Origin: an uncultured Pelagibacteraceae bacterium
GTDB taxonomy: Bacteria; Pseudomonadota; Alphaproteobacteria; Pelagibacterales; Pelagibacteraceae
NCBI GenBank assembly: GCA_902603665.1
Contig: CACKVV010000001.1
Location: 21,607 to 85,606 of the forward strand
Reading direction: 5' to 3'
Length of the DNA: 64,000 nt
Shown: piece after piece, positions 1 through 64,000 of the stretch
Layout: every line of letters begins with the position of its first letter
Position numbering within the stretch: the stretch's first letter is position 1
Notes under the pieces: generated by a model
The model's database searches: none
Told to the model about the DNA's origin: nothing
The model's input: only the letters and a program-made list of their open reading frames with translations
Position numbers and translations under genes: made by a program

Positions 1-1
1 A

Positions 2-442
2 AAAATTCCAGAAATAATTTGTGAACCTGGTAGATCGCTTGTTGCAGAAAGTGGATCTACAATTGTAAGAGTAAACTTAAGAAAAAAACAAAAATTGTAT
101 ATCAATGATGGAACGTATGGGACTTTATTTGATGCAGGAACACCTAATATTGTTTATCCATCAAGAGTAATTAAAAATGGAAGAGTAATATCAAAAAAGT
201 TAACTTCTTTTGATTTTTATGGTCCAACATGCGATAGTATGGATTATATGAAAGGTCCTTTCATATTACCAAACAATATTAAGGAAAACGATTATATCGA
301 GTTAGGTCAACTCGGAGCATATGGTTTAACATTTAGAACTCAATTTAATGGTTTTTATTCTGATCAGATATTTGAAGTAGAAGATGATCCAATTATGACA
401 ATGTATAACAAAGAAACTATGAAAGAGTTTCTTGTTGCATAA
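2..442 (+). CDS. PLP-dependent ornithine/arginine decarboxylase (alanine-racemase fold), 5'-truncated by window
   Basis: Frame open from base 2 (KIPEIICEPGR...). ODC-family motifs EPGR, YINDGTYG, GPTCDSMD and GAYG are present. The track start at 95 is internal. The adjacent agmatinase suggests arginine as substrate. Confidence 0.88.
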   Translation, partial: KIPEIICEPGRSLVAESGSTIVRVNLRKKQKLYINDGTYGTLFDAGTPNIVYPSRVIKNGRVISKKLTSFDFYGPTCDSMDYMKGPFILPNNIKENDYIELGQLGAYGLTFRTQFNGFYSDQIFEVEDDPIMTMYNKETMKEFLVA

Positions 443-1482
443 TGTCAGAAAATAAAAACTTATCACATAATAGAAAAAAAGATCTCTTAAGCAAGGAGGT
501 TGAACACATTGACATCACAAAGTTCGATGCAAGAGAAATTATATCCTCGATGTCAAAAATGTCATTTGTATCAAGAGAAACTGCCAATGCAGCAGATATT
601 TATAATGAAATGCTGAAAGATAAAGATTGTACAATTTTTTTAACCTTAGCTGGATCTACCTCTGCAGCAGGATGTATGCATGTGTATAGAGATTTGGTTA
701 AATATAATATGGTGGACGCAATAGTTGCAACCGGAGCTTCTATAATTGACATGGATTTTTTTGAGGCTTTGGGCTTTAAACATTATCAAGGTTCTCAATT
801 TCAGGATGATACGGAGCTTAGAGAAAATTATATTGATAGAATTTACGATACCTACATAGATGAAGATCAACTTCAAATGTGTGATAGAATTATTGGAGAA
901 ATTGCAGATACGTTAGAGCCTCGTAGTTATACTTCAAGAGAATTTATTCAGGAAATAGGAAAATATCTAAAAACAAATTCTAAAAAAAAAGGGTCTTTAA
1001 TAGAAATGGCTTACGACAATAATGTACCAATTTTTTGCCCTGCTTTTACAGACTCCAGCGCTGGTTTTGGATTAGTAATGCATCAAGAAAGAAATCCAAA
1101 GAATCACATAACTATTGATGCAATAAGAGAGTTTAGAGAATTGACAGAAATAAAAATTAGATCTGAAGGTTCTGGTTTATTTATGATTGGTGGAGGTGTT
1201 CCAAAAAATTTTATTCAAGATACGGTCATATGTGCTGAACTGCTTGGTAAAAATGTGGCTATGCATAAATATGCTGTGCAAATTACAGTTGCAGATTCTA
1301 GAGATGGTGCTTGCAGCAGTTCAACTTTAAAAGAAGCAAGTTCATGGGGTAAAGTTGACGTAACAAAAGAACAAATGGTTTTTGCTGAAGCAACTACTGT
1401 TTTGCCGTTAATTGCAAGTGATGCTTTCCATAAAGGTGAGTGGAAAAATAGAGAGAGAAAAAATTTCTCAAAAATATTTTAA
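442..1482 (+). CDS. Deoxyhypusine synthase-like protein (probable homospermidine synthase)
   Basis: DHS motifs IDRIYD, PAFTDSS, GGGVPKN and EASSWGK (catalytic Lys kept). Start overlaps the stop of the decarboxylase. Confidence 0.9.
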   Translation: MSENKNLSHNRKKDLLSKEVEHIDITKFDAREIISSMSKMSFVSRETANAADIYNEMLKDKDCTIFLTLAGSTSAAGCMHVYRDLVKYNMVDAIVATGASIIDMDFFEALGFKHYQGSQFQDDTELRENYIDRIYDTYIDEDQLQMCDRIIGEIADTLEPRSYTSREFIQEIGKYLKTNSKKKGSLIEMAYDNNVPIFCPAFTDSSAGFGLVMHQERNPKNHITIDAIREFRELTEIKIRSEGSGLFMIGGGVPKNFIQDTVICAELLGKNVAMHKYAVQITVADSRDGACSSSTLKEASSWGKVDVTKEQMVFAEATTVLPLIASDAFHKGEWKNRERKNFSKIF

Positions 1483-1504
1483 TTTAATATCATATAATTA
1501 AAGG

Positions 1505-2287
1505 ATGATTATACCAATCTATCAAGTTGATGCTTTTACATCTAAAGTATTTGGAGGCAATCCGGCAGCAGTATGTCCTTTAAAAGAATGGATAAGTGAT
1601 AATTTAATGCAAAAAATTGCTCAAGAAAATAATCTCTCTGAAACAGCTTTTTTTGTAAAAAATAAAAATGAATTTGATATACGTTGGTTTACACCTTTGA
1701 CTGAATTAGACTTAGCTGGTCATCCAACACTTGCGACTGCACATGTAATTTTAAAAGAATTAGATAACAATTTAGAAAAAATAGTATTTAAAACAAAAAT
1801 TCAAGATACATTGACTGTGACACATAAAGATAATTTATACTTTATGGACTTTCCCTCTAGAGATCCTAGTATTGAAAAAAATATGGATGATATTTCTAAA
1901 GCTCTTGGTAAAAAACCCAAAGAACTTTATAAACATAGAGATGCGATTGCTGTCTATGATTGTGAAGAAGATATAATTAATATTTCTCCAAGCTTTGATA
2001 AATTATCCAATTTAGAATATCCAATAACAATAGTAACAGCACCAGGAAATGAAGTAGATTTCGTATCAAGAGTTTTTGCACCTAAGTTAGGTATTCCAGA
2101 AGATCCAGTGACTGGTTCGGCCCATTGCGAACTCATTCCTTACTGGTTTAAAAGCTTAAAAAAAAAAGAAATGACAGCCCATCAAATCTCCAAAAGAGGT
2201 GGTAAACTTTATTGTACTTATAATGGTGATAGGGTTACAATTGGAGGAGATGCGATTACTTTTTTAAGAGGAAAAATAGAGATTTAA
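1505..2287 (+). CDS. PhzF/YddE-family isomerase (DAP-epimerase fold)
   Basis: Motifs QVDAF..GGNPAAV, NLSETAF, IRWFTP..E...AGHPT and EDPVTGSAH. Confidence 0.9.
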   Translation: MIIPIYQVDAFTSKVFGGNPAAVCPLKEWISDNLMQKIAQENNLSETAFFVKNKNEFDIRWFTPLTELDLAGHPTLATAHVILKELDNNLEKIVFKTKIQDTLTVTHKDNLYFMDFPSRDPSIEKNMDDISKALGKKPKELYKHRDAIAVYDCEEDIINISPSFDKLSNLEYPITIVTAPGNEVDFVSRVFAPKLGIPEDPVTGSAHCELIPYWFKSLKKKEMTAHQISKRGGKLYCTYNGDRVTIGGDAITFLRGKIEI

Positions 2288-2297
2288 TTAGAAGAGA

Positions 2298-3185
2298 ATG
2301 ATTAAAGAATTAGAATTTTTGAAAAATAAGGACGGTTTCCTTGGCATTGATAATAAAACAAAATTTAATGAGAAGGTAGTTGTTGTACCTTTTGGTCTTG
2401 AAAAAACAGTTAGTTATGGTGGTGGAACAAAAAATGGACCAAAAGAAATTATAAAAGCTTCACATCAAGTTGAATTATACGATGAAGAGCTAAATTATGA
2501 GCCTCATAAGAAAATTGGAATCAAAACTTTAAAACCATTTAAAATTGATAAAAATATTAATAAGGCTTTAAAAAAAATTTCTTTAATAAATGAAAATATT
2601 TTAAAAAAGAAAAAATTTCCTCTTGTCCTTGGAGGTGAACACTCAATAACTCCAGGCTGCATAATTCCATTTACAAAAAAGTTTAAGAATATTTGTCTTT
2701 TACATTTTGATGCACATGCAGACTTAAGACAAAGTTACCTTGGTGAAAAATATTCTCACGCTTCTGCAATAAGGAGATGCTTAGATTACAAAAATGTTTC
2801 CTTAATATCTTTTGGTATTAGAAATATATCAGAGGGTGAAATACCCTTCTTAAAAAAGAATTCAAAAAGAATAAATATTTTTTGGGCAAAAGATAAAAAA
2901 AAATGGAATTTGAATACTTTTAAAAAAATGATTAAAAATAAAACGGTTTATCTAACTTTTGATGTAGATGGCTTCGATAGTAGTATTATGCCAGCTACTG
3001 GTACTCCAGAGCCAGGTGGACTATTCTGGAATGAATCTTTAGAAATTATTAAGATTGCGGCAAAAAATTCAAACATAGTGGGTGCAGATATTAATGAACT
3101 TTCTCCAATTAAAGGATTTAATTCTTATAATTTTTTAGTTGCAAAGTTGGCTTATAAAATTTTAGCTTATAAATTTCATTTCTAA
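2298..3185 (+). CDS. speB: Agmatinase (ureohydrolase)
   Basis: Mn-binding motifs GGEHSIT, HFDAHADLR and TFDVDGFD, plus GTPEPGG. Confidence 0.9.
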   Translation: MIKELEFLKNKDGFLGIDNKTKFNEKVVVVPFGLEKTVSYGGGTKNGPKEIIKASHQVELYDEELNYEPHKKIGIKTLKPFKIDKNINKALKKISLINENILKKKKFPLVLGGEHSITPGCIIPFTKKFKNICLLHFDAHADLRQSYLGEKYSHASAIRRCLDYKNVSLISFGIRNISEGEIPFLKKNSKRINIFWAKDKKKWNLNTFKKMIKNKTVYLTFDVDGFDSSIMPATGTPEPGGLFWNESLEIIKIAAKNSNIVGADINELSPIKGFNSYNFLVAKLAYKILAYKFHF

Positions 3186-3734
3186 TTAAGCTGGCTTTAA
3201 AATACCTAACATCATCCTAAAAGGTACTAACATTATTAAAGCAACCAGAATTTTAACTGCTAAATCTCCTAGGGAGAGAGTTACCCATGGAACACCTGTT
3301 CCATAAAAAGATATAGAAAAGAATAGGAATGTGTCTACTATTGAGCCTACGAAGGATGAGGCTAAAGGTGCTATAAACCATTTTTTTTGTCTTAATTTAT
3401 CAAAAATTTGCACATCTAATAATTGAGCAACCATAAAAGCAGTACCAGATCCTATTGCTATCCTAATTGATATTAAATCTTCAAAATTTGTTGAGAATAT
3501 AAGTGTAAAGAAAATTCCAATTACAAATCCAATATAAACAATTTTTCTAGCAATTATTTTTCCAAAAGATCTATTTGCTAAATCAGTAATTAAAAATGCA
3601 ATCGGATAACTAAAGGCACCGTATGTTAAAATGTCCTGAAGTCCATAATAATTGATTGGAAACTGAACTAAATAATTGGATGCTAATACTACAACTCCCA
3701 TTAATAACGAGAGTATTAAAAATACTTTGTTCAT
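3186..3734 (-). CDS. Queuosine precursor transporter (YhhQ/Vut_1 family)
   Basis: Hydrophobic protein with TYGAFSYPIAFLITD, RIAIGS..AF..AQLLDV and S.VDT.LFF motifs. Confidence 0.85.
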   Translation of the reverse strand: MNKVFLILSLLMGVVVLASNYLVQFPINYYGLQDILTYGAFSYPIAFLITDLANRSFGKIIARKIVYIGFVIGIFFTLIFSTNFEDLISIRIAIGSGTAFMVAQLLDVQIFDKLRQKKWFIAPLASSFVGSIVDTFLFFSISFYGTGVPWVTLSLGDLAVKILVALIMLVPFRMMLGILKPA

Positions 3735-4015
3735 TAAGCAGTTTTAGAGAGTAATGATTTTTTAAGTTTTTTTAGCCTTAGAGATAAATCTCTTGCTTTT
3801 GCTGATTTTAAGAAGTTATCAAAGCTACCTTTCTTATCAACTGATCTCACACCTGCATTAGAAACAGTGAGCTTAATAGACTTTTTTAACAATTCACTTT
3901 TAAATTTTACATTTTTTAAATTAGGTAAAAATCTTCTTTTAGTCTTGTTGTTAGCATGGCTAACGTTGTGACCTTTAAGAGGCATTTTTCCTGTGAGTTC
4001 ACATTTTTTTGTCAT
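3734..4015 (-). CDS. rpmB: 50S ribosomal protein L28
   Basis: [29 protein letters not shown]. Real start is ATG at 4015, not the track's 4075. Confidence 0.95.
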
Positions 4016-4027
4016 AAAAATTATGCT

Positions 4028-4056
4028 TGTATAAGATTTATGTGTTAATCCGTCAA
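4028..4056 (-). promoter_or_regulatory. Putative sigma70 promoter for rpmB
   Basis: Minus strand TTGACG-17 nt-TATACA in the pyrD-rpmB gap. Confidence 0.55.
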
Positions 4057-4058
4057 TA

Positions 4059-5099
4059 TCAATTTTTTGATCCAACTATCTCTGAAATATTTTTAATGCC
4101 ATCTTTTGTGAGTATTTCGATTAATTCCTGACTTATTTTATTAGCTATATCTGGTCCTCTATATACCATGCCAGTATAAAGTTGAATTAAAGATGCTCCA
4201 CGAATTATTTTTTCGTAAGCTCCCTTACCAGTGCTTACTCCTCCAACACCTATAATTTTAATTTTATTTTTTAGGTTTTTAAAAAATAAATTAATTAGCT
4301 CATTCGATTTATTTTCTATTGGGGCTCCTGAAAGCCCACCCTTCTCTAGTTTATTTATATTTTTAAGATTATCCCTATTTTTTTCGGAGGTATTCGATAC
4401 GATTAAAATTTCTATAGAATGTTTAACCAATGACTCACAAATTTCATCAATTGAGTTAAAATTTATATCTGGTGAAATTTTTACAGCTATAGGTAAATTG
4501 GATTGTAATTTCTTTTTTTCTTTTTGAATTTCAGATAACAAATTGTTCATTTCCTCTTGATTATGAAAATTTCTCAAATTTTCTGTATTAGGAGAAGAAA
4601 TATTTATTGTGATATAATCTGCAACAGAAATAAATTTTCTAAAACATTTTACATAATCCTGAATTCTATTATCACTTGTTTTATTTGGGCCTATATTAAC
4701 TCCCAACAAACCGTATGGTTTATTACTTTCAATTCTTTTATAAATTTCCTCTGAACCTGAATTATTAAATCCTAGTCTATTGATTAGAGCCCCATCCTCC
4801 TCCAGTCTAAATACTCTCGGTTTTGGATTTCCATACTGTGGTTCAGGTGTAATAGTACCAACCTCAACAAAACCAAAACCCAAGTTAAATAGTGGATTAT
4901 ATACCTCCGCATTTTTATCAAAACCTGCTGCAACTCCTATTGGGTTTTCAAGAATTTTGTTAAATATTGATGTCTCTAAAACAGTTTTATTTTTAATTTT
5001 CTTTTTTGGCAGAGCGTTTAACTTAAGCGTTTTAATTGCTAAAGAATGTGCTACTTCAGGACTAAATTTAAAAATTAAAGGTCTTATTTTATTAAACAT
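4059..5099 (-). CDS. pyrD: Dihydroorotate dehydrogenase (quinone), class 2
   Basis: Motifs [33 protein letters not shown] and GGLSG. Confidence 0.96.
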
Positions 5100-6660
5100 T
5101 ATTTAATTTATTTTTGATAAGTTGTTTAGTTTCTTGCACTCCAAAAAAACTAATAAAGAAACCCATTCTAGGTCCATTCTCATCACCGAAAACAACTTCA
5201 TAAATAAGTTTAAACCAATCCCTTAGGTTTTCTTTGTAACCATTTTCTTTTCCAACTGTAAATATATTTGTCTGAAGTTCTTCAGGAGCCATATCATCAT
5301 TACAATTATCAAGTGATTTTATTAATGCATTTAACGCACCTTTTTCATTTTCATTTGGTGTTTTGTAAACTTTTTTAGCTTTTATAACGTCATTAAAATA
5401 TTTAATTGCGTAATTGATTAAGTTATCAAAAATTGGATGTTCATCCTCTTTGATATCTTGTTTGTATTTTTTCACGAATTTCCAAAGTAGTTTTTTGTTA
5501 TCTGCATTGCTTGTCTCAACCAAATTTAGCAACATAGAAAATGACATTATAATTTTTTCATTTGGAATTGTTCCATTATGAACATGCCAAACTGGATTCA
5601 TTAATTTTTCAAGATCACTTTGATTTTTACCTTTTTCTATATACTCTAGATATTCATCCATAGCTTTAGGAACAACTTCTCTATAAAGTTTTTTTGCTCT
5701 TTTAGGGTTTTGATACATATAAAGTGATAAACTTTGAGGAGAAGCATACTCTAGCCATTGGTCTATAGTTACTCCATTTCCTTTTGATTTTGAGATTTTC
5801 TCTCCTTTTTCATCTAAAAATAATTCATATGCAAAACCTGAGGGATTAGGTTTACCAAGTAGTCTTATAATTTTTGTTGATAAGATTGCACTCTCAATGA
5901 GATCTTTTCCATACATCTCAAAATCAACATCAAGTGCATACCATCTCATAGCCCAGTCTACCTTCCATTGTAATTTACAATCGCCATTTAAAATACTCTT
6001 TTCTAAATCTGTTCCATTGTTATCAAATAAAACCTTTGAATTGTTCTCATCGATTTCCTTGATCGGTATTTCTAAGACAGCTCCTGATGTTGGGCAGATA
6101 GGCAAAAAGGGTGAATAAGTTTTCTGCCTCTCTTTACCTAAAGTTGGTAAAATAATATTCATTATGCCTTTATAATTACTTAATATTAATTTTAGAGTTT
6201 CATTAAACTTTCCAGATTTATAAAGTTCAGTTGAACTTTTAAAAGAATATTTAAACCCAAACTTATTTAAAAAATCTTTTAACATTTCATTATTATGTTC
6301 TCCAAAACTATTAAATTTACCGAAAGGATCTGGAACAACTGTTAAGGGTTTATGTAGGTTAGCATTTAAAATTTCTTGGTTTGGTACATTCTCTGGGACT
6401 TTTCTCAAACCATCCATATCATCTGAAAAAGTAATTATCTCTTTAGGAAGGTCAGTTAAATGATTAAGGGCATTGACTATCATTGATGTTCTTGCAACTT
6501 CACCGAATGTTCCAATATGAGGTAAACCGCTTGGGCCATAACCCGTTTGTAGAGTTATTTTTCCCTTGCTCTCTATATTTTTCTTTCTCTCTCTAATGAT
6601 TTTTTTTGCTTCTACAAATGGCCATGCATTTGTTTTATCAATATTTATTTTATCAATCAT
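5092..6660 (-). CDS. lysS: Lysine--tRNA ligase, class I
   Basis: GYGPSGLPHIGT (HIGH-like), KISKSKGN (KMSKS-like) and GPRMG. Confidence 0.95.
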   Translation of the reverse strand: MIDKINIDKTNAWPFVEAKKIIRERKKNIESKGKITLQTGYGPSGLPHIGTFGEVARTSMIVNALNHLTDLPKEIITFSDDMDGLRKVPENVPNQEILNANLHKPLTVVPDPFGKFNSFGEHNNEMLKDFLNKFGFKYSFKSSTELYKSGKFNETLKLILSNYKGIMNIILPTLGKERQKTYSPFLPICPTSGAVLEIPIKEIDENNSKVLFDNNGTDLEKSILNGDCKLQWKVDWAMRWYALDVDFEMYGKDLIESAILSTKIIRLLGKPNPSGFAYELFLDEKGEKISKSKGNGVTIDQWLEYASPQSLSLYMYQNPKRAKKLYREVVPKAMDEYLEYIEKGKNQSDLEKLMNPVWHVHNGTIPNEKIIMSFSMLLNLVETSNADNKKLLWKFVKKYKQDIKEDEHPIFDNLINYAIKYFNDVIKAKKVYKTPNENEKGALNALIKSLDNCNDDMAPEELQTNIFTVGKENGYKENLRDWFKLIYEVVFGDENGPRMGFFISFFGVQETKQLIKNKLNNV

Positions 6661-6745
6661 ATAAATGCAAAATACTCAAAAATAACGTATTTAATAACTC
6701 TTATAGAGTTGAAATTTATTTACCATAAAATAATGTCCAATCAAA

Positions 6746-8194
6746 ATGTCCAATTATAAAACCGTTTTTTTTATACTCGGTGTTTTACAAATTATTTTAG
6801 GATTATCTATGATTGTGCCAATTATAGCGCAATTTTATTATAATCAAGTAGACTCTGGTTTTATTGGATCTGGCTTAGTTTCGATAATTTTTGGAGTTCT
6901 ATTTTTTTTATCTAACTTAGATTACGAAAAAAAATTAACTTTACCTCAAGCATTTCTTTTAACAGCACTATCATGGTTAAGTATTGCAATATTTGGCTCT
7001 TTACCATTTGTTTTCTCAGATTTAAGTCTTTCATTCACAAATGCATTTTTTGAAAGTATGTCAGGAATCACAACTACTGGCTCAACTATACTGACAAATC
7101 TCAATGAAACACCAAAAGCAATCTTATTATGGAGAGCAATGCTTCAATGGTTGGGAGGAATTGGAATTATTGTAATGGCAATTACTTTAATGCCAATAAT
7201 GAATATTGGAGGTATGCAATTATTTGTTATTTCAAATACCCATACACCAGAAAAAATACTACCTAAGTCTAAAGAAATTTCTATCAGATTAATTGCTATA
7301 TACTCATCATTAACTTTAGTCTGCGCTTTCTTCTATAAAATTTTTGGAATGAGTTTTTTTGATAGCATTGTACATTCAATGACAACGATAGCAACTGGAG
7401 GATTTTCCAATTACAACGAATCTATCGGTTATTTTGACAGTGGATTTATTGAACTAACAGCTATTATCTTTATAATTCTCGGAAGTGTACCATTTATTGC
7501 TTATATTAAATATTTGGGAGGTGATAAAAAAATATTTATTAGCGATACCCAAATAAAAACTTTTATAAAAATCTTAATTTTTTCTATTTTTATAATTTTT
7601 CTTTACTTATCTATAAAAAATCAGAGCATATTTGAAATAAACTTCAGAGAAGTATCTTTCAATGTTGTTTCAATTTTAACTGGAACTGGATATGTAACAA
7701 ATGATTTTAGTAAATGGGGTCAGTTTCCACTTATTTATTTCTTAATATTAATGTTTATAGGTGGTTGCGCTGGATCTACTGCTTGTGGTATTAAAATATT
7801 TAGGGTTCAAATACTTTATCAATTTATATCAAATCAATTAAAGAGAATTATTTATCCAAGAGGAATATTTAATATTAAATACGATAAAAATAATGTTGAT
7901 GAAAAATTTATGGCATCAATTATTTCTTTCATATTCTTATATATATTAATTTTCTTTGTTATTACTGCTTTGCTATCTGTAGATGGTTTAGATTTCATTA
8001 CAGCTATATCTGCTGCTGCCACATCTATTTCAAATGTTGGACCTGGATTAGGCGATGTAATAGGTCCAAATGGAAATTTTTCTTACCTGTCTAATTTTTC
8101 AAAATGGATCTTGAGTATAGGAATGATACTAGGAAGGTTGGAACTATTTGCGGTACTTGTATTATTTATTCCCTCCTTTTGGAGAAAATACTGA
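6746..8194 (+). CDS. trkH: Trk-system potassium uptake membrane protein
   Basis: Pore-loop motifs FESMSGITTTG, TTIATGGFS, GGCAGST and NVGPGLG, plus GRLE. Confidence 0.95.
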   Translation: MSNYKTVFFILGVLQIILGLSMIVPIIAQFYYNQVDSGFIGSGLVSIIFGVLFFLSNLDYEKKLTLPQAFLLTALSWLSIAIFGSLPFVFSDLSLSFTNAFFESMSGITTTGSTILTNLNETPKAILLWRAMLQWLGGIGIIVMAITLMPIMNIGGMQLFVISNTHTPEKILPKSKEISIRLIAIYSSLTLVCAFFYKIFGMSFFDSIVHSMTTIATGGFSNYNESIGYFDSGFIELTAIIFIILGSVPFIAYIKYLGGDKKIFISDTQIKTFIKILIFSIFIIFLYLSIKNQSIFEINFREVSFNVVSILTGTGYVTNDFSKWGQFPLIYFLILMFIGGCAGSTACGIKIFRVQILYQFISNQLKRIIYPRGIFNIKYDKNNVDEKFMASIISFIFLYILIFFVITALLSVDGLDFITAISAAATSISNVGPGLGDVIGPNGNFSYLSNFSKWILSIGMILGRLELFAVLVLFIPSFWRKY

Positions 8195-9567
8195 TGATTA
8201 AAAAAGAGGAAAAAATTTCAAATTTATTTAAATATTATTTTGATATTCGAATGTTAAGAATATTACTTCTTGGTGCAATAAGTGGTTTTCCATGGGTTTT
8301 AATAGGAAGCAGTTTATCTCTATGGCTAAAAGAAGAGGGGTTAAGTAGATCAACAATAGGATGGGCAGGTCTGATATTTGGAGTGTATGCATTCAACTAT
8401 TTGTGGGCGCCTTTAATTGACAGGATACAAATTCCTTTTCTAACAAAAAAAATTGGTCACAGGCGCGGCTGGATAGTTTTAATGCAGTTGGTAATTTTAA
8501 TTTCATTAATACTATGGAGTTTAATAAATCCATCTGAAAACTTAGCTTTACTAATATCTATTGGTCTGGTTATAGCTATTGCCTCATGCACACAAGATAT
8601 AACTGTTGATGCCTTAAGAATTGAGCAAGTAGGAGAACATGAAACTAGGTCTATGGCAGCAGGTGCAGCCATGGCTGTTGTTGGTTGGTGGACTGGTTAT
8701 AAGCTTGGTGGCGTTATAGCTTTGTTCACTGCAGAATATTTCGAAAAAATTGGTGTTAATAATTACTGGCAAGCAACTTTTATAGTTATGGGTGTTGTAG
8801 TAATTTTAATGAATATTGCACTAATGTTTGTTCATGAAAATAGTTTTACAGAAAGAGTTTTATCTCAAAAAAAGACAGATGAAATAATTAAAAATAAACT
8901 TGGAAATAATAATTTTTTAACAATAATTTTATCTTGGTTATCAGGCACTATAGGAGGTCCAGTAATAAGTTTTTTTAAGAAAAATGGATTTTCAATAGCA
9001 ATAGGAATTTTAGGATTTGTTTTCTTATTTAAAATTGGGGAAGCTTTTTTAGGTAGAATGTCTATCGTTTTTTATAAAGAGCTTGGTTTTTCAAAATCAG
9101 ATATTGCAATATATTCAAAAACACTTGGATGGATTACAACAGTTGTATTTACATTGTTGGGTGGACTGTTTGCAATAAGATCTGGAACAGTCAAAACAAT
9201 GTTTATAGCAGGAGGTTTGATGGCTATAACAAATTTAATGTTTACACTTCTTGCTTGGAGTGGAAAATCTGAATTATTATTCGCTGCAGCTGTTATATTT
9301 GATGATATTGCAGCTGCATTCGCAACTGTAGCATTTGTAGCATTCATATCTTTACTTGTAGATAGAACTTATACAGCTACACAATATGCACTTCTTGCAT
9401 CAATAGGAACAGCAGGTAGAACTTTGCTAGCATCATCATCAGGATCTTTGGTGGATTGGTTAAACGGTGATTGGGGAATTTTTTTCATTCTAACTGCGTT
9501 AATGGTTATCCCGTCACTAGTTTGCTTATGGTTTATAAGAAAAAAGTTAAAACTCAGTGAAAAATAA
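8194..9567 (+). CDS. ampG: AmpG-family muropeptide MFS permease
   Basis: Motifs SGFP, YLWAPLID, RRGW, TQDITVDA and ATQYALL. Likely start is ATG 8194, overlapping the trkH stop (TGATG). Confidence 0.88.
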   Translation: MIKKEEKISNLFKYYFDIRMLRILLLGAISGFPWVLIGSSLSLWLKEEGLSRSTIGWAGLIFGVYAFNYLWAPLIDRIQIPFLTKKIGHRRGWIVLMQLVILISLILWSLINPSENLALLISIGLVIAIASCTQDITVDALRIEQVGEHETRSMAAGAAMAVVGWWTGYKLGGVIALFTAEYFEKIGVNNYWQATFIVMGVVVILMNIALMFVHENSFTERVLSQKKTDEIIKNKLGNNNFLTIILSWLSGTIGGPVISFFKKNGFSIAIGILGFVFLFKIGEAFLGRMSIVFYKELGFSKSDIAIYSKTLGWITTVVFTLLGGLFAIRSGTVKTMFIAGGLMAITNLMFTLLAWSGKSELLFAAAVIFDDIAAAFATVAFVAFISLLVDRTYTATQYALLASIGTAGRTLLASSSGSLVDWLNGDWGIFFILTALMVIPSLVCLWFIRKKLKLSEK

Positions 9568-10309
9568 TTTTATCTACAATTCCGAATTTTCTAATATTTA
9601 TGAAAGACCAAATATTAATTCAAATGTTAGTACACAGATATTATTTGGCGAAAACTTTAGTATTTTAAAAAAATCTAAAAACTTTTATAAAATTAAAATT
9701 GATACTGATAATTATGTTGGTTTTATCAAAAAGTTAAAACTTTTTAATAAATACCAAACTTCACATAAAATTTATGTACTAAAATCAAAAATATATAAAT
9801 TATCTAAAGAAAATAAATTTACGTACACAGGTAAAGATTTACCATTTGCAAGTAAAATTCAAATTTTAAACAAATACAAATCCTATTTAATGTTTAAGAA
9901 AAATTTTTGGATTAAGAAGGATGATGTTAAACCAATAAATCATAAGATTAAAAATTTTATATATATTGTAAACCTTTTTAGAAATATAAAATATAAATGG
10001 GGAGGTAAAACTTTTAAAGGCATTGATTGTTCTGGTTTAGTGCAAATAATTTACAATTATAATAACAAATTTTTCCCAAGAGATACTGTTGACCAGATCA
10101 AGTTTAAAAAGGGACTTAAATCCAAAAAAAAATTTAAAAAAGGTGACATTGTTTTTTGGAAGGGGCATGTTGGAATTTGTATAAATTCAAAAAAATTTAT
10201 ACACGCTTATGGACCAAGAAAAAAAGTTTTGATAATGCCAATAAATCAAACGATTAAACTTATTGAAAAAACTGCTGGTTTAAAAGTTAAAAAAATTTAT
10301 TCAATTTAA
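9557..10309 (+). CDS. SH3b + NlpC/P60 (C40) cysteine peptidase
   Basis: YKWGG..GIDCSG catalytic Cys, PRD, GHVGI and HA motifs. N-terminal SH3-like TQILFGE. No evident signal peptide. Confidence 0.88.
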   Translation: MKNNFIYNSEFSNIYERPNINSNVSTQILFGENFSILKKSKNFYKIKIDTDNYVGFIKKLKLFNKYQTSHKIYVLKSKIYKLSKENKFTYTGKDLPFASKIQILNKYKSYLMFKKNFWIKKDDVKPINHKIKNFIYIVNLFRNIKYKWGGKTFKGIDCSGLVQIIYNYNNKFFPRDTVDQIKFKKGLKSKKKFKKGDIVFWKGHVGICINSKKFIHAYGPRKKVLIMPINQTIKLIEKTAGLKVKKIYSI

Positions 10310-11205
10310 TTATCTTCTCTTCCAAAATTTGGCTCAGAAACATCTTGTTTAAGTTCAATAATTTGACTTCTAACTTTTTTAGAGTTTTTTAATTTTTTTA
10401 ATATTTTTGTATTTTCAGAATTAATTATATTTTTCTTAAATTGATTTAAATTTTTTATAAATAAATTAATTGCCTCTAACATATTCTTTTTATTACTAAA
10501 GAATATATCTCTCCACATAATTTCATTGGATGCTGCTGTTCTTGAGAAATCCCTTAATCCTCCAGCACTAAATTTAATAATATTTTTTTTGTATTTCTTT
10601 TGAAAATCTAACGCTGTTGTGATTAAATTATAGGAAATTAAGTGTGGCAAATGACTGGTAATAGAAAAAATTTTATCATGCTCATCAGCCTTCATTATAA
10701 TTGTTTTTGAGCCAATTATTTTCCAAAATTTTAATAGTTTTTTTTGCTTTGTTTTATTTTTATCTTCAAAAACAATACACCATTTATTAAGAAATAAATT
10801 TTTTGTACCATGAGTTGGTCCACTAACCTCTGAACCTGCAATTGGATGACTCATAATCCATGTTAATGATTTATTTAATTCTTTATTTTTGATTTTTAAA
10901 ACATTCAATTTAGTTGATCCTATGTCAGTAATTATACAATCTGATTTAATATACTTATTTAGCATAGGAATTATTTTTTTATATTCACTCATGGGAGTGC
11001 TTAATATTGCGAAATCAACATCAGATATATTTTTATCAAGCCTATCAAGAATGAATATTTTTGAATTAATACTCTTGATTTGCCTCTTATATTTTTTTGA
11101 TTTTTCAAAAACTAGTATTTGCCTTGAAATTTTTTTATTTATAGATGCTCTCAAAAGAGAGGATCCAATTAATCCACATCCTATAATCAATAATTTTTTA
11201 AACAT
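10306..11205 (-). CDS. tyrC: Prephenate/arogenate (cyclohexadienyl) dehydrogenase
   Basis: GCGLIG Rossmann motif, DIGSTK, HPIAGSE, HD..SHLPH and GGLRDFSR. Confidence 0.92.
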   Translation of the reverse strand: MFKKLLIIGCGLIGSSLLRASINKKISRQILVFEKSKKYKRQIKSINSKIFILDRLDKNISDVDFAILSTPMSEYKKIIPMLNKYIKSDCIITDIGSTKLNVLKIKNKELNKSLTWIMSHPIAGSEVSGPTHGTKNLFLNKWCIVFEDKNKTKQKKLLKFWKIIGSKTIIMKADEHDKIFSITSHLPHLISYNLITTALDFQKKYKKNIIKFSAGGLRDFSRTAASNEIMWRDIFFSNKKNMLEAINLFIKNLNQFKKNIINSENTKILKKLKNSKKVRSQIIELKQDVSEPNFGREDN

Positions 11206-12283
11206 TTTTAAATATCAGTGACATCTGTTTTAAAAAAAATTTATTCTCTTTAACATTGCCTATTGTTAATCTTAAACAATTTTTTATTCCATATGCATAC
11301 ATCTCTCTTAATATGATTCCTCTATTCTCAAGTTTTCTTGAGATAAAGTTTGATGAGAATTTACAGTTTTTAAAGTTTAGTAAAAAGAAATTTGCTGTAA
11401 CTTCATTCGTGGTGATGTCATATTTTTGTAACTCACTTTTAATTTTTTTACACCAATAAGTATTATGTTTTATAGAATTTTTTATATGTTTGTTGTCATA
11501 TAAAGCCTCCACAGCACAATCTTGTGCAAATTTATTTACATTAAATGGTGGTTTAATTTTATAAAGTTCTTTAATTATTTTTTTGTCACCATACCCCCAA
11601 CCAACTCTTAATGCTGCAAGGCCATGAATTTTTGAGAATGTCCTTAATATAAAAACATTGCTAAAATTTTTAAAAATATTTAAGGCTGGCGAGTAATCTT
11701 TGTTCATCATATATTCAAAGTACGCATCGTCCACAACCAATAATATTTTCTTATTTAATTTTTTTCTTAATTTTAATAATTCTTTTTTTGTTAAATAAGT
11801 ACCTGTAGGATTATTTGGATTTGCTATAAAAACTATTTTTGTGTTTCTACCTACTTTTTTCAAGATCTCATCCACAGAAACTTTAAAATTTACTTCTTTT
11901 GAGAACTTAACCTTAGCACCAACAATTTTTGCATAGATTCTGTACATTAAAAAACTGTACTGCGGTACGACTACTTCATCACCCTTATTAAGAAATAGTG
12001 TACATATCATTTGTATTATTTCATCTGATCCTGCTCCACATATAATTTTTTCTTTATTTAAATTAAATTTCTTTGAAATAGTTTCTATTAATTTTTTAAA
12101 CTTACTATCGGGATATTTTGAAATATTGTTATTTCTATTCTTTAATATGTTTCTTACTCTTTCCCCTGCACCGAAAGCCGACTCATTTGCTGACAGTTTA
12201 ATTACTTTTTTTTTAGAGCTTAATAATGACCTTCCTGGCTTGTAGGTGACGAGATCTATTTTCCTAAAATTTGGTACATTCAT
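11198..12283 (-). CDS. hisC: Histidinol-phosphate aminotransferase
   Basis: Motifs KLSANES, GAGSDE, NPNNPTG, DDAY and RTFSKIHGLAALRVG. Confidence 0.95.
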   Translation of the reverse strand: MNVPNFRKIDLVTYKPGRSLLSSKKKVIKLSANESAFGAGERVRNILKNRNNNISKYPDSKFKKLIETISKKFNLNKEKIICGAGSDEIIQMICTLFLNKGDEVVVPQYSFLMYRIYAKIVGAKVKFSKEVNFKVSVDEILKKVGRNTKIVFIANPNNPTGTYLTKKELLKLRKKLNKKILLVVDDAYFEYMMNKDYSPALNIFKNFSNVFILRTFSKIHGLAALRVGWGYGDKKIIKELYKIKPPFNVNKFAQDCAVEALYDNKHIKNSIKHNTYWCKKIKSELQKYDITTNEVTANFFLLNFKNCKFSSNFISRKLENRGIILREMYAYGIKNCLRLTIGNVKENKFFLKQMSLIFKNV

Positions 12284-12347
12284 ATCGATAATTATTAAAG
12301 TGAATATTTATATATTTAAACAAAAGAAGCAATTAATTCCAAAAAAA

Positions 12348-12376
12348 TTGACATGTAAATACCTATCTTGTAAAAG
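12348..12376 (+). promoter_or_regulatory. Putative sigma70 promoter of the metX leader
   Basis: Perfect TTGACA (12348-12353), 17-nt spacer, TAAAAG. This would start transcription just before the riboswitch P1. Confidence 0.6.
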
Positions 12377-12382
12377 TTTCCT

Positions 12383-12433
12383 GCGCTGATTTAAACTGAA
12401 TTGCGAGCGCTATAAAAAACCTGCTAAACAAGT
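12383..12433 (+). ncRNA. SAM-II riboswitch upstream of metX
   Basis: P1 GCGCU(12383-87)/AGCGC(12406-10), loop GAUUU...UUGC, and 3' GCUAAA(12423-28). Matches the SAM-II H-type pseudoknot consensus and its usual metX context. Confidence 0.9.
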
Positions 12434-12470
12434 TTTTTTACCTCTCAATTCGCTAAATCTTAAATTTATT

Positions 12471-13604
12471 ATGAATAAATTAAAACAGGTAAAAAATATT
12501 ATAATAACAAAACCACAAAAATTAGATTGTGGAAAAGAAATTTCAAATTTTCCAATTTCATATGAGACATATGGGACTCTTAACGAAAAAAAAGATAATG
12601 CTATTTTAGTATTTCATGCATTAACAGGTGATCAATTTGCTTCTGGAAAAAATCCTATTACAAATAAAGATGGCTGGTGGAGCTACGCACTTGGATCAGG
12701 AAAAGCTATAGATACAGAGAAATTTTTTGTTATATGCGCTAACGTAATTGGAGGGTGTATGGGTTCATATGGTCCAAGCACAATAGATGAAGAAACAGGT
12801 AAACCCATAGGGACAAATTTTCCAGTTATAACAATTAATGATATGGTTAATGCTCAATACAATCTACTTGAGCATTTTAAAATAGATAAATTATTTGCAG
12901 TTATCGGCGGGTCCATGGGTGGTATGCAGGTATTACAATTTGTTTCAAATTTTCCGGATAAAGCACATATTGCAATACCGATTGCCTGTACATCTAGTCA
13001 TTCTGCACAAAATATTGCATTTAATGAACTTGGAAGACAAGCAATACTTGCTGATACTAATTGGAAAAATGGTTTGTATGAACAAAATAAAACAAGTCCT
13101 GATAAAGGTTTGGCTGTTGCTAGAATGGCGGCACATATTACTTATTTGTCGAAAAAAGGTCTCCAGGAAAAATTTGGTAGAAAGTTACAAGAGAGAGATG
13201 ATTTAAAATTTAGTTTTGATGCAGATTTTCAAATTGAGAGTTATCTTAGATACCAAGGATCAGTGTTTGTAGATAGATTTGATGCAAATAGTTACTTGTA
13301 TATAACTAGAGCGATGGATTACTTCGATTTATCAAAACAATTTAATGGTAATCTATCAGCTGCTTTCAGTAATACAACTTCTAAATTTTTTGTAATTTCA
13401 TTCACTTCAGATTGGCTATATCCAACTGCTGAAAATAGAGAAATAGTTATAGCGCTAAACGCAATTGGTGCAGATGTTGGTTTTGTAGAAATAGAATCTG
13501 ACAAAGGACACGATTCATTTCTTCTAGATGTACCTGATTTTTTAGATACTCTAGGGAACTATTTAAAAACAAACTATAAAACTGTGAATGAAAAAAGAAT
13601 TTAA
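12471..13604 (+). CDS. metX: Homoserine O-acyltransferase
   Basis: HALTG, GGSMGG nucleophile elbow, RFDANSY, and catalytic D and H in TSDWLY and GHDSFL. Confidence 0.96.
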   Translation: MNKLKQVKNIIITKPQKLDCGKEISNFPISYETYGTLNEKKDNAILVFHALTGDQFASGKNPITNKDGWWSYALGSGKAIDTEKFFVICANVIGGCMGSYGPSTIDEETGKPIGTNFPVITINDMVNAQYNLLEHFKIDKLFAVIGGSMGGMQVLQFVSNFPDKAHIAIPIACTSSHSAQNIAFNELGRQAILADTNWKNGLYEQNKTSPDKGLAVARMAAHITYLSKKGLQEKFGRKLQERDDLKFSFDADFQIESYLRYQGSVFVDRFDANSYLYITRAMDYFDLSKQFNGNLSAAFSNTTSKFFVISFTSDWLYPTAENREIVIALNAIGADVGFVEIESDKGHDSFLLDVPDFLDTLGNYLKTNYKTVNEKRI

Positions 13605-14184
13605 AGTTATTTCTGAGCTAATATCACAAAATTCTAAAGTTTTAGATGTTGGATGCGGCGATGGAGAATTAATGAAGTTTCTTAAGGATAATAAAACTTC
13701 TAAAATACGTGGTTTAGAAATTTCAAAAAATAGAGTTCAAAATTGTCTATCAAAAGGTTTGACTGTAATAGAAGGAAATGCAGAAAATGACTTACAACAA
13801 TTCCCAAATAATTCATTCGATTTTGTTATTTTAAGTCAGACGCTTCAAGCTTTCTTAGATCCTGAAAAAGTTATCGCCGAGCTTTTGCGAGTTGGTAAAA
13901 AAGCAATTGTTACTATACCAAACTTTGGTTACTGGAAAGTTCGTATTAATTTATTAATTAAGGGCACAATGCCTGTTACAGAAAACCTTCCTAATGAATG
14001 GTATAATACACCTAATTTACATATGTGCACTTTGAGGGATTTTTTCAATTTTTGTTCAAAAAGAGAAATAAAAATTTTTAAATCTTTAGCATTAAAAAAT
14101 AACAAAACTCTAAATTTAAGTGCTAAAAATTTAGCATGGAGAAATTTAGAATCGCAATTAGGTATTTTTTTAATAGAGAAATAA
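13588..14184 (+). CDS. metW: Methionine biosynthesis protein MetW
   Basis: VLDVGCGDG, SQTLQ, PNFGYW and WYNTPNLH motifs. Overlaps the end of metX. Confidence 0.95.
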   Translation: MKKEFKVISELISQNSKVLDVGCGDGELMKFLKDNKTSKIRGLEISKNRVQNCLSKGLTVIEGNAENDLQQFPNNSFDFVILSQTLQAFLDPEKVIAELLRVGKKAIVTIPNFGYWKVRINLLIKGTMPVTENLPNEWYNTPNLHMCTLRDFFNFCSKREIKIFKSLALKNNKTLNLSAKNLAWRNLESQLGIFLIEK

Positions 14185-14901
14185 ATGAATGTTGAAATTA
14201 TAAAATGTCTAGAAGATAATTATTCTTATTTAATTATAGACAGTAACAAAAATGCATGTGTTGTAGACCCAAGTGAAGAAGGACCAGTAATTGCTTCTGT
14301 AGAAAGTAATCAAGCTAATTTAAAGTATATTTTAAACACGCATCATCATTTTGATCATATTGGAGGAAATTTAAATTTAAAAAAGAAATATAATGCCAAA
14401 GTAATAGGATATGTAGAAGATAAACATAGAATACCTGGAATCGATATAGATTTGAAGGATAAAGAGATTTGGAGCAAAGATGAATTTAGTTTTCAAGTAT
14501 TCCATATACCAGGACATACCTCTGGGCACATATGTTTCTATTTCAAAAAAGAAAAATTATTATTCACTGGAGATACATTATTCTCTTTAGGATGCGGAAG
14601 AATATTTGAAGGCACATATGAGCAAATGTTTTCCTCGCTTCAAATATTTAAAAAATTTCCTAAAGATACAAAAATATTTTGTGGACATGAATACACAATG
14701 AAAAATGCAGAGTTTTGTAAAATTCAAGATCAACAAAATGAGAAGTTAAACAAAAAATTTGAAAAAATAAAAAATTTATTAGATAAAGGATTGCCAACTA
14801 TACCAACCACAATTGAGGACGAGCTAGATTGCAACATTTTTTTAAAATCTGAAGATTTGGAAACATTTTCAAAATTGAGAGATTTAAAGGATAATTTCTA
14901 A
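14185..14901 (+). CDS. gloB: Hydroxyacylglutathione hydrolase (glyoxalase II)
   Basis: THHHFDHIGG, PGHT, GDTLFSLGCGR and CGHEYT motifs. Confidence 0.95.
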   Translation: MNVEIIKCLEDNYSYLIIDSNKNACVVDPSEEGPVIASVESNQANLKYILNTHHHFDHIGGNLNLKKKYNAKVIGYVEDKHRIPGIDIDLKDKEIWSKDEFSFQVFHIPGHTSGHICFYFKKEKLLFTGDTLFSLGCGRIFEGTYEQMFSSLQIFKKFPKDTKIFCGHEYTMKNAEFCKIQDQQNEKLNKKFEKIKNLLDKGLPTIPTTIEDELDCNIFLKSEDLETFSKLRDLKDNF

Positions 14902-14911
14902 GTTATTCAGC

Positions 14912-14939
14912 TTGACTATAATTTGACCCTGACTATATT
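14912..14939 (+). promoter_or_regulatory. Putative sigma70 promoter for rplU-rpmA-obg
   Basis: TTGACT(14912-17)-16 nt-TATATT(14934-39). Confidence 0.6.
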
Positions 14940-14965
14940 GCTGTTTATAAAAATTAGGTCTAATT

Positions 14966-15367
14966 ATGTCGTTCGCAGTAATAAAAACAGGTGGAAAACA
15001 GTATAAAGTGCAAGCTGGAGAAATAATTAAGATTGAAAGATTAGAAGATTCGAAACCTGAGACTAAATTGGAATTTAACGAAGTTTTAGCTTACGGAGAT
15101 GATAAAAATCTTGAATTAGGAGAACCAACTATTTCAGGAGCTAAAGTTGAAGCAGACTTAATTAAAAATGGAAAAAATAGAACAGTATTAATTTTTAAAA
15201 AAAGAAGAAGAAAAAACTCTAGAAGAAAAAATGGACATAGACAGCAGTTTTCTTTAATTAGAATAAATAAAATTTTTGCTAAAGATGGAAAGATAATTTC
15301 AGAGGCGGAAATAAAAAAGGAAGCTTCAAAAGAAATAAAAACTCCAACTAAGGAAGTTTCAAAATAA
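14966..15367 (+). CDS. rplU: 50S ribosomal protein L21 (with C-terminal extension)
   Basis: FAVIKTGGKQYKV, KKRRRK..GHRQ. Confidence 0.97.
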   Translation: MSFAVIKTGGKQYKVQAGEIIKIERLEDSKPETKLEFNEVLAYGDDKNLELGEPTISGAKVEADLIKNGKNRTVLIFKKRRRKNSRRKNGHRQQFSLIRINKIFAKDGKIISEAEIKKEASKEIKTPTKEVSK

Positions 15368-15378
15368 ATAGGTAAACT

Positions 15379-15633
15379 ATGGCAACAAAAAAAGCTGGTG
15401 GATCGTCAAGGAATGGTAGAGATAGTGCTGGACGTAGGCTAGGAGTAAAAAAATATGGTGGCCAGTTTGTTGTTCCTGGAAATATAATAGTAAGACAAAG
15501 AGGAACAAAAATTTTCCCTGGAGAAAATGTAGGGATGGGAAAAGATCATTCAATTTTTTCTGTAGTTGAAGGTAAAGTAGAATTTAAAAAAAGTAAGTCA
15601 GATAGAACTTACGTATCTGTAAAACCCAATTAA
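15379..15633 (+). CDS. rpmA: 50S ribosomal protein L27
   Basis: [24 protein letters not shown]. Confidence 0.98.
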
Positions 15634-15661
15634 ATCTCACAACTCCTAACATAGTTGTATC

Positions 15662-16645
15662 ATGAAATTTTTAGATCAAGTAAAGATATACGTAAAAGCT
15701 GGCGATGGTGGATCAGGATCACCTAGCTTCAGAAGAGAAAAATTTGTTGAATTTGGAGGTCCTGATGGTGGAGACGGTGGTAAAGGCGGTTCTGTAGTAC
15801 TTACATCAGAAAGAAACTTAAACACACTTATAGACTTTCGATATCAACAACACTTTAAAGCACAAAGAGGCGGCGATGGTAGTGGAAAAAATAAAACAGG
15901 GAAAGGTGGTGAAGTTCTTTTTCTAAAAGTTCCTGTCGGTACACAAGTTTTTGAGGAAGATAACAAAACTTTAATCTATGATTTTAAAAATGAAAATGAA
16001 AAATTTGTTGTTGCTATAGGAGGAAAGGGAGGATTTGGGAATACAAGATTCAAATCTTCAACTAATCGTGCCCCAAAAAAATTTACTAAGGGATCTAGAG
16101 GAGAGGAATTTTGGATATGGCTTCAACTCAAAACTATTGCTGATATTGGAATTATAGGACTTCCTAATGCTGGTAAATCTAGTCTACTTGCATCCATAAC
16201 AAGTGCCAACCCAAAAATAGCAAATTACAAATTTACCACTTTAAATCCAAATTTAGGTGTCACAATTTATGATGATAAAGAAATAACACTGGCAGATATA
16301 CCTGGTCTAATAGAGGGAGCACATACAGGAACTGGCTTGGGTATTAAGTTTTTAAAACATATAGAAAGATGTAAATCTCTATTACATTTAATAGATATTA
16401 CAGAAAACAATCTTGAGGAGTCATATAATCAAGTAAGAAATGAATTGGGCGAGTATAGTAGTGATCTCTTGAAAAAAGATGAATTAATAGTTTTAAACAA
16501 GATAGATTTATTGGATGAAATAGAAGTAAATGAAAAAGTAAAAAACTTTAAAAAAAAAACAAAAAAAAATGTATTACTATTATCTACACTTAGAAAAGAC
16601 GCATTAATGAAAGTCAAAGCTAAATTAATAAATTATGTATCTTAA
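15662..16645 (+). CDS. obgE: GTPase ObgE/CgtA
   Basis: Gly-rich Obg domain (GGPDGGDGG), GLPNAGKS, FTTL, DIPG and NKID. Confidence 0.97.
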   Translation: MKFLDQVKIYVKAGDGGSGSPSFRREKFVEFGGPDGGDGGKGGSVVLTSERNLNTLIDFRYQQHFKAQRGGDGSGKNKTGKGGEVLFLKVPVGTQVFEEDNKTLIYDFKNENEKFVVAIGGKGGFGNTRFKSSTNRAPKKFTKGSRGEEFWIWLQLKTIADIGIIGLPNAGKSSLLASITSANPKIANYKFTTLNPNLGVTIYDDKEITLADIPGLIEGAHTGTGLGIKFLKHIERCKSLLHLIDITENNLEESYNQVRNELGEYSSDLLKKDELIVLNKIDLLDEIEVNEKVKNFKKKTKKNVLLLSTLRKDALMKVKAKLINYVS

Positions 16646-17741
16646 AGACTCAAAGACTGTTGTTGTAAAAATTGGCTCTTCTCTTCTTATTGATAAAGAT
16701 AAAAAAATAAGGGGAAAATGGTTAAATGAATTTGCAAAAGATATTAAAAATTTAAAAAATTTAAAAAAAAACATAATTATTGTTAGCTCAGGCGCTATAG
16801 CGCTTGGCTGTAAAAAACTTAAATTAAGTAAAAAAAATCTAAAATTAGATAAAAGTCAGGCTGTAGCATCAATTGGACAAATCGAATTAATGAATTTGTT
16901 TAAAGAATTTTTCAGTCCAAAAAAAATTAATCTTTCACAAATATTATTAACTCTTGAGGATACTGAGAAAAGAAGAAGAGCAATTAATGCTAAAAGAACA
17001 TTTGAGAATCTGTTTAGTTTAGGTTTTATCCCAATAGTTAATGAGAATGATAGTATTGCAACATCTGAGATTAAATATGGTGACAATGACAGATTAGCTT
17101 CAAGAGTTGCACAAATTTCAGGTGCTGATTGTTTAATCTTATTATCCGACGTTGAAGGATTATATACAAAAAATCCAAAAATAAATAAAGAAGCAATATT
17201 AATAAAAGAAATAAGCACCATTGATGATAAGATTGAAAAAATCGCAACGAAAAGTATAAGTGAGCACGGAACTGGTGGCATGAAGACTAAGATTGATGCA
17301 GCAAGGGTTTGCCAACTTTCAGGATGTCATATGGCAATTGCAAATGGTTTAGTTCATAGACCTATTCAAAAAATTTTATCAGATAATAATTGTACTTGGT
17401 TTTTGCCAAATATATCAAAATTAGACGCTAGAAAAAAATGGATTATAAGTTCTATTTCTCCAAAAGGAGATGTAATAATTGATGACGGTGCTTTAAACGC
17501 CCTAAGAAAAGGTAAGAGTTTGTTGGCTGCTGGTATTAGAACTGTTAGAGGAAATTTTAATAAAGGAGATCATATTAAAATTTTAGATAAAAACATGAAT
17601 GAATTTGCTCGTGGCTTGAGTAGCTTCACATCGGCTGAAATAAGTAAAATTAAAGGGCAACATTCAAAAACAATTTCAAGTTTATTGGGATATGTTTCAA
17701 AATCGGAAGTTATTCATAAAGATGATATGGTAAGAATATAA
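16635..17741 (+). CDS. proB: Glutamate 5-kinase (with PUA domain)
   Basis: VKIGSS, VSSGA, NEND, GDND and GTGGM motifs. C-terminal PUA domain. Confidence 0.96.
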   Translation: MYLKDSKTVVVKIGSSLLIDKDKKIRGKWLNEFAKDIKNLKNLKKNIIIVSSGAIALGCKKLKLSKKNLKLDKSQAVASIGQIELMNLFKEFFSPKKINLSQILLTLEDTEKRRRAINAKRTFENLFSLGFIPIVNENDSIATSEIKYGDNDRLASRVAQISGADCLILLSDVEGLYTKNPKINKEAILIKEISTIDDKIEKIATKSISEHGTGGMKTKIDAARVCQLSGCHMAIANGLVHRPIQKILSDNNCTWFLPNISKLDARKKWIISSISPKGDVIIDDGALNALRKGKSLLAAGIRTVRGNFNKGDHIKILDKNMNEFARGLSSFTSAEISKIKGQHSKTISSLLGYVSKSEVIHKDDMVRI

Positions 17742-18985
17742 TGAGTAAATATTTAATAAAATTAGGACAAAATTCAAAAAAAGCACATGAAATTATAGAT
17801 ACTAAAATTAAAAATAACGTCCTTAAAAGTTTTGCAAAATTAATTTTTAAAAATAAAAATAAAATTCTACTAGAAAATTTAAAAGATATAAGATTCGCAA
17901 AGAAAAAAGGTCTTAAAGAAAACTTGGTTAATAGATTAGAGCTTAACAATGAGAAACTTAATTCAATAATAGAAGCAATTAAAACTGTTATAAAACTAAA
18001 AGATCCAGTCAATTATGAATTGAGCAAATGGGCAAGACCGAATGGGTTAAAAATTAAAAAAGTAAGCATACCAATTGGAGTTATTGGGGTGATTTATGAA
18101 AGCAGACCAAATGTTACTGCAGATGTATCGACTTTATGTTTCAAATCTGGAAATTGTGTCATTTTAAGAGGGGGATCAGAAGCTTATTTTACCAATAAAA
18201 TTTTAGCTAACTATTTCCGAACTTCTCTAGCTAAACACAAAATAGATAAAAATTTTGTTCAATTTATCGAAAAGAAAGATAGGAAACTTGTGGATTTTAT
18301 GCTCTCAAAAATGAGTCGATATATCGATGTAGTAATACCCAGGGGAGGTAAAAATTTAGTCAAGAAAGTTCAAGAATTATCAAATGTTGCAGTAATAGGT
18401 CATTTGGAAGGTATTTGTCATACTTACATAGATAAAGATGCAAATTTAAATATGGCAAAAAAAATTGTTAAAAACGCAAAAATGAGAAACACGAGTATTT
18501 GTGGCGCCACAGAAACTCTCTTGATACACAAAAATAAATTAAAAAATATCAACGAAATATTAGAAGAGTTAACAAAAAGTGGTTGTAAGATTTATGGTGA
18601 TAAAACTATAAAAAAAAATTTTTCTGGAAAAACGTTAATAGCAAATAATAAAACTTGGTCTACTGAACATTTGTCATCAAAAATATCAGTCAAAGTTGTT
18701 CAAAATATTTTAGAAGCTATTGAGCATATAAACAAATACGGAACAATGCATACAGATGCTATTATTACGAATAATAAAAGGACAGCAAAATATTTTATTA
18801 AAAGTGTAAATAGCTCTATAGCAATTCAAAATTCTTCTACACAATTTGCAGACGGGGGTGAATTTGGATTTGGTGGAGAAGTTGGAATTTCAACAAACAA
18901 ATTGCCTCCAAGAGGGCCTGTTGGTCTAAACCAACTTGTAAGTTACAAATACGAAATATATGGTTCAGGCCAAATTAGAAAGTAA
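17741..18985 (+). CDS. proA: Gamma-glutamyl phosphate reductase
   Basis: IYESRPNVT, IPRGG, catalytic Cys in SICGATE, FADGGEFG and RGPVGL. Confidence 0.96.
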   Translation: MSKYLIKLGQNSKKAHEIIDTKIKNNVLKSFAKLIFKNKNKILLENLKDIRFAKKKGLKENLVNRLELNNEKLNSIIEAIKTVIKLKDPVNYELSKWARPNGLKIKKVSIPIGVIGVIYESRPNVTADVSTLCFKSGNCVILRGGSEAYFTNKILANYFRTSLAKHKIDKNFVQFIEKKDRKLVDFMLSKMSRYIDVVIPRGGKNLVKKVQELSNVAVIGHLEGICHTYIDKDANLNMAKKIVKNAKMRNTSICGATETLLIHKNKLKNINEILEELTKSGCKIYGDKTIKKNFSGKTLIANNKTWSTEHLSSKISVKVVQNILEAIEHINKYGTMHTDAIITNNKRTAKYFIKSVNSSIAIQNSSTQFADGGEFGFGGEVGISTNKLPPRGPVGLNQLVSYKYEIYGSGQIRK

Positions 18986-19490
18986 AAAAAGAATTGGCAT
19001 TCTTGGTGGAACATTTGATCCCGCGCACATAGGTCATATTAAAATTAGTAAAGTTGCAAAAAAAATTTTAAAACTTGATAAAATTATATGGGCAATAACA
19101 AGTAAGAATCCTTTCAAAAATGAAAGTTTAATTAATGTAAATAAAAGAATTGCATTTGCTAGAAAAATAAATTTAAAGAATAAATTTATAGAGGTTAAGT
19201 TTTATGAAAAAAAAATAAAATCTAATAAAACCATTCATTTAATTAAATTTTTAAAAAAAAAATCCAATGAATTATATTTTATTATTGGTGCAGATAACTT
19301 GATTAATTTTCATAAGTGGAAAAGTTACAAAGAAATTTTAAAGATATGTAAAATAATAGTTTTTGATAGAGATGGTTATAAAGCTAAAGCGATTAAATCC
19401 CCCGTTTATAAAAAATATAATAGGAAAAGCGTTGAATTTATTAAGTTTAATAAAGTCAAAATTTCATCTTCTCAATTAAGAAAAATTTGA
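18960..19490 (+). CDS. nadD: Nicotinate-nucleotide adenylyltransferase
   Basis: GGTFDPAHIGH, IIGAD..F.KW and ISSS..R. Confidence 0.92.
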   Translation: MVQAKLESKKRIGILGGTFDPAHIGHIKISKVAKKILKLDKIIWAITSKNPFKNESLINVNKRIAFARKINLKNKFIEVKFYEKKIKSNKTIHLIKFLKKKSNELYFIIGADNLINFHKWKSYKEILKICKIIVFDRDGYKAKAIKSPVYKKYNRKSVEFIKFNKVKISSSQLRKI

Positions 19491-19507
19491 TACTCTAAAT
19501 TTAATTA

Positions 19508-19858
19508 ATGGATAAAATCTCCAGTTTAAAAAAAGAAATAATCAATACACTAGATTTTAATAAAGCAACAGATATAGTTTCCATTGATCTTGAAGGTAAA
19601 TCATCAATGGCTGATTATATGATTATAGCGAGTGGAACTTCATCGAGACATATTCAAGCTTTATCGGAACAAGTTTTTGAAAAATTTAAGAAAAGTGGAA
19701 TACAAAATTGTAAAATTGAAGGTAAAGAAAGTAACGATTGGAAGTTAGTTGATGGAATTGATTTAATTGTTCACATTTTTAATCCTGAAAAAAGGAAATT
19801 TTATGAATTAGAAAAGATGTGGTCTGAATTAATACCTAAAGAGAAATTAATTATATGA
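19508..19858 (+). CDS. rsfS: Ribosome silencing factor (Iojap)
   Basis: KA.DI..IDL, IASGTSSRH, W...D..VHIF...R.FYELEKMW. Confidence 0.95.
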   Translation: MDKISSLKKEIINTLDFNKATDIVSIDLEGKSSMADYMIIASGTSSRHIQALSEQVFEKFKKSGIQNCKIEGKESNDWKLVDGIDLIVHIFNPEKRKFYELEKMWSELIPKEKLII

Positions 19859-20997
19859 GATTTAAAATTAAAAATTTATTAATTATTATTTTAATTTGTA
19901 ATTTTTCAACGATTTCAAAATCTGCAAATGAAGATGATATTTATAAAAAAATAGATCTATTTAGTGAAGTACTAGATAAAATAAATAAAGAATATGTTGA
20001 AGATGTTAATCAAAGTGATGCGATGGATGCCGCTATAAATGGTGTATTACAATCTCTGGATCCTTACTCTGCATACATGTCTCCGGACTCATTTGAAAAT
20101 ATGCAAACCGAAACAAGTGGAGAATTTGGAGGTTTGGGGATTGAAGTAGGCATGGAGGCAGGTGTAGTAAAAGTGATTTCACCAATAGATAATTCTCCAG
20201 CTTCTAAAGTTGGAATTAAGGCAGGTGATTACATTGTAAAAATCAATGATATACAAGTTCAAGGTAAGTCTTTAACGGAGGCTGTAGATTTAATGAGAGG
20301 GCCTGTTGGAACTGATATAGAAATAACTGTTAGACGAGTTGGTGAGAAAAAGGCACTAACATTTGTTATTACAAGAGACATTATAAAAGTAGCTTCTGTT
20401 AAATCTGAAATCATTGATAATAAAACGGGATATATTAGGCTTACATCTTTCAATGAAAATAGCAGTGATCAGATAGAGGATAAAATAAAAGAGTTTAAAA
20501 AGAATGGAAAAGTTAAAAATTATATTTTAGATCTAAGAAATAATCCGGGTGGATTACTTTCTCAAGCTATAAAAATCTCCGATTTCTTTCTTGAAAATGG
20601 GGAAATAGTTTCAACCAAAAGTAAAAGAAAATTCGAAAATAGAAAATGGTTTGCAAAGAGAGGGGACGTTTTAAATGGAGAAACTATGATTGTGCTTATC
20701 AACTACGGCTCTGCATCCGCATCTGAAATAGTTGCAGGCGCACTTCAAGATCATAAAAGAGCAGTATTAGTGGGTGAAAGCACATATGGCAAGGGATCTG
20801 TTCAATCTATTATTCCTTTGAAAAATGATGGAGCAATAAGGCTTACTGTTTCAAAATATTATTTACCATCTGGAAAATCAATTTCTCAAGTAGGTGTTAC
20901 ACCTGATATTGAAATTGCAGAAGGGTCAGATGATTTTAGAATAAATACTGACACCGACAACCAACTCGATTACGCGTTAAAATTACTTAACGGTTAA
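19855..20997 (+). CDS. ctpA: Carboxyl-terminal processing protease (S41)
   Basis: Signal peptide, LDPYS, PDZ GGLGI, DLRNNPGG, SASASE and GKGSVQ. Confidence 0.95.
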   Translation: MRFKIKNLLIIILICNFSTISKSANEDDIYKKIDLFSEVLDKINKEYVEDVNQSDAMDAAINGVLQSLDPYSAYMSPDSFENMQTETSGEFGGLGIEVGMEAGVVKVISPIDNSPASKVGIKAGDYIVKINDIQVQGKSLTEAVDLMRGPVGTDIEITVRRVGEKKALTFVITRDIIKVASVKSEIIDNKTGYIRLTSFNENSSDQIEDKIKEFKKNGKVKNYILDLRNNPGGLLSQAIKISDFFLENGEIVSTKSKRKFENRKWFAKRGDVLNGETMIVLINYGSASASEIVAGALQDHKRAVLVGESTYGKGSVQSIIPLKNDGAIRLTVSKYYLPSGKSISQVGVTPDIEIAEGSDDFRINTDTDNQLDYALKLLNG

Positions 20998-20998
20998 A

Positions 20999-21475
20999 AT
21001 GCAAGAAAAATTTAAAAAGTTGCCACTTAGAAGTGGAGTGGGAATAGTAGTATTAAATAAAGAGAATAAAGTTTTTTTAGCAAAAAGAATTGATAATCCA
21101 AAAAATTTTTGGCAAATGCCTCAGGGAGGTATCGACAAAGGTGAAGATAATCTAAAAGCAGCTTTAAGAGAACTAGAAGAAGAGACAAGTATTAAATCTG
21201 TAAAATTAATTAAAGAAATAGATGGTTTTACAACCTATTATTTACCCGAGAATTTGCTCGGAATAATTTGGAAGGGCAAATATAAAGGTCAAAGACAAAA
21301 ATGGTTTATTGTAAAATTTATTGGAAATGATGAAGAAATAAATATTAAAACAAAATATCCAGAATTTTTAGATTGGAAATGGGAAGAATTAAGTAAGATT
21401 ACCGATACAGTTGTAGAGTTTAAACTTCATGTTTATCAAGAAATTAAGAAAGAAGTTGAAAAGGTTATTAATTAA
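20999..21475 (+). CDS. rppH: RNA pyrophosphohydrolase (Nudix)
   Basis: WQMPQGG..E....AA.REL.EE Nudix box, GQ.QKWF and EF..W.W. Confidence 0.95.
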   Translation: MQEKFKKLPLRSGVGIVVLNKENKVFLAKRIDNPKNFWQMPQGGIDKGEDNLKAALRELEEETSIKSVKLIKEIDGFTTYYLPENLLGIIWKGKYKGQRQKWFIVKFIGNDEEINIKTKYPEFLDWKWEELSKITDTVVEFKLHVYQEIKKEVEKVIN

Positions 21476-21865
21476 TACTTATAGATTTTAAAATCTCGAC
21501 TTTATGATTTAACAAAAATCTTTTTTGATCATTTAAATCATCTTTATTTAACTCTTTTTCGGCTTCTTGGATTTCATCTGAAACATGCTTTTTATTCGCA
21601 TTTTTAATATCAAAAATTGAGCTTGTTAAAATAGATAAAGTATTATCTTTAAATTCAACAATACCGTCTTCAACATAAAAATTATGTTCCTCAGAGCCAG
21701 AAATAACTTTTATGATACCAGGTTTCAAAAATGAGATAATTGGTATATGGTCCTTTAAAATTCCCATTTCACCCTCATAAGCAGGAACAACTACTTCTGA
21801 AACATTTTCTTTTGAAAGAAAAGATTTTTCAGGATTAACAATATCTATATTAAAACCTTCACTCA

Positions 21866-21866
<1 letters not shown>
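21468..21866 (-). CDS. atpC: ATP synthase F1 epsilon subunit
   Basis: IVNPE, GEMGILKDHIP. Position directly after atpD. Confidence 0.95.
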
Positions 21867-24162
<2,296 letters not shown>

Positions 24163-24165
24163 TTT

Positions 24166-25701
24166 TTATGAGTTAAAAGTTTTTTTTAAATCCGAGATTA
24201 ATTCTGTTAATACTTTTTCATTATCTTCATCAAGTTTTCCTGATGAATTAATAGAATCAATTATTTCAGGTTTTTCAGATCTACATTTTTCAATAATTTT
24301 AGTCTCAAATGTTGCAATATCTTTTTGTTCAATTTCATCTAAATGTCCTTTTACACCACAAAATACTGATATAACCTGTTCAGCAACTGTCATCGGTGAA
24401 TACTGCTTCTGTTTTAAAAGTTCGGTTAGTTTTGAACCTCTATTCAAAAGTTTTTGAGTAGCGGCATCTAAATCAGAACCAAACTGTGCAAAAGCTGCCA
24501 TCTCCCTGTATTGAGCCAGCTCTAGTTTCATTGATCCAGAAACTTTTTTCATTGCTTTAGTTTGAGCAGAGGACCCTACTCTTGAAACTGAAAGTCCAAC
24601 GTTGATTGCGGGTCTAATTCCTTGATTGAATAGCTCTGTTTCAAGAAAAATTTGCCCATCTGTAATTGATATTACATTTGTTGGAATAAAAGCAGATACG
24701 TCTCCACCTTGAGTTTCAATTATTGGCAGTGCTGTCAATGACCCACCACCATGATCATCTCCTAGTTTTGCGGCTCTCTCTAATAATCTACTATGTAAAT
24801 AAAATACATCACCTGGGTAAGCTTCTCTTCCTGGAGGTCTTCTTAATAACAGAGACATTTGTCTATATGCAACTGCTTGTTTTGATAAGTCATCATAAAT
24901 AATTAATGCGTGCATTCCATTATCTCTAAAGTATTCTCCCATTGCACATCCTGTATATGGTGCCAGAAATTGAAGAGGGGCAGCATCAGAAGCGGTTGCA
25001 GCAACAATAGTTGTATACTCCATTGCTCCAGCTTCCTCTAAAGTCTTTTCAATTTGTCTTACAGTTGATCTTTTTTGACCAATGGCAACGTAAATACAAT
25101 AAAGTTTTTGTTTTTCATCGCCAGACTCATTAATTTTTTTTTGGTTGATAATTGCATCAATTGCGACCGCAGTTTTTCCAGTTTGTCTGTCCCCAATTAT
25201 TAATTCTCTTTGACCTCTTCCAATTGGAACCAAACTGTCAATTGATTTTAAACCTGTTTGCATAGGTTCACTAACAGATTTTCTTGGAATAATTCCAGGC
25301 GCTTTTACCTCAACCCTGCTTTTCTTAATACCTTTATCTAGAGCACCTTTGCCATCTATCGGATTTCCTAAACCGTCAACGACTCTTCCCAGAAGTTCTT
25401 TTCCAACTGGAGTATCAACAATAGCTCCTGTTCTTTTAACTGTATCGCCTTCTTTAACGGCTCTATCATCACCAAAAATTACAACACCCACATTTTCGCT
25501 TTCAAGGTTTAGTGCCATACCTTTTGATCCATCTGAAAACTCAACCATTTCTCCAGCTTGAACATTATCTAGACCATAAATTCTTGCAATACCATCGCCT
25601 ACAGATAATACTTGCCCAACTTCCGAAACTTCAGCTTTGTCTCCAAATTGTTTAATTTGTTCTTTTAAAATCTTAGTTACTTCTGAAGGATTTATTTCCA
25701 T
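24166..25701 (-). CDS. atpA: ATP synthase F1 alpha subunit
   Basis: GDRQTGKT and [22 protein letters not shown]. Confidence 0.99.
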
Positions 25702-26256
25702 TTATGCCTCTATCATTTGCTTTTGTATTTGATGTAATTTATTTTTAATGGAGGTATCAACCATAGTGCTACCTACTTTAATAACCAATCCACCAATTAA
25801 ACTTGGATCATGTTTATAGTTTAATTTTATATTTGAGCCAAAATTTTCAGCTAATTCGTTTTTAACTTTGTCTATATCATTTTTATTTAACTCTTTAGCA
25901 GCTAAAAGTTCTGCTTTAATTTCTCCTCTAGATCTTGAACATACGTCTAGATAATCGTTAAATATTTTTTCTACGTAAAAGAATCTTCTCTTTTTAATTA
26001 AAAAACTGATAAATCTTTTTAACAATCCATTAAATTTATTTTGATTTGCAATCTCATCCATTATCTTAATTAGATCATCACTTTTTGTTGTTGGATTTTT
26101 AATCAATTCTCTAAAATCTGAACTTGTTTTTATTAATTTTAATAAAGCTGAGATTTGCTCTTCTACTTCTAAAAGAACATTGTTTTCAGATGCTAGCTCA
26201 AACAAAGCTTGAGAATAGGTATTATTTGATGTCACTGAAGTATTAATTTTAGTCAA
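25702..26256 (-). CDS. atpH: ATP synthase F1 delta subunit
   Basis: Y.QALFELA, NP, DPSLIGG..VDTS. Likely start is TTG at 26256; the track's extension to 26307 is probably spurious. Confidence 0.92.
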   Translation of the reverse strand: MTKINTSVTSNNTYSQALFELASENNVLLEVEEQISALLKLIKTSSDFRELIKNPTTKSDDLIKIMDEIANQNKFNGLLKRFISFLIKKRRFFYVEKIFNDYLDVCSRSRGEIKAELLAAKELNKNDIDKVKNELAENFGSNIKLNYKHDPSLIGGLVIKVGSTMVDTSIKNKLHQIQKQMIEA

Positions 26257-26361
26257 TTTAGTTCTCAAATATGAAGATGTTTTATAAAAATTTCGCTTAA
26301 TTAACACACCAATTATCAGTCTTCAAGACTCAGATTTTAAAAAATGTATGTATTTAGTGGA

Positions 26362-28317
26362 CTAATTGAAGCTTACTGGGTCAACATCAACTGTTAGTTT
26401 CATTCCTTTGGAAAATTTAATTTCTTTTAAGATCATTTTGAGTTTTTTTTGAATGTTGCTGTTTTTCTTCGCTCTTATTAAGAGCCTGCTTCTAAACTTT
26501 CTCTTAATTCTAAACACAGGCGCATTGACAGGACCAAGAATTTTTTCACTAATTTTACTTACAAGTTTATTCTTAAATTTTAAAGCTTCATCATATAATA
26601 ATTTTTCATCTTCTGAGGTTAAAATTAATGAGATAAATCTTTCAAAAGGTGGGAGGTTGTTTTGTTTACGAAGTTCTAATTCATGATCTAAAAACTTAAA
26701 TGGATCTTGATGAGTTATTTGATCAATTACTTCAGTTTTTAAATTTAAGGTTTGAAAATAAATATTTGCAGGCTTGCCTGTTCGACCTGCTCGACCTGAA
26801 AGTTGATGATATAATTGTAAATTCTTCTCTGCACTTCTTAGATCGTGTCCTTGTGAAGTTAAATCAATATCTAATACAACAATACAATTTAAATTAGGAA
26901 AATGAAAACCTTTTGAAATTAATTGGGTTCCGATAAGTATATTAATTTCTCCTGAAATAATTTTATCTAAAATTTTTTTTCCTGAAGCTTTATTCATTGT
27001 GTCACTTGAAAAAATATTTATTTTTTTTTTTGGAAATAATATTTCTGCCTCCTCGGCAATTTTTTCAACACCTGGTCCACTAAAAATAAATTCACAGTTA
27101 TCTTGTTTTTTACATTTTCTATTTAAGTTAGAAGTGTAACCACAATAATGGCAGAGAAGTTTTTTATTATTTTTATGATAAACAAGATTGATTGAACAAT
27201 TTGGACATGAAAATACATTCAAACATTTTTTACATAAAACATACGGAGCAAAACCTCTTCTATTAATAAAGAAAAGTATTTGATCACCTTTTAGAAGATG
27301 TTCATTTACTTTTTCTAAAGTTTTCGATGAAATAAATGACTTTTTTGCAAGTTTGTATTGGTTGAGATCTATAATATGATGATTGGGTAATTTTGCATCC
27401 TTATATCTTCTTTTCAACCTTGAATGATAATATTTTTCATTTTTAACATTTGCATAAGTTTCTATAGATGGAACAGCTGTTACTAAATTAATAGGTATAT
27501 TTTCATTACTGGCACGAGCAATCGCCATATCTCTTGCATTATAAATTACTCCCTCATCTTGTTTATAAGATTGATCATGTTCTTCATCCACGGTAATCAA
27601 TCCCAAGTTTTTAAAAGGTAAAAATAAGGATGATCTTGCACCAATAACCACTTTAATTTCACCCGACGCTAATCCACTCCAAATTATTTTTTTCATTTTT
27701 GGAGTTATTTTTGAGTGCCAAATAGCTGCCTCAAAACCAAAAAAATTCTTAAATTTCTTTTCAAATTCTCCCGTGAGACCAATTTCTGGTAATAAAATTA
27801 AAGATTGTTTTCCCTGATCAAGAATTTTTTTTATTGAATTAAAGTAAACAATTGTCTTCCCTGAGCCAGTTGTGCCTTGTAGTAAGTGTACTCTAAATTT
27901 GTCATCTTTTTTTATTATTTCTTTATAGGCTTTTATTTGCTCATTAGATAAATTAAATTGGTGTTTGCCGAACTTTTTAGAATATTTTTGATACTCTTCT
28001 TTTTTTTGCATTTCTATAGCTTTTCCACTTAGAAAGTGAAGCCTGAGTGTCATACCGAGTGGAATAAGATTATAATACGAAAACCAATTTAAAAAATTTA
28101 TGGTTTGTTTTTTTAAAGATAGAATATTTAATCTTTCTTTAATTGATTTAATTTTAAAGTTTTTATTATTATTTTCCTCAAATTTATCCCATACAACACC
28201 CGTTATTGTTTTTGCGCCAAAAGGTACATTTACATAGTCACCTATATTTAATTTACTTTCACTTTCATAAGTAAATGGATGATCAAAAATATTGGGTAAT
28301 AAAATCGGATATTTCAT
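26362..28317 (-). CDS. priA: Primosomal protein N' (replication restart helicase)
   Basis: GTTGSGKT, DEEH, NRRG, Cys-rich Zn region, GRAGR and DVDP. Start ATG at 28317 (MKYPILL). Confidence 0.95.
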   Translation of the reverse strand: MKYPILLPNIFDHPFTYESESKLNIGDYVNVPFGAKTITGVVWDKFEENNNKNFKIKSIKERLNILSLKKQTINFLNWFSYYNLIPLGMTLRLHFLSGKAIEMQKKEEYQKYSKKFGKHQFNLSNEQIKAYKEIIKKDDKFRVHLLQGTTGSGKTIVYFNSIKKILDQGKQSLILLPEIGLTGEFEKKFKNFFGFEAAIWHSKITPKMKKIIWSGLASGEIKVVIGARSSLFLPFKNLGLITVDEEHDQSYKQDEGVIYNARDMAIARASNENIPINLVTAVPSIETYANVKNEKYYHSRLKRRYKDAKLPNHHIIDLNQYKLAKKSFISSKTLEKVNEHLLKGDQILFFINRRGFAPYVLCKKCLNVFSCPNCSINLVYHKNNKKLLCHYCGYTSNLNRKCKKQDNCEFIFSGPGVEKIAEEAEILFPKKKINIFSSDTMNKASGKKILDKIISGEINILIGTQLISKGFHFPNLNCIVVLDIDLTSQGHDLRSAEKNLQLYHQLSGRAGRTGKPANIYFQTLNLKTEVIDQITHQDPFKFLDHELELRKQNNLPPFERFISLILTSEDEKLLYDEALKFKNKLVSKISEKILGPVNAPVFRIKRKFRSRLLIRAKKNSNIQKKLKMILKEIKFSKGMKLTVDVDPVSFN

Positions 28318-28337
28318 AATTGATATTATGAAATATA

Positions 28338-29735
28338 TTAAGAGTGAATCTGTCTTTTTTCTACAGATAATGCCGCTTCTTTTATTGCCTCTGAAAATGT
28401 TGGGTGCGCATGGCAAGTTCTTGCTATGTCCTCTGAACTTGCACCAAACTCCATTGCGATAGCCATTTCAGCAATCATTTCTCCAGCATGTGGGCCTATA
28501 ATATGTACTCCTAAAACTTTATCAGAAGTTGCATCAGCAAGTATTTTTACGAAACCTTCTGGTTCGTCTATTGCTTTTGCTCTTGAGTTTGCCATAAAAG
28601 GAAATTTTCCGACTTTAAAATTAATTTTTTTTTCATTTAATTGTTCCTCAGTTTTTCCTACTGAAGCAACCTCTGGAGTGGTATAAATTACACCAGGTAT
28701 AATCTCGTAATTAACATGTCCTGATTGGCCAGCAATAAATTCTGCAACTGCTATTCCTTCCTCTTCCGCTTTGTGAGCTAACATAGGACCATCAATAACA
28801 TCACCAATGGCAAATATGTTTTTAATATTTGTTTCAAAATTTTTATCTACTTTTACCTTTCCTTTTTCGTCAGTTTTAACTCCCACATTTTCTAATTTTA
28901 AACCGTTCGTGTATGGTCGTCTTCCAACTGAAATAAGGACAACATCAGCTTCTATATTGTTTTTCTTATTTTCTTTATCTATTACCTCTAGAATAACTCC
29001 ATTTTCATTTTTTGTAATTTTTTCAACCTTGGTATTTAATTTAAATTTTATTCCTTGTTTTTTAAGTATCTTCATGAATTCAGTTGATATCTCACGGTCC
29101 ATACCAGGTGTAATATGATCTAGAAATTCAACAACTTCTACTTCTGTTCCAAGTCTTGACCAAACTGAACCCATTTCCAAACCAATATATCCTCCACCAA
29201 CTACAACCATTTTTTTTGGTAATTTTTCCAAGGATAATGCTCCAGTAGACGAGATTATTTTTTCCTCATCAAATTCTATTCCTGGTATTGATACAGGCTC
29301 TGAACCTGTACTAATTATTGCTTTTTCAGTCTCAATAACTGTTTCTTCTCCATCCCTAGAAACTACTATTTCATTTGAGCTCTTAAATGACCCTTTGCCT
29401 TTGAAATAAGAAACCTTATTTTTTTTGAACAAAAATTCTATTCCCTTTGTTAAAACAGTTACAGCCTTTTCTTTATTTTTCATCATCTTTCCAAGGTTCA
29501 ATTTAATTTCACCAATTTCGATACCAATCTTTTCAAAATTTTTTGCCTTGTGAAAATTTTCAGATAAGTTCAATAAGCTTTTTGATGGAATACACCCTAC
29601 ATTTAAGCAGGTTCCACCAAGCGATCCTCTGGATTCAATGCATGCAGTTTTTAGACCTAGTTGCGATAATCTTATTGCACAGACATACCCACCAGGGCCA
29701 CCACCAATTACTGTTACATCAAATTTTTCTGACAT
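28338..29735 (-). CDS. lpdA: Dihydrolipoamide dehydrogenase (E3)
   Basis: GGGPGG, GGTCLNVGCIPSK and HAHPTFSE. Confidence 0.98.
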   Translation of the reverse strand: MSEKFDVTVIGGGPGGYVCAIRLSQLGLKTACIESRGSLGGTCLNVGCIPSKSLLNLSENFHKAKNFEKIGIEIGEIKLNLGKMMKNKEKAVTVLTKGIEFLFKKNKVSYFKGKGSFKSSNEIVVSRDGEETVIETEKAIISTGSEPVSIPGIEFDEEKIISSTGALSLEKLPKKMVVVGGGYIGLEMGSVWSRLGTEVEVVEFLDHITPGMDREISTEFMKILKKQGIKFKLNTKVEKITKNENGVILEVIDKENKKNNIEADVVLISVGRRPYTNGLKLENVGVKTDEKGKVKVDKNFETNIKNIFAIGDVIDGPMLAHKAEEEGIAVAEFIAGQSGHVNYEIIPGVIYTTPEVASVGKTEEQLNEKKINFKVGKFPFMANSRAKAIDEPEGFVKILADATSDKVLGVHIIGPHAGEMIAEMAIAMEFGASSEDIARTCHAHPTFSEAIKEAALSVEKRQIHS

Positions 29736-31070
29736 TTAAATATTTAAAAATAATCTCCTTGGATCTTCAAGGTTTTCTTTAACTGTTTTTAAAAAAGAAA
29801 CTGAGTCTTTTCCATCTACAATCCTATGGTCATATGAAAGTGCAAGATACATTATTGGTTTTACTTTAATTTCATTATCTTGAACAACAGGTCTTTCAAC
29901 AATATTGTGCATTCCTAATACACCTGACTGAGGAGGATTTAAAATCGGGGTAGACAACATTGAACCATACACTCCCCCATTGCTGATTGTAAATGTACCA
30001 CCTTGTAAATCCTCAATAACTAAAGAATTATTTTTTGCTTTTTCTGACAGATTTTTAATTTCTTTCTCTATGTCAGCAAAAGACATTTCGTCAGCGTTTT
30101 TTAAAACTGGTACTACTAAACCTTTTTCAGTTCCAACAGCAAAGCTAATATTATAGTAATTTTTATATATTATTTCCTGTCCCTCTATTTCTGCATTTAT
30201 TGCTGGAAATAATTTTAAACCAACCACGCAAGCTTTTACAAAAAAGGACATAAATCCAAGTTTAATTCCATATCTTGCCTGAAAATCTTCTTGATTTTCT
30301 TTTCGCATCGACATTATACCTGACATATCAACCTCATTAAATGTGGTTAACATTGCTGCATTTTCCTGGGCTTCCTTTAGTCTTTTTGCAATAGTCTGTC
30401 TTAACCTAGACATCTTAATTCTTTCCTCTTCACCAAATTGAATTTTTCTTTGGTTCGGTTGAGGATTGGCGCCCATCATACTAATTAAGTCACCTTTTAA
30501 TATTCTGCCATCTTTTCCTGTAGGTTTTACTTGTTCTAAATCAATTTTTTTTTCTGCAACCATTTTTCTTACAGCAGGGGATAATATTGGATTTATTTTT
30601 GTTTCTTCTGCATTTGGCTCTAATACTTCATCTGTTAAAACAAATGGCTGTTCTTCATGTGGAGTTTTTAATACTTTTTGTTTTTTTTCTACATCCAAGC
30701 TTATAACATTGTCTTTTTCTTCAGTTTTTAATGTTTGTTCGACTTTAGTCTCAAATATTTTAGGGTTCTCCTCTACTTGGTCTTTTTGATCTTCTATAAC
30801 TTGATTAGAAGGTTTATTTTCTGTTTTATTTGCAGTCTCTGAAATCACTCCTAAAACTGCTCCTACTTCAACTGTATCTCCTTCGTTGGCATTAATCTCT
30901 GCAATAACACCATGTATTGATGCTGGTACTTCTAAATTTACTTTATCAGTTTCAAGTTCAACTACAGCTTCATCTGCAATGACACTGTCGCCCTGTTTCT
31001 TTAACCACTTGGATACTGTTGCCTCAGTAATACTCTCTCCAAGCACAGGGACTAGAATTTTTTCACTCAT
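29736..31070 (-). CDS. sucB: 2-oxoglutarate dehydrogenase E2 (succinyltransferase)
   Basis: Lipoyl ETDKV, E3-binding SPAVRK..GRILK and DHRIVDG. Confidence 0.97.
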   Translation of the reverse strand: MSEKILVPVLGESITEATVSKWLKKQGDSVIADEAVVELETDKVNLEVPASIHGVIAEINANEGDTVEVGAVLGVISETANKTENKPSNQVIEDQKDQVEENPKIFETKVEQTLKTEEKDNVISLDVEKKQKVLKTPHEEQPFVLTDEVLEPNAEETKINPILSPAVRKMVAEKKIDLEQVKPTGKDGRILKGDLISMMGANPQPNQRKIQFGEEERIKMSRLRQTIAKRLKEAQENAAMLTTFNEVDMSGIMSMRKENQEDFQARYGIKLGFMSFFVKACVVGLKLFPAINAEIEGQEIIYKNYYNISFAVGTEKGLVVPVLKNADEMSFADIEKEIKNLSEKAKNNSLVIEDLQGGTFTISNGGVYGSMLSTPILNPPQSGVLGMHNIVERPVVQDNEIKVKPIMYLALSYDHRIVDGKDSVSFLKTVKENLEDPRRLFLNI

Positions 31071-33974
31071 TTATTCAAATACTTTATTAATAATTTCTTG
31101 TTGTTCTGAAAGATGTCTTTTTGCGTAACCTGTTGCAGGTGAAGCATCAGGATTTCTTCCTATATAAGAAATTTTACTATTTTTAGCCTTAATAGTTTCT
31201 AATGTCCATTGTATATAATCTCTTACTGAGAACCATGCGCCCATATTTTTTGGTTCTTCTTGGCACCAAAAAAAATTTGAATTATTTGCAAATGGTCTAA
31301 GTTCTTTTACAAGAGCTTTTGCAGGAAATGGGTATAATTGTTCAATTCTATACAATGCAACGTCATCAACTTTTAGTTTCTCTCTTGCTGCCAATAAATC
31401 AAAGTAAACTTTACCAGAACACATAATAACTTTTCTTATCTTTGATTTATCTTTTAATTTTAAAAAACCCTCAGCTTTAGGATCTAAAGCGTGATCCCAG
31501 AGTACTCTGTGAAATGTATTTTCTTTACTAAAATCCTCTATATTTGATACACATAATTTATTTCTTAGTAAGGACTTTGGTGTCATCATAATTAAAGGCT
31601 TTCTAAAGTCTCTATGCATTTGTCTTCTCAATGCATGAAAATAGTTAGCTGGAGTAGTGCAATTCATAATTTGAAGATTATCATTTGCACATAATTGTAG
31701 ATATCTCTCCAATCTTGCGGAAGAATGCTCTGGACCTTGACCTTCATATCCATGGGGTAGCAGCATTACTAATCCTGAGGCTCTATTCCATTTCCTTTCT
31801 CCAGATGCAATAAATTGGTCAATAATTACTTGAGCACCATTAGCAAAATCTCCAAACTGTGCTTCCCACAAAGTAAGAGTGTTTGGTTCAACTAAACTAT
31901 ATCCATACTCAAATCCTAGGACTGCGAGTTCTGATAAAAAACTATCAACAATTTCAAAATTTTTTTGATATTTTGATATATTGTTCAAAGGAATATATCT
32001 GGAATTATCAATTTGATTTCTTAGAACGGAATGTCTTTGACTAAAAGTCCCTCTTCCTGAATCTTGGCCAACCAATCTAACTGGATATCCCTCCTCCAAT
32101 AAAGAACCAAAAGCTAAAGCCTCTGCTGTAGCCCAGTCAATTCCAACACCTTGCTCAACTGTTTGTCTTCTGGAGTCAAGAATTTTAATAATTGTTTTAT
32201 GAATATTTTTTTCTTGTGGAACAATATTAATTTTACTTGAAATTTCTTTTAAAATTTTAATGTCAGCTCCTGTAACACCTCGTCTATCTTTTCCTTTTTC
32301 TGGTTTGTATCTAGACCATGTTCCCTCAAACCATTCTATTTTTGGTTTATAGTCTTTCGCAGTTTTAAATTGATCATCTAACAAATTCTTAAACTCTTGA
32401 ATTTTTAAATTTAGTTGATCTTTAGAGAAAAGATTTTCATTTACTAGTTTTTCTCCATAAATATTTACCGTAGACGGGTGTGATCTTATTTTTTTATACA
32501 TTATAGGCTGGGTAAAAGATGGCTCATCTCCTTCGTTATGACCAAATCTTCTATAACAAATTAGATCAATAACCACATCTCTGTTAAATTTTAATCTAAA
32601 CTCTGTTGCTACTCTTGTCGCGTAAACTACAGCTTCAGGATTATCTCCATTGACATGTATTATTGGTGCATCTACCATTTTCCCAACATCAGATGGATAT
32701 GGTGATGAACGTGCAAATCTTGGGCTTGTAGTAAATCCTATTTGGTTATTTACAATTATATGAATTGTTCCTCCAGTGTTGTGACCGGGTAGCCCTGACA
32801 TTGCAAAACACTCAGATACAACTCCTTGGCCAGCAAACGCAGCATCACCATGGATAAGAATAGGTATAACTTTATTTCTCTCTTTATCGCCATGAAAAAA
32901 TTGCTTTGCTCGTGTTTGTCCTAAAACAACTGGATTTACAGCCTCTAGATGAGATGGATTATCTGTAAGACTGACATGTACCGAATTTCCATCAAATTCT
33001 CTGTTTGAGGAAGCTCCCAAATGATACTTCACATCTCCAGCACTATCTTTAACGTTACCACTCATTTCTCCAGCAAACTCATTAAAAATTCTTTTGTAAG
33101 ATTTTTGTAAAACGTTTGCTAATACGTTTAATCGTCCTCTATGAGACATGCCTATTTTAACTTCTTTAATTTTAAACTGTCCTCCAATTTTTATGATCTG
33201 CTCTAATGCAGGTATCAAACTTTCCCCACCATCTAAGCCAAATCTTTTGGTTCCAACGTATTTTGTATGTAAAAACTTTTCAAAACCTTCAGCTTGAATA
33301 AGCTTATTTAAAATTGCATCTTTTCCATTGTTAGTAAATTTTAATGCATTCTCATCTTTTTCAACTCTATCTCTAAACCATTTTCTTTCAGTTGGATTGG
33401 AGATATGCATGTACTCATAACCGACTGGACCACAATAAGTTTTCTTTAAGAATTGAAGTATCTCTCGTACGCTTGCTTTCTCCCTGTTTATTACACCATT
33501 AAGTTCAATTTTTTTATCGTAGTTTTTCTTATCAAAACCATAATATTCAGGATGTAACTCATCTAAATATTCTGTCGTCATCATTTCTAGAGGATCTAAC
33601 TTTGCAAGTAGATGTCCTCTTAGCCTATAAGCTCTTATAAGTGCTACAGCACTTATGGATTCTTTGTTGGAATTTGCAACTACTTGAAAATTAAATTTAT
33701 CAGATACATCTTTGGATGCATTGCCATTTTTTTCTATTATTTTTTCTGTATGATTGGAATTTATTCTTACCCCTTCAGGTTTCCATGATGGTCCATTAAT
33801 ATCATTTAAAATAACTTCTGCTTCGTCCTGAATACCTTCAAAATAATCTTTCCAACTATCTGCAAGATTTGGATCTTGGTTCAAAAATCTTACATACATC
33901 TCCTCTATAAATGCACTATTTGTCTTATTCAGGAATGACGTTTTTTTATACTCTAAGTTTTTTGAAGATGACAT
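31071..33974 (-). CDS. sucA: 2-oxoglutarate dehydrogenase E1
   Basis: GMSHRGRLN, HGDAAFAGQG, GHNEGDEP and WEAQFGDF. Confidence 0.98.
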   Translation of the reverse strand: MSSSKNLEYKKTSFLNKTNSAFIEEMYVRFLNQDPNLADSWKDYFEGIQDEAEVILNDINGPSWKPEGVRINSNHTEKIIEKNGNASKDVSDKFNFQVVANSNKESISAVALIRAYRLRGHLLAKLDPLEMMTTEYLDELHPEYYGFDKKNYDKKIELNGVINREKASVREILQFLKKTYCGPVGYEYMHISNPTERKWFRDRVEKDENALKFTNNGKDAILNKLIQAEGFEKFLHTKYVGTKRFGLDGGESLIPALEQIIKIGGQFKIKEVKIGMSHRGRLNVLANVLQKSYKRIFNEFAGEMSGNVKDSAGDVKYHLGASSNREFDGNSVHVSLTDNPSHLEAVNPVVLGQTRAKQFFHGDKERNKVIPILIHGDAAFAGQGVVSECFAMSGLPGHNTGGTIHIIVNNQIGFTTSPRFARSSPYPSDVGKMVDAPIIHVNGDNPEAVVYATRVATEFRLKFNRDVVIDLICYRRFGHNEGDEPSFTQPIMYKKIRSHPSTVNIYGEKLVNENLFSKDQLNLKIQEFKNLLDDQFKTAKDYKPKIEWFEGTWSRYKPEKGKDRRGVTGADIKILKEISSKINIVPQEKNIHKTIIKILDSRRQTVEQGVGIDWATAEALAFGSLLEEGYPVRLVGQDSGRGTFSQRHSVLRNQIDNSRYIPLNNISKYQKNFEIVDSFLSELAVLGFEYGYSLVEPNTLTLWEAQFGDFANGAQVIIDQFIASGERKWNRASGLVMLLPHGYEGQGPEHSSARLERYLQLCANDNLQIMNCTTPANYFHALRRQMHRDFRKPLIMMTPKSLLRNKLCVSNIEDFSKENTFHRVLWDHALDPKAEGFLKLKDKSKIRKVIMCSGKVYFDLLAAREKLKVDDVALYRIEQLYPFPAKALVKELRPFANNSNFFWCQEEPKNMGAWFSVRDYIQWTLETIKAKNSKISYIGRNPDASPATGYAKRHLSEQQEIINKVFE

Positions 33975-34013
33975 TTGTCTATATCGTTAAGCTATATTAC
34001 TAAAAAAATATTA

Positions 34014-34889
34014 TCAACTAGACAATTTATTAAAAAGAGTTTTCCCTATCTCAGAAGGGGATTTTGCAATTGTAATACCACATTCTTCCATTTTTTTTAT
34101 TTTATCTTCTGCGCCACCTTTACCTCCTGAAATTATTGCACCAGCATGCCCCATTCTTCTACCAGGAGGTGCTGTTAATCCTGCTACAAATCCAACTATT
34201 GGTTTTTTTATATTATGATTTTTTACAAACTCAGCAGCCTCTTCTTCTGCTGTTCCTCCTATTTCACCTATCATTAAGATTGATTTTGTATCCTCATCAT
34301 TCAAAAAAAGATCTAAGCAATCAATAAAATTTGTTCCATTAATAGGATCCCCACCAATACCTATACAAGTAGTTTGCCCTAACCCATTTTCAGTTGTTTG
34401 AGCAACAGCTTCATAAGTTAATGTTCCTGATCGCGAAACTATACCAACTGATCCTTTTTTATGAATATTTCCAGGCATAATTCCTATTTTGCATTCATCT
34501 GGCGTGATGATGCCTGGGCAGTTAGGTCCAATTAATCTTGATTTAGATTTATTTAAATGCTGTTTAACTCTTAACATATCAAGGACAGGTATACCCTCTG
34601 TCACACAAACAATTAATTCTATGGATGCATCAATTGCCTCTATAATTGCTGATGAAGCAAATTTTGCTGGCACATAAATCATTGATGCATTAGCGCCTGT
34701 TTTATCTTTTGCCTCTTTAACAGTATTGAAAACAGGTCTTTCAAGATGCGTTTGACCTCCTTTGTTTGGAGTAACACCTCCAACTATATTTGTTCCATAT
34801 TTTATTGCTTGTTCAGAGTGGAAGGTACCGTTAGCACCAGTAAAACCTTGGCAAATAACTTTTGTATTTTTATTAACTAAAATAGACAC
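34014..34889 (-). CDS. sucD: Succinyl-CoA ligase alpha subunit
   Basis: QGFTG, GPNCPG and RMGHAGA (phospho-His). GTG start. Confidence 0.98.
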
Positions 34890-34892
34890 AAA

Positions 34893-36053
34893 TTATCTTA
34901 TCGCCTCTACTATTTTTTTTGCAGCATCATCTAAATTTTCAGCTGGAATTATTTTTAAACGTGACTTTTTTAAAATTTCTTTTCCCTCTTTGAAATTTGT
35001 ACCTGCTAATCTTACTACTAATGGAACTGAGATATTTATTTCTTTAGCAGCATCAACTACCCCTTGAGCAAGAATATCACATCTCATTATGCCTCCAAAT
35101 ATATTAATCAATATTCCTTTAACATTAGCATCAGATAGAATTAACTTAAATGCAGCTGAGACTTTTTCTTTAGAGGCTCCTCCTCCAACGTCTAAGAAAT
35201 TCGCTGGTTCTTCGCCATAGAGTTTTATTATGTCCATAGTAGCCATTGCAAGACCAGCTCCGTTGACCATGCAGCCTATACTTCCATCTAGTTTGATATA
35301 AGCAAGATCATGTTTACTCGCCTCTATTTCTGTTTCATTTTCTTCACTGAGGTCTCTGAACTTTAAAATTTCTGATTGTCTAAATAATGCATTACTATCA
35401 AAGTTCATTTTTGCATCTAAACAAACAACAGAATTAGTTTTAGTAAGTATTAATGGATTGATTTCAACTAAATTTGCATCCGTATCTATAAACATTTTAT
35501 ATATCGATTTAATTAGGTGAATTGCTTCTATCTTAGCTTCATTTTTTAGACCAAAAATATTTATAATTTTTTCACAGTCATCATCTAAAATTTCATTTAT
35601 TAAATCAATTTTAGTAGTAATAATTTTTTCGGGTGTTTCTATAGCAACTTTTTCTATATCCATTCCGCCTTGATCACTGGATATAAATGCTATCTTTGAG
35701 CTTGCTCTATCAACTAAACATGATAAATAAAATTCTCTTTCAATATTAGAAGACTCTTCAACATATAACCTCTTTACTTCTCTTCCACTAGGTCCAGTTT
35801 GATGAGTGACTAGATTTTTCCCTAAAAGTTTTAATGCTTCTTTTTCTAAATCTTTTAAATTATCTATAATTTTTACACCACCACCTTTTCCTCTTCCCCC
35901 AGCATGGATTTGTGCTTTTAAAACATATTTTTCAGTATTTAAATTTTTTGCTTTTTCAACTAGATCTTTTACGTTGAGAGCAAAATAACCGTTTGGGACA
36001 TTTGCGCCGTATTTCTTTAGAACTTCTTTAGCCTGATGCTCATGTATATTCAT
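34893..36053 (-). CDS. sucC: Succinyl-CoA ligase beta subunit
   Basis: MNIHEHQAK, KAQIHAGGRGK, NGAGLAM and NIFGGI. Confidence 0.98.
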   Translation of the reverse strand: MNIHEHQAKEVLKKYGANVPNGYFALNVKDLVEKAKNLNTEKYVLKAQIHAGGRGKGGGVKIIDNLKDLEKEALKLLGKNLVTHQTGPSGREVKRLYVEESSNIEREFYLSCLVDRASSKIAFISSDQGGMDIEKVAIETPEKIITTKIDLINEILDDDCEKIINIFGLKNEAKIEAIHLIKSIYKMFIDTDANLVEINPLILTKTNSVVCLDAKMNFDSNALFRQSEILKFRDLSEENETEIEASKHDLAYIKLDGSIGCMVNGAGLAMATMDIIKLYGEEPANFLDVGGGASKEKVSAAFKLILSDANVKGILINIFGGIMRCDILAQGVVDAAKEINISVPLVVRLAGTNFKEGKEILKKSRLKIIPAENLDDAAKKIVEAIR

Positions 36054-36056
36054 GAC

Positions 36057-37019
36057 CTACTTCTTTAAATCTGGATCAATTGCAGATGCAGCATCCCATA
36101 GTTTTTTTACAGCCTCAATTGAGTGATCAAATTGTTCTTTTTCTATTTGATCTAACTCAATAACTTCAATTTTGTCTATTCCTTTATTATTAATTACAAC
36201 TGGTACACCTGCATAGATACCATTCACTCCATATTCTCCATTCAGATATGCAGCACATGGTAAAACTTTATTCTCATTATTCATGTATGCTTTTGCCATT
36301 TCAACACCAGAAGCAGCTGGTGCATAAAAGGCAGAACCCTTTTCTAGGTACTTTACAATTTCTGCTCCACCGTCTCTGGTCCTTTGATTAATACTTTCTA
36401 GTCTTTCCTCTGATATTTTTCCCTGTTTAACAAATTCATTAAGCGGTTTTCCTGAGATTTTTGTAAATCTTGGTAAAGGGACCATCGTATCTCCATGACC
36501 TCCCATTACCATTGCATGAATTTCTTTAACTGGAACATTCAGTTCTAAAGACAAAAATAATTTAAATCTTGAACTATCCAAAATACCAGCCATACCAACA
36601 ACTTTGTTTGTTGGTAATCCCGAGTATTTTTGAAATGCCATAACCATTACATCCAAAGGATTAGTAATACATATTACAAAAGCATTAGGTGAATATTTTT
36701 TAATTCCTTCTGCAACTTGTTTTATTATTTTTAGATTAATTCCTAGAAGATCATCTCTACTCATCCCTGGTTTTCGAGGAACGCCTGCAGTAATAATAAT
36801 TACATCTGAATCTTTAATATCTTCATAATTATCTGTTCCTGAAAATTTTACATTAAATCCATCTACTGATGAAGATTGTGCGATATCAAGTGCTTTTCCT
36901 TTTGCAATTCCACTAGCCACATCAAATAGTACAACCTCATTGGCTAATTCTTTGAGACCAATTAAATGAGCTAAAGTTCCACCAATTTGCCCTGCTCCTA
37001 TTAATGATATTTTGGTCAT
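36057..37019 (-). CDS. mdh: Malate dehydrogenase (LDH-like)
   Basis: [25 protein letters not shown] and GGHGD. Confidence 0.97.
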
Positions 37020-37020
37020 A

Positions 37021-38514
37021 TTATTTCATTGTTGGCATAACAAATTCAGGATTCATTCTTATTCCTGAAGGCCATCTAGATGTTATTGTTTTTAATTTTG
37101 TATAAAATCTAACACCCTCTGGACCATGCATATGCTGATCTCCAAATAATGAACGTTTCCACCCTCCAAAACTGTGAAAGGCTACTGGAACTGGTATTGG
37201 AATATTAATTCCCACCATTCCAACTTTAATTTTATTTGCAAAAGTCCTACCTGTATCTCCATCTCTTGTATAAACACTGGTCCCATTTCCAAACTCATGA
37301 TCGTTTATTAGATTTATAGCCTCGTCAAAATCTTTTGCTCTTACTACTGACAATACAGGTCCAAAAATTTCTTCTTTGTAAATTCTCATTTCCTTTTTTA
37401 CATTATCAAACAGACAGCCACCAATGTAATAACCTTCCTCATATCCTTGCAATTTTATATCCCTGCCATCAACAACTAATTTTGCACCTTCTTGTACTCC
37501 CAAATCAACATATCCTTTAACTTTCTCGAGATGTTCTTTGGTTACTAATGGACCCATTTCTGAAGATTTATCCATTCCTGGTCCCACTTTTAATGCCTCA
37601 ACTTTTTTTGCTAATTGTTCAACTAATTTATCTCCAACATTTCCAACTGCAACAGCAACTGATTGTGCCATACATCTTTCTCCGGCAGAACCATAGGCTG
37701 CTCCCATTAAACCATTTACCGCTTGATCTAAGTCACAATCTGACATTACTACACAATGATTTTTAGCACCACCTAAAGCTTGAACACGTTTTTCATTCTT
37801 TGCAGCTGTTTCATAAATATATTTTGCTATAGGTGTTGAGCCTACAAAACTAACTGCTGCTATATCTTTATTTTCTAATATTGCGTCTACAACTTCTTTA
37901 TCTCCATTGACAACGTTTAAAACTCCATCTGGTAGACCAGCTTCTGAAAATAGTTCAGCAAGCTTGAGTGAGCAAGATGGGTCTTTTTCAGATGGTTTTA
38001 AAATAAAAGTATTTCCACACGCTATTGCCATTGGGAACATCCACATAGGAACCATAGCAGGGAAATTAAAAGGGGTAATACCTGCACAAACTCCTAAAGG
38101 TTGTCTAATAGACCAACTGTCAATGTTAGTTCCAACATTTTCTGTAAATTCACCTTTTAACATCTGAGGAATCCCACATGCAAATTCAACAACTTCTAAA
38201 CCTCTAGTTAGTGAACCCTTGGCATCTTCATAAACTTTTCCGTGTTCAGAAACTATAAGTTTAGTTAAGAGATCAGAATTTTTTTCTATTAATTCTTTAT
38301 ATTTAAAAATAATTCTCGCCCTTTGAAGAGGGGGTGTATTAGACCAACTTTCAAATGATTGTTTTGCTTTTTGTACAGCTAAATCAAGATCTGATTTAGA
38401 TCCTAACAAAACTTCAGACTCTTGGGTGCCAGTTGCAGGATTAAATACTTTACCTTTTCTACTTGATGATCCAGTTACTATTTTCCCACCAATATAGTGT
38501 TCGATTAAATTCAT
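37021..38514 (-). CDS. mmsA: CoA-acylating (methyl)malonate-semialdehyde dehydrogenase
   Basis: [24 protein letters not shown] and EEIFGP. Confidence 0.95.
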
Positions 38515-38538
38515 TGATAAAATTGTTTAATTAAGTAA

Positions 38539-39315
38539 TTAAGTCGTTGCAAGCATTTTTTTTATCTCAGCAATAGCTTTTGCTGGATTTAATCCTTTAG
38601 GACAAGCATTTGTACAGTTCATAATAGTATGACATCTATAAAGTTTTAATTCATCAGCAACTTTTTCTAATCTTTTTTTTCTTTCATCATCTCTACTATC
38701 AACTATCCACCTATAAGCTTGCAACAATACTGCTGGTCCAAGATATTTATCTCCATTCCACCAGTAACTTGGGCAAGATGTTGAACAGCAAGCACACATA
38801 ATGCACTCGTAAGCTCCATCTAGTTTTGATCTATCTTTTTGGGATTGATGTATTTCTTTACTTTCTGATGTGGATTTATTTTTCAACCAAGGTTCTATAG
38901 ATTTATATTGTTTGTAAAGACCATCAAGATCACCTATTAAATCTTTTTTTACTTTTAAATGTGGCAAAGGATAAATGTTAATATCTCCTTTAATTTCAGA
39001 ATGTGGGGTAGTGCATGCAAGACCATTTTTACCTCCCATGTTCATTGCACATGAACCACAAACTCCATGAGCACATGATCTTCTATAAGTTATTGTTGGG
39101 TCAATCTCGTTTTTTATTTTATTTAAAATATCTAGAACTTTAGATGGACAATTATCCATGTCTACTTCGTAGGTATCTATTCTTGGTTTATCGCCTGTTG
39201 AGGGATCCCACCTATAAATGTTAACTTTTCTAATATTTTTTGAGTTAGTTTTATCTTTAAAATATTTACCTTTTTGAATTTTTGAATTCTCAGGTAAATT
39301 TATTTGAACCATCAA
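38539..39315 (-). CDS. sdhB: Succinate dehydrogenase iron-sulfur subunit
   Basis: [26 protein letters not shown] and CHTIMNC...CP. Confidence 0.98.
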
Positions 39316-41087
39316 TAAACTCTTTCTTGAGGTGGAAAATATTGGACTTCATTTGTTAAAGTTGATTTATGAACATCTCTGTATTCAATTTTAGTATTTT
39401 TACCATCACACCAAGCAAGGCTGTGTTTCATAAATTTTTGATCATCCCTTTTTGGATAATCTTCTCTTGCATGTGCGCCTCTGCTTTCTTTTCTTTGAAA
39501 AGCCGAATCGACAGTTGTTATTGCTTGACGAATTAAGTTATCGAATTCAAGTGTTTCAACTAAGTCTGTATTAAATACTAATGATCTATCTTTTACTGAA
39601 ATAGAATCCATTCCATCATAGGTTTTTCTTATTTCGTCTACTCCCTCTTTAAGATTTTTTTCAGTTCTAAAAACTGCACATTTTGATTGCATTGTTTTTT
39701 GCATTGAAAGTCTTAATTCTGCTGTAGAATTTTCACCATCTGCATTTCTTAATCTATCAAACCGCGACAAACATTTTTCAGTTTCAGTCTCACTAATTTC
39801 TTCGTGAGGAGTACCAGGCTTAACAAGTTCAGCTGCTCTTTTCGCTGCTGATCTTCCGAAAACAACAAGATCAATTAAAGAGTTAGAGCCTAATCTGTTT
39901 GCACCATGTACTGATACACATGCAGCCTCACCTATAGCCATTAGTCCAGGTACAGTTTTTTCTGAACCATTAACTGTTAAAACTTCGGCTTTATAATTTG
40001 TGGGTATCCCACCCATATTATAATGAACAGTTGGTACAACAGGAATTGGGTCTTTGGTTACATCAACGTTCGCAAATAATCTTGCTGCTTCTGTAATTCC
40101 AGGCAACCTATTTTCGATAACATCTTTATCTAGATGATTTAAATATAAATGAACGTGATCTTTGTCATTACCGACTCCTCTTCCTTCATTAATTTCAATT
40201 GACATTGACCTGCTTACTACATCTCTAGATGCTAAGTCTTTCGCATTAGGAGCATATCTCTCCATAAATCTTTCACCTTTGGAATTAACAAGGTAGCCAC
40301 CTTCACCTCTTACACCCTCGGAAATCAAAGTGCCATGTCCATAAATACCAGTTGGGTGAAACTGAACAAATTCCATATCTTGTAATGGCAATCCAGCTCT
40401 TAATACCATGGCGTTTCCATCTCCTGTGCATGTATGAGCAGAAGTAGCTGAATAGTATACTTTACCGTAACCTCCAGTGGCAATTATAGTTATATGCGAT
40501 CTAAATCTATGTATAGTTCCATCATTTAAATTCCATGCAATTAGTCCCTTGCACTGACCATCTTTCATTAATAAATCTAATGCAAAATATTCGATAAAAA
40601 ATTCTGTGTTATGTTTAAGTGCTTGCCCATAAAGAGTATGTAAAATTGCATGACCTGTTCTATCTGCCGCTGCACAGGTCCTTTGAACTATTCCATTACC
40701 ATAATTTTTAGTCATTCCTCCAAACGGTCTTTGATAAATTTTTCCATCTTCTGTTCTACTAAATGGGACACCATACTTTTCTAATTCAATAACTGCCTTT
40801 GGAGCCTCTTTGCACAGATACTCAATACTGTCTTGATCACCTAGCCAATCTGCACCTTTGACAGTATCATACATATGCCAACGCCAGTCATCCTCTCCCA
40901 TATTTCCAAGTGCAGCTGAAATACCACCTTGAGCAGCAGAAGTATGACTTCTAGTTGGAAATACTTTTGAGATACATGCTGTTTTAAGACCAGCTTCACT
41001 TAAGCCTACAGCCGCTCTTAGACCTGAACCGCCAGCTCCAAGAACAACTACATCATATTCGTGATCTATAATTTTATATGCAGTCAT
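39312..41087 (-). CDS. sdhA: Succinate dehydrogenase flavoprotein
   Basis: [10 protein letters not shown] (covalent FAD His), QFHPT and HGANRLG. Confidence 0.98.
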
Positions 41088-41413
41088 TAGTTTAAATTAA
41101 ATAATATGATAATTGTAAATAATGGAAATACTATAGCAAATAAATTTAAAGCTTTGTTTGCGGCATTTTTGATATTTTCATCACGTATATAATCTTCAAA
41201 TACCTCACTAATACTTAGAGCAGAAAAAAAATAGGCAAATATTAAAAAAATACTAACTAAAAATTTTGATGGATGAGAATTCAAGAAACTGATTACAGAT
41301 TGATAATCATTATCATAAATGGAAACAAAATTTAAAATGAACCAAAACATCAATGGTATTAAAATCAGCGAGCTTATTTTTAAAAAGACCCATTTTTTAG
41401 TAACAGATTTCAT
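41087..41413 (-). CDS. sdhD: Succinate dehydrogenase membrane anchor subunit D (heme-ligand His absent)
   Basis: Three TM segments, EDY quinone motif and sdhCDAB synteny. Confidence 0.9.
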
Positions 41414-41793
41414 TAGATTAAATTTCTCCCAATTAAATAAATTAAAATTGTTAGTATAAATGATCCAATGATTACAATAGAGCCGGTAATTTTTGTTGTT
41501 TTTAAATCAAAACCGTAACCTAAATCCATAATAATGTGCCTGATCTCACTTAACATTTGGAAGCTGAAAGACCAAATAATACCCATAACAAAAAATTTTC
41601 CAATAAAAGAGCTTAAAAAGTAATTTACCGACTTATAAGTTTCTTCGCCTAGCAACAAAGAAGAGATCCATAAACATAAAAGTGAAATAACAATTGTATT
41701 TATTATTCCCGTAATTCTTGTTGTAATTGATACTAATGATGAAATGTGCCATTTATAAATTTGTATATGAGGTGATAAAGGATTATTTTGCAT
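41413..41793 (-). CDS. sdhC: Succinate dehydrogenase cytochrome b556-like subunit C (heme-ligand His absent)
   Basis: PLSPH.QIY, S...RITG and IRH...DLG. Confidence 0.93.
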   Translation of the reverse strand: MQNNPLSPHIQIYKWHISSLVSITTRITGIINTIVISLLCLWISSLLLGEETYKSVNYFLSSFIGKFFVMGIIWSFSFQMLSEIRHIIMDLGYGFDLKTTKITGSIVIIGSFILTILIYLIGRNLI

Positions 41794-41794
41794 T

Positions 41795-42790
41795 TTAATT
41801 ATTATTTATAATAGCTTCTGCAATTTCGACAGAGTTTAATGCCGCCCCACGAAGAAGATTATCTGAAACAATCCAAATATTTAAAGAATTTTTTTTTGTT
41901 TTATCTTCTCTTATCCTCGAAATAAAAGTCTCATTTTTTCCTGCAGCCTCAATTGGTGTTGCATATCCACCATTTTCTTTTTTATCAATGACAGAACAAC
42001 CGGGAGAGTCATTTAAAACCTGTTTAATTTTATCTAAAGAAAATTCATGTTCAAATTCAATATTTACAGATTCCGAATGAGATACTAAGACTGGTATTCT
42101 TACACATGTTGCTGTCAGTTCAATTCTTGTATCCAAAATTTTTTTTGTCTCATTGGTCATTTTTAATTCCTCTTTTGTGTAACCATCATCCGAAAATTCA
42201 TCAATGTGCGGAATTATGTTAAAAGCAATTTGTTTTGTAAAATTTTTTGATTTGATTTCTTTACTTTCTAAATACATTTTAGTTTGTTGAATTAATTCAT
42301 CCATTGGAGCTTTCCCTCCTCCGGAAACTGATTGGTAAGTTGATACTATAACTCTTTTAATTTTAAATAAATCATGCAAAGGCTTTAGTACTAAAACTAA
42401 TTGTGCTGTGGAACAATTCGGATTAGCAATTATATTTTTTTTCATGTTCTGAATATCTTTTGCGTTTACTTGAGGAACTATTAATGGAACATCTGGATCC
42501 ATTCTAAAATAACTAGAATTATCAATTACTGTTGTGTGTTTTGCAGCTTTTTCTGCATACTGTTCAGAAATTTTTCCACCTGCTGCAAAGAAAGTTATTT
42601 TTGCTTTAGAAAAATCATAATTTTCAAGATTTTCTATTGAATACTTTTTTCCATTGAATTCTAATTGTTTTCCAGCGCTGTTTGGTGATGCAACCAAATA
42701 GAGATTATTAATATTTAAATTCTTTTGTTGTAAAACTTCCAAAGTTTTACGACCTACGTTTCCTGTTGCCCCTACAATTGCAATATCCAT
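41795..42790 (-). CDS. asd: Aspartate-semialdehyde dehydrogenase
   Basis: GATGNVG, NPNCST, YQSVSG and DNLLRGAA. Confidence 0.97.
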   Translation of the reverse strand: MDIAIVGATGNVGRKTLEVLQQKNLNINNLYLVASPNSAGKQLEFNGKKYSIENLENYDFSKAKITFFAAGGKISEQYAEKAAKHTTVIDNSSYFRMDPDVPLIVPQVNAKDIQNMKKNIIANPNCSTAQLVLVLKPLHDLFKIKRVIVSTYQSVSGGGKAPMDELIQQTKMYLESKEIKSKNFTKQIAFNIIPHIDEFSDDGYTKEELKMTNETKKILDTRIELTATCVRIPVLVSHSESVNIEFEHEFSLDKIKQVLNDSPGCSVIDKKENGGYATPIEAAGKNETFISRIREDKTKKNSLNIWIVSDNLLRGAALNSVEIAEAIINNN

Positions 42791-42813
42791 GGTATTTTTT
42801 GAATAGTTTTATA

Positions 42814-43923
42814 CTAAATAAAAGGTAAATCACAAACTTTTCCATCAAAAGCTTGATCATTAATTTTTATTTTTATTGCCTGATTAGCATTCCAATTTGG
42901 CTTATTTAGCATAGCTATTCCAATGACTTGATCAAAATAGGGTGAATAACATCCAGATCTTAATTCACCAATCGGATTACTATTTTCGTCCATTATATCA
43001 ATTGACTCTGTAATATTTATTTTTTTCAAATCTAATTTTACTCCCATTAACTTTTTACTTACACCCTCAGACTTAATTTTTATCAATTTTTCTTTTCCCA
43101 AAAAATTAATATCACTATCCACATTTACAAATTTATCAAAACCACACTCCAAAGGATTGTCATTTATATCAATATCATTTCCATAAGATAAAAGTGCACT
43201 CTCAATTCTTTCTATTAAATTGGGACAGCCTGGTTTTACATCAAGGTCTTTACCTTTCTCAAACAAAGTATCGTATAAATCTAATCCAGATTTAGTATGT
43301 TCAACATATATTTCGTATCCACCTTGCTTAGACCAGCCTGATCGAGCAATTAAATGTTTTGTTCCTTTAAAATCATAATAATCAAATCCAAAAAACTTTA
43401 GTTGAGTAATTTTTTCACCAAATATTTTTTCCATTAATTTAAAAGATTTTGGTCCTTGAACAGCTATTATATTCACATCTGGTTCAAAAATATTTACAGA
43501 AAAATTGTTACCAATGGCCAGTCCTTTTGCAAAAAGTAAAACATCTGAATCTGCTATAGATAGCCACCATCTATCTGAACTTAGTCTTAAAACTACTGGA
43601 TCATTTATTATTCCACCTTTGTCATCTATAATTGGACAGTAGTAACATCTACCATCTTTAGATTTTGATAGATCTCTACATGTCATAAGCTGGACTAGCT
43701 TTGCTGAATCTTTTCCATTTATCTCAACTTGTCGTTCTCCTGCAACATCCCAAACTTGAACAGACTCTTTCAAATGATGATAGGAGTCTTCAAGTGATCC
43801 GAAAGCAGCTGGTAGCAACATATGATTATATGTTGTATATGCTGTAACTCCTTGTTCTTCTATTCTAGAGGTATAAGGAGTGCTTCTTAATCTTCTTGAT
43901 TTAGCTATAGAGAATGTTTTCAT
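42814..43923 (-). CDS. dmdA: Dimethylsulfoniopropionate demethylase
   Basis: GcvT fold, 369 aa, N-terminus [20 protein letters not shown] typical of Pelagibacter DmdA. Also WDVA.ERQ and RSGWSKQGG. Confidence 0.95.
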
Positions 43924-43924
43924 T

Positions 43925-43960
43925 TTTTAAAATTAAGAGATCTTTTCTCTTATTTTAAAA
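43925..43960 (-). promoter_or_regulatory. AU-rich inverted repeat (15 bp stem, 1 bulge, 5-nt loop) ending 1 nt before the dmdA start codon
   Basis: + strand TTTTAAAATTAAGAGA-TCTTT-TCTCTTATTTTAAAA. The structure is seen directly; its function is inferred. Confidence 0.5.
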
Positions 43961-43973
43961 GATTTTTCAAACA

Positions 43974-45596
43974 TTATTCCTTAGCTTTTTTTCTAAGTTC
44001 AAATTTTTGAATTTTTCCTGTTGAAGTTTTTGGTAATTCACAAAATTCAATTTTCTTTGGTACTTTAAATCCTGCTAAAGTTTCTTTACAAAAATCAATT
44101 AATTCCTTCTCGCTTGTTTCTTTATCTTGAACTTTTTCAATAAATGCACATGGAACTTCACCCCATTTTTCGTCAGGCTTCGCAACAACTGCAGCTATTG
44201 AAACTGCTGGGTGCTTAGCTAAAGTATTTTCAATTTCAATTGAAGATATATTTTCACCCCCAGAAATAATTATATCTTTTGATCTATCTTGAATTTTTAT
44301 ATAGCCGTCAGGATGAGCAACTGCTAGGTCACCCGAGTGAAACCAACCTCCTGCCATAGCTTTATCTGTTGCCTTCTTATCTTTAAAATATCCTTTCATG
44401 ACAACATTTCCTTTAATCATTATTTCGCCCATTGTTTTTCCATCTTTTGGAACGGGTTCTAAGGTTTCTGGATCCATAACCATGACATCTTCTGTATTAG
44501 GGTATCTAACACCTTGACGTGCTTTAATTTCATTTTGTTTATCATCGTCTAAATCATTCCATTGATCATTCCAAGCACACTGTAAAATGTGTCCATATGT
44601 TTCAGTAAGTCCATATACATGCATTACTTCAAAGCCTAGTGCTTGCATTTTTTTAAATATAATACTTGGAGGAGGTGCTCCTGCTGTTAGAACATATACT
44701 TTATGACCTAACTTTTTTTGATCTTTCTCAGATGCTCCTGTAATCATATTCAACACAATTGGGGCGCCGCCAAAATGTGTTATCTTATGCTCTTCGATTA
44801 ATTCAAAAATTTTTTTTATGTCAATATTTCTAAGACAAACCGTTTTTCCATTTAACATTGGTATTGTCCATGGATAGCACCAACCATTACAATGAAACAT
44901 TGGAACAACTGTTAAAAAATTGAGCCTAGCAGGCATATTCCACGCAACAGCACTTCCAGTAGACATTAAATATGAGCCTCTATGATGATATACAACACCT
45001 TTAGGATTTCCAGTAGTACCCGAGGTGTAACTCAATGATATTGCCTGCCACTCATCTTTAGGTCTTTTCCATTGAAAGTTTTCGTCTCCAGTGTTCAAAA
45101 ATTCTTCGTATTCTTTTTCTCCAATTTTTTTTAGTAGTGATTGATCAGCAAAATTATCTTGGATATCAATTATGAGAGGTTTATTTTTAACAGTTTCTAA
45201 AGCTTTATTCACAACAGCATGAAATTGTCTATCTACAATTAATACTTTTGCTTCACTATGATCCAAAATATATGAGACTGTTTTTGCATCTAAACGAATA
45301 TTAATTGTATTTAATATTCCACCAGTCATCGGAACTGAATAGTGAGCCTCAAAAATTTCAGGCGTGTTACAAGCCATTACAGAGACGGTATCTCCTTCAC
45401 CAATTCCAATTTTTTCTAATGCGCTCGCAAATTTAATACATCTTTTATATATATCAGACCAAGTATGTGATCTGTCTTCATAAACTATTCCTACATAATC
45501 AGGATAAATATCCTTAGCTCTTTCTAAAAAACTTAATGGAGTTAATGGAACAAAATTTGCGTCGTTTTTATCAAGATTTTGATTGTATTTATTCAC
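43974..45596 (-). CDS. dmdB: Acyl-CoA synthetase; probable methylmercaptopropionate-CoA ligase
   Basis: YTSGTTGNPKG, MFHCNGW, YGLTE and DRSKDIIISGGEN motifs. Lies between dmdA and an acyl-CoA dehydrogenase. GTG start. Confidence 0.85.
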   Translation of the reverse strand: MNKYNQNLDKNDANFVPLTPLSFLERAKDIYPDYVGIVYEDRSHTWSDIYKRCIKFASALEKIGIGEGDTVSVMACNTPEIFEAHYSVPMTGGILNTINIRLDAKTVSYILDHSEAKVLIVDRQFHAVVNKALETVKNKPLIIDIQDNFADQSLLKKIGEKEYEEFLNTGDENFQWKRPKDEWQAISLSYTSGTTGNPKGVVYHHRGSYLMSTGSAVAWNMPARLNFLTVVPMFHCNGWCYPWTIPMLNGKTVCLRNIDIKKIFELIEEHKITHFGGAPIVLNMITGASEKDQKKLGHKVYVLTAGAPPPSIIFKKMQALGFEVMHVYGLTETYGHILQCAWNDQWNDLDDDKQNEIKARQGVRYPNTEDVMVMDPETLEPVPKDGKTMGEIMIKGNVVMKGYFKDKKATDKAMAGGWFHSGDLAVAHPDGYIKIQDRSKDIIISGGENISSIEIENTLAKHPAVSIAAVVAKPDEKWGEVPCAFIEKVQDKETSEKELIDFCKETLAGFKVPKKIEFCELPKTSTGKIQKFELRKKAKE

Positions 45597-47354
45597 TTAG
45601 TTAAACTTAGCACTCATTGTGTATTTGCTACCAGAAATTGCTGATTTGTAATGACTATCAACCCTAGGTACAATTTTATCAAAATAATAATTGCCAGTAT
45701 TTATTTTATCATCATAAAATTCTTTATTAGCTGAATGATTTTCATAACTTTTTCTTAACACTTTTAACCAAACAAATGCTAAAGATGTATAACCAAAGTA
45801 CTTCAAATAATCATTGCATGATGCGCTAATGTCATCTTTTGGTGTATTGCCCTCTGGATCCATCCATTTGGTAAAGTCTATTAGGACATCTTTTAAATTT
45901 TCTAAAATTAATGTTTTATCTTTAATTTTATCAATTGATTTACAAAGCTTAATTTCTTCATCAATTAAAGATAAAAAATTAGTAAATATATTTTTTTGGC
46001 TTACTTTTCTAAATACAAAATCTATGGCTTGAACGGAATTTGTACCTTCGTAGATGGGGGTAATTCTGTTATCTCTGAATAATTGTTCTATCCCTTGATC
46101 TTTGGTATATCCGTATCCACCAAATATTTGAATAGCCTCATTTGTAATATCCATCGCCATATCGGTAAAAAAAGACTTAATAACAGGAGTCATTAATGAA
46201 ACCATTTCACCCGCTTTTTTTTTAACATTCTGGTCATTATGATTTAAACTGACATCAATTTGTTGTGCCATCCAAAATGATAAGGCTCTTTCTCCCTCGA
46301 TAATCGATTTCATATTCATTAAACTTCTTCTAATATCAGCATGCTGAATTATTAAGTCTGTATCCCCATTTTTATTTTCATTTGACTTGCCTTGTTTTCT
46401 CTCTTTTGCATAACTTAAGGCAGTTTGATAAGCTGTTTCTGAAATCCCTAAACCTTGAATTCCGACAATAATTCTCTCTAAATTCATCATAGTAAACATT
46501 GAGTTTAGTCCTTTATTTTCAGGACCAATCATATAACCTTTCGCTTCATCAAAACTTAGTACACAAGTTGCTGAACCTTTAATTCCCATTTTAGACTCAA
46601 TAGACACTGTATTAACTCCGTTTCTCGAACCTACTGAACCATCTTCATTTATTTCATACTTAGGAACTAGAAATAAACTTATACCTCTTGTACCTTTAGG
46701 TGCATCTGGTGTTCTAGCTAAAACTAAATGAATTATATTTTCTGTTAGATCGTGATCACCAGAAGTTATAAAAATTTTTTGTCCACTTATCTTATAGCCG
46801 TTTCCATTTTTAACAGCCTTTGTTTTTATAAGTCCTAAATCCGTACCACACTGAGGTTCTGTCAAACACATTGTACCACTCCACTTCCCCTCTACTATTT
46901 TAGGAAGATATTTATTTTTAATCTCTTCTGATCCATGAGTTTTAAGACAGTTATAAGCTCCAATACTCAATTCGCTGTAAAGTTTAAATGACAAGCTAGA
47001 AGAAGACAACATTTCATCGAAAAATGCACTGACAGTTTTTGGCATTCCTTGTCCGCCATACTCAGGGTCACAAGATAAAGATACCCACCCATCTTCTATA
47101 AATTTTGAATACACTTCTTTATAACCTGGAGGTGTTCTTACAACTCCATTTTCATAAATGCATGGTTTTTCATCACCAACTTTTGCTAATGGTAAAATTA
47201 AATCCTGATTTATTTTCGCAGCCTCTTCTAATATATTTTTTACTAGGTCTGATGTAACTTCTTTGTTTTTTTCTATTTCGTTATATTCTTTATTGTCTTT
47301 TAGATGTTCAAAAAGAAACATCATATCATCTATGGGAGCTGAATAAATTGTCAT
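45597..47354 (-). CDS. dmdC: Acyl-CoA dehydrogenase; probable MMPA-CoA dehydrogenase
   Basis: GTMCLTEPQCGTD, KIFIT, KMGIKGS, FGGYGY and IYEGTN. dmd gene context. Confidence 0.82.
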   Translation of the reverse strand: MTIYSAPIDDMMFLFEHLKDNKEYNEIEKNKEVTSDLVKNILEEAAKINQDLILPLAKVGDEKPCIYENGVVRTPPGYKEVYSKFIEDGWVSLSCDPEYGGQGMPKTVSAFFDEMLSSSSLSFKLYSELSIGAYNCLKTHGSEEIKNKYLPKIVEGKWSGTMCLTEPQCGTDLGLIKTKAVKNGNGYKISGQKIFITSGDHDLTENIIHLVLARTPDAPKGTRGISLFLVPKYEINEDGSVGSRNGVNTVSIESKMGIKGSATCVLSFDEAKGYMIGPENKGLNSMFTMMNLERIIVGIQGLGISETAYQTALSYAKERKQGKSNENKNGDTDLIIQHADIRRSLMNMKSIIEGERALSFWMAQQIDVSLNHNDQNVKKKAGEMVSLMTPVIKSFFTDMAMDITNEAIQIFGGYGYTKDQGIEQLFRDNRITPIYEGTNSVQAIDFVFRKVSQKNIFTNFLSLIDEEIKLCKSIDKIKDKTLILENLKDVLIDFTKWMDPEGNTPKDDISASCNDYLKYFGYTSLAFVWLKVLRKSYENHSANKEFYDDKINTGNYYFDKIVPRVDSHYKSAISGSKYTMSAKFN

Positions 47355-47383
47355 AATTATTTTAACAAATTAAATTAAAATAT

Positions 47384-48493
47384 TTAATTTTGCAAACAGG
47401 CAATGATTGCATCACCCATTTGTGAGGTGGATACTTCCTTAGTGCCTTGAGACATAATATCTTTTGTTCTTAAACCCTTGTCTAAAACGTCCTGAACTGA
47501 TTTTTCTAACAAATCAGCCTCTTTATCTAAATCAAGAGAATATCTTAATGCCATTGCAAAACTTAATATAGTAGCAATAGGATTTGCAAGACCTTTACCA
47601 GCGATATCCGGAGCTGAACCATGAATAGGTTCATACATAGCTCTCATTTCGCCATCTTTATTTTTTGCACCAAGTGATGCTGAGGGTAATAATCCAAGAG
47701 ATCCTGTTAACATCGAAGCTTCATCTGAAAGCATATCGCCAAATAAATTATCTGTTACAATAACATCAAATTGTTTAGGATTTCTAAGTAATTGCATAGC
47801 ACAGTTATCAGCTAACATATGACTTAATTCTACATCTTTATATTCTCTATCATGTAAAGCTTGAACATCTTCTTTCCAAAGCAATCCTGCCTCCATGACA
47901 TTTGATTTTTCACATGATGTTACTTTGTTCTTTCGTTTTCTAGCAAGATCAAAAGCTACTTTTGCAACTCTCTCTATTTCACTAGTTGTATATGTATGAG
48001 TATTTATTCCTTTTCTCTCTCCATTATCTATTGGTTTAATTCCTCTAGGTTCTCCAAAGTAAATTCCACCGGTCAGCTCTCTTACAATCATGATGTCTAG
48101 ACCAGAAACTATTTCTGGCTTTAGGGTAGAAGCATCAACTAATTGCTTAAAGCAGATTGCAGGTCTTAAATTTGCAAAAAGTTTAAGTTCCTTTCTTAAT
48201 TTTAGTAAAGCTCTTTCAGGTTTTTTTGAAAATTCTAGATTATCCCATTTAGGACCACCTACAGCTCCTAAAATAACCGCCTCACACTCCAATGCTTTAT
48301 AAAAAACCTCATCTGTAATTGGAGTACCATGCTTATCATATGATGCCCCGCCAGCTAAATCTTCATCAATTTCAAAGTCTAAAGATTTATTTGTGTTAAA
48401 CCAGTTTATAATTTTTTTGACTTCAGCAATTACTTCCGGACCAATACCATCACCTGGAAGCAACAGAAATTTTCTTTTTTTAATTTTAATCAT
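47384..48493 (-). CDS. leuB: 3-isopropylmalate dehydrogenase
   Basis: [26 protein letters not shown] and HGSAPDIAG. Confidence 0.97.
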
Positions 48494-49091
48494 TGAAAAT
48501 CCAAGGTTTTGAAGACTTTAATTTTTTTTCAAAGGAGTCAATTTTGTCTGATTTCTCTAGAGATAAAGCAATGTCATCTAAACCCTCAATTAAACATTTT
48601 TTTTTGAACTCATCTAACTCAAATTTTATTTCATTGTTACCAAAAACTATTTTTTGATCTTTAAGATCAATCAAAATTTTTTCCTTTCTACTTGAATATT
48701 CTGAAATTTGTTTTATTTGCTCTTCACTGATGGTGATTGGTAAAATTCCATTTTTGAAACAGTTATTATAAAATATATCAGCATAGCTTGAGCTAATCAC
48801 ACAAGTAATACCAAAATCTAATAAAGCCCATGGTGCATGTTCTCTTGATGAACCACAGCCAAAATTTTTACCAGCTATTAAAATTTTAGAATTTGTATAA
48901 GGTTCGTTATTAAGTATAAAATTTTCAATTTCTTTACCTGTTTCATCATATCTCATTTCAAAGAAAAGGTTTTTTCCTAAACCAGTCCTTTTAATTGTTT
49001 TTAAAAACTGTTTTGGGATTATCATATCTGTATCAATATTAACTATTGGAAGATATGCGGGTATACTCTCTAACGTATCAAATTTTTTCAT
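48486..49091 (-). CDS. leuD: 3-isopropylmalate dehydratase small subunit
   Basis: NIDTD.IIPKQFL and [13 protein letters not shown]. Confidence 0.97.
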
Positions 49092-50494
49092 TAATTTTCG
49101 TACTTTCTCACATCATCCAAATTTCCAGATATTGCAGCAGCAGCTGCCATACCTGGGCTAACTAAATGAGTTCTTCCACCTCTTCCTTGTCTTCCCTCAA
49201 AATTTCTATTTGAGGTCGAGGCACACCTTTCTTCAGGCTTAAGTTTATCGGCATTCATAGCAAGGCACATGGAACAACCTGGCTCTCTCCACTCAAAACC
49301 AGATTGCTTGAAAATTTTATCTAAACCTTCTTGCTCTGCTTGTTCTTTTACTAACCCAGAGCCAGGCACAATAATAGCATTAACGTGTGAAGCAATTTTC
49401 TTATCTTTTAAAATTTTAGCAGCATCTCTGAGGTCCTCTATTCTTCCGTTTGTACAGCTGCCTATAAATACTTTATCAATTTTAATATCTTTAATGAAAG
49501 TATTAGGTTTTAAACCCATATAATTTAAAGATCTTGTAATTGAGTTTTTTCTATCCTCATCATTTTCATTATCAGGGTTAGGAACTTTGCCATCTATTTC
49601 AACAACGTCTTGGGGTGATGTACCCCATGTAACCATTGGTTTTATTTCAGCGCCATCCAATGTTATCTCTTTATCAAAGTGAGCATTCTTATCAGTTTTC
49701 AATTTACTCCAATACTCAATAGCTTTGTCCCAACTTTCACCTTTCGGTGACATTGGTTTTCCCTTCAGATAATTAAAAATTTTTGTGTCAGGTTCGATAA
49801 GGCCAGCTCTTGCCCCTCCCTCTATGGTCATATTGCAAATTGTCATTCTTTGCTCGACACTTAAACTTGAAATTAAATTTCCTGCATACTCAATTACATA
49901 TCCTGTTCCACCTGCGGTACCAATTTTACCAATTATTTGAAGAATTACGTCTTTTGATGTTACACCTATAGGTAAACTACCATTTACATTTATTCTAAAA
50001 TTTTTAGATTTTTTTTGGACTAAGGTTTGTGTTGCCAGTACATGTTCAACTTCAGAAGTACCTATTCCGAAAGCTAAAGCACCAAATGCACCATGTGTAG
50101 CAGTATGACTATCACCACAGACAATTATGTTTCCTGGTTGGGTAAAACCTTGTTCAGGACCAATTATATGAACAATGCCTTGTCTCTTATCATCCATTCC
50201 AAATAATTGGATACCAAATTCCTTACAATTTTTCTCAAGAGTTTCTACCTGAATTCTCGAATCCTCGTCTGAAATTCCTTTAGATCTATCTGTAGTTGGA
50301 ACATTATGATCTGCGACCGCAAGTGTTAATCTAGGTTGCCTTACTTTCCTGTTTGTGTTTCTCAGACCCTCAAATGCTTGGGGACTGGTTACCTCATGAA
50401 TTAGATGTCTATCGACAAATAGTAGAGATGTACCATCATCTTGTTCATGAACAAGATGCTCTTCCCAAATTTTATCGTAAATAGTTTGTGACAT
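49091..50494 (-). CDS. leuC: 3-isopropylmalate dehydratase large subunit
   Basis: [22 protein letters not shown] and NRNFEGRQG. Confidence 0.98.
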
Positions 50495-50505
50495 TTAGAA
50501 AAATA

Positions 50506-51105
50506 TTATTTTTTCTCTGCGGGACTTTCTTGTTTTTGCTCCTCTTTTTTAATTTCTTCTTTTGGAGCTTCTGCTACTGCCTCTTTTTTAACTTCTTCTT
50601 TTGGAGCTTCTACTACTGCTTCTTTTTTGGCTGCATCGGAGCTTGCATCAGATTTTGAAACTTCTTTTGAATTCTCATCTGTTGCTGGCAAAACATTTTC
50701 TTCAGTTACTTGTTGAATTTTTGTTTCTATATCAATTCCAATTTTCTTTTTAATCTTTTCAGCTATTCTTGCTGATTTACCTGTTCTATCTCTAAGATAA
50801 TAAAGTTTTGCTCTTCTTACCTTTCCAGATCTTACAACTTTAATTGTATCAACAATTGGACTGTACAATGCAAATGTTCTCTCAACACCTTCACCAAATG
50901 AAATTTTTCTAACAGTAAAAGATGAGTTTATATCTCTATTTTTTTTTGCAATACACACTCCTTCAAAATACTGAATTCTGTCTCTTTTACCTTCGGTAAT
51001 TCTTACTCCAACCTTTACTATATCTCCTGGAAAAAAATCAGGATGTTTTCTCTCTGAAACAATTTTTTTTACAATGGATTGATTGATTTCTTCAATATTT
51101 TTCAT
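50506..51105 (-). CDS. rplS: 50S ribosomal protein L19 with long low-complexity C-terminal tail
   Basis: [20 protein letters not shown] and [12 protein letters not shown]. Confidence 0.97.
50542..50628. repeat. In-frame 39-bp tandem repeat (2 copies plus partial) in rplS tail
   Basis: 50542-50580 vs 50581-50619 are 37/39 identical and encode KKEAV(V/A)EAPKEE(V/I). Confidence 0.9.
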
Positions 51106-51106
51106 T

Positions 51107-51802
51107 TTAGTTCTTTTTAGTCTTCTTATATTTTTCCCACAAATCTGGTCTTCGGTCGCGTGTTATAGCCTCAGATTGTGATAAACGCCAGTCTTTAATT
51201 TTGGCATGATCTCCTGATAATAACACTTCTGGCACACCTTTTTGCTCGAAAATTTGAGGTTTAGTATATTGAGGATATTCCAAAAGACCATTTTCGAAAC
51301 TTTCATTTTTAGATGAGTTCACATTGCCTAAAACACCAGGAACAAATCTTAAAATCGCATCAAGAACTACAAATACAGCTGTTTCACCTCCAGACAAAAC
51401 AAAGTCTCCAATACTTATTTCCTCTATATTTCTGCTATCAATTATCCTTTGATCAATACCCTCAAAATGACCACATATAAAATTAATTGAATCAAATTCT
51501 GAAAATCTTTTTGCACAATTATGATCAAAAATTTTTCCTTTTGGGCTTAGGTAAATTATTTTTTCATCCTGTGGTAAATTTTTATCCAATGATCTTGCTA
51601 ATACATCTGCTTTCATTATCATACCATCACCACCACCATACGGTGTATCATCAACTGTCTTGTGCTTGTCCTCAGCATAATTTCTAATATCCACAATTTC
51701 TAAACTCCAAATTTTTTCATTCATAGCTTTGCCAAATAAACCTTTTTCTAGGTAGCCTGGAAAATAGTCTGGATACAAAGTGAATACTCGAGACTTAAAC
51801 AT
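51107..51802 (-). CDS. trmD: tRNA (guanine37-N1)-methyltransferase
   Basis: [31 protein letters not shown] and LLSGDH. Confidence 0.97.
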
Positions 51803-52273
51803 TTATTTTTTTTCTTCTCCCTTTGGAGCTTCTGGAGCAGCTTCAGTCTTAGGAGCTTCTTTGGTATCTTCATTTTTTGGTGTTTCGCTTGTAGCATCTT
51901 TTTTAGGTGCTTCTGCATTATTATCTGATTTCGTCTCAGTTTTTGCTTCCGCTCCTTCACTATCTTTTTTGTTTCTTTCTTTTTTAGGAACTGCTTTAAT
52001 AGGGTTATTTCCGTTAGCTGGCATTTCGATTATCTGGTTCTCACCAAGAATTCTGGCAACTCTAGTTGTTGGTTGCGCTCCTTGACTTAACCAATATTTA
52101 ATTCTCTCTTGGTCTAGTCCTACTCTTTCTTTTTTTTCCTTTGGAAGTAACGGATTAAAGAAACCTAGCTTTTCAATAAATCTTCCATCTCTTGGAAATC
52201 TACTGTCAGCAACAACAATTTTATAAACAGGTCTTTTTTTCGTACCACCCATTGATAATCTCATTTTTAACAT
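51803..52273 (-). CDS. rpsP: 30S ribosomal protein S16 with C-terminal extension
   Basis: [24 protein letters not shown] and W..QGAQPT. Confidence 0.97.
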
Positions 52274-52287
52274 TTTTTCTCCTTTTT

Positions 52288-53646
52288 TTATTTAAGTTGA
52301 TTAAAAAGTTCTGGTGGTATTCCTTTGTCCGCCATTCCTTTCATATTTCCTTTAGACATCTTTTTCATCATCTCAGACATCATTTTAAATTGTTTTAACA
52401 ATTTATTGATAGTGGCAATGTCAGTACCAGAGCCATTAGCAATTCTTTTCTTTCTGGATCCATCAATTATCTTTGGATTTTCTCTCTCTTTTTTAGTCAT
52501 AGATAAAATTACAGCTTCATTTTGGGTAATTATTTTTTCGTCAACACCTGCTTCATCCATTTGAGATTTAATTTTTGAAACACCTGGCAGAAAAGACATT
52601 ATACCCTCGATCCCACCCATTTTCTTCATTTGCCGTAATTGTGATAAATAGTCTTCTAAGGAAAATTGACCTTTTTTTAATTTTTCTTCAGTTTTTTTTA
52701 AATTTTCTTGATCTATATCTTCAGCAGCTTTTTCAACAAGAGAAACGATATCTCCCATTCCTAAAATTCTATTTGCTATTCTGTCAGGATAAAAAATTTC
52801 AAAATTATCTATTTTTTCTCCAATTCCCAAAAATTTTATAGGAACATCTGCAACATACTTCATACTTAATGCTGCGCCACCTCTTCCGTCACCATCTGAT
52901 CTGGTAAGAACTATACCTGTTAAATTTACAGTATTTTTAAATTCTTTAGCCACATTTGCAGCAACTTGACCTGTTAAAGAATCTGCAACTAATATTGTTT
53001 CTGAAGGATTTATAATTCCCTCTATTTGTTTAATTTCACTCATCATTTGGAAATCTATTTGAGTTCTTCCTGCTGTATCAAAAAGAATTACCTCGGAGCC
53101 ATTCAGGTTTGCTGCACTTAAAGCTCTTCTGCAAATGTCTGCAGGTAATTGACCTTCAATAACAGGTAAAGTAATTATGTTATTTTGTTCACCAAGTAAT
53201 TTTAATTGTTCTTGTGCAGCTGGCCGGTACACATCAAGACTAACCATCATTACTTTTTTTTTATTATTTTTTTCTAGAAATTTAGCCAGCTTTGCAGTGG
53301 TGGTAGTTTTTCCTGATCCTTGTAATCCCACTAACATAATAGGAACAGGTGGAACGGCATTAAGGAGAATGTCTGAATTTTTATCACCTAAAAATGATAC
53401 AAGTTCATCGTAAACAATTTTAACAACCATTTGCCCAGGTGATGTTGATCTTACAATCTCCTTACCTAGAGCTTTTGGTTTAACTCTGTTTATGAATTCT
53501 TTTACAACATCTAGAGATACATCAGCCTCTAATAAAGCAAGACGAATAGCACGCAATCCTTCATCTACTTGTTTTTCATCAAGAGAAGGTGCTTTTTTTA
53601 AAGAGGAAAAAATTTCCTCAAATTTATTTGTTAAATTTTCAAACAT
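52288..53646 (-). CDS. ffh: Signal recognition particle protein
   Basis: MFENL start at 53646, [14 protein letters not shown] and Met-rich M domain with RIANGSG. Confidence 0.98.
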
Positions 53647-53663
53647 AATTTTACACAGCAGGT

Positions 53664-53702
53664 ATCGCACCAGTGGGCGAACCCTCGCTGACTGGTGTCG
53701 AT
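53664..53702 (-). ncRNA. ffh leader RNA motif (bulged hairpin)
   Basis: Minus-strand AUCG-A-CACCAGU-CA-GCGA-GGGU-UCGC-CC-ACUGGUG-CGAU, a GC-rich hairpin 17 nt upstream of the ffh AUG. An ffh 5'-UTR motif is known from Pelagibacter and other alphaproteobacteria. Confidence 0.8.
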
Positions 53703-53805
53703 CTCTTTGTTACCAAAGACACCGCAAATTGCTGTATTTTGCGGAAACTGCGGTAAACTATAATAGAGGTTCAAAAAGTCAATAAATAAGTTAAGTATTT
53801 AATCT

Positions 53806-54630
53806 ATGGAATTTGATGCTTTTAGAATGGACGGTTTGGGTAATGATTTTGTCATTATTGATCAAAGAAAAAGATCAGTAAGTCTTACTAAGGATCAAAT
53901 TATAAAAATTTGTGATCGTAATTTTTTAGGATGTGATCAATTAATTTTTATACAAAATAGCACTATATCAAATGCTTCAATGCAATTTTATAATTCAGAT
54001 GGGAGTACATCAGGAGCATGTGGTAATGGAACAAGATGTGTTGCATATTTGATTTCGGAAGAGGTGAAAAATAAAAACATAAGTTTAAATGTTGATAATC
54101 AAATACTTAATTCTAAAATTTTAGATAGTAAACAGGTTGAAACAATAATAGGAAAGCCAAAACTGAATTGGAAGGATATCCCGATTAATAGAGAATTGAA
54201 TACAAGAAATTTAGAGTTAACCATTTCAGATGTTGACAATAATAAAATTACTGGAGGTGTAGGTATCAATGTTGGTAATCCCCATGTAATTTTTTTTGTA
54301 AATGATGTTGAGTTATTTGACTTAAAAAAAATTGGTCCGCAAATAGAGAATAATGAAATATTTCCAGAAAAATGCAATGTTACATTGGCTCAGAAAATAA
54401 GTAATGAACATATAAAAATAAAGGTTTGGGAGAGGGGTGCTGGACTAACAAAAGCTTGTGGTACAGCTGCATGTGCAACAGCTGTTGCTGCTAATATTGA
54501 TGAATTGGAAAATACAGTCACTGAGATAGAATTTAAACTAGGGAGATTACAAATAAAAATTGATCAAGATAAGTTTATACATATGAAAGGTCCTGTTTCG
54601 GAGATACAAAAAATAACAATTAAACTTTAA
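53806..54630 (+). CDS. dapF: Diaminopimelate epimerase
   Basis: GLGNDF, CGNG.RC, GNPH and ERGAG.T.ACGT. Confidence 0.96.
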   Translation: MEFDAFRMDGLGNDFVIIDQRKRSVSLTKDQIIKICDRNFLGCDQLIFIQNSTISNASMQFYNSDGSTSGACGNGTRCVAYLISEEVKNKNISLNVDNQILNSKILDSKQVETIIGKPKLNWKDIPINRELNTRNLELTISDVDNNKITGGVGINVGNPHVIFFVNDVELFDLKKIGPQIENNEIFPEKCNVTLAQKISNEHIKIKVWERGAGLTKACGTAACATAVAANIDELENTVTEIEFKLGRLQIKIDQDKFIHMKGPVSEIQKITIKL

Positions 54631-55547
54631 TGGGAATTTTTGAAAAATTTAAAATCGGATTTAAAAAAAGTGCCGATAATATTTCTTCTGGTCTAAGAGA
54701 AATAATAATTAAAAAAGAAATAGACGACAAAACATTAGATGAAATTGAGGAATTCTTAATTAGCTCAGATGTAGGAATTGATGCTTCTTCAGAAATAAAA
54801 GAAATAATAGCACAAAAAAAAATTGATCCAAAAAATAATGCTGTAAATGAAATTAATAAAATACTTGAAGAATATATTATCAATCTTATGGAACCACTCG
54901 AAAAAAAAAACTTTTTTGAAAAAAAAGAGAATTTGAATATTATTTTAATTTCAGGTGTTAATGGTGTGGGCAAAACCACAACGATTGGGAAAATTGGAAA
55001 AATTTTTATTGAAAATCAGAATAAAGTTATATTTTCTGCATGTGATACTTTTAGAGCTGCAGCAATTGAACAGCTAGAGGAGTGGTCAAATCGAGTTGGG
55101 GCTACGATTATAAAATCAAACGCTGGTTCTGATCCAGCTTCAGTTGCATTTAAAGCTGTTGAATATGCTAAGCAAAATAATATCAATCAAGTTTTAATAG
55201 ATACTGCCGGAAGACTACAGAATAAAAAAAATCTTATGGAAGAATTTAAAAAAATAGGAAATGTAGTTAAAAAAAGTTCTGAGGGCGCACCGCACGAGGT
55301 AATACTTATTTTAGATGCAACATCAGGTCAAAATATTATTAATCAATTAGAGGAATTTAATAAAATTATTCCAGTTTCAGGATTAATAATGACAAAATTA
55401 GATGGTACTGCAAAAGGAGGAATTCTAATTGCACTTTCAAAAAAATATAAAATACCAATTGTTGGACTTGGTTTAGGTGAAAAAGAAGATGATTTGCAAG
55501 TTTTTAATGCAAAACAATTCGCGAGTGCATTTACTCAAAAGATGTAA
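54630..55547 (+). CDS. ftsY: SRP receptor FtsY (NG domain only)
   Basis: GVNGVGKTT, DTFRAAA, DTAGR and TKLDGTAKGG. Confidence 0.97.
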   Translation: MGIFEKFKIGFKKSADNISSGLREIIIKKEIDDKTLDEIEEFLISSDVGIDASSEIKEIIAQKKIDPKNNAVNEINKILEEYIINLMEPLEKKNFFEKKENLNIILISGVNGVGKTTTIGKIGKIFIENQNKVIFSACDTFRAAAIEQLEEWSNRVGATIIKSNAGSDPASVAFKAVEYAKQNNINQVLIDTAGRLQNKKNLMEEFKKIGNVVKKSSEGAPHEVILILDATSGQNIINQLEEFNKIIPVSGLIMTKLDGTAKGGILIALSKKYKIPIVGLGLGEKEDDLQVFNAKQFASAFTQKM

Positions 55548-56085
55548 TTAAGTTTTTTGAAATCAGTGGCTTGTAAATATTACATTCAAAGTTTGTTTTC
55601 AAATCTCTATAGCCACAGTTTTTTGCGAAACTTGAGACAATAAATTCTAATTTTCCGTTTGATTTTGCAGTAGACAAATGTTTGTTTGAAATACTGAATT
55701 TAAGATTTTTAAAAAAATTTTTTGATGCGCTTACTAATATCAATGTATCATTATCATTTAACAAATAATATGCAAAGTCCTCAGGGAACATTGGATATTC
55801 AAAATTGTTTGTAATTTTTTTTACTCTTTTTGGAAACCACTCATAAGAGATAAGAGGATAATCTTTCTTAGTTTTATGGTCATGAATATAAAGGTCTTGG
55901 GGATAATCATTGAGATAATTTCTATGCTCTCCTTTTGCAATTATAGCCTTTTCTCTAGTCTTAAAATAAAGAGTGAATTTTTTATCATAAGACTCCATTA
56001 GACCAATGTGAAAATATTTATTTATTTTTTCTGCATAAGCATTATTGAAAAAAATAAAAAATAGAAAAATTATAATTTTTTTCAT
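55531..56085 (-). CDS. Hypothetical exported protein
   Basis: MKKIIIFLFFIFFNNAYA signal peptide. No recognisable family. Confidence 0.7.
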   Translation of the reverse strand: MKKIIIFLFFIFFNNAYAEKINKYFHIGLMESYDKKFTLYFKTREKAIIAKGEHRNYLNDYPQDLYIHDHKTKKDYPLISYEWFPKRVKKITNNFEYPMFPEDFAYYLLNDNDTLILVSASKNFFKNLKFSISNKHLSTAKSNGKLEFIVSSFAKNCGYRDLKTNFECNIYKPLISKNLITSFE

Positions 56086-56133
56086 TATAATTTTTAACTA
56101 AAGAAAAAGATAATGCTTTGGTTAAATTGTGTT

Positions 56134-56952
56134 CTAATTTAAGCTGGAAATAAATTTTTTAATTGTATTTATTAAATTTTCATTAAAATTCATCATATGA
56201 TCGTCATTATCACTGAAAAAATTGTATTTAACACCATCAAATTTTTTGTACATTTCTTCACCCATACTAAAAGGAACAATTTTATCCTCTCTTCCGTGCA
56301 TTATTAGAATAGGTGAATTTATTTTTGATATTTTTTCAATGGACTTATATTTGTCCTTTAAAATTAATTTAGCTGGCAAATATGGGTAATATTTTTTAGC
56401 TAGGATTTCCATTGAAGTAAAAGGTGACTCTAATATTAAACCAGAAAAACTATTAGAGCTTGCAAGATCTACAGCAATTGCTGTTCCAAGAGATTCTCCA
56501 TATAATATAATTGAACTGTCCTCTACACCGTTTGAATTAAGCCATTTCTTCACAGACCTCGCATCTTCATAAAGTCCTTGCTCAGTCGGTTTGCCTTTAT
56601 TTCCACTGAAACCTCTATAAGCAAATATTAAATAATTAATATCTAACTTAGAAAATTCATTAAGTTTATAAATTCTATTATCTATTTTTCCTGCATTACC
56701 GTGAAAAAAAAGAATAGTTTTAAAGTTTTTATTTTTTACAAATCTCCAAGCTACAAGTTTATTTTCAGACTGAATATATACTTTTTCTATTTTATGATTT
56801 AGCGATCCTTCATCTAAGTAGTTATTTTCGCCTGGATGATAAAGTAACTTTCTTTGGTAAAAATATACTACAAGCGAGACCCCAAAATAAATTACAAAAA
56901 TATAAAATAATATTTTAAAAAAAATCATTTTATGCTTTTTGTTCATTATCAA
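56134..56952 (-). CDS. Membrane-anchored alpha/beta hydrolase (ABHD13/BEM46-like)
   Basis: N-terminal TM segment, FFHGNAG, YRGF, GESLG, HG.ED and catalytic His. Confidence 0.9.
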   Translation of the reverse strand: MIMNKKHKMIFFKILFYIFVIYFGVSLVVYFYQRKLLYHPGENNYLDEGSLNHKIEKVYIQSENKLVAWRFVKNKNFKTILFFHGNAGKIDNRIYKLNEFSKLDINYLIFAYRGFSGNKGKPTEQGLYEDARSVKKWLNSNGVEDSSIILYGESLGTAIAVDLASSNSFSGLILESPFTSMEILAKKYYPYLPAKLILKDKYKSIEKISKINSPILIMHGREDKIVPFSMGEEMYKKFDGVKYNFFSDNDDHMMNFNENLINTIKKFISSLN

Positions 56953-57835
56953 CTTTTCTTTTAACTAAATATATTCCAAAAAATACTAAGACGGTTCCAA
57001 GATAATGGTAGTTTTCTAAATTTTCATCGAATAAAAATATTCCATAAAATGCCCCATAAACAGTGAATAAATATAATGTAAATCCAGTTACAGACGCTCC
57101 TAATTTTTGTTGCGTTAAAGTATAAAGTACAAATGCAATAATTCCTGGTGAAATTGCTGCAAACGATACCCAAAAATAAAAATTTAAGTCAAATTGAGTT
57201 TGTGCAAAATATATTTCTTCTAATAAGTAGAAAGGTAACAAGCTAATGATACCGCCAAGTGAGATAATAGTAAACCTTGGAAAAACATCTAAATCAGACT
57301 TCCAGTAAAATAAGAAAATTGAATATAATGCCCAACCAATTGCAGCCCCCAACATCCATAAGTCACCTTGATTAAAAGTTAAATTGAATAAAAGCAAAAT
57401 ATCACCTTTGATTATAATAATAAGAACTCCGACTAAACAGGAAACTAAACCAAAAATTTTTAGTTTATTGATTTTTTCACCAAAAAATAAAGAGGAAATT
57501 ATAATAATAAAAATTGGAGAAGAGGTATAAATAATTCCCATATTAATTATCGTAGTTGTTTTTCCAGCTATAAAAGGGAAGGCGCCACATACACCACAGC
57601 CCATTGAGCCTAAAAATAAAAGTTTCCAGATTTCTTTTTTTATGATCCTAATTTCTCTTTTAATAGAAAAAAAAGTAAAAGATAACAGAATTAAAAAAAC
57701 AAAAAACCACCTCCAAAATGCTAATGAAATTGGAGGTATAAACTCAACACCCCCACGAGCAACTATTAAGTTGCTTGCCATAAAAATTGGTTGAATAAAA
57801 AGTAATAGATAAGGAAAAAGATTTTGTTTGTTCAT
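56930..57835 (-). CDS. DMT/EamA family transporter
   Basis: About 10 TM segments, P..LAFWR, SP.F, and GD.......GWA.Y motifs. Confidence 0.9.
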   Translation of the reverse strand: MNKQNLFPYLLLFIQPIFMASNLIVARGGVEFIPPISLAFWRWFFVFLILLSFTFFSIKREIRIIKKEIWKLLFLGSMGCGVCGAFPFIAGKTTTIINMGIIYTSSPIFIIIISSLFFGEKINKLKIFGLVSCLVGVLIIIIKGDILLLFNLTFNQGDLWMLGAAIGWALYSIFLFYWKSDLDVFPRFTIISLGGIISLLPFYLLEEIYFAQTQFDLNFYFWVSFAAISPGIIAFVLYTLTQQKLGASVTGFTLYLFTVYGAFYGIFLFDENLENYHYLGTVLVFFGIYLVKRKVDNEQKA

Positions 57836-57892
57836 CTTTATTTTTTATAGCTTAATTTTTATTTTTAAGAAGATATGTTTAGATTGAAAGAT

Positions 57893-58069
57893 TTATTGCT
57901 TGTCAAAAAAAGCTTCGTAAATCATCATTATAATTGCTGCACCCATAAAGATATATACAGGTAATACGTCTAAAAAAGTTATCATCATAGATCTAGTTAG
58001 AGTAGTAGCTAAGCCAACTAAAAAGAATAGAGCAAACGAAATTCCAATAACTGTTGTTAATTTATTCAT
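57893..58069 (-). CDS. Small two-TM membrane protein (58 aa; not in ORF track)
   Basis: ATG 58069 to TAA 57893: MNKLTTVIGISFALFFLVGLATTLTRSMMITFLDVLPVYIFMGAAIIMMIYEAFFDKQ. Starts 2 nt after the amidase stop and fills an otherwise large gap. Confidence 0.75.
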   Translation of the reverse strand: MNKLTTVIGISFALFFLVGLATTLTRSMMITFLDVLPVYIFMGAAIIMMIYEAFFDKQ

Positions 58070-58071
58070 AT

Positions 58072-59400
58072 TTAATCTTTACATTCCTTCTCTAGCCATC
58101 TAGCAACTCCTAAAAATCTGTGATCATCATATTTATCACCGATTAATTGAACGCCCAATGGTAATTTATTTTCACCTTTAAGTAAAGGAAGAGAAATACA
58201 AGGCGTACCAAGAAAAGACCAAACCTTATTAAATTCTGCAGTACCTGTGCTTTTTAATCCTTTAGGTGCGACCCCTGGACTGGACGGCATTAGCACCCCA
58301 TGGTAATCCTCAAAAACTTCTTTATAAGACTCATAACTTTGTTTCCTAAAATCAATAGCCTCTGCATATTCTTTTGCAGAGTATTTATTTCCTCTAGAAA
58401 TTGCATCTTGCATGTATTTAGACAATTTAGATTTAAACTTTTTATAATAAATTGAAAAATTGTTTGCTAAGTCTGTTTCGTGTATTACTTGATGATATTT
58501 ATGTATATCTTTAAAGTAAGAAGGAGTATCAAAAACTTCAATATTTTTAAAAGACTTAATAAAATATTCAAAAGCATCTCTGGATTTTTTTTCAATCATC
58601 TTCCAGTGATTTGTTTTATAAAATATAAATTTTGGTTCAAATAATGGGCCTTTTTTTGTCTCTGCTAGAATATTCTCTGATGAATAATATATTGAAGCTG
58701 GATCCTGTTTGTCTTTCTTAATTAAAGCTTTAGCCAATAAAGCAACGTCTTCTACATTTCTTCCAAACATACCAATATGATCTAAAGTTTGAGAGGTTCT
58801 TAAAACACCATTTCTTGATATTAAGCCATAAGTTGGTTTATAGCCTACTACACCACAGTAAGAAGCAGGTCTTATTACTGATCCACCTGTTTGAGATCCA
58901 ATTGAAAGGGGTGCCATGTATGATGCAACTGATGCAGCTGATCCACTCGAGGAACCACCTGGTGTTCTAGAATAATCATGTGGGTTCGTAGTTTTTGGAG
59001 GTCCAAGAAAAGCTAATTCTGAAGTTGCAGTTTTGCCCATCACAATAGCTCCTTCCGAAATCAGTAAATCAATAATTTCTGCATTTTGTGAGTAAGATTT
59101 GCCTTTTCTTATGCTTGTGCCACATTCAGTTGGCATCTCAACTGTTCCAATAATATCTTTAACAGCTACAGGTATACCATGTAGGAAGCCAATTGGTTTA
59201 CCTGATCTTCTGTAGTCGTCTGCCTCTTTAGCTTTCTCTAATAAAATTTTTTTATCAAAAAATGCCCAAGCTTTTACTTCTTTTTCAAATTTATCGATTC
59301 TTTCAATATATTTTTCGCATAATTCTACTGAGGTTAATTCTGAATTTTTTATTTTTAAAGCAAGGTTTTCTACACTCTGTGAAAATATTTCATTCATCAA
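58072..59400 (-). CDS. Amidase-signature family amidase (malonamidase-E2-like)
   Basis: Ser-cisSer-Lys triad motifs VKD, PGGSSSGS and GSQTGGSVIRP. Confidence 0.9.
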   Translation of the reverse strand: MMNEIFSQSVENLALKIKNSELTSVELCEKYIERIDKFEKEVKAWAFFDKKILLEKAKEADDYRRSGKPIGFLHGIPVAVKDIIGTVEMPTECGTSIRKGKSYSQNAEIIDLLISEGAIVMGKTATSELAFLGPPKTTNPHDYSRTPGGSSSGSAASVASYMAPLSIGSQTGGSVIRPASYCGVVGYKPTYGLISRNGVLRTSQTLDHIGMFGRNVEDVALLAKALIKKDKQDPASIYYSSENILAETKKGPLFEPKFIFYKTNHWKMIEKKSRDAFEYFIKSFKNIEVFDTPSYFKDIHKYHQVIHETDLANNFSIYYKKFKSKLSKYMQDAISRGNKYSAKEYAEAIDFRKQSYESYKEVFEDYHGVLMPSSPGVAPKGLKSTGTAEFNKVWSFLGTPCISLPLLKGENKLPLGVQLIGDKYDDHRFLGVARWLEKECKD

Positions 59401-59408
59401 TTTCTTCT

Positions 59409-60770
59409 TTAATCAGCAAAAAGTACATCGGGAAGCCATAGAGCTATTCCTGGAAAAATGTACATCAATACCATTGCAAAAATCACTATCCCTAAAAAAG
59501 GCATAATACCTTTAAATATTTCCAACAATTCTACATTTTTTGTTTGTACGCCTTTCAGATAATATGCAGACATTGCCATGGGGGGTGTTAAGAAAGATGT
59601 TTGCAAGTTTAATGCAATCAACATAGCAAAGAAATACGGATTAACACCAAAAAATTCTACCAGTGGAAGGAATATAGGTACAAAAATAATTAGAATTTCT
59701 GTCCATTCTAAAGGCCATCCTAGAATAAAAATAATTATTTGAGTTATCACTAAAAACTGCCAAGGAGCTAAATTCATAGATTTAAAAAAGTGTTCAAAAA
59801 CTTCATGACCACCCAAATAAGAAAACACTGCTGCAAAAGTCCATGATCCAACAAACAACCACATTATCATTGCAGTTGTTTTTGCTGTAAGGAAAACAGA
59901 CTCTTTAAAACTTTTCCATTTTAAAGACTTATAAATTAAAGATAGGACTAAAGATCCAAGAGCTCCCACCGCTGCAGCCTCTGCAGGTGTTGCAAGACCT
60001 GCAAGAATAGTACCTAAAACTAATATTATCAAAGAAAATAATGGTACAAATGAAACTAAAACCTCTTTTAATATCACTGCTCTTGGTGGTATTTCCTCCT
60101 TTGGAGGCTTAGGTGCAATGGATGGATTAAAGTATGCCCTAGTTATTGCATAAATTATATAAAGCCCTGCCAACATTAGTCCAGGAAATATTGCTGCTGC
60201 AAATAATCTAAGAGGAGATAATTGAGCAATTACTGCATAAACTATAAGCATAATACTTGGAGGAATTAAAATACCTAAACAACCACCCGAACATATAACT
60301 CCCGATGCAAATTTTTTGTCATAACCTGCTCTTATCATTGCAGGCCATGCAAGTAGTCCCATTAATGTAACTACTGCACCTATAATTCCTGTGGCTGTAG
60401 AAAATAATGCACAAGTGACAAGAGCAGCTACAGCCATTGAGGCTGGCAAACCATGTGAAGCTAGTCTAATTGCATTAAATAATCTTGCTACAATTCCTGC
60501 TCTTTCAACAAGATAACCCATAAATAAAAATAAGGGGACGGCGGTAAGCACTGTGTTGTCCATTACAGAATATGTGTTTTGAACAAATAATTGGAATATC
60601 CTATTATCCAACAAATGATCCATTCTTGACGGATCATAATATGCAAAATAACCAAAACCAATTCCCATTGCCATTAAGGTAAAAGCAATTGGAAAACCTA
60701 AAAGTACTGCAAAGAGAAATATGCCCATCATTAAGATAGCTATTTCGGGATTTGTTAGACTAAATAACAT
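59409..60770 (-). CDS. TRAP transporter large permease (DctM)
   Basis: GFPIAF, AVPLF.FMG, G.LIPPSI, TPAEAAA and LTPP. Confidence 0.95.
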   Translation of the reverse strand: MLFSLTNPEIAILMMGIFLFAVLLGFPIAFTLMAMGIGFGYFAYYDPSRMDHLLDNRIFQLFVQNTYSVMDNTVLTAVPLFLFMGYLVERAGIVARLFNAIRLASHGLPASMAVAALVTCALFSTATGIIGAVVTLMGLLAWPAMIRAGYDKKFASGVICSGGCLGILIPPSIMLIVYAVIAQLSPLRLFAAAIFPGLMLAGLYIIYAITRAYFNPSIAPKPPKEEIPPRAVILKEVLVSFVPLFSLIILVLGTILAGLATPAEAAAVGALGSLVLSLIYKSLKWKSFKESVFLTAKTTAMIMWLFVGSWTFAAVFSYLGGHEVFEHFFKSMNLAPWQFLVITQIIIFILGWPLEWTEILIIFVPIFLPLVEFFGVNPYFFAMLIALNLQTSFLTPPMAMSAYYLKGVQTKNVELLEIFKGIMPFLGIVIFAMVLMYIFPGIALWLPDVLFAD

Positions 60771-61344
60771 CTTTTTGATCCTCGTCTTGAGTTGTTCTCA
60801 TTAAAATTTTTTCTGTCTCCTCGGCAACAACCATTCTTGCAGGCCAATGACCAGTTTGAATACAAATGATTGATCTGAATACCTCACTTATTCCTTGAAT
60901 GATTAATAATAAACCAGAAAGTGGTATCAAAGATTTTGCCATATAAATTTGAATTTGTGCTGGACTATTCCAACTAGTTTCTTTTATTTTCCAAGCCATA
61001 GATGCGTATTCATACCCATAAAATGCTAGAGCCAAAACACCTGGAAAGAAAAATACAAAATATAAAATTAGATCAATCCAACCTTGAGTTCTGGGTTTGA
61101 ACAATCGGTAAATTACATCACCTCTTACATGAGCCTCGGTCGACAAAGTATAAGCCCCTGCCATCATAAAAATGGCTCCATACATTTGAAGACTAAAATC
61201 AAAATTCCATAATGTGGGAGCATTAAATGCATATGCCATCACCACTTCATAACAAGTTCCAGCCATTAAAATTACAATACACCATGAGAATGCCTTACCC
61301 ATTGATGTACTTAATTGATCTGCAAACTTAATAAATGATCTCAT
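60760..61344 (-). CDS. TRAP transporter small permease (DctQ)
   Basis: Four TM segments, YEV...Y.FNAPT and HVRGD. Start ATG 61344; the track's longer start runs into the terminator. Confidence 0.92.
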   Translation of the reverse strand: MRSFIKFADQLSTSMGKAFSWCIVILMAGTCYEVVMAYAFNAPTLWNFDFSLQMYGAIFMMAGAYTLSTEAHVRGDVIYRLFKPRTQGWIDLILYFVFFFPGVLALAFYGYEYASMAWKIKETSWNSPAQIQIYMAKSLIPLSGLLLIIQGISEVFRSIICIQTGHWPARMVVAEETEKILMRTTQDEDQKDVI

Positions 61345-61366
61345 AAAAAACTGTCTAAGTAATAAC

Positions 61367-61399
61367 AAAAAGGGGGCTAAAAAGCCCCCCTTTTTTTTT
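61367..61399 (-). terminator. Intrinsic terminator/stabilising hairpin between dctP and dctQ
   Basis: Minus strand A9-G-GGGGGCU-UUUU-AGCCCCC-UUUUU. 7-bp GC-rich stem with U-tracts on both strands. Confidence 0.85.
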
Positions 61400-61417
61400 C
61401 TAATTTATTAAAAATTA

Positions 61418-62575
61418 TTAGATTTTTACTTTTGCTATTGGACCAAACTCATTTTCGTAAGCAAGTTTGTAATTAGGCTGATTCATCAGCAAGTACTTCA
61501 TTACTCTCTTGGCATACGCTTTTTGTGAGTCTATGATTTTCTTGAAGAATGGATCTTTTCCAGAAAAGTCACCGACTACTTTGTCCCAACCTTTTAACTG
61601 CTCAGAAAGAATTGCATCTGAAGTTTGATATACATTTACTTTATGCTCATTCATTAACTTAGATAAGTCAGCTGAATATCTTACTAAAGCTTTAAAGTAG
61701 TTATCAGTGTTCGCAGCATAAGCAGCATTTTTCAATATTGCTTGATGTGCAGGCGAAAGGTTGTTGTATGATTTTTTGTTAATAGGAATTTCAAACATCT
61801 CCTGAGATTGGTGGAAACTACCTAAGTGATAATGCTTAGATACATCCTGCATACCAAATTGAGAGTCTGAAGTTGGGTTGTTAAACTCAGCTGCATCAAT
61901 CAAACCAGTTTTCATTGCTGGTTGGATTTCTCCACCTGGTAACTGTCTAACTACCATTCCCATTGCAGTAAGAACGTTAGTTGCAAGACCAACTGTTCTG
62001 TACTTCATTCCTTTTACATCGGATACTTTAGTTACATTCTTTTTAAACCATCCGAATGGTTGAGCTGGCATAGGCATATGAAAGAAACCAACATAGTCAA
62101 AACCAACTTTTGCTAAAGTTTCTTCGTATAGAGCTCTTCCTCCACCATATTCCATCCATCCCATTACCTCTTGTGATGACATGCCGTATGATGGTCCAGT
62201 TCCAAACAATGAAGCCGCAGGGTTTTTTCCATACCAATATGCAGTCACCCAGTGACCCATATCAAGTACTCCTGAACTTACAGCTTGTCCAATTTCGGAA
62301 GTTTTAACAACTGCTCCAACTGGTTGTAAGTCAATTTTTAAAGTTCCGCCTGACATCTGGTCAACCATTTTCGCATAGTCTCCTGCCATTTCGAAAAAGA
62401 TATTTGCTCCGCTAGGCCAAGCTGCTTGCATTTTAAGAGTGGTATGACCACCTCCCAAAGCAAGATTAGGCATTGCTACCGCTGCTGTTGCCGCTGCACC
62501 AGTTGCAGCTGCCGTTTTAAAGAACTTACGTCTTGAAGGAATTTTACCCTTCAAAGGTTTTTTTTCTTTAACCAT
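61418..62575 (-). CDS. TRAP substrate-binding protein (TakP-like, 2-oxo/2-hydroxy-monocarboxylate type), Tat signal
   Basis: SRRKFFK twin-arginine signal, YWYGK, Q..GWF.K, conserved Arg in KYRTVG, and AAEF. Strong GAGGAG SD. Confidence 0.92.
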   Translation of the reverse strand: MVKEKKPLKGKIPSRRKFFKTAAATGAAATAAVAMPNLALGGGHTTLKMQAAWPSGANIFFEMAGDYAKMVDQMSGGTLKIDLQPVGAVVKTSEIGQAVSSGVLDMGHWVTAYWYGKNPAASLFGTGPSYGMSSQEVMGWMEYGGGRALYEETLAKVGFDYVGFFHMPMPAQPFGWFKKNVTKVSDVKGMKYRTVGLATNVLTAMGMVVRQLPGGEIQPAMKTGLIDAAEFNNPTSDSQFGMQDVSKHYHLGSFHQSQEMFEIPINKKSYNNLSPAHQAILKNAAYAANTDNYFKALVRYSADLSKLMNEHKVNVYQTSDAILSEQLKGWDKVVGDFSGKDPFFKKIIDSQKAYAKRVMKYLLMNQPNYKLAYENEFGPIAKVKI

Positions 62576-62703
62576 TTATTTCTCCTCTTTAAAGTTAATT
62601 AACTCTTAAGATTTAAACATGTAAAATTGCTAGAGTCATTCTAAAATCGATTACATTTATAAATTAAATACAATTTGAGATTGTATAATTAGGTCAAAAA
62701 GTC

Positions 62704-63657
62704 CTAATTTACTTTATTCTTACATTCTCCTGTTTTGAAAAATTCGTCAATGTTGTCAATCGCAAGATTAGCCATTGCAGTTCTTGTTTCTTTTGTTGCG
62801 CTTCCTAAATGGGGAAGGATAAAAGCGCTTTTATATTTCAGGTAACCTGGATTTAAATTTGGCTCATTTTTGTAGACATCTAAACCAACTGCATAGACTT
62901 TTCTTCTTTCAAGTGCATCTAACAAAGCTTCATCGTCTACAATATCTCCTCTTGCAACATTAGTGACAACTGCACCTTTTGGCAAATACTCAATAGTATC
63001 TTTATTAATCATATCAATTGTTTGTTTCGAGGCTGGACAACAAATAGATAAAACATCAGATACTGATAATAAACTTTTTAAATTATCATGGTAAACAGCA
63101 CCTTGTTCTTTTTCCTCAGCTAATTTTGATCGATTATGATAATGTATTATCATTCCTAAAGACTTTGCAATTTTTGCAATCTTTTGACCAATTCTTCCCA
63201 TACCTAATACTCCAAGTCTTGCACCAGTTAGTTGCTTTCCAATTAAATAATCTGCAGACCACTTCCAGTTGCTTTCTTTAGCAGATTCTATTCCCTCTGA
63301 TGCTCTTCTGCATGCTCCAAGTATTAGCAAGATACCAATTTCAGCTGTAGCATCTGTTAAAACGTCAGGTGTATTTGTAACCGCTATTCCTCTCGCCTTA
63401 GCTGCCTCCAAATCTATATTTCCAAAACCAACTGCAAAATTTGAAATAATTTTTATAGTTTCTGGCAATTTATTTATTGTTTCAGCATCAAGTTTATCTG
63501 TTAAAGAAGATAATATTCCATCTTTTCCTTCACTCATTTCAATTAATTTTTTTTGCGAATATAATTCGTCATTTAAGTTTAAATTAGCATCAAAACTTTT
63601 TAATGCTTTATCTTCACAAGATCTTAGTAATTTTCTTGTTACTAGAATTTTTTTCAT
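62704..63657 (-). CDS. D-2-hydroxyacid dehydrogenase (glyoxylate/hydroxypyruvate reductase, GyaR/GhrB-like)
   Basis: NTPDVLT.ATAE, GMGRIG, N.ARG, DV..NEP and PHLGSAT. Confidence 0.92.
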   Translation of the reverse strand: MKKILVTRKLLRSCEDKALKSFDANLNLNDELYSQKKLIEMSEGKDGILSSLTDKLDAETINKLPETIKIISNFAVGFGNIDLEAAKARGIAVTNTPDVLTDATAEIGILLILGACRRASEGIESAKESNWKWSADYLIGKQLTGARLGVLGMGRIGQKIAKIAKSLGMIIHYHNRSKLAEEKEQGAVYHDNLKSLLSVSDVLSICCPASKQTIDMINKDTIEYLPKGAVVTNVARGDIVDDEALLDALERRKVYAVGLDVYKNEPNLNPGYLKYKSAFILPHLGSATKETRTAMANLAIDNIDEFFKTGECKNKVN

Positions 63658-63658
63658 A

Positions 63659-64000
63659 TTAAATTTTATTCAAAATTTTTGGTTTAGGACCACCTGTATA
63701 CCAATCTAGCAGTTCTATAGTATGTAAAATTGGTATATTAGTACCATTAGATATTTGGGTGATACAGCCTATATTTCCAGTAGATATAATCTGTGGATTT
63801 GTACTCTCTATATTCTTAACTTTGTCTTTTAAAAGATTTTTCGCGATTTCTGTTTGCAGAATATTATAAGTTCCAGCAGAGCCACAACAAAGGTGTCCAT
63901 TAGGTATTTCAATAATATCATTGTCAGTTTTTTGAAGTAAGCTGATCGGTTCATTATGAACCTTTTGACCATGTTGCATTGAACATGCAGAATGATAAGC
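63659..64000 (-). CDS. glcF: Glycolate oxidase Fe-S subunit, C-terminal part (5' end outside window)
   Basis: Frame open to window edge: AYHSACSMQHGQ..CCGSAGTYNILQ..NIGC (CCG domain). Confidence 0.88.
   Translation of the reverse strand, partial: AYHSACSMQHGQKVHNEPISLLQKTDNDIIEIPNGHLCCGSAGTYNILQTEIAKNLLKDKVKNIESTNPQIISTGNIGCITQISNGTNIPILHTIELLDWYTGGPKPKILNKI

Follow-up and report, generated by a model that had tools for sequence, protein, structure and literature searches.

The window (the whole stretch of 64,000 nucleotides analysed here, from an uncultured Pelagibacteraceae bacterium) carries on its minus strand the four genes of a succinate dehydrogenase (SDH), which adjoin and overlap one another in an sdhCDAB operon headed by the two membrane-anchor genes sdhC and sdhD (Table 1). 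Both anchor proteins score above the cut-off of their Pfam family (25.8 bits), SdhC with 92.6 bits and SdhD with 29.6 bits. In SdhA, His48 corresponds to the FAD-linked His45 of E. coli, and H244, R288, H355, and R398 are also kept, while eleven cluster ligands of SdhB align with those of E. coli. All six residues of the proximal ubiquinone site are present, namely S22 and R26 in SdhC, D74 and Y75 in SdhD, and W186 and H229 in SdhB (W164 and H207 in E. coli); the four contributed by the anchor are invariant or nearly so throughout the clade that carries Glu at SdhC position 83, and Arg85 and His86 of SdhC are retained as well. Alignment to E. coli thus bears out an earlier reading of the window from its sequence alone (hereafter the sequence-only reading), which held the quinone site, the FAD-binding His of SdhA, and the Fe-S Cys of SdhB to be intact. 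The SDH of the window is best explained as the normal succinate:ubiquinone oxidoreductase of a Candidatus Pelagibacter species. Metatranscriptome contigs span both sdhC and sdhD, and expression of the two genes is likely, a grade that we do not raise because contigs from an RNA library are not in themselves proof of transcription.

Table 1. Genes of the succinate dehydrogenase operon, with positions in the window.
Feature	Length	Position	Strand	Remarks
sdhC, large membrane-anchor subunit	126 aa	41413..41793	-	Intact ORF; Pfam Sdh_cyt PF01127, 2.5e-26
sdhD, small membrane-anchor subunit	108 aa	41087..41413	-	Intact ORF; Pfam Sdh_cyt PF01127, 8.3e-7
sdhA, flavoprotein subunit	591 aa	39312..41087	-	Pfam FAD_binding_2, 4e-126, and Succ_DH_flav_C; catalytic residues intact
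sdhB, iron-sulfur subunit	~257 aa	38539..39315	-	Pfam Fer2_3 and Fer4 domains; cluster Cys intact

Type C complex II is an SdhCDAB enzyme with one heme b ligated by two His. We aligned 165 loci with the SdhC and SdhD of E. coli K-12 by HMM, which places SdhC S22, T25, R26, Q79, E83, R85, and H86 on E. coli S27, H30, R31, H84, G88, R90, and H91, and SdhD K12, F63, S67, D74, and Y75 on R20, H71, G75, D82, and Y83. The two positions that define the bis-His ligation of type C (E. coli SdhC H84 and SdhD H71) are therefore occupied in the window by Gln79 (codon CAA at 41559-41557) and Phe63 (codon TTT at 41227-41225). A gap-free phmmer alignment likewise puts Gln79 on the ligand His of avian SdhC. 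The replacements first proposed by eye are confirmed in this way, those of SdhC (His84 by Gln79, Gly88 by Glu83) and those of SdhD (His71 by Phe63, Gly75 by Ser67, Arg20 by Lys12), and no other His falls on either ligand position once the proteins are properly aligned. Nor did a search of the SdhD match columns reveal a substitute: His47 is not conserved, 99 of the 114 distinct SdhD sequences of the clade lack any His in these columns, and in any one column His appears in at most five of them.

Searched alone against the PDB sequences with phmmer, SdhD gave no match, and the profile of the clade SdhD sequences gave a non-significant match to 1NEK_D (E 5.6), in a register that agrees with the HMM alignment. 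Sequence search being too weak for SdhD against the PDB, a fold comparison was needed. The AF2 model of SdhD (pLDDT 90) consists of three long helices and one short, and it most closely resembles E. coli SdhD in fold (TM 0.83-0.85). That of SdhC (pLDDT 81) is built of three long helices, H50-61 running almost without a break into H63-90, and its best match is chain C of E. coli SQR (E 7e-5). For both proteins, SQR chains come far ahead of Frd chains in the ranking, and no FrdC or FrdD Pfam family exceeds its threshold, the single sub-threshold match being that of SdhC to Fumarate_red_D (PF02313; 22.8 bits vs a cut-off of 25). The predicted SdhC-SdhD complex reaches an ipSAE of 0.39 vs 0.00 for the best control, which is weak support for a pair that is textbook-known, and its runs share at least 96% of contacts, with a partner pLDDT of at least 68.

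The substitutions are distributed clade-wise and not scattered, which answers the question, raised by the sequence-only reading, of whether they group by lineage. Candidatus Pelagibacter and its two sister genera, g8 and g9, together contribute 114 distinct SdhCD pairs: SdhC Glu83 is present in all, and no SdhD His is conserved among them. The 106 distinct Pelagibacter pairs, which come in part from isolates (HTCC9565, several HIMB and Uisw strains) and include complete isolate genomes, have Gln at SdhC 79 in 105 cases and Glu at 83 in every case; in SdhD, position 63 is Phe (~88%), Tyr, or once His, and position 67 is Ser or Thr. The sister genera combine His or Gln with Glu in SdhC, and Phe with Thr in SdhD, the SdhC ligand His still being found in g8 and in part of g9. 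Of the other Pelagibacteraceae genera, g5, g6, g7 (the IMCC9063 group), and g10 have His and Gly in both subunits, as do 27 of the 28 other alphaproteobacterial families sampled, and g11 keeps both ligand His and the SdhC Gly, with Ser at the SdhD Gly position. One further trait had been linked to heme loss, the replacement of the His of the SxxHR motif by Thr25. This is indeed seen in the window's SdhC, but it occurs in only six of 110 Pelagibacter loci (before de-duplication), while 108 of the 114 distinct clade pairs keep the His, so that Thr25 is a quirk of the window's species group. Other SdhC representatives without the ligand His are present among the database sequences (P0161, P0190, P0207, and P0166). 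A second family shows a separate change of the SdhC His, to Tyr. We also considered natural SdhC-SdhD fusions, suggested by long matches (P0001, P0051, P0126, P0178, and P0246), and rejected them as assembly chimeras or unrelated N-terminal extensions.

The assembly that contains the window is 57.9% complete and split into 48 contigs, which might suggest that the substitutions are an assembly error, that the anchor is pseudogenised, or that the SDH is uncoupled from the membrane. We regard all of this as having a practically negligible probability. The same state recurs in the 114 distinct SdhCD pairs, complete isolate genomes among them, and the same codons are found in independent metagenome and metatranscriptome contigs, with no variant listed at either codon in the contigs of four independent runs that span both positions. 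The dN/dS of both sdhC and sdhD ranges from 0.05 to 0.24, which indicates strong purifying selection and hence not decay; the motifs around both ligand positions are the most conserved stretches of the two proteins; and SdhA and SdhB are intact. The earlier view that the operon does not look decayed is thus upheld. Each of the five genomes searched has only one anchor pair, and a second, His-bearing pair is absent from them.

The loss had been described as coordinated between the two genes. Both ligands are indeed gone in Pelagibacter, but they seem not to have gone simultaneously, as g8 and part of g9 keep the SdhC His. From this distribution the loss looks stepwise, with SdhD losing its His and SdhC exchanging Gly for Glu first, and the SdhC His giving way to Gln later, in Pelagibacter. 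The SdhA tree does not reject the Glu state having arisen only once (AU p = 0.287). On the same tree the His-type genera g10 and g11 fall, weakly, inside the Glu clade, so that the ligands may have been lost more than once, or regained after a loss.

The remodelling extends beyond the ligands. The Gly to Glu83 change of SdhC is fixed in the clade (100%), and SdhD has clade-fixed differences at at least seven positions (Gln to L11, M22, Y33, K50, F63, S64, and S69), among which Met22 is a new and nearly invariant residue. Leu11 replaces a heme-facing Gln and aligns with E. coli Val19, which points at the heme, next to Arg20, which binds a heme propionate (PMC3290573). Side chains at the pocket have become larger: Gly to Glu, Gly to Ser or Thr, and His to Phe.

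A close precedent exists in yeast, whose complex II was found to be heme-free by cryo-EM and spectra (PMC13066397, PMC12508127; PDB 9KPS, 9KQ3, 9QDL, 9QDM). There, the axial His of Sdh4 is Tyr108, and the Gly is Glu112, which replaces the propionate contact (PMC13066397, PMC12508127) and pairs with Sdh3 Arg97. The two enzymes share a type-C-like anchor of two subunits and six helices, an unchanged quinone site and Fe-S chain, ubiquinone as the acceptor, the replacement of an axial His by an aromatic residue, and a Glu in place of the Gly four residues on. Pelagibacter displays this kind of pattern, with SdhD His replaced by Phe or Tyr, SdhC His by Gln, and SdhC Gly by an invariant Glu. They differ in that one is mitochondrial and the other bacterial, in that Pelagibacter has lost both ligands (Gln and Phe), and in the low sequence identity of yeast Sdh3 to the window's SdhC (E 0.002). 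The yeast ligand pattern itself is matched by g8 and g9, where SdhC His is kept and SdhD His lost. The Glu lies on the SdhD homologue in yeast and on SdhC in Pelagibacter, so that a salt bridge in the latter would be a mirror image, with SdhD Lys12 as partner instead of an SdhC Arg.

Since both ligand His are replaced across the genus, SAR11 probably runs a heme-free complex II. We consider it quite probable that the anchor derives from type C and has become heme-free in parallel to that of yeast. Alignment, clade pattern, and selection all support the heme-less anchor proposed in the sequence-only reading, while the absence of heme, proven in yeast, is in SAR11 something that we infer from sequence. 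The anchor of the window is, on these grounds, a putative descendant of type C and not a type C member by the cofactor criterion.

Ligand loss is not automatically heme loss, given that E. coli mutants in a single axial ligand can retain heme, as stated in the title of Maklashina et al. (2001). Heme b might thus still be bound through unconventional ligation (five-coordinate, by Gln, Met, Tyr, or water, or by the SdhC His of the sister genera), making the enzyme a type C with an altered site. His-to-Met ligand mutants are available as structures (PDB 2WU2, 2WU5), and the clade offers possible ligands in the nearly invariant new Met22 and in the Tyr at SdhD 63 of some Pelagibacter species. Moreover, SdhC still has an invariant Arg26 and His86, whose E. 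coli counterparts touch the heme propionates, although this retention is not decisive because both residues are also part of the quinone-site network and do not vary in any of the sampled lineages. Other features render such ligation unlikely. Both ligands are gone together; SdhD 63 varies between Phe, Tyr, and His and is therefore not a conserved ligand; an invariant charged Glu stands where Gly lets the helix pack on the porphyrin; the heme-facing SdhD Gln has become Leu; and yeast has no heme despite a milder pattern of His/Tyr plus Glu.

The former pocket may instead hold another hydrophobic molecule with a role in the enzyme, either a lipid that serves a structural purpose or a second quinone, comparable to the one at the distal site of fumarate reductase in E. 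coli. The type D fumarate reductase of E. coli is heme-less, with extra density linked to two quinone sites (PMC12508127), and the heme-free complex II of yeast buries a phospholipid deeper (PMC13066397); the sub-threshold Fumarate_red_D match of SdhC points in the same direction. We hold this to be very unlikely, as the bulkier side chains and the likely salt bridge suggest closure and not a new cavity, and the best fold matches are SQR, not Frd, chains. It would in any case be a variant of the heme-free reading and does not contradict it.

If the anchor is heme-free, FAD would hand its electrons to the three Fe-S clusters of SdhB, and these would directly reduce ubiquinone at the proximal site, which is preserved. 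Protein side chains would close the pocket that once held the heme among the four central helices, and SdhC Glu83 may pair with SdhD Lys12 and so take over the role of the heme propionate, by analogy with yeast Sdh4 Glu112 and Sdh3 Arg97. Candidate causes of the loss are iron or heme economy, streamlining, or neutral drift once ubiquinone had made the heme dispensable. Heme is available, since complete relatives have a ferrochelatase gene and the genome of the window codes for cytochrome b. The fuller scenario, in which complex II of subclade-I SAR11 (Pelagibacter with its two sister genera) lost its heme stepwise, driven by selection to save iron or heme, and replaced it by a Glu-Lys bridge mirroring that of yeast, is possible but doubtful, and an iron-sparing motive would rest on one, at most two, evolutionary events.

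Among characterized enzymes, E. coli SdhCDAB (type C, PDB 1NEK) agrees with that of the window in operon order, Pfam families, fold, and quinone-site residues. However, it binds heme b556 through SdhC His84 and SdhD His71, both substituted in the window, where the equivalents of Gly88, Gly75, Arg20, and Val19 have also changed. An engineered heme-free variant of the E. coli enzyme retains activity and allows cells to grow on succinate, as cited in PMC3290573. Such heme-free E. coli enzyme is reported to be less stable, whereas the SAR11 pocket has conserved compensating changes. E. coli FrdABCD (type D; PDB 1L0V, 1KF6) also has two small hydrophobic anchors and no heme, but belongs to another branch of the superfamily and catalyses the reverse reaction, with menaquinol; if heme-free, the SAR11 enzyme would be of type D by formal cofactor-based classification only. 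Complex II of the protists Tetrahymena thermophila and Perkinsus marinus is cited in PMC13066397 and PMC12508127 as lacking the membrane heme. These protist enzymes, which resemble that of SAR11 in a membrane domain without heme b, are highly divergent, many-subunit, and part of supercomplexes, in contrast to the plain four-subunit bacterial SdhCDAB of SAR11.

To our knowledge, yeast, a few protists, and engineered E. coli are so far the only cases in which complex II has been shown to be heme-free, and we found no report of heme loss in SAR11 or other bacterial SdhCD in the literature searched. Proof that such enzymes occur naturally is itself recent and comes from yeast. The type C heme b is not part of the electron path, and its role has been a matter of debate for decades; it has been proposed, among other things, to clamp the structure, to take up electrons and so limit reactive oxygen, or to act as a redox sensor. 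SAR11 is the ocean's most abundant heterotroph, and its subclade I makes up a large share of surface-ocean bacterial cells.

Were it heme-free, the Pelagibacter enzyme would become the first bacterial SdhCDAB described as naturally lacking heme, and a second, independent case of a cofactor pocket closed by compensating substitutions. The IMCC9063 group and the other His-type lineages would serve as natural heme-type controls for the role of heme in complex II, giving a bacterial, genetically simple enzyme pair with which to test the proposals on that role. Iron and heme quotas of SAR11 would need correcting, with one of ten Fe atoms saved per complex, and SDH would leave the list of SAR11 b-type cytochromes. 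The database annotation 'cytochrome b556 subunit' would then be misleading for the Pelagibacter proteins.

Both axial heme b ligands of E. coli succinate dehydrogenase, SdhC His84 and SdhD His71, are replaced in the enzyme encoded by the window. In a phmmer search against solved structures, the window SdhC segment FSFQMLSEIRH aligns with LSYHTWNGIRH of avian SdhC in a gap-free region, so that Gln79 occupies the position of the ligand His and Glu83 that of the Gly. HMMs made from diverse SAR11 and E. coli anchors, to which 165 related loci and E. coli K-12 sdhCDAB were aligned, equate SdhC S22/T25/R26/Q79/E83/R85/H86 with E. coli S27/H30/R31/H84/G88/R90/H91, and SdhD K12/F63/S67/D74/Y75 with R20/H71/G75/D82/Y83. 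These alignments bear out the sequence-only reading, which had listed both His replacements together with SdhC Gly88 to Glu83, SdhD Gly75 to Ser67 and Arg20 to Lys12, and had named the codons correctly (CAA at 41559-41557 for SdhC Gln79; TTT at 41227-41225 for SdhD Phe63). Aligned with E. coli, the quinone-site residues are intact, as it had also stated; SdhA retains the His to which FAD is linked along with its catalytic His and Arg, and SdhB every cluster ligand plus the equivalents of E. coli W164/H207. AlphaFold2 models both anchors with confidence (pLDDT 81 for SdhC, 90 for SdhD), and the top structural matches are E. coli SQR chain C (E 7e-5) and chain D (TM 0.83-0.85, rmsd 2.0-2.2 A), respectively.

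No other His is placed at the ligand positions. Two substitutes can be dismissed: SdhD His47, which is not conserved, and SdhC His86, equivalent to E. coli His91, a universally conserved position that serves the propionate and the quinone network. A search of the SdhD columns of the clade formed by Candidatus Pelagibacter and sister genera g8 and g9 found no conserved His, 99 of 114 SdhD having none in match columns.

Assembly error is ruled out, since the ligand-less state recurs in complete isolate genomes and both codons are covered by contigs of four independent runs (two marine metagenomes, two metatranscriptome libraries), with no variant listed at either. Decay, which the sequence-only reading had doubted, is equally at odds with intact SdhA/SdhB and with low pairwise dN/dS: 0.05-0.17 in sdhC, with a maximum of 0.24 in sdhD apart from two sdhD pairs with near-zero synonymous change (0.36 and 0.48). 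Moreover, the most conserved stretches of SdhC/SdhD are the motifs around the former ligand positions (the first being SFSFQILSEIRH). Each genome examined has one anchor pair only. Ferrochelatase is encoded in complete relatives, one of them with an SdhC 94% identical, and cytochrome b in the window's own genome; heme synthesis and heme use therefore both take place in this cell.

When co-occurrence of the SdhC His-to-Gln and SdhD His-to-Phe changes was checked by clade, states followed clades across Pelagibacterales and 28 other families. Relatives with loci of the clade include HTCC9565, several HIMB and Uisw isolates, and many single-cell genomes.

Residues at the ligand position and four residues further (+4) in SdhC and SdhD, by lineage (g2-g11, Pelagibacterales genera)
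Lineage	SdhC ligand, +4	SdhD ligand, +4
Pelagibacter, 106 distinct SdhCD pairs	Gln (105/106), Glu (106/106)	Phe ~88%, otherwise Tyr, His once; Ser/Thr
Sister genus g8	His, Glu	Phe, Thr
Sister genus g9	His or Gln, Glu	Phe, Thr
Pelagibacteraceae g5, g6, g7 (IMCC9063 group), g10	His, Gly	His, Gly
Pelagibacteraceae g11	His, Gly	His, Ser
Second Pelagibacterales family, g3	His, Gly	His, Gly
Second Pelagibacterales family, g2 and g4	Tyr, Cys or Ser	His, Gly
Other alphaproteobacterial families, n=28	His, Gly	His, Gly (both subunits so in 27 families; the other, G581, has Gln in SdhC only)

An intermediate state, SdhD His-to-Phe with SdhC Gly-to-Glu, is seen in g8/g9 (loci L033-L036, L038, L041, L043, L044, L139); SdhC His persists in most of these, and L041, from one g9 species, has Gln as Pelagibacter does. 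Within Pelagibacter, only locus L141 (single-cell genome AG-891-D10) has SdhD His63 (FFHSALTISEIFEDY), next to an SdhC with Gln/Glu; such Phe/Tyr/His variation is as expected of a site no longer binding heme.

Five g2/g4 loci (L053, L055-L058; genomes G037, G038, G040, G042, G046) carry Tyr at the SdhC ligand and Cys/Ser at the Gly, with His and Gly kept in SdhD; in sister genus g3, both subunits have His and Gly. This His-to-Tyr change is independent and mirrors the His/Tyr pair of yeast; heme may have been lost here a second time, or may be ligated by His and Tyr. Locus L165, from G581, an alphaproteobacterial genome of 1.3 Mb in another family, has SdhC Gln with Gly kept and His and Gly in SdhD, and the SdhC of database representative P0161 likewise combines Gln with Gly; these may be separate, partial ligand losses outside SAR11.

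Among the best 150 SdhC representatives of 50%-identity clusters, out of 1.8 billion proteins, ligand/+4 pairs were His+Gly in 58, Gln+Glu in 33, His+Glu in 10 and others in 6; in the remaining 43, of which many are fragments, the motif was not located. Tyr takes the ligand position in representatives P0190 and P0207. Some database SdhC entries, P0001 and P0051, are assembly chimeras with mid-SdhC repeated in tandem from two strains, and one 90%-identity cluster holds 337-aa Asd and 123-aa SdhC proteins together, an ORF call that fused the two being the probable cause. Homologue counts need to allow for these two artefacts.

In a tree from the first 390 SdhA columns, Pelagibacterales form one clade, in which the IMCC9063/g5/g6 group is sister to g8, g9, g10, g11 and Pelagibacter (SH-aLRT 99); g10 and g11, which keep the ligand His, are placed weakly inside the latter, and the AU test does not reject a tree grouping all Glu-state rows (p = 0.287). 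Two steps make up the simplest history: SdhD His would have been lost along with SdhC Gly-to-Glu, followed by an unpartnered SdhC His-to-Gln in Pelagibacter and part of g9. Of the coordinated loss first proposed, the loss of both ligands thus stands, and the change looks stepwise, through g8/g9 intermediates, rather than simultaneous.

The pocket itself is remodelled. Setting 118 loci of the clade, which amount to 114 distinct SdhCD pairs, against 14 SAR11 of the His type and 28 other alphaproteobacteria, we found SdhC Gly-to-Glu83 in 100% of the clade, and in SdhD the fixed differences Gln-to-Leu11 and new Met22, Tyr33, Lys50, Phe63, Ser64 and Ser69, with Arg-to-Lys12 in most members. The E. 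coli counterpart of Leu11, SdhD Val19, directly faces the heme; that of Lys12, Arg20, forms a hydrogen bond with the distal propionate and is the pseudo-two-fold partner of SdhC Arg31 (PMC3290573). Because the pocket is pseudo-symmetric, SdhC Glu83 would pair with SdhD Lys12; prediction of the SdhC+SdhD complex, which gave weak support and listed no contacts, does not count as evidence for this pairing. SdhC Thr25, previously counted in the heme-loss pattern, does not belong there: it occurs only in the window's species group, His being kept in 108/114 members of the clade.

Two cryo-EM studies show yeast complex II to lack heme, with Tyr108 of Sdh4 at the ligand His position, Sdh4 Glu112 at the Gly position standing in for a heme propionate and paired with Sdh3 Arg97, and a core stabilised by extra hydrophobic residues and a phospholipid (PMC13066397; PMC12508127). 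The idea is the same in SAR11, which differs by the loss of both ligands and by a Gly-to-Glu change on SdhC. Membrane heme is also described as absent in Tetrahymena and Perkinsus, and a heme-free E. coli variant, as cited in PMC3290573, as active, able to sustain growth on succinate and less stable when isolated. Full-text searches of one limited collection returned no report of heme-ligand loss in SAR11 or any bacterial SdhCD. In the cofactor-based A-F scheme, the SAR11 enzyme would be called type D; judged from its sequence, it is likely a heme-less descendant of type C, and Pfam and fold matches show its anchors to be unrelated to the E. coli FrdCD lineage.

Ligand mapping, clade distribution and purifying selection together support the anchor first read as probably heme-free, and we consider that the window's complex II is quite probably genuinely so. 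Since E. coli single-ligand mutants reportedly retain heme, its absence here is something we infer. An iron-sparing motive is plausible, as the marine subclade would have lost heme and IMCC9063-type genera keep it; but the case comes down to one or two events in evolution, and just one of the ten iron atoms per complex would be saved. The fuller story, joining a heme-free enzyme to adaptive iron or heme economy, appears rather doubtful.

Genes of the sdh locus in the window (Pfam Sdh_cyt cut-off, 25.8 bits)
Gene	Position	Strand	Domains
sdhC	41413-41793	minus	Pfam Sdh_cyt, 92.6 bits
sdhD	41087-41413	minus	Pfam Sdh_cyt, 29.6 bits
sdhA	39312-41087	minus	flavoprotein domains as expected (Pfam)
sdhB	38539-39315	minus	Fe-S domains as expected (Pfam)
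aldehyde dehydrogenase gene, methylmalonate-semialdehyde-dehydrogenase-like	37021-38514	minus	

The source genome (genus Candidatus Pelagibacter, family Pelagibacteraceae) is an assembly 58% complete. Public annotation calls the window SdhC and its relatives 'succinate dehydrogenase, cytochrome b556 subunit', yet the heme ligands are absent. The genes lie in a compact minus-strand central-metabolism cluster (36057-42790), in the order asd, sdhC, sdhD, sdhA, sdhB, the aldehyde dehydrogenase gene, mdh and sucC. Neighbouring sdhCDAB frames either adjoin or share a few bases, both the sdhC/sdhD and the sdhD/sdhA junction reading TAATG, and the asd stop lies one base ahead of the sdhC start; this spacing and the TAATG overlaps suggest co-transcription and translational coupling.
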